The notes under the pieces were generated by a model, which did no database searches, was not told the DNA's origin, and saw only the letters and a list, made by a program, of their open reading frames with translations. A stretch of DNA of 24,865 nt from an uncultured bacterium (GTDB lineage Bacteria; Actinomycetota; Aquicultoria; SKW223), in the NCBI GenBank assembly GCA_938042205.1, contig CALIRS010000025.1, positions 1-24,865 on the forward strand, read 5' to 3'. Positions 1-24,865 of the stretch are shown one piece after another (position 1 is the stretch's first letter; each line of letters begins with the position of its first letter). The position numbers and the translations under genes are program-made.

Positions 1-57
1 CTATTTATAAGACGAAATGACGTGAAACGCTATGTTTTTGATAAATATTTTCTAAAT

Positions 58-741
58 TCAAACTTCCCTTGAATCTTGCATTTCAAATATCTTCCCAAGA
101 AACCTGACAGTTCTTGTCAACGATCTGTGAGAAGCTGAAGAATAAAAAAGAATAGCGTCCTTTTCCGTGTCAATATCGATTAGCTCAGGAAGAAATTTTA
201 TTAAAAGATTTCTCTTTTTTGCCCTGTCGACAGTAGCTGAAAATACCTTCTCGGTTCCCCAGGGGATATCAATAAAAAGCTCTGGATAAAAGTTTTTCAA
301 GCCTATTAAATAATATCCGCCATCTGTGGAGGGACCAATTACCAGATCGCAGTTCTCTAAATTCTCGAGTGCTCGAGTTATTAATGACGAAGTTAAAGCT
401 GGAGTATCAGTATCAATAAGAACTAAAGCTTCTCTGGTGAGATCAAATGATTTCAAAACAGAAAGAATCCGCTGCCCAAGGTCACTTCCTTCCTGTGGAA
501 TGAACTTGACTTTTTCTTTGAGACTTTCTGGAATAAGATCATCGATTACTTTCCTGTCTTCGAATGGATAACAGGCAATATAAATATCTACCCTCTCAAG
601 CCTGGAAAGTTCATCTAACCGATCCTTAAGCAGGCAGCTGTAAAAAGTTAACGCTCCTTCTTCACCAAGCCAGGGGATAAGTCTTGTTTTTACTTCCCCT
701 TTAACTGGCACTTTAGCCATCAAAACAACCATTCCCAACAT
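58..741 (-). CDS. DUF2064 / TIGR04282-family glycosyltransferase-like protein (CofC/nucleotidyltransferase-like fold)
   Basis: Motifs MAKVPVKGEVKTRL, QEGSDLGQR, DTDTPAL, IGPSTDGGYYLIGL, IPWGT and DID..D are typical of the family. Confidence 0.88.
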   Translation of the reverse strand: MLGMVVLMAKVPVKGEVKTRLIPWLGEEGALTFYSCLLKDRLDELSRLERVDIYIACYPFEDRKVIDDLIPESLKEKVKFIPQEGSDLGQRILSVLKSFDLTREALVLIDTDTPALTSSLITRALENLENCDLVIGPSTDGGYYLIGLKNFYPELFIDIPWGTEKVFSATVDRAKKRNLLIKFLPELIDIDTEKDAILFYSSASHRSLTRTVRFLGKIFEMQDSREV

Positions 742-745
742 AACA

Positions 746-789
746 GGGGTAACAGGGGTCAGGTCTTGAATTGTGAATTTCGCATGTCA
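746..789 (+). repeat. GGGGTCAG-type repeat, copy A (left end of inverted pair 1)
   Basis: 755-789 ggggtcaggtcttgaattgtgaatttcgcatgtca is 33/35 identical to 15316-15350; preceded by ggggt-aaca. Confidence 0.9.
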
Positions 790-855
790 GACGCATAATA
801 ACAAGGGAAGATTTTCATTTTTAATCTTTATTTATACAATTCTCAAAATGTAAAA

Positions 856-881
856 ATTCAAGATCTGATCCCTTTCACCCC
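856..881 (-). repeat. GGGGTCAG-type repeat, inverted copy (right end of pair 1), overlapping the site-2 protease stop codon
   Basis: Minus strand reads ggggt-gaaa-gggatcagatcttgaatt versus ggggt-aaca-ggggtcaggtcttgaatt; core matches 16/18. Confidence 0.75.
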
Positions 882-1988
882 TTTCATGAGATGGACGTAG
901 GTAGCGATACCATTTCTCGTGATAAGTCCGACTATCTTATCATTCTCCGTAACTATGATTCTTCCCTTGCCCTCCCTGGCCATCACTTCAAGAGCACTAA
1001 AAGCGTCGTTTTCAGGTGAAATTTCACTTTCTTTCCTGTGGGGAGCTACAACTTTTTCCACCTTTACCCTTCCCCAATCACTTCTGGGAACATCTTTAAC
1101 CTCTTTTAAAGTTACAAACCCTTTGAGTTCATCATCTTTTTTTACCGGAAAACCACCATATCCATACCTCAGGAAATATTCGTTTACTGCTTCCTCTATA
1201 GTGATAGATGGGTCTAACCAGACAATGTCTTTCACCATAATGTCCCTTACTTTCACACCTGATAGGATTTCTTGAAGAGTAGATTGCTGGTAGCTTGCCT
1301 GAGCTGCCGAGAAGAGAAACCAGCCGATAAGCATCATCCATAAACCCGACGGAATTCCATATAAAAGAGAAAACAGACCAAAAACCATAAAGAAAATGGC
1401 AACTGCCTGACCGACGCTTGACGCTTTCTGTGTGGCATAAAAGTAGTTCTTCTTTCTCGCCCAGAGAGCAGATCTGAGAACCCTTCCGCCATCCATTGGA
1501 AAACCAGGTAGTAGGTTGAAAAAAGCAAGTAATAGGTTAATAAATGCTAAATAAGAAAAAAGAGCATCCAGTATTCCGCCTGAGATAAATGAAAGGGAGA
1601 AAAAAATAACTGACAGAAGAATGCTTGATAGCGGACCAGCAATAGCGATTTTAAACTCAGACAAAGGTTCGGAGGGCTCTCCTCTCATCTGCGCCACTCC
1701 GCCAAAAATGAACAGAGTAATTCTTTCAATGTAAATTCTATGCTTCCTGGCAACAAAAGAATGAGATAGTTCATGGAAAGCAACAGAAATGAATAAAAGA
1801 AAGGTTGCTACAGCACCAACCATCCAGCTGGAAACAGTGGACAGCTCAGGCACCACTCTTGGAAAATAATATGTTGAAAGCGACCAGGTGATCAGCCCAA
1901 AAATGATTAGCCATGAGAAATGAATATGGATAGGAATTCCCATTATTCTCCCAATTCTCCAGCTATCCACAAAAAATGACCTGTTCAT
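858..1988 (-). CDS. Site-2 protease (peptidase M50) with C-terminal CBS domain pair
   Basis: HELSH zinc motif, NLLPGFPMDGGR motif, several TM segments, CBS repeats (VRDIM...GFPV...GLITRNGI); SD AAGGAG upstream. Confidence 0.93.
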   Translation of the reverse strand: MNRSFFVDSWRIGRIMGIPIHIHFSWLIIFGLITWSLSTYYFPRVVPELSTVSSWMVGAVATFLLFISVAFHELSHSFVARKHRIYIERITLFIFGGVAQMRGEPSEPLSEFKIAIAGPLSSILLSVIFFSLSFISGGILDALFSYLAFINLLLAFFNLLPGFPMDGGRVLRSALWARKKNYFYATQKASSVGQAVAIFFMVFGLFSLLYGIPSGLWMMLIGWFLFSAAQASYQQSTLQEILSGVKVRDIMVKDIVWLDPSITIEEAVNEYFLRYGYGGFPVKKDDELKGFVTLKEVKDVPRSDWGRVKVEKVVAPHRKESEISPENDAFSALEVMAREGKGRIIVTENDKIVGLITRNGIATYVHLMKGVKGIRS

Positions 1989-2120
1989 ATTTTCTCCTTA
2001 AGATTATCTAACTTAGATTTTAACAGAACAGGATTCTCTGTTTTGGCTCAAACAACGTTAATAATATCCCAAAATGAACTCAAGTTTCTTTTGAGGAAAG
2101 CCGATAAAACAAAAGTAAAA

Positions 2121-2200
2121 GCCGCCCGATAAAGGCAAAACCCTCGCGAGGGGTGACGCAAAGCCACAGGTCCCTCGTGGACAACCGGGTTGCCGAAGGC
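2121..2200 (+). ncRNA. c-di-GMP-I (GEMM) riboswitch aptamer
   Basis: aaaGGCAAAAccctc-GCGA-ggggtGACGCAAAGCcacaggtcc...ggacaaccGGGTTGCCGAa matches the GEMM-I pattern (GNRA-capped P2, GACGCAAAGC junction, P3, 3' GCCGA); lies in the 5' leader of a secreted protease gene. Confidence 0.92.
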
Positions 2201-2227
2201 GAAATAAGTATTCGTTTGTTTCGCCTT
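2196..2227 (+). promoter_or_regulatory. Hairpin overlapping the riboswitch P1 3' strand (putative expression platform)
   Basis: aaggcgaaa (2196-2204) pairs with tttcgcctt (2219-2227); no U-tract follows. Confidence 0.55.
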
Positions 2228-2290
2228 ACCAGCAGAAGTATGCGGATTTTTTTCTGGAGGGGAAATTTTCTAAAAGGGAAGTGAGCAAAA

Positions 2291-3898
2291 TTGAAGAGTT
2301 TTCCCCGCAATCTTCAGATCCCTTATTCTAAAAAAATTACCCTAAAAACTTCGCTTTTTGTTCTGCTTACACTTGCGTTAACAATTGCTTTTTTTACTTC
2401 AAGCTGGGCTAAAACTCCAGGCTATCAAAAATCACAGTTCGTTTATGAAAAGGGCTACTCTCCTGATCAATTCCTGGTGAAATTCAAACCAGGCATTGCA
2501 GCCGAAACCAGACATTCTATTAATGTTAAGCACGGTGTTAAGGAAAAAGACTTCATAAGTGATATTAATGTCCATATTCTTACGGTCCCTCGCACAAAGA
2601 CTGTCAAAGAGATGATAAATGTTTACCGTAAAAACCCGAATGTCGATTACGCTGAACCTGATTATATCTTGGAAACTTTATTGACCCCAAACGATCCCTG
2701 CTATCCAGGACAATGGGGTTTGCCTGCTGTTTCAGCACCAGTAGGTTGGGATGTTACCACTGGAAATGCTTCAGTTATCGTTGCTGTAGTTGACAGCGGG
2801 GTGGATTCTACTCATCCAGATTTACAGGGAAAGGTAATTGCGGGATATGATTTTGTAAATAACGACTCTGACCCTTCAGATGACAGAGGGCATGGTACAA
2901 AAGTGGCTGGAATTATTGCTGCTAACACTGATAACAGAGTTGGTATTGCAGGTATTAACTGGAACGGAAAGATACTTTCAGAAAAGGCTCTTGATCAGTA
3001 TGGTTACGGTCTGAGCAGCAATATCGCCAAAGCAATTACTCATGCAACAGATAATGGTGCCAAAGTAATTAATTTAAGTCTTGGGGGAACTTCTAATAGC
3101 TCAACCTTAAAATCTGCTGTTGATTATGCCTATAACAAAGGTGTTACGCTTGTTGCCGCCGCTGGAAATAGTGGCGATAACACAATTTTTTATCCTGCAG
3201 GATATTCAAATGTAATTGCCGTGGGGTCCGTTAATATCGAACTTTTAAGATCCAGTTTCTCAAGCTATGGTCCCCACCTGGATGTTGTTGCTCCCGGGGA
3301 ACTGATTTATACCACCAGACCAAACTCTGAATACGTGAGATCTACCGGAACTTCATTTTCGGCTCCATTTGTCTCAGCACTGGCATCGTTGCTGCTCTCT
3401 CTGAACCAGCAGCTAACTCCTTCACAAATTCAGGACATTATTCAGAAAACAGCTAAAGATGCGGGCGATCCGGGATGGGACCAATTCTATGGCTGGGGAA
3501 TTATGAATATTGAGGCTTCTTTAAAAGCATCTTCAGAAAACGTTTCCTCTGGAAATGAAATTCAAGTTTCGGAACCTCAAACGCCAGCAGTTGAAGATAT
3601 TGAGCCTCCAATGGTACGGATCCTTTACCCCTCATCCGGAATGCAGATTTCGGGGAAAATCTTAATCAAAGCCGATGCTTATGATAACGTTTCCGTTTCA
3701 AAAGTTAATTTTTATGTTGATGGCGCTTTTATAGGAAGTGTCAGTTCGGAGCCCTATGAAATTATCCTAAATACAAGAGGTATTGGAAATGGAATACACC
3801 TTATCTATACAGTAGCTCATGATGCATCGGGTAATACTTCGACTTCTGATATTGTTTCGGTTGAAGTTCTTAACCAGGCTAAAGGAAGAAAAAAGTAG
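2291..3898 (+). CDS. Secreted S8 subtilisin-like serine protease with N-terminal prodomain and C-terminal bacterial Ig-like domain
   Basis: Signal-like hydrophobic segment; prodomain; triad motifs VVDSG, HGTKVAG, GTSFS; oxyanion AAAGN; C-terminal PPMVRILYPSSG...V.FYVDG...A.DASGN Ig-like domain; TTG start is uncertain. Confidence 0.93.
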   Translation: MKSFPRNLQIPYSKKITLKTSLFVLLTLALTIAFFTSSWAKTPGYQKSQFVYEKGYSPDQFLVKFKPGIAAETRHSINVKHGVKEKDFISDINVHILTVPRTKTVKEMINVYRKNPNVDYAEPDYILETLLTPNDPCYPGQWGLPAVSAPVGWDVTTGNASVIVAVVDSGVDSTHPDLQGKVIAGYDFVNNDSDPSDDRGHGTKVAGIIAANTDNRVGIAGINWNGKILSEKALDQYGYGLSSNIAKAITHATDNGAKVINLSLGGTSNSSTLKSAVDYAYNKGVTLVAAAGNSGDNTIFYPAGYSNVIAVGSVNIELLRSSFSSYGPHLDVVAPGELIYTTRPNSEYVRSTGTSFSAPFVSALASLLLSLNQQLTPSQIQDIIQKTAKDAGDPGWDQFYGWGIMNIEASLKASSENVSSGNEIQVSEPQTPAVEDIEPPMVRILYPSSGMQISGKILIKADAYDNVSVSKVNFYVDGAFIGSVSSEPYEIILNTRGIGNGIHLIYTVAHDASGNTSTSDIVSVEVLNQAKGRKK

Positions 3899-3902
3899 AA
3901 GG

Positions 3903-3936
3903 GGAAAAGCCCGACCCTGAAGGGTCGGGCTTTTCC
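3903..3936. terminator. Bidirectional intrinsic terminator
   Basis: Perfect 15-bp stem ggaaaagcccgaccc-tgaa-gggtcgggcttttcc with A4/T4 tracts in the outer stem, between convergent genes. Confidence 0.9.
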
Positions 3937-3956
3937 GGTACTTTCACTTCAACATC

Positions 3957-5189
3957 TTATGGCCAAACAGGGACAGGACAGGGATCATAAGGAATCACGT
4001 TTGCCCTGTTGTTATTTAAATCGTCAAAGATGTCCTGGTAGTCTTCGAGAGTTGTCCGCTGTGGATTTCCCGCTGGTGTTGAAGGGTAAGTTTTCAGTAA
4101 CTCGTTTGCTTCATTTATTAAATCATTGATTGACTTCCAGGTATCGCCTACTACAATTCCGTAATCATCTCCAGTACCCGAAGGACAGATGTATTTGAGA
4201 TTCAGGATAAGTGCTGCCATTTGAACTGACAGCATATAGGACATATTAGTAGCATCTGCAGCGAGGAGCCAGTTCCTGAGCTGAGTATAGTTTCCCGGGT
4301 CAAAAGCGTTACCCTCTTCACTTACCAGGTTATAACCAGCAAGAAGAGTTACCCACCCAGGGTTGGTATCAAGGATTTTCTTCCCGTTCTTATTTGACCA
4401 GAAACCAAGAGTCTTTCCGCATGTGAACTGGATTTCACAAACATTTCCAAAATATAAATCATCCACTGGAGAATCCTCTGGTAAATTAAAAATATAAGAA
4501 TTACCAGGAGGATACGTTTGAATCCAATTTGAACCTGCTGGCGGTGGTTCCTCGCTCACCGTAAATGTCCCTACGCCAAGCTCAAAACTAAACAAACCTC
4601 CGGCACCCGTTAAAGTAGTATCTTCATAGTCACCCGTTATATTAATCTTCCAACCATTAAGTCCTGGTTCGTCGCTATCCCAGTTTCCATCTTTATCCCT
4701 GTCATAAAACTTCGCCCCAGAAACCAGTTCCATTTCTGGAAAACCACCTTCAGAAGGCGCAAAACAAAAATCAATATAGCTTAAATCTGCCCAGTAACCG
4801 GATGGATTTTTCGGGGCATGCAATCCAGTATCACTCATTACAGGAGGGTCATAATTGTAAATATTTGCTCCGAAACGACCGCCTTTAGCAACTACTTTCG
4901 TCACCGGAATAGTTGACCACCAATCGAACGCTTGTCCATCGGGAGTGTCATATACTGATACCGTTACTGTTCCAGTAAGCGTTGTACTATCATAAACAAC
5001 CGTGAAGGGATAAGATATTGTTTCTCCATCACCTGGTGGTGGATCGATTCTAAAACAAGCAGGACCCAGCTTTGGATTTCCTGGATCCGGTTCCGGATTT
5101 ACCAGTGCTGCATATGCAAAATAAACCGCACCTAAGAGAAGAAAGATAGTAAGAACTGAAACTGCCAGCTTGTAGTCTGTGCGCTTCAC
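3957..5189 (-). CDS. Secreted multidomain protein with central SdrD-B/prealbumin-like domain
   Basis: N-terminal signal/TM segment; GAKFYDRDKDGNWDSDEPGLNGWKI...TTGAGGLFSF SdrD-B-like motif; helical C-terminal domain starting GKTLGFWSNKNG; strong SD GGGAGGTG before the GTG. Confidence 0.75.
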   Translation of the reverse strand: MKRTDYKLAVSVLTIFLLLGAVYFAYAALVNPEPDPGNPKLGPACFRIDPPPGDGETISYPFTVVYDSTTLTGTVTVSVYDTPDGQAFDWWSTIPVTKVVAKGGRFGANIYNYDPPVMSDTGLHAPKNPSGYWADLSYIDFCFAPSEGGFPEMELVSGAKFYDRDKDGNWDSDEPGLNGWKINITGDYEDTTLTGAGGLFSFELGVGTFTVSEEPPPAGSNWIQTYPPGNSYIFNLPEDSPVDDLYFGNVCEIQFTCGKTLGFWSNKNGKKILDTNPGWVTLLAGYNLVSEEGNAFDPGNYTQLRNWLLAADATNMSYMLSVQMAALILNLKYICPSGTGDDYGIVVGDTWKSINDLINEANELLKTYPSTPAGNPQRTTLEDYQDIFDDLNNNRANVIPYDPCPVPVWP

Positions 5190-5425
5190 ACGTTTTCACC
5201 TCCCTTCTGAGTTAATGATGTCCTACGTGTTTCCAATCAAAAAAATAATGGGTTTGAAGTTCTGCTTATGAACTAATCTAAGCTTTCAAAAGCATATTTT
5301 CTATCCCTCTTTCGAGTGATTTTTACATGTCACTAAATGGTTAACACATGCTAACCTTTTCGAAAAAAGAGCACCTCATTAACCAAGAACTCCTTCATAG
5401 TTATAACCAAGAAAATCTTAAACAC

Positions 5426-6379
5426 CTAAGGGGGGCATTTGCTACAAATAGAGGCAAAAAGTGTAGTACTGAGATACCGCTCACCTTTATCAGGAAAAAC
5501 TGTAACAATTGTGCAATGATTTACCTTACCCGAAAACTTCTTGTCTAAAAACTTTATCACTCCAGCTAAAGCCGCACCGCTGGACATTCCTACAAAAAGA
5601 CCTTCTTCACGAGCCAGCCTTCGTGCCATTTCAAAAGACTCTGCGTCATTAACATAAAGTTTATCATCAAGAAAAAATTCATTATAAATAGATGGTACAA
5701 TTGATTCATTCATGTTTTTAAGTCCTTGAATACGATGATTTTTGACCGGTTCAATGCCAATTATTTTTATATCCGGTAAGTTTTCTTTCAAATACTTACC
5801 TGTGCCCATCAATGTGCCCGTTGTCCCCATTCCAGCAATAAAATAATCTATGCTATCACCTAGCTGACTTATAATTTCTGGTCCGGTAGTTTCATAATGT
5901 GAAAGAACATTGGCAGGATTGGTGAACTGGTCGGGCATGAAGTAACGATCTGGTTCCACTTCTACAAGCGACTTCGCCCTGATAATGGCTCCGTCTGTTC
6001 TCTCATCCGCTGGTGTCAAAATAAGATCCGCCCCAAGTGCTTCAAGGATTCGCCTTCGCTCAACGGATACGCACTCAGGCATAAAAAGTCTAACTTTATA
6101 TCCCTTAAGTGCACAGATCATCGCCAGAGCAATACCAGTATTGCCCGATGTTGGTTCGACTACTATTTTTTCTTTAGTAAGCATTCCATTTTCTTCTGCT
6201 TTCCTGATCATAAACAAAGCGGGTCTGTCTTTAACCGAACCACCCGGGTTTGCCCCCTCAAGCTTCGCAAAAATTCTTACCGAGGGATACTTTGGATTAA
6301 GCTTGCGTATTTCTATAAGCGGAGTATTGCCGATAGCGTTTAAAAGACTGTATTTATCTTCGCGCTCTACCATCTCCAC
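5426..6379 (-). CDS. cysM: PLP-dependent cysteine synthase family protein (CysM-like)
   Basis: IGNTPL, KLEGANPGGSVKDR (PLP lysine), EPTSGNTG, GMGTTGT, GMSSG motifs; SD GGAGG; CysM versus CysK assignment is tentative. Confidence 0.88.
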   Translation of the reverse strand: MEMVEREDKYSLLNAIGNTPLIEIRKLNPKYPSVRIFAKLEGANPGGSVKDRPALFMIRKAEENGMLTKEKIVVEPTSGNTGIALAMICALKGYKVRLFMPECVSVERRRILEALGADLILTPADERTDGAIIRAKSLVEVEPDRYFMPDQFTNPANVLSHYETTGPEIISQLGDSIDYFIAGMGTTGTLMGTGKYLKENLPDIKIIGIEPVKNHRIQGLKNMNESIVPSIYNEFFLDDKLYVNDAESFEMARRLAREEGLFVGMSSGAALAGVIKFLDKKFSGKVNHCTIVTVFPDKGERYLSTTLFASICSKCPP

Positions 6380-6396
6380 CCCTTATCTCCTCCAAA

Positions 6397-6452
6397 GGCC
6401 GGATCTCAAATCACAAATTTTTTTAATCTAAGATCCTGACCCCATAAACCCC
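6397..6452. repeat. Degenerate GGGGTCAG-type inverted pair 3
   Basis: Minus strand ggggt-ttat-ggggtcaggatcttagatt (6452-6425) faces ggccggatctcaaat (6397-6411). Confidence 0.6.
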
Positions 6453-6461
6453 TCAACTCTT

Positions 6462-7604
6462 TCATGCTTTTCTTTTTAAAGACCAGATAGCCGCAATAAG
6501 AAATACGCTTGCAAAACCAACTAAAGCTGCAATATCTGTCCAGATTTTTTCTAATCCCCAGCCTCTAAGCATTACAGAACGACAGGCATTTACCGAATAT
6601 GTTGGAGGTATAAGGTAGGAAGCAGGCCTTATCCATGAAGGTATCGCCTCCAGAGGCCAGAAAATTCCCGCAAGTAAAAACGTCGGCAATACTATAAACG
6701 GTAGAAATTGAATCGCCTGTGCTTCCCTTTTTGCTAAACTCGAAAGTAATATCCCTAAACTAAGACTAACGATTGCTAATAACGCAATTACTACAAAAGC
6801 AAGTATTATATTCCCAACTATCATTATGTTAAAAACTGTGATACCTATGGCAAGAAGTATTATAGTTTGTAATGTACCAATAATGCTGAAAGCAATTGCA
6901 TACCCAAATACAATCTCCGCTTCTTTTAATGGTGTCGAAAGAAGCCTTTCCAGATTCCCTGATGTTCTTTCCCCAACAAATGTTATAAGTGTAAGGAGGG
7001 CGGTCAGGAAAAACACTACATACGACATAATCCCTGGCACAAAGAAATCCATAAACTCTGCATTCTCACCATAGATAGGGTTATCTGTATCCAATATAAT
7101 CGGTGATTCACTTCCAGCTTTCCTCATTGTTTCTATGACTGCGTCGCTCACATTCTTTATGATTGCATTGGCTACATTTACATTACTTTTATCTAATTTC
7201 ACCTTAATAATCGCATTCTTCAAGAAAGAAGGATTTCGAATTCTTTTATATAAATCCCTTGTGAAATGTTTCGGAAAGATGATTACTCCATACGCTTCAC
7301 CATTTTCAACACGGTGAATCCCATCTTCAACGTCCTCGACATATTCTAAAGTCAGTATGTCATCTTTTAAGTTAGAAATAATATCCTTGGAAATGGATAC
7401 GGTAATATTTGTTCCAGGGTCTCTAAACCCCTTATCATCATTGACTACCACCACTCGCACATCTCTCACGTCACCGCTAAATGCAATACCGAAAACAAAC
7501 ATTGCAATAACCGGTGCTACAAACATTAACGCAAGAGTTCTTTTGTCGTTTCTCAATTCCCTGAAGGTTCTCCTGGCAATACTTAGAGTCCTTCTAACAC
7601 TCAT
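6462..7604 (-). CDS. ABC-2 type exporter permease
   Basis: One N-terminal TM segment, extracellular domain, then several C-terminal TMs; GERTSGNLERLLSTPL and FLLAGIFWPLEAIPSW motifs; overlaps the ATPase gene by 4 nt. Confidence 0.92.
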   Translation of the reverse strand: MSVRRTLSIARRTFRELRNDKRTLALMFVAPVIAMFVFGIAFSGDVRDVRVVVVNDDKGFRDPGTNITVSISKDIISNLKDDILTLEYVEDVEDGIHRVENGEAYGVIIFPKHFTRDLYKRIRNPSFLKNAIIKVKLDKSNVNVANAIIKNVSDAVIETMRKAGSESPIILDTDNPIYGENAEFMDFFVPGIMSYVVFFLTALLTLITFVGERTSGNLERLLSTPLKEAEIVFGYAIAFSIIGTLQTIILLAIGITVFNIMIVGNIILAFVVIALLAIVSLSLGILLSSLAKREAQAIQFLPFIVLPTFLLAGIFWPLEAIPSWIRPASYLIPPTYSVNACRSVMLRGWGLEKIWTDIAALVGFASVFLIAAIWSLKRKA

Positions 7605-8350
7605 GTCCTCGCGTTCCTTTTTGCAAAAATCAAGAAAGCTTCCTCCAGAGATTTAGTATTGGAGATTCGGATGATTTCTTCCGGAGTGCCTTCAGCAATA
7701 AGGTTTCCCTGCCTGAGCAGTCCAACTTTATCGCAACGTGCAGCTTCGTCCATATAATGTGTGGTAAGCAATATAGTTACACCCTTCTCTTTAATCAAAC
7801 CAAAGTAATCCCAGAATGAAGCTCTCAGCTCAGGATCAATACCTACTGTTGGTTCGTCCAGTAAAAGAAGCTGAGGACTATGGACCATGCTGCATGCGAG
7901 TGAAACTCTATGCTTCATTCCACCACTTAAGTTTGAAACTAATTCGTCCTTCCATTTCTCCAGATTTATGAATCCAAGCAGTTCTTCTGTCCGTTCTGTG
8001 ATTCTCTTTTTTGACAGCCCAAATATTTCACCATACAGTTCAATGTTTTGACGAACTGTAAGATTTAAGTAGAGCGCGGTATCCTGAGGCATGTATCCCA
8101 CCTCTGATAATATGTCTTTATCAGGCATTCTTTCCCCAAGTACATATGCATCACCCTCAGTGGGTTTCAGAAGCCCTAATAAAAGTTTTATCAGGGTAGT
8201 TTTCCCGGCACCGTTAGGTCCCAGTAGTCCATAGACAACACTTTTTTCCACTCGTAGATTCAGACGACTGAGTGCCGTAAAAATTCCGTACCTTTTTGTC
8301 AGGTTTACTGTCTCAATGGCGTAAGGTAGAGATTCCATCTTCTGTCTCAT
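7601..8350 (-). CDS. ABC transporter ATP-binding protein
   Basis: Walker A GPNGAGKTT, signature LSGGMKHR, Walker B LLLLDEPT, H-loop TTHYM. Confidence 0.95.
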   Translation of the reverse strand: MRQKMESLPYAIETVNLTKRYGIFTALSRLNLRVEKSVVYGLLGPNGAGKTTLIKLLLGLLKPTEGDAYVLGERMPDKDILSEVGYMPQDTALYLNLTVRQNIELYGEIFGLSKKRITERTEELLGFINLEKWKDELVSNLSGGMKHRVSLACSMVHSPQLLLLDEPTVGIDPELRASFWDYFGLIKEKGVTILLTTHYMDEAARCDKVGLLRQGNLIAEGTPEEIIRISNTKSLEEAFLIFAKRNART

Positions 8351-8374
8351 ATCTGTTCTTTAAAATTATATATC

Positions 8375-8470
8375 TGTTGTGGCTGTTAGCTATTGGTTAT
8401 TTGCTGTATGGTGTGAATAGCTGGCAATTTGCTGTTGGTTGTAGATTTTGTTTGTAAGTCGTTAGTTAAT
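8375..8470. repeat. Degenerate heptamer tandem array
   Basis: In-phase 7-mers gctgtta, gctattg, gttattt, gctgtat, ggtgtga, gcaattt, gctgttg, gttgtag within 8382-8444 (one poorly matching unit, atagctg, at 8417-8423), decaying towards 8470. Confidence 0.6.
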
Positions 8471-8499
8471 AACGAGCGGCCAATAACTCACACCCATGA

Positions 8500-8587
8500 T
8501 GGCGGAGGGAGAGGGATTTGAACCCCCGGCGGCTTTCACCGCTACGGTTTTCAAGACCGTCGCCTTCGTCCACTCGGCCATCCCTCC
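8500..8587 (-). tRNA. tRNA-Ser (anticodon TGA), CCA encoded
   Basis: GGAGGGA/TCCCTCC acceptor stem, G discriminator, anticodon loop cT-TGA-aa, long variable arm, GGTTCAAATCC T-arm. Confidence 0.96.
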
Positions 8588-8594
8588 ATCATTC

Positions 8595-8623
8595 AAGATA
8601 CCTGAGAAAATATTCTTATTCAA
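8595..8623 (-). promoter_or_regulatory. Putative sigma70-type promoter of tRNA-Ser
   Basis: TTGAAT (8623-8618), 17 nt spacer, TATCTT (8600-8595), 7 nt before the tRNA 5' end. Confidence 0.5.
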
Positions 8624-8699
8624 GATTCGCTAAGCAAAAATGCCATTACCTTGAGCTTTTGACTGGCTTTATTCAAAATAAGATAATTATTTGCCAGTA

Positions 8700-10867
<2,168 letters not shown>

Positions 10868-10956
10868 TCACATTCCCCCGGATACCTCACGGTCATTCTC
10901 AAACCATATATTTTCCTCAATTCAAGATCAGTTCCTGTTTTTCAAACTACTTTCAG

Positions 10957-11784
10957 TTAGATGCTTCTCGGGTAAGAGCCAAGCACTTTTAGTTTAGCAG
11001 TTTTACAAGCGAGGCAATTAAGAGCTGTCTGTATTACTTCATCATCAATATGTCCTTCCATATCAATAAAGAAACAGTAACTCCCGAACTTTTCCTTAGT
11101 TGGCCTTGATGCAATTTTGGTAAGGTTTATATAACGGTAGCTGAACTCCTGAAGTATTTCCAGGAGCCCACCTGGCCTATCCTCCGCTATAAAACAGACT
11201 ATTGAAGTCTTATCGTAACCTGTTTTAGGAGACTTTTCCTTACCAATAATCACAAATCGAGTCAGATTATCTTCGTAATCAGAAATATCTTTTAAAAGAA
11301 TTTCTAAGTTGTAAAGCCTGGCTGCAAATAGATTCCCAATAGCTGCAATTTCCTTATCTTGAAGGTCGGCTACTTTTTTTACAGCATCTGCAGTGCTTAA
11401 GGCTGGTATAATTTCAATTTCCCCAAAAGTAGAACGCAAAGAATTTCGACATTGAGCGGAAGCCTGCGGATGTGAAACTACCTTCTTAATATCTTTGACA
11501 ACAGCTCCTGGAACACCTATCAAATAGTGTTTCACCTCCAGGACAATTTCTTTCTCAATTAAAACATCGCCATTAAAAGCCATGTAATCAAGAGTCTCTG
11601 TAACTGATCCCTCAATTGAATTTTCAATAGGCACAATACCTTTAGAGCATTCACCTTTTTCAACTGCCCTAATAACATCGACCACTGTTGGGAATGGAAC
11701 AAATTCTTCTTTTCCGGGATCATACGCTTTCGTCAAAGCTTCTTCCGTATAAGTTCCTGGCGGACCCAAGAAAGCAATTCTCAC
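10957..11784 (-). CDS. pheA: Prephenate dehydratase with ACT domain
   Basis: FLGPPGTYT, VPIENSIEGSV, SHPQA.AQC, NLTRF, INLTKIASRP; SD GGAGG. Confidence 0.96.
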   Translation of the reverse strand: MRIAFLGPPGTYTEEALTKAYDPGKEEFVPFPTVVDVIRAVEKGECSKGIVPIENSIEGSVTETLDYMAFNGDVLIEKEIVLEVKHYLIGVPGAVVKDIKKVVSHPQASAQCRNSLRSTFGEIEIIPALSTADAVKKVADLQDKEIAAIGNLFAARLYNLEILLKDISDYEDNLTRFVIIGKEKSPKTGYDKTSIVCFIAEDRPGGLLEILQEFSYRYINLTKIASRPTKEKFGSYCFFIDMEGHIDDEVIQTALNCLACKTAKLKVLGSYPRSI

Positions 11785-11856
11785 TTTCTACCTCCATTTT
11801 CAGGCTCTAAAACTTAATAGTAAATTGATTTATTATTCAGGTTATCTTTCTTTTAT

Positions 11857-12351
11857 TCAAGCCTTCAGTTTCTCTGCAGCATTCTTTATTGCTTCTTTCT
11901 CCTCATCAGAAAGCGGTACCTCAGATGAGAAGCCTGATATGGGTTTACAATAAAAACGAGAGTCAGTCCTGCTATTTAGTGAGGTAATCACCACTCCTTT
12001 ACCTTTTTCATCCAGTAAAGCTAAAGAGAAGCTAAGATTACCTCCTGTGTCCTTAAATGGATTGTATCTAACCAGGCTAACACCGACAATAGCTGACTCT
12101 AACTTTAGCTTAAGCTGTTCCACATTAGAAGAAACATCTGCCAGAAAATCTTCCAGAGCTTCAGTTTTTTCCAGTAATTTGTTAACAGAATCTACCACTG
12201 AAGGCTTGCCTGATTCCCTTTTTAAAATTTGAAGATATTTAGTCGCTTTTCTGATTCTTATGGTTAACCAGATAAGCCATATTAAAAAAATAAAAGCTAC
12301 TATTGCTATTACAGCTTCGAACGTTAACATGGACATTTCAGACATCTCCAC
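11857..12351 (-). CDS. DUF4446 family membrane-anchored protein
   Basis: N-terminal TM, coiled coil, VRYNPFKDTGGNLSFSLALLD..G.G.V.TSL..R..SR.Y.KPI..LS.EEKEA; true start may be a downstream ATG. Confidence 0.85.
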   Translation of the reverse strand: MEMSEMSMLTFEAVIAIVAFIFLIWLIWLTIRIRKATKYLQILKRESGKPSVVDSVNKLLEKTEALEDFLADVSSNVEQLKLKLESAIVGVSLVRYNPFKDTGGNLSFSLALLDEKGKGVVITSLNSRTDSRFYCKPISGFSSEVPLSDEEKEAIKNAAEKLKA

Positions 12352-12387
12352 ATCTCATGTCTTAAGTTAATAGTTTAAAATAAAGTT

Positions 12388-13158
12388 ATGATGGATTACG
12401 AGTCTGTCATTGAAATTCTTCATCTTCTTGAAAAAGGGATTATCAGCGCGGAAGAAGCCGCGCGAAGAATTTCTCTTACACCATTTTTAAAGCTTGATGA
12501 AATAACAATCGACTCCAGCAGGTTTTTAAGAAAAAAAGCGCCTGAAACGATATTTTGTCTTCATAAAACTCCTGAACAGGTGAAAAAATCATTTGTAGCC
12601 TGCAGTAAAGTCCACTCGAATATTCTGGGAACCAAAGCTAATTCCCAGCAGTTCGAGCTGGTCAAGGAAGAGTTTTCTGAAGCTGAGTTTTTTCCAGCAT
12701 CGGGCGTAATTCGATTGATTCGAAGAGAAATTCAAAAAGCCGGGAAAGTGATTGTGGTTACTGCTGGAGCCTCAGATTTCCCAGTAGGTGAAGAGGCAAA
12801 GCTTTCCGCTGAGTTTTTTGGCAGTTTTACAGAAATAATAAGTGATGTGGGAATCGCTGGAGTTCACAGATTGGCAGAGGTGATCGAAAAATTCAACGGC
12901 GCAAATGCTATCATTTGTTGCGCCGGCATGGAAGGCGCTCTTCCTTCCCTTATTGCCGGAATATTTCCGGTACCTGTAATTGGTGTTCCCACCTCTATTG
13001 GGTATGGCGCTTCCTTTGGTGGTGTTTCCGCCCTACTATCGATGCTGAATTCTTGTGCTGAAGGGCTGGCGGTGGTTAATATCGATAATGGCTTTGGAGC
13101 CGGTTACCTGGCTTCAAAAATAAACTTAATGGTAGAAAAGGCAAAAAGCTCTTCTTAA
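12388..13158 (+). CDS. larB: Nickel pincer cofactor biosynthesis protein LarB
   Basis: AGASDFPVGEEA, DVGIAGVHRL, AGMEGALPS, PVIGVPTSIGYG, MLNSCA.G..VVNIDNGFGA. Confidence 0.93.
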   Translation: MMDYESVIEILHLLEKGIISAEEAARRISLTPFLKLDEITIDSSRFLRKKAPETIFCLHKTPEQVKKSFVACSKVHSNILGTKANSQQFELVKEEFSEAEFFPASGVIRLIRREIQKAGKVIVVTAGASDFPVGEEAKLSAEFFGSFTEIISDVGIAGVHRLAEVIEKFNGANAIICCAGMEGALPSLIAGIFPVPVIGVPTSIGYGASFGGVSALLSMLNSCAEGLAVVNIDNGFGAGYLASKINLMVEKAKSSS

Positions 13159-13171
13159 GGACGGGAGGGAA

Positions 13172-14353
13172 ATGGAAAAGATAGCATATTTTGATTGTTT
13201 TTCAGGAATATCAGGAGATATGGCAGTAGCAGCGCTTCTTGACGCAGGTGCTACAATTGAACCTCTTTTAAGAGTGCTCGAATCGCTTCCTATTGAAAAA
13301 CCTGAGCTTAAGGTTGAAAAAGTTACTGAGAACGGTATTTCAGGTACTCGCTTTACAGTTCTGGAGCCTTCGCGAACTGAAGAGAGAAATTACGCTGATA
13401 TTAAGAAGATTATAAAGGACGCAAAAATTTCCAGGAATGCGAAACGAATAGCTTCCAAGATTCTCTTTAATTTAGCCGAGGCTGAAGCAAAAATACATAG
13501 CATTCCTCTGAAAAAAGTTCAGTTCCACGAACTTGGCGCCATTGATACCATCACCGATATTTTAGGAGTGGCCATTTTTCTTGAGGAACTTGGCATTGGA
13601 GAAGTATGGAGTTCAAAAGTTCCTGCAGGCAGCGGTGAAGTGAGCACAGAACATGGCGTTTTGCCAGTTCCTGCACCAGCAACACTTGAGATTCTGAAGG
13701 GAGTACCCCTGGATGAGCGCAAACATACAGGTGAAGTGACAACTCCAACAGGTGCTGCTGTAATTAAATCATTAGCTTCGAAATTTATTGCTCCTGGCAA
13801 CTTAGTTGTAGAAAAGATTGGGTATGGTTTCGGGCATTTTAAACGTGAAAGGCCTAATTTTCTCCGAGTAATTATTGGAACAAAAGCTCGAATTGAAGAG
13901 TCTCTTTTTGAAGTACGTGCAAATATCGATGACTCCACTGCGGAAATGATTTCTGAAACCGTAAACTCACTACTCGAAAAGGGTGCTCTTGATGCCTGGG
14001 TAGAACAGGCGCTAATGAAAAAAGGTCGTCCAGGGGTTATTCTTTCTTTTCTCTGCAGCCAAGAAGACCTCGACAGACTTATTGATGAAGTTTTCAGGGG
14101 CACAAGCACTATCGGAATCAGATTTCATTCTGTCGAAAGACGTGTTCTTCCAAGACGAATCGAAGCAGTGGATACCCCTTATGGCCAAATTAGAGTGAAG
14201 GTTTCGGGTACCGGTAAAAAGACAAAAATCGCTGCCGAATTCGATGACTGCGTGCAGCTTGCCAGTAAATTTGGATTACCTGTCGACGCCATCAAAAGAG
14301 AAGCTGAATATCGTTGTGCGTTAAGGCTTGGCTTGATCGAAAAAGAAGAGTAA
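13172..14353 (+). CDS. larC: Nickel pincer cofactor biosynthesis protein LarC (nickel insertase)
   Basis: YFDCFSGISGDM, FHELGAIDTI.D, HGVLPVPAPAT, EVTTPTGAA, MKKGRPG, TSTIGIR, EFDD; SD GGAGG. Confidence 0.95.
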   Translation: MEKIAYFDCFSGISGDMAVAALLDAGATIEPLLRVLESLPIEKPELKVEKVTENGISGTRFTVLEPSRTEERNYADIKKIIKDAKISRNAKRIASKILFNLAEAEAKIHSIPLKKVQFHELGAIDTITDILGVAIFLEELGIGEVWSSKVPAGSGEVSTEHGVLPVPAPATLEILKGVPLDERKHTGEVTTPTGAAVIKSLASKFIAPGNLVVEKIGYGFGHFKRERPNFLRVIIGTKARIEESLFEVRANIDDSTAEMISETVNSLLEKGALDAWVEQALMKKGRPGVILSFLCSQEDLDRLIDEVFRGTSTIGIRFHSVERRVLPRRIEAVDTPYGQIRVKVSGTGKKTKIAAEFDDCVQLASKFGLPVDAIKREAEYRCALRLGLIEKEE

Positions 14354-14358
14354 ACAGG

Positions 14359-15288
14359 TTATTCTCTCCACCTGAAACGCCAGATCCTCTCGTTGTTAAA
14401 AAGGTATTTTTCTTGTGGAACCGGTTCAATAAATATTTTGATTATGTTTTCAGCATTATCAGATGTGTCCGGCAATATATTTTCGAAAGTTAGTGGTTTT
14501 CTTTCTGCTGGTTTCAGCCTTTTTACAACCTTTGTTGTTTCATCTATTTGCCCTGCGATGGAACTGCGTAGCGTCAGCCTGACCACTATAGAAGTCTCGG
14601 CAACCTCTCCCTGGTTCTGGATTTCAACAGTAACCGACATCACATCAGTTTTACTGTAGTAGTATGTCTTCCTGGAGCTATCATAAGATGCTTGCTTTGG
14701 TTTTGTAGTCAAACTGATTATCGCCAATCCACGTCTTACAGGCTTAGTGAATTCCTCTGGCTTTTCTCTGGCCTTCGGTTCTGCTTTTGAAACGTCGAGC
14801 TTTATTTTTGAAAAATTGAATTCAGACATCTTCTTTTCTTTTGATACAATTTCAATCCACCTATCAAGTAACTCTTTAACTGCCACAAGTTCTGGATAAT
14901 AATCTACTTTCGTTTCTGCTTTCTTAGTCATTATCTCAAGAAGAGCTACCGTACCAATAAGAATGGAATGTGGTTCTTTGTAGTTAGAAGGAGGTCTTTT
15001 TTCAAGCAACGCTTTTTTCACTAAAGAAACCTGTTTTTCATAAGGAGCGAATTCTTCGTTTTTCCTTTGACTTCTCAATGAAATTGCTATTTTAGAAATT
15101 TCAGATATTTCTGATGCTTTTCTATAAGACCACGTTTCATAGCCTTCCTTTGCACCGGTAAAAACAGGTAAAATAACAGTTCCTGCCCAGATTATTCCAG
15201 CAATCACAATTAATAGAAAAATAATAGCGATAATGCCCGGACTTTTACTTCTCTTTCTTCTTACGCTTTCATAATCCCTTCTATACAC
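14359..15288 (-). CDS. Membrane-anchored protein with helical region and C-terminal CARDB-like Ig domain
   Basis: Basic N-terminus, TM IIAIIFLLIVIAGIIWAGTVIL, C-terminal VTVEIQNQGEVAE...V..LKPAERKPLTF. Start re-called to GTG 15288 because the track's MTCEVHNSRPDP is just the repeat read in antisense. Confidence 0.7.
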   Translation of the reverse strand: MYRRDYESVRRKRSKSPGIIAIIFLLIVIAGIIWAGTVILPVFTGAKEGYETWSYRKASEISEISKIAISLRSQRKNEEFAPYEKQVSLVKKALLEKRPPSNYKEPHSILIGTVALLEIMTKKAETKVDYYPELVAVKELLDRWIEIVSKEKKMSEFNFSKIKLDVSKAEPKAREKPEEFTKPVRRGLAIISLTTKPKQASYDSSRKTYYYSKTDVMSVTVEIQNQGEVAETSIVVRLTLRSSIAGQIDETTKVVKRLKPAERKPLTFENILPDTSDNAENIIKIFIEPVPQEKYLFNNERIWRFRWRE

Positions 15289-15315
15289 ATCCCAAATATA
15301 CAATAAAATCCCGCC

Positions 15316-15350
15316 GGGGTCAGGTCTTGAATTGTGAACTTCGCAGGTCA
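15316..15350 (+). repeat. GGGGTCAG-type repeat, copy B (left end of inverted pair 2)
   Basis: ggggtcaggtcttgaattgtgaacttcgcaggtca, 33/35 identical to 755-789. Confidence 0.9.
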
Positions 15351-15429
15351 ATCAGGCTTTAAACTTTAAATTTCGCACTTCAGCGTGCTGATAAACAGAC
15401 TTTCTTGATTTCTATATATTTTAAAAAAT

Positions 15430-15450
15430 TGAAAAGCAAGACCTGAAGAC
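15430..15450 (-). repeat. Degenerate inverted partner of copy B
   Basis: caagacctga (15437-15446) is the reverse complement of tcaggtcttg (15320-15329). Confidence 0.55.
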
Positions 15451-15461
15451 CTCTAATTTAG

Positions 15462-15490
15462 TTGAAAAAATTACACAAGTAATATATACT
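15462..15490 (+). promoter_or_regulatory. Sigma70-type promoter of the tetR-MMPL operon
   Basis: TTGAAA (15462-15467), 17 nt spacer, TATACT (15485-15490). Confidence 0.8.
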
Positions 15491-15508
15491 GACTGACCAG
15501 TCAGTCAG
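15489..15508. promoter_or_regulatory. Palindromic operator, probable TetR binding site
   Basis: Perfect 9-2-9 palindrome ctgactgac-ca-gtcagtcag overlapping the -10 end, the likely start site and the start of the SD aggagg. Confidence 0.82.
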
Positions 15509-15519
15509 GAGGTAAGATT

Positions 15520-16134
15520 TTGAACACTACTGAAACCCATACTTCCCGTCAGAAGATTATCGACACCGCAGAGAAACTTTTCGCTGAAAAGGGCTTTCAC
15601 TCAGTAAGCCTCAATCAAATAGCCCAGGCTGCTGGCATCTCTAAGAGCCTCATCCTTTACCACTTCACAGACAAAGATTCACTTTACAAATCAGTTATCG
15701 AAAGAGTTGTCTCTTACCTACAGGAAAATCTCCTCAAAATCCTTTCCACATCACTCCAGCCTGATAAGAAAATAGCCTTTTTCATCGAAGAATACTTTAA
15801 CCTTCTTGAGAGTCGCGAAGCTTCTCTCCATATCTTGGTTCGTGAAATGTCAAACCTGGAAACACCTATCACAAAATACCTTTTCTCAAATCTGAGAAAT
15901 CTCGTTAACGCAATCTCTTCAGTTATTGAGAAAGGTATAAAGCAGAAAATCTTTAAAGAAGTTGACCCTGAGCAAACAGCAATATCACTTCTTGGGATTA
16001 TGAACGCTCATATTGCTGCACGTATTATCGGTTCCGGTAATAAACAAATAGTAGCCCCTGAACAACATAATATCCAGCAAACCTCGGAAATCTGCAAAAC
16101 CATATTTTTCAAAGGAATTGAGGATGCCGAATAA
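15520..16134 (+). CDS. TetR/AcrR family transcriptional regulator
   Basis: KIIDTAEKLFAEKGFHSVSLNQIAQAAGISKSLILYHFTDKDSL HTH; SD aggagg; TTG start. Confidence 0.95.
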   Translation: MNTTETHTSRQKIIDTAEKLFAEKGFHSVSLNQIAQAAGISKSLILYHFTDKDSLYKSVIERVVSYLQENLLKILSTSLQPDKKIAFFIEEYFNLLESREASLHILVREMSNLETPITKYLFSNLRNLVNAISSVIEKGIKQKIFKEVDPEQTAISLLGIMNAHIAARIIGSGNKQIVAPEQHNIQQTSEICKTIFFKGIEDAE

Positions 16135-18212
16135 TGCTTACCCAGTTTTCTAAATTCGTGGTTAAAAATAGAGTGTTTATCCTGCTTGCAGGAATTATTC
16201 TTGCCGCCATCGGCCTTTACGGTACCAGTAAGCTTCAGATAAACTACGATATTTACTCTTACCTCCCTCAGAACGTCCCATCAACCAAAGGTATTCGTAT
16301 CGTCAATAAAAATTTCAAAATGGGAACTTCAGCGCAAATCCTTTTAGATAATAAGTCCGATACAGAAATCCTCCAGCTTAAAAAAACCATAGAAAAAATT
16401 GATGGAGTTGAAAAAGTTGTCTGGGCAGGTGATCTTGCAGATCTAACAGTGCCCAGAGAATTTTGGCCTGAGGAATTAACCGAAAACTACTACTCAAAAA
16501 ACCACACTCTAATTCATGTTTATTTTGAGAAAGAAGCTCAAAATCCTTCTACTAAAAAAGCCTTCTCGGAACTTACTTCTCTTATCAAAAGAAACGGTGG
16601 GTTTGTCGCCGGTTCTGTTGCCATCTCCTCAGATATCGAAAAGACAATGCAAGAGGAAATGCAAAGGTTCTTTCTAGCAACAATAATACTCGTCACCATA
16701 GTTCTCCTCCTGACTATTCCTTCAGTTCTCATCCCGGTTCTTTTTATGATGACTATCGGACTGTCAGTTCTTATAAACATGGGGATAAGTTACTTTCTCG
16801 GACATGATATTTCCTACATCACCCGCTCAATTGCTCTACCGTTACAATTCGCGGTCTCCATGGACTATGCACTTTTTCTCTATCACCGTTTCAAAGAAGA
16901 AAAGTCACGTTCCCCTGAAGATAAGGCAATGGAAAATGCTATTGTGTCCACATTCAAATCAATTAGTGCTGCCAGCCTAACAACAATAGCTGGTTTTTTA
17001 TCGCTCACTTCAATGAGGCTTGAATTTGGAAGCGATATTGGTCTTACGCTTGCACGTGGTGTCCTGATAACATTTTTTTGTGTAGTAACCTTCCTTCCAT
17101 CTCTGATACTTACTTTTAGTCCTTTAATTGATAGAATCTCTCATAAAACTTACCTCCCCGATTTCGTAAGAGTGGACAATTTCATCACCAGACATGCGAA
17201 TACTTTCACCATAATTTTCATTGCTTTACTTGCCATCGGGCTTTGTGGAAGTCAGCTCATAAGAATGAACTTTAATTTAGAACAGGGAATGCCTTCTGAT
17301 TTGCCATCTATAAAAGCCTCAGAAACCATTTCAAATGAATTTGGTAAAAAAGATACCGTTTTTATCGTCTTTAGTGACGAAGGCAACCTCAACCAGATTG
17401 ACCATGTAGTAAAAAAAATTGAAAAAGCAAAAGGTGTAAATTCGATTTTTGGATATACAACGCTTGTAGATCCAGCAATTCCAGAAGACCTTGTTCCAGA
17501 GAAAGTGAAAAAGCAGTTTGTCAAGAACGGAAACTACCTTTACACAGTAGACCTTTTTTATTCTCCGCGAGAGCCCGAGTCAAAGGCAGTCTTATCTTCA
17601 ATAGAGAAAATCCTCAAAGAAAATAATATAAAAGCATATCTTACTGGTACTTCAGCTATGATCAAAGATATTGAAGATATTTCCAATGAAGATTCCGCCC
17701 GGGTCAATTTAGTTTCTGTATTTGCTATTTTCCTGATAATATTGATCGCTTTCCGTTCGTTTTCCATTCCTTTAGTGCTAATTGCATCGATAGAAACAGC
17801 AATTTTAATAAACCAGACTTTATATATTTTTTCGGGAGCCGAAATTCCGTTCGTGGCAGCTTTAGCAATTGGAGCGATTCAACTCGGTTCAACTGTCGAT
17901 TACTCTATCCTGATGACCACAAGATATGAAGAAGAACTTAAGAAAACTGGGAACAGATTCACTGCAATTAGCAAAGCAATCCAGGAATCATCTCAAACTA
18001 TTCTGGTGAGTGCAGGAACCATGTTTGCGGCAACCATAGGGATGGCTGTCCTTGGCACTATGGAAATAATCAAATCACTGGGGATACTTATCTCACGAGG
18101 AGCGGTTATCAGCTTCTTTTCAGTAGTTTTTCTCCTGCCAGCTCTACTGGTGGTATTTCAAAAAGTTTATGAAAAAACAAGTTTTAAATGGCCACAGGAG
18201 GTTAAAGATTGA
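16134..18212 (+). CDS. MMPL/RND family transporter
   Basis: Two 1+5 TM halves with extracytoplasmic domains; conserved TM Asp-Tyr pairs (SMDYALF, TVDYSIL); start overlaps the tetR stop (TAATG). Confidence 0.93.
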   Translation: MLTQFSKFVVKNRVFILLAGIILAAIGLYGTSKLQINYDIYSYLPQNVPSTKGIRIVNKNFKMGTSAQILLDNKSDTEILQLKKTIEKIDGVEKVVWAGDLADLTVPREFWPEELTENYYSKNHTLIHVYFEKEAQNPSTKKAFSELTSLIKRNGGFVAGSVAISSDIEKTMQEEMQRFFLATIILVTIVLLLTIPSVLIPVLFMMTIGLSVLINMGISYFLGHDISYITRSIALPLQFAVSMDYALFLYHRFKEEKSRSPEDKAMENAIVSTFKSISAASLTTIAGFLSLTSMRLEFGSDIGLTLARGVLITFFCVVTFLPSLILTFSPLIDRISHKTYLPDFVRVDNFITRHANTFTIIFIALLAIGLCGSQLIRMNFNLEQGMPSDLPSIKASETISNEFGKKDTVFIVFSDEGNLNQIDHVVKKIEKAKGVNSIFGYTTLVDPAIPEDLVPEKVKKQFVKNGNYLYTVDLFYSPREPESKAVLSSIEKILKENNIKAYLTGTSAMIKDIEDISNEDSARVNLVSVFAIFLIILIAFRSFSIPLVLIASIETAILINQTLYIFSGAEIPFVAALAIGAIQLGSTVDYSILMTTRYEEELKKTGNRFTAISKAIQESSQTILVSAGTMFAATIGMAVLGTMEIIKSLGILISRGAVISFFSVVFLLPALLVVFQKVYEKTSFKWPQEVKD

Positions 18213-20044
18213 TGAGTAATAAAATTTTTCCTCTGACAGGATTAGCTAAAGTCTTGATTGGAGGTGTAAGCTTCCTGCTTCTTTTCTCTTCTTCGTTAAC
18301 CGCAATTTCCTTCTCAGCCGCTCTTCCAGTAAAACCTGAAAAAGTAGTAGATGATGAAACTGTTTATGCCATTTATGATGCTTCTGGTAAGTGGGAAAAG
18401 ACAATTGTCATAGATTGGTTAAGAATTGTTGCTAACGGAAAAGTCATTATTGAAGACGTTTTTAAAGGAACTAAAGCTGAAAATCTGAAAGGAAGCGAAA
18501 AGCCAGTTATAAAAAACGGATTTATCCGCTGGACTTTAAATGTAAATGGAGAGAGGGATTTTTATTATCGAATTGATACCCGCAGAGAACCACCTCTCTC
18601 GGTTGAAGTTAAATATTTCATAGATGGTAAGGAGGTTGATCCGGAAGAGCTTGCAGGTAAAAGTGGTAAGTTAAAGATTGTGGTCAAAGTCAAGAATAAA
18701 CTAAGAAAAATTGTTCCTGTCCCTTACACCAATGCTGATGGAAGGGTTGTCGAGAGAAAAGAAGAAATTTTCGTGCCTTTGCTAACTACTGTTAACCTGA
18801 GTTTTTTATCTTCCAGATTCGATAACATAAAGACTGAAGGTGGATTGCTGAATGTTTCGGGAGAAAAGACCAGTATAATGTGGATGCTTTTCCCTCAGGG
18901 GGAAGAAGAAGCTATTATTGAAATGGACGGGAAAAATATAGAGCTTGATCCGATAATGATTTCTGCATTCCCTCAGCTTTTAGAGTCCAGGGAAATAGAA
19001 ATGGAGAACCAATTTGAACAGCTTAAAGAAGGGCTTGAAGGTTTGTCTATTCTTTCTGGAGCTCAGATCAAGGTACTTGGTTATCTTGAGAAAAGAATTG
19101 ATGTTTCAAAATTCAGTCAATTTGCGTCAATAAGCAGTCAGTTTAAATCATTTCAGGGAGGCATTTCTTCACTTTATAACGGTTTAGATGGCATAAACCA
19201 GCTCTTGAATGGGCAGATAACAGCTTTAGAAGGAATTGTTCAGGGGATCAACTCGGATCAGTTTAGTTCACTCACCGATTTAAGCAATGCTATTGATGAC
19301 TTATCAACTGGATTAAAATCAATAAAAACCGGGCTTGAAGGGATATCAGCCGGGCTTGATGGACTAATACAGAGCAATGAAGAACTATCTCAACTTGCAA
19401 ATGAAAGGGCAGCATATTATGGTTCTGACACCACTCTTACCGCCCTCGCGAATGGTTTATCAGCACAAAGATCGGAACTCAATAATCTAAAAGCAGGCCT
19501 CAATGCCATTATTATTTCACTGGATGAAGTTGTTGCTGCCACTGATCTCATCTCCAGTCAATCACAGAGTTTTAACCAGATCCCTGCAGCTTTCGAAGAA
19601 ATTCGTAAATCGCTAATTGCCATCATAAATGGTGGAAATATCGGAGGAAGTAATCTTCCTGGACTGAGAACCACCTCTGAAAGAGTTAAGCAAATTTCTA
19701 TAGCACTAGGACAATCATCTTCCGCAATCAGCAAAATTGGTGGTCAGTTCGAAGCCCTTTCAGAAATTCCTCAAATGCTTCTCGTTTTGAAAGAAACACT
19801 CATCGCCCTGCAAAGTGGCGGGATACTTCAAGAAAATTACCTTCCCGGGCTTAAACAGAGCGAAGATGCACTTAATGAGATGGCAACTGGAGTAGGGGAA
19901 GGCCTTGAAAAAATAAGATTTGGTACTTCTCTAAAAGAAGTTCTTCAGAAAGAAGCAGAGAATTACGATACCTTCATCGGAAAACCTGAAAATGCTAATG
20001 GTAGAGTTCGCTTTATTTTGAAAATTGAAGGTATCAAAAGATGA
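18212..20044 (+). CDS. Secreted or membrane-anchored coiled-coil protein with X-X-X-Leu-X-X-Gly heptads (YhgE/Pip-N-like, no C-terminal TM domain)
   Basis: Signal/TM N-terminus; DETVYAIYDASG and YFIDGKEVDPEELAGKSGKLKI head domain; LxxG heptads; C-terminal YDTFIGKPENANGRVRFILKIEGI; start overlaps the MMPL stop (TGATG) with SD AGGAGG. Confidence 0.82.
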   Translation: MSNKIFPLTGLAKVLIGGVSFLLLFSSSLTAISFSAALPVKPEKVVDDETVYAIYDASGKWEKTIVIDWLRIVANGKVIIEDVFKGTKAENLKGSEKPVIKNGFIRWTLNVNGERDFYYRIDTRREPPLSVEVKYFIDGKEVDPEELAGKSGKLKIVVKVKNKLRKIVPVPYTNADGRVVERKEEIFVPLLTTVNLSFLSSRFDNIKTEGGLLNVSGEKTSIMWMLFPQGEEEAIIEMDGKNIELDPIMISAFPQLLESREIEMENQFEQLKEGLEGLSILSGAQIKVLGYLEKRIDVSKFSQFASISSQFKSFQGGISSLYNGLDGINQLLNGQITALEGIVQGINSDQFSSLTDLSNAIDDLSTGLKSIKTGLEGISAGLDGLIQSNEELSQLANERAAYYGSDTTLTALANGLSAQRSELNNLKAGLNAIIISLDEVVAATDLISSQSQSFNQIPAAFEEIRKSLIAIINGGNIGGSNLPGLRTTSERVKQISIALGQSSSAISKIGGQFEALSEIPQMLLVLKETLIALQSGGILQENYLPGLKQSEDALNEMATGVGEGLEKIRFGTSLKEVLQKEAENYDTFIGKPENANGRVRFILKIEGIKR

Positions 20045-20120
20045 TGAAAATTAAAAATTCTGTTTTTCAATGTAAAACGCGATCACACCACTATGTTTCT
20101 ATGTTGCCACGTCACCAGAA

Positions 20121-20197
<77 letters not shown>

Positions 20198-20224
20198 AAA
20201 TGAATGACCAAGAAAGACAAGAAA

Positions 20225-20253
20225 AATCTAACAGTATCATTTTATGCGGTCAA
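20225..20253 (-). promoter_or_regulatory. Putative promoter of tRNA-Ile
   Basis: TTGACC (20253-20248), 17 nt spacer, TAGATT (20230-20225). Confidence 0.55.
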
Positions 20254-20326
20254 TATCCCCGAAACAATATCCTTGAAATCAAAGTGCCATCTTGCGCTTC
20301 TTTTTAGATTTCTCATAATCTTTTTC

Positions 20327-20449
20327 TTAATCTTCTGACATCATTGAAAAATAAAAGTTTGCCAATTTTTGAGATGATAAAAACAGGATAAATGCCAGAA
20401 TAGCTGTTAGAAACATAACCGCAAGCACTAAGATATTTTGTCTTTTCAT
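20327..20449 (-). CDS. Unannotated 40-aa single-pass membrane protein downstream of pknB
   Basis: AGGAGG SD overlapping the pknB stop, 5 nt spacer, then ATG; MKRQNILVLAVMFLTAILAFILFLSSQKLANFYFSMMSED; below the ORF-track size cutoff. Confidence 0.65.
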   Translation of the reverse strand: MKRQNILVLAVMFLTAILAFILFLSSQKLANFYFSMMSED

Positions 20450-20459
20450 AAAGACCTCC

Positions 20460-22262
20460 TTATTGCCCCACCCAAATGGTAATAGTACTTCCAACAACCA
20501 CTTTCTGGTTTGCTTCAGGCGACTGCTGAAGCACCTTCCCTACCTGTGCTTCATCTAAAACCTCAACATACTGAATATCTACCATTAATCCGAGATTCTG
20601 TAGTTTTTGACGTGCATTAAGTGAATCTTCTCCCACAACATTTGGAACTGTCACAATAGAAGGTCCTTTCGAAACCACAAGAAGCACGGTCTCACCCTTC
20701 TTTAAGGTATCTGAAGCTGGCGGACTCTGTCGAATTACTTTTCCTTTCTCAACAGTATTGCTTTCTTCTTCACTAACGCGGTATTTTAAGCCAACTTTGG
20801 AAAGAGCCTGCTTTGCTTTCTCAAGTGTCAAGCCTTCGACGTCAGGAACTATCACCACTTCCACGCCCTTAGAAATAGTAATATTAACCACGCTTCCTTT
20901 ACTGACTAACGTTCCCGGTTTAGGACTCTGTCTAAGAATTGCATCAGCTGGAATCCTGTCAGAATGCTCGTAATTAACGTCTCCAATGCGAAGCCCCAAT
21001 TCACCAAGTATCTGGCCTGCTTCCAGCTCGGATTTCCCTATTAAATCAGGAACTTCCACAGGTGCTTCTCCTTTTGAAACCACTACTTTTACAGTGGAAC
21101 CCTTCTTCACTTTCGTGCCAGGTTCAGGCTTTTGTGAAATAACCTTTCCAGCTTTATAAATACTCGAATATTCTTCTCTTTCGACAGAAAGCTTCAAATC
21201 CTTTTCTTTAGCTAACTTCTTAGCCTGTTCAAGAGAGACGTCTACTAATTTTGGAACTTCTGTCATTGAAGCTACTATTTTTGCCTGATAATACCAGAGT
21301 GCCGCTACTGCGCTTCCAAGAAAAAGTAGTACCAGCAAACTTGCAATGATAGCCCACAAAGATGCTCTTCTTTTCGGCAATTTTAATTCCGAGGGTTTAA
21401 GCACTACTGTTTTTTCATAAGACTTGCCAAGTGCTTCAACAGTTCTTCCTTCTTCCAGCCGTCTTAAGTCTGCTATTAACTCGTCGGCACTTTGATATCT
21501 ATCGAAAGGGTCTTTGGCTATTGCCTTCAGAATAATTGCTTCCAGTTCAACAGGTATTGAAGGATTGAGAGCGGACGGTTTAGCAGGTATTTCGTTTGCA
21601 TGCTTAAGAGCCACGGAAACTGCAGAATCTCCCTCAAAGGGAATATTACCGGTAAGCATTTCATACATTATCACTCCGAGCGAATAAATATCACTAACTT
21701 CAGTTGCCGGAAGACCCTGTGCCTGCTCGGGAGAAAAATAATGGACCGAGCCCATCACTGTCCCGGTATCTGTTAATGAGGAAGACTTTGCCCTGGCAAT
21801 ACCAAAATCCATTACTTTTACCAGACCATCATGAGTAATAATAATGTTTTGTGGCTTAACATCTCGATGTACTACATCGTTCTTATGAGCGAAGGAAAGA
21901 GCGCGCGCCACCTGCTTGGTAATATCTATAGCAAAAGGAACTTCAAGGGCTCCCTTCTTGTTGATTAAATACTTCAAAGTATCCCCTTCAATATATTCCA
22001 TCACTATAAAATAGGTGCCGTTTTCCTCGCCCCAGTCATAAACACTGACAATATTTGGATGGTTTAGATTGGCTGCTGCCTGAGCTTCGCGGCGAAATCG
22101 GCTGACAAAGTTCTCTTCCTGTGCTAATTTTGAATGCATTACTTTTATGGCAACTCTCCTATCAAGGTTGATATCATACCCGAGGTAAACGTCAGCCATG
22201 CCCCCGCTGCCAATCTTTTCCAGTACCTTATATCTTTCTTTGATTATTTTCCCCGTTTTCAT
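20460..22262 (-). CDS. pknB: Stk1/PknB family Ser/Thr kinase with TM and four PASTA domains
   Basis: IGSGGMADVY, VAIK, HRDVKPQN, DFG, YFSPE; TM segment; four VP.(L/V)(V/I/E)(G/D) PASTA repeats. Confidence 0.96.
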   Translation of the reverse strand: MKTGKIIKERYKVLEKIGSGGMADVYLGYDINLDRRVAIKVMHSKLAQEENFVSRFRREAQAAANLNHPNIVSVYDWGEENGTYFIVMEYIEGDTLKYLINKKGALEVPFAIDITKQVARALSFAHKNDVVHRDVKPQNIIITHDGLVKVMDFGIARAKSSSLTDTGTVMGSVHYFSPEQAQGLPATEVSDIYSLGVIMYEMLTGNIPFEGDSAVSVALKHANEIPAKPSALNPSIPVELEAIILKAIAKDPFDRYQSADELIADLRRLEEGRTVEALGKSYEKTVVLKPSELKLPKRRASLWAIIASLLVLLFLGSAVAALWYYQAKIVASMTEVPKLVDVSLEQAKKLAKEKDLKLSVEREEYSSIYKAGKVISQKPEPGTKVKKGSTVKVVVSKGEAPVEVPDLIGKSELEAGQILGELGLRIGDVNYEHSDRIPADAILRQSPKPGTLVSKGSVVNITISKGVEVVIVPDVEGLTLEKAKQALSKVGLKYRVSEEESNTVEKGKVIRQSPPASDTLKKGETVLLVVSKGPSIVTVPNVVGEDSLNARQKLQNLGLMVDIQYVEVLDEAQVGKVLQQSPEANQKVVVGSTITIWVGQ

Positions 22263-22312
22263 CGCTCTTAATAATAAATTTTTTTACTGGTAGTAACAAC
22301 TTTTTGAATGTC

Positions 22313-23656
22313 TTACCTGAGAAGAGCCTCTTTTACTATTTCCGCAAATATTTTCGCGGCCACATTTCCACCCTTTCCACCATGTTCTACAAGTACGCAA
22401 GCAGCAATTTCAGGATCATCAGCCGGGGCAAACCCGATAAACCAGGAATGAGGCTCTCCGCTTTTAACTTCTGCTGTACCTGTTTTCCCAGCAACAGCGA
22501 TTCCCCTGATTCGAGCTGCTCTCCCTGTTCCGCTCTCAACTACTTCAACCATCGCTTTCTTGACTTCAAGCGCAGTGCTTTCAGAAACAATTCTTCGAGG
22601 GTTTTTCTGATTATCAATCATTTTTTCCCGAGTAAGTGAAGGAAAGATCAATAATCCATCATTAGCAACCATCTGAGCTATCATTGCCATAGAAAGTGGA
22701 GTTACCAGAAGGTCAGCTTGACCTACAGATGCCCAACCAAGAGTTACTTTTTCATTAAGGTTTTCCGGGAGATGCCCTTTCCTCACTGGAATGTCAAAAC
22801 CAGGGTCACTGTCGATTTTTAAATCTCTGGCAATCTCTTTGAAATTATTAGCCCCCAGTTTCAAACCAATTTGAGCAAAAACTGTATTTACAGAATGGAC
22901 AAATGCCTTTTCAACGGTAATTTTTCCATAACTTTTTTTACCATAATTGGTAATTCTAAATCCTCCAACAGGAAAAATCGCTGGAGCTTCATAAATATCA
23001 TCAAGCGAACCATCTTCATCCAGGTATTTTGCTAAAATAACAGTTTTGAAAGTGGAGCCCGGGGGATAAAGACCGGCGGTTGCCCTGTTCAAAAGAGGTT
23101 TTCGCGTATCCTTCAGCAACGCCTTAAAATCCTCATTTAGCCTGTTCGGGTCAAACGAAGGAAATGAATAAAGACCTCTTACAGCACCTGAGCGAGCATC
23201 AATTACCACAATAGCTCCCGGGGATTTTAATATTTCATGAGCCTTTTTCTGAATAGCTGGGTTAAGACTAGTTATGATGTCTTTCCCACGCGGTTTCTCT
23301 TTCCCTAACCAGAAATAATCCTCAGATGGAGGAGAAAGTATATTATCATAGCTTGCTTCAAGCCCTGATTTTCCATACTTGATGCTGGCATAACCAACGA
23401 CATTTGCAAATATGGAACCATAGGGATAAACCCTTTTTCTTCCCTTTTGCGTAGCAACGCTTTCAGCGAGCACCGAACCATCTTCTGACAGTATCTTCCC
23501 ACGTTCCAATATGTTTTCAGATATGAGATTTCTTTTATTTGCGGGATGTGCTCTTAACTCTTCTGAGTTAAACACACTCCATCGAAGAAAAAATATAATA
23601 AGCAGAATAAACACTAAAAATGAGCTAATTATCAAATCTCTCAGGGCACGATCCAT
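22313..23656 (-). CDS. pbpA: Class B penicillin-binding transpeptidase (PbpA-like)
   Basis: N-terminal TM, N.R...RG.I motif, PPGSTFK (SxxK), SVN (SxN), KTG; coupled to rodA. Confidence 0.92.
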   Translation of the reverse strand: MDRALRDLIISSFLVFILLIIFFLRWSVFNSEELRAHPANKRNLISENILERGKILSEDGSVLAESVATQKGRKRVYPYGSIFANVVGYASIKYGKSGLEASYDNILSPPSEDYFWLGKEKPRGKDIITSLNPAIQKKAHEILKSPGAIVVIDARSGAVRGLYSFPSFDPNRLNEDFKALLKDTRKPLLNRATAGLYPPGSTFKTVILAKYLDEDGSLDDIYEAPAIFPVGGFRITNYGKKSYGKITVEKAFVHSVNTVFAQIGLKLGANNFKEIARDLKIDSDPGFDIPVRKGHLPENLNEKVTLGWASVGQADLLVTPLSMAMIAQMVANDGLLIFPSLTREKMIDNQKNPRRIVSESTALEVKKAMVEVVESGTGRAARIRGIAVAGKTGTAEVKSGEPHSWFIGFAPADDPEIAACVLVEHGGKGGNVAAKIFAEIVKEALLR

Positions 23657-24858
23657 TTTTTCTTTTCACTTCCAAATTTCATTATTAAAGCTAACACGAT
23701 GAAAGATGACACGAATGAACTTCCCCCATAACTGAAAAACGGCATAGTCAGGCCAGTTAGTGGAAACAACCGGAGAGTTCCTCCTGTAACAATCGCTGCT
23801 TGAACAAAAAGAGATAGCGAAGCAACAGATACAAATATTTTCCCGAAACTGGATTCCGTAATCCGGGCAAGGGAAAGACTAATTATCGAAAAAAGAAGGT
23901 AAAGTGACAGAATAAGCATACCACCGGCTATCCCGGTTGCTTCTGCCCAGACAGGAAACACCATATCAGTATGTGCTGCTGGCAACAAACCAGGAAAACC
24001 GTTGCCAAGCCCTCTTCCCAAAATCCCTCCTTCAGCAAATGCAAATAATGACTGAACTATCTGATATGAGCGACCATAAACATCCTGAAAAGGATTTATC
24101 CAGATCTCGAACCTCGCCCTTACATGTGGGAAAAGATAGTACGAACCTGTCGCGCCGATTATAAAAAATAGCAAACCACCTGTGGGATATCTCTTTTTCC
24201 CGGTAGTTACATACAGCCCGATAAGAAAAGTAAAAAGAATAAGAAGAGAAAAACCAAGGTCTTTTAATATAACCAGTGATATTAGTGCAAAACCAGCAAT
24301 AAGAAGCGCAGGTCCAAGATAACGAATCTCAAACAGAGCATTCGAAGAGACAGTTGCCCTGGCAAGCAACATCTTATGTTCCGCAAAATAACCTGCTGTA
24401 AAGAGGAAGAAAAATATCTTGGCAAATTCAGATGGCTGAAAGGTGACTGGTCCGACGTCAATCCAGAGTCTGGAACCTCCTTTGACAACTCCTGAAAACA
24501 TCGGCATTAAAAAAAGCAAAAGAGCGACAACTCCAAGAATATATCTGTACTCATAAACCCTGGTAAAAAACTTCAATATTGCTATGGTTGCCATAAAAAA
24601 TGCCAGACCCGCAAGCGATATATAAAGCTGGTGGATAAAAAATTTTTCATCTATTTGAAGCATGTTAATAAACCCAAGCCCTGAAATTAAGGCACAAACA
24701 GGCAATATGATTTCAGAAGAGTCAGGCAGAAAAAAAGAAAGTGCGAAGCTGGCAATAAAAAAAGGAGCAATTGAAACCAATGCCAAGAGTAACCCCTGAT
24801 CTGAAAGAACAGAAAATCCAAATGCCAGACATGCCCAAACACCCGATAGTAAAATCAA
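23641..24858 (-). CDS. rodA: FtsW/RodA/SpoVE family SEDS glycosyltransferase (probably 5'-truncated by the window edge)
   Basis: GSRLWI..GPVTFQPSEFAK, DLG, RFEIWINPF, YQIVQSL, HTDMVF, PLTGLTMPFFSYGGSS; reading frame stays open to the window end. Confidence 0.92.
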   Translation of the reverse strand: MILLSGVWACLAFGFSVLSDQGLLLALVSIAPFFIASFALSFFLPDSSEIILPVCALISGLGFINMLQIDEKFFIHQLYISLAGLAFFMATIAILKFFTRVYEYRYILGVVALLLFLMPMFSGVVKGGSRLWIDVGPVTFQPSEFAKIFFFLFTAGYFAEHKMLLARATVSSNALFEIRYLGPALLIAGFALISLVILKDLGFSLLILFTFLIGLYVTTGKKRYPTGGLLFFIIGATGSYYLFPHVRARFEIWINPFQDVYGRSYQIVQSLFAFAEGGILGRGLGNGFPGLLPAAHTDMVFPVWAEATGIAGGMLILSLYLLFSIISLSLARITESSFGKIFVSVASLSLFVQAAIVTGGTLRLFPLTGLTMPFFSYGGSSFVSSFIVLALIMKFGSEKKKWIVP

Positions 24859-24865
24859 CTCTTTT

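Follow-up and report, generated by a model that had tools for sequence, protein, structure and literature searches.

Delivery by RND-type pumps of single-membrane bacteria beyond the membrane, through the thick wall, is poorly understood, and structural models so far cover only mycobacterial MmpL4/5, pumps that carry the stalk within themselves. In the closest described systems, MmpS5-MmpL5 and MmpS4-MmpL4 of Mycobacterium tuberculosis, an MMPL-type RND transporter stands under a dedicated repressor; for MmpS5-MmpL5 this is Rv0678, a repressor of the MarR type. The MmpS5 accessory protein consists of an N-terminal membrane helix and an outside beta domain, and MmpL5 itself supplies a long stalk of antiparallel helices on the outer side of the membrane, as an insert of roughly 170-196 residues. 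Both the formation of trimers and efflux depend on the MmpL5 stalk, and the helix of MmpS5 is packed between subunits of MmpL5 (PMC12122801). An AlphaFold2 model backed by genetics depicts the MmpL5 coiled coils as a 13-nm six-helix barrel with a lumen of 7-9 Å (PMC12501195). Like these systems, the locus described here has an MMPL-type transporter with a repressor of its own, and it is predicted to have an accessory protein that starts with a membrane helix and has a beta domain on the outside, together with a long stalk of antiparallel helices. The locus differs in that the stalk, of roughly 320 residues, lies in the accessory protein, which is separate and co-encoded, and in that the repressor is a TetR protein.

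The window, by which we mean the whole stretch of 24,865 nucleotides that was analysed, is a contig that also encodes pknB-PASTA, pbpA and rodA, and its closest genomes are those of uncultured Actinomycetota; the host is likely a monoderm-type bacterium of the plain kind, without a mycomembrane. Three consecutive genes encode the TetR-family repressor, the MMPL transporter and the accessory protein, which we call the partner (Table 1). The genes share one base at each junction, with a TAATG overlap at 16130-16136 and a TGATG overlap at 18210-18214, and Shine-Dalgarno-like sequences (GAGGA and AGGAGG) lie 5' of the MMPL and partner genes. A preliminary description of this DNA had proposed three translationally coupled genes under one promoter and operator; the coupling is plainly visible, and the operator has gained ground. 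Of 14 loci (the window counted among them) whose proteins are about 33-44% identical, 12 have a matching palindrome 5' of the TetR gene; it takes the form TGACTGA-N4-TCAGTCA or, in locus L013, a shorter ACTGA core. The promoter scan, on the other hand, is by itself at chance level (13 sites versus 12.2 expected in shuffled sequence), and because such sites do not exceed their shuffled frequency, what recommends the promoter-like site is its place beside the conserved operator. Operator, TetR gene, ∼700-aa MMPL gene and partner gene stay together as one conserved unit, in which the genes are co-oriented and coupled in translation.

Table 1. Features of the TetR-MMPL-partner locus, in positions of the window; residue numbers are those of the partner protein.
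Feature	Positions	Strand	Remarks
Promoter-like site TTGAAA-17-TATACT	15462-15490	+	consensus scan, 10/12 matches
Candidate TetR operator, 20-bp palindrome CTGACTGACCAGTCAGTCAG	15489-15508	.	overlaps -10 element; conserved in relatives
TetR-family repressor gene	15520-16134	+	204 aa; start TTG, GGAGG ahead of start
MMPL/RND transporter gene	16134-18212	+	692 aa; without coiled-coil insert
Partner (stalk) gene	18212-20044	+	610 aa from ATG 18212; alternative start TTG 18209
N-terminal hydrophobic helix, residues 10-33	18239-18310	+	single hydropathy peak of the protein; helix in model
Double beta-sandwich base domain, residues 44-253	18341-18970	+	pLDDT above 90; conserved core of family
Helical region, residues 265-584	19004-19963	+	read as antiparallel hairpin; secondary structure, pLDDT 60-80
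C-terminal strand, residues 599-605	20006-20026	+	rejoins base domain in model

The assignment of the first two genes is straightforward. The product of the first matches PF00440 (TetR_N) at its N-terminus (1.8e-16; 60.1 bits, cut-off 24) and PF17932 (TetR_C_24) at its C-terminus (4.7e-08; 33.7 bits, cut-off 26.4), and so has both the N-terminal helix-turn-helix and the TetR-type C-terminal domain that mark the family; every NCBIfam equivalog match falls under its cut-off. The second gene belongs to the MMPL family, matching PF03176 in two stretches (1.4e-75; 254.8 bits, cut-off 20.5), and its NCBIfam matches, TIGR00833 and the HAE3 model TIGR00921, are both under cut-off. The HAE3 match, together with a protoglobin neighbour at locus L001, raised the thought of an archaeal origin, which we rejected on account of the pknB-PASTA, pbpA and rodA genes of the contig. 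Hydropathy, which gives blocks and not single helices, fits a twelve-helix topology with two large outside loops: TM1 (5-34), an outside loop (35-173) and a hydrophobic block (174-335) are followed by TM7 (350-380), a second outside loop (381-518) and a second block (519-680). Because both loops are only ∼140 residues long, there is no coiled-coil insert, as had been said of this transporter from the start; the cis stalk of Cluster I MmpL proteins (MmpL4/5-like), which inserts roughly 170-200 residues into the second outside domain, is absent from this protein of 692 residues, with a second loop of only about 138. The MMPL proteins paired with homologues of the partner are likewise without an insert, all being about 690-712 aa. 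In MmpL3, Asp-Tyr proton-relay pairs sit in TM4 and TM10. Both pairs are kept here as D244-Y245 and D589-Y590, invariant in an alignment of six MMPL orthologues, with their placing in TM4 and TM10 made by position alone.

What, then, is the partner? No curated family in Pfam or NCBIfam matches it. Judging from hydropathy and an AlphaFold2 model, it is predicted to be an anchored or exported protein built of an N-terminal membrane helix, a base, a helical hairpin of ∼320 residues and a closing strand, in agreement with the preliminary description insofar as that had called it an exported protein with a long helical part. Its sole hydrophobic segment (residues 5-40 by hydropathy) may be a signal anchor or a long signal peptide, with cleavage after SFS-A possible. 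The protein has no cysteine and therefore no lipobox, and cleavage of the segment as a signal peptide would set it free. The whole model has a mean pLDDT of 76.5 and the base domain folded alone reaches 94.3; the helices are modelled at moderate confidence, with two gaps below 50, and their region carries two small beta-hairpins (474-483 and 537-544) and a turn near 403-406. Two other parts of the preliminary description had to be revised. It had the helical part flanked by globular parts at both ends, and in the model there is no separate C-terminal one: the closing strand, within a conserved tail whose Y585, F588, G590, G597, R600 and F601 are invariant in 14 sequences, completes the N-terminal beta domain, and structural alignments of the base domain span residue 42 to residue 607. 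It also described about 300 residues of LxxG heptads, which overstates the case. Although [LIVM]xxG is enriched in residues 263-584 (17 motifs versus 9.1 +/- 2.4 in shuffles), the entire partner has only 8 strict LxxG motifs, and the 28-residue repeat model TIGR03057 (cut-off 18.6 bits) finds nothing in it at E 0.1. The same model scores 39-219 bits in eight of eight relatives tested, seven of which exceed 1,000 aa; as these longer relatives reach the cut-off, the partner in the window is a degenerate relative of qualifying proteins. Its self-identity peaks at offsets 7 and 62.

The partner has 14 close and about 85 remote homologues, none with an assigned function, and the unnamed family defined by its base domain comprises 5,917 clusters; we found no paper on it in the literature. 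Close members and many remote ones lie directly 3' of a ∼700-aa MMPL gene, in Actinomycetota, Clostridia and Bacilli. For example, a same-strand MMPL gene is immediately 5' of the partner gene in all three close contexts with differing flanks, in Clostridium algidicarnis and one metagenome contig, in 18/18 species-genome loci with DNA available on that side (Bacillus methanolicus, Geobacillus, Tepidibacillus and Desulfosporosinus included) and in five of five further representatives, Butyrivibrio among them. The statement in the preliminary description that similar pairs occur in Firmicutes without a characterised function is thereby confirmed, and the co-occurrence that it had proposed as a check holds in these sets; in the phylum sample, however, the MMPL gene is absent within 1.5 kb 5' at 17 of 30 loci, and MMPL is therefore not the only companion of the base domain. 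An MMPL neighbour is also absent from a remote homologue of 958 aa (P0019). A search among proteins of 1069-3050 aa turned up no fused form of the base domain, which is weak evidence. PF28175 is listed for some remote relatives of the partner. Taken as a whole, the pairing is widespread in single-membrane bacteria, which suggests an undescribed accessory subunit of the pump.

The resemblance of the partner to MmpS (PF05423; a helix and a roughly 100-residue beta domain) is one of position and topology only: its base is about 210 residues, its best listed fold match is to mu-homology domains, and Pfam gives no MmpS match at E 0.1. The partner is like YhgE/Pip/EsaA/YueB in that a long helical ectodomain comes after an N-terminal membrane helix and runs back toward the membrane, and true copies of the xxxLxxG (TIGR03057) repeats of the YhgE/Pip/EsaA type are found in its longer relatives. 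YhgE/Pip proteins carry an ABC-2/DUF3533-type membrane domain in cis, and one relative of the partner adjoins a gene for a permease of that type; the partner itself, unlike YhgE/Pip/EsaA, has no C-terminal multi-pass (ABC-2 type) membrane domain. By sequence and by profile it is no relative of these proteins: the YhgE/Pip N-terminal domain TIGR03061 matches neither the partner at E 0.1 nor anything in the window's genome (about 80% complete), and hhalign gives a probability of 0.1% between the base-domain alignment and 12 YhgE N-terminal regions. With the RND and ABC adaptors AcrA, EmrA and HlyD the partner has in common that it is a putative anchored accessory protein with an alpha-hairpin, encoded beside a transporter. 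It differs from them in its double beta-sandwich base and in having no outer-membrane channel for docking, and no HlyD or RND-MFP model in Pfam or NCBIfam matches it at E 0.1.

The solved folds closest to the base are mu-homology domains, an all-beta fold elongated over two subdomains. Within the whole model, the base aligns with them at Z 13.1 (rmsd 4.4 over 202 residues) and, taken alone, at Z 9.5 (rmsd 4.6 over 184 residues), about 1.5 over generic Ig-like matches; Foldseek gives E-values of 3e-07 and 2e-05 at a TM of about 0.45, and sequence identities are 8-17%. We read this match of the model to the mu subunits of clathrin adaptors as a resemblance of fold only and claim neither shared descent nor shared function. 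Among the matches that the fold searches listed for the base domain there were no chains of MmpS, of adaptors, of YhgE or of EsaA, and the profile of this domain gave nothing meaningful against PDB sequences. The helical part matches EmrA, HlyD and LipC at Z 10-11, which is usual for any long helices.

We hypothesize, at a probability of roughly 60%, that the locus is a TetR-repressed, two-subunit export system in which the partner is a stalk subunit acting in trans beside the MMPL transporter. The partner helix would lie in the membrane with the base next to the outside domains of the transporter, in a position resembling that of MmpS5 with its transmembrane helix and beta domain. The hairpin, at full extension, could then stand out by up to about 20 nm (an estimate from about 138 helical residues on the outbound arm, each adding 1.5 Å), supplying in trans the role of the built-in coiled coil of MmpL4/MmpL5, i.e. 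holding the pump oligomer together and reaching into or through the wall. A complex prediction for the MMPL protein and residues 1-262 of the partner gave a score of 0.10 (mark, 0.32), which decides neither for nor against the pairing. A hydrophobic or amphiphilic molecule drawn from the membrane is the probable substrate and would also release TetR from the palindrome; this follows the general behaviour of the MMPL and TetR families.

Would such a stalk be hollow? Partners might assemble into a helical tube atop the MMPL protein, with the substrate moving inside it across the wall, and for this the proposed MmpL5 barrel with its lumen offers a precedent (PMC12501195). The preliminary description had put forward such a tube, carrying lipid or hydrophobic substrates across a thick wall or S-layer; the S-layer part draws no support from the analysis. 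The only PDB sequence match of the partner, a weak one, is to a designed six-helix antiparallel barrel (8qae; E 0.0016, residues 349-468), and small residues make up a large share of the helical region, where 34 of 322 residues are Gly, 39 are Ser and 25 are Ala. We nevertheless think a tube rather unlikely: the monomer model has helices of moderate confidence only, broken by the two beta-hairpin inserts and the two low-confidence gaps, Leu-x-x-Gly heptads fit tight two-helix packing equally well, and stalks that range between about 200 and about 1000 residues within the family are hard to square with a fixed conduit.

Variation of the stalk might instead point to a surface fibre with its own job, be it wall spacer, adhesin, envelope sensor or something like a phage receptor, which would need no more than a membrane protein as anchor, the MMPL protein being one dock among several that can replace each other. 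Close relatives from a single neighbourhood have stalks of very different length (proteins of 1328 versus 1064 aa), the stalk contains repeats of 50 and 62 residues, and remoter actinobacterial members follow a DUF1097 small membrane protein (four cases) or an ABC-2/DUF3533 permease (one case) and not an MMPL protein. YhgE/Pip/YueB ectodomains are fibre-like, and the architecture of the partner may recall them. We found no adhesin, wall-binding or sortase motif in the partner with Pfam and NCBIfam, however. In three phyla-level groups its gene is moreover coupled, through stop and start codons that overlap, to genes for TetR and for an MMPL protein that lacks a stalk; this speaks for a functional unit of fixed stoichiometry and not for mere anchoring, which leaves a fibre of this kind a poor prospect. 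A third reading gives the stalk no role in transport and has the partner help the MMPL protein to assemble or to stay stable, or regulate it (gating, or sensing of substrate in the outer leaflet). Conservation is concentrated in the membrane-proximal base and the stalk is poorly conserved, as one would expect of such a factor, and mycobacteria have accessory proteins known to influence the assembly of MmpL proteins or their stability (MmpS5; PMC12122801). Yet a long helical region is kept throughout the family, in some members to about 1000 residues, a costly feature if it were functionless, and we regard this reading as very improbable.

If the partner is indeed a stalk subunit in trans, the base domain might mark a family of stalk proteins that dock most often to MMPL transporters and also to ABC-2 permeases and DUF1097 proteins, which would make it the counterpart, on genes of its own, to the stalks that MmpL4/5 and YhgE/Pip have built in; a wall-spanning helical stalk would then be a general, exchangeable module that extends the transporters of single-membrane bacteria through the wall. 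We offer this generalization tentatively and hold it to be somewhat doubtful. What makes the family attractive is its reach, with sequence clusters numbering in the thousands among gut Clostridia, Bacilli and Actinomycetota, and the fact that stalk and pump are on separate genes, so that their roles are separable genetically and biochemically. With harmless cultured hosts of the pair at hand (Bacillus methanolicus, Geobacillus, Butyrivibrio and Clostridium algidicarnis), the purpose of the stalk is directly testable.

We read the three genes of this operon, at a probability of roughly 0.6, as encoding a TetR-repressed MMPL pump together with a partner protein that would serve as its stoichiometric outside stalk subunit. 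The genes are co-oriented and coupled, as the preliminary description had it: the stop codon of the TetR gene (gene 1) overlaps the start of the MMPL gene (gene 2) in TAATG, that of gene 2 overlaps the ATG of the partner gene (gene 3) in TGATG, and Shine–Dalgarno-like sequences lie 5' of the gene 2 and gene 3 starts. The same description placed the unit under one promoter and operator. Although the promoter scan was no better than chance in the region (13 sites found versus 12.2 expected), 12 of the 14 loci checked, the window counted, have a palindrome with the same core, TGACTGA-N4-TCAGTCA (in one locus a shorter ACTGA), a short way 5' of the TetR gene, and this among loci whose proteins are only about 33–44% identical to those of the window. 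The promoter/palindrome site gains weight because the core recurs in this way.

Coordinates of the operon, its surroundings and the parts of the partner protein
Feature	Position	Orientation or location	Basis or remark
Promoter-like site TTGAAA-17-TATACT	15462-15490	upstream of gene 1	promoter scan
20-bp palindrome CTGACTGACCAGTCAGTCAG	15489-15508	upstream of gene 1	
TetR gene (gene 1)	15520-16134	co-oriented with genes 2 and 3	ORF
MMPL gene (gene 2)	16134-18212	co-oriented with genes 1 and 3	ORF
Partner gene (gene 3)	18209/18212-20044	co-oriented with genes 1 and 2	ORF
tRNA-Ile gene	20121-20197	convergent	bounds the three-gene unit downstream
pknB (four PASTA repeats), pbpA, rodA/ftsW in a row	20460-24858	minus	
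Partner helix	residues 10-33		model; sole hydrophobic segment of partner
Partner all-beta base domain	residues 44-253		model, pLDDT above 90
Partner helical region	residues 265-584		model, pLDDT 60-80, two breaks below 50
Two small beta-hairpins	residues 474-483, 537-544	in partner helical region	model
Partner last strand	residues 599-605		model

Gene 1 encodes a TetR-family regulator (TetR_N, 1.8e-16; TetR_C_24, 4.7e-08) with no NCBIfam equivalog at or above its own cut-off, and gene 2 an MMPL-type RND transporter (PF03176, 1.4e-75) that matches TIGR00833 and the HAE3 model TIGR00921, both below cut-off. Hydropathy gives the transporter two outside loops of only about 140 residues each, and it therefore lacks a coiled-coil insert, in agreement with the original claim. 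Its Asp-Tyr pairs D244-Y245 and D589-Y590, which we take from MmpL3 to be the proton relay positions, are invariant in six orthologues.

What, then, is the partner? Searches of Pfam and NCBIfam with the 610-aa product of gene 3 gave weak coiled-coil noise and no match to a curated family, and its architecture is drawn from an AlphaFold2 model computed from 14 homologues (mean pLDDT 76.5). Globular parts had been proposed at both ends; the N-terminal one stands as a beta domain, but the C-terminal strand completes that same domain, since base-domain structural alignments span residues 42 to 607, and the tail motif is invariant across the family. In other words, we read the model as one long antiparallel hairpin that starts from a base domain and comes back to it, with about 138 outbound residues and an estimated reach of about 20 nm if fully extended. 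The N-terminal segment has no lipobox and could be a signal anchor or a signal peptide, with possible cleavage after SFS-A. Folded alone from 40 diverse sequences, the base domain reaches a pLDDT of 94.3. Among solved structures it comes closest to the mu-homology domains of clathrin adaptors: within the whole partner model Z is 13.1 (rmsd 4.4 over 202 residues), for the domain alone Z is 9.5 (rmsd 4.6 over 184 residues), which exceeds generic Ig-like matches by only about 1.5, and the Foldseek TM is about 0.45. We take this likeness between models and solved structures as one of fold, without bearing on function.

The helical region had been described as about 300 aa of LxxG heptads, which overstates a real signal. 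There are 17 [LIVM]xxG motifs versus 9.1 +/- 2.4 in shuffles, and self-identity is highest at offset 7 (offset 62 also stands out), but the in-phase runs are short (364, 371, 378) and the protein gives no match to TIGR03057, the xxxLxxG heptad-repeat model. Each of the eight relatives tested, of which seven exceed 1,000 aa, scores 39–219 bits on that model, so the family's link to xxxLxxG proteins is real; the window partner is a degenerate copy. Two smaller observations concern the same region. The motif GL[ED]G[LI] recurs at residues 274, 324 and 374 with an exact 50-residue spacing (window 19031-19852), and residues 349-468 (window 19256-19615) give the sole PDB sequence match, 8qae (E 0.0016), a designed single-chain six-helix antiparallel coiled-coil barrel, a weak match that may stem from composition alone.

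Close homologues of the partner number 14 (34–78% identity) and remote ones about 85, the latter having mainly the base domain in common. A base-domain profile matches 5,917 clusters (50% identity), of which 3,440 have an E value of 1e-30 or better, and throughout the 150 best matches listed (312–1328 aa) the domain lies near the N-terminus. Family members are named only 'hypothetical protein' or 'putative membrane protein', in line with the preliminary description, which gave the pair no characterised function, and a full-text literature search found no paper on the base-domain family. Some remote relatives carry the Pfam accession PF28175, newer than the release used, and a domain-of-unknown-function entry may thus already exist.

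The genomic pairing is consistent. Immediately upstream of the partner gene, and co-oriented with it, stands an MMPL gene of about 690–712 aa in three close contexts whose flanks are unrelated, in Clostridium algidicarnis and one metagenome contig, in 18 of the 18 species-genome loci for which upstream sequence is included (Coriobacteriia, Anaerosomatales, other Actinomycetota MAGs, Bacillus methanolicus, Geobacillus proteiniphilus, Tepidibacillus and Desulfosporosinus) and in five of five further representatives, including Butyrivibrio sp. VCB2006; a TetR gene, co-oriented or divergent, is present at most of these loci. The similar pairs that the preliminary description placed in Firmicutes are indeed there. 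Remoter members lie downstream of other membrane proteins. Four Actinomycetota members (L060:4874-7649, L060:8402-11074, L061:5852-9343 and L065:5897-9392, homologous loci in their own contig coordinates) have a same-strand gene for a small DUF1097 membrane protein upstream instead of an MMPL, with two such tandem pairs on one contig (L060), and in one case (L064:5297-8123) a 565-aa base-domain protein is encoded directly 3' of an ABC2_membrane_3/DUF3533 permease, the membrane domain type fused to a helical ectodomain in YhgE/Pip proteins. An independent surface-fibre role for the partner strikes us as improbable.

Could the partner belong to a known class? Membership of YhgE/Pip/EsaA was rejected: the YhgE/Pip N-terminal model TIGR03061 is unmatched, the profile–profile probability is 0.1% and the C-terminal membrane domain is absent. 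By Pfam, the partner is not an HlyD-type adaptor either. The nearest functional analogue is MmpS5–MmpL5, in which three MmpL5 subunits are held by a 13-nm stalk of coiled-coil inserts, removal of that stalk abolishes both the trimer and efflux, and the MmpS5 membrane helix is placed between the MmpL5 subunits (PMC12122801). However, MmpL5 carries the stalk as its own insert, whereas the insert-free window MMPL would have it on a separate partner, which joins an MmpS-like position (helix plus beta domain) and the stalk in one protein and is not MmpS by sequence.

The analysis shows how the genes are ordered and coupled, that they are conserved, that the relay residues are intact and how the domains are laid out. 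Under the pump-and-stalk reading, the TetR protein would repress the operon at the palindrome until released by a hydrophobic ligand; the MMPL, powered by the proton gradient, would take a hydrophobic or amphiphilic substrate out of the membrane; and the partner, whose contact with the MMPL and oligomeric state we infer along with the length of its stalk, would organise the pump and reach into or through the wall. The preliminary description, confirmed in what it observed and supported in part in what it made of it, had the partner stalks form a tube. For MmpS5L5, AlphaFold2 modelling together with genetics has led to the proposal of a six-helix tube whose lumen is lined with Met (PMC12501195). 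We consider the tube unlikely here. That the partner serves in assembly or regulation alone seems to us very improbable. An RND/MMPL pump with its stalk as a separate gene product would be a widespread, uncharacterised arrangement, testable in cultured, harmless hosts.

Even close relatives differ in the length of the stalk, since two metagenome contigs with the same neighbourhood (L089:4001-7987 and L090:4001-7195; HAD hydrolase, His_Phos_1, divergent TetR, 704-aa MMPL, then L33-SecE-NusG) encode partners of 1328 versus 1064 aa.

The host is represented by a MAG (1.29 Mb, 251 contigs, about 80% complete), and we take it to be an uncultured actinobacterium that has a small genome and a peptidoglycan wall. 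Genes for a PASTA Ser/Thr kinase, a PbpA-type transpeptidase and RodA/FtsW stand on the same contig, a row typical of Actinomycetota that fits the MAG placement and a small genome (about 1.6 Mb, assuming 80% completeness). The base domain occurs in 49 of 301 sampled phylum genomes, and 13 of the 30 loci examined in this sample have an upstream MMPL, all among the 16 best-scoring matches; the denominators of these base-domain and MMPL tallies include ten genomes flagged unpublished, with a base-domain match in 0 of 10. Within the class, the family to which the window belongs and the only other one in its order both have the cassette of TetR, MMPL and partner, base domain and cassette are absent from the 20 other class genomes listed, and only three of those 20 have any MMPL. 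The distribution is therefore patchy, which suggests that the unit as a whole was gained or was lost repeatedly.
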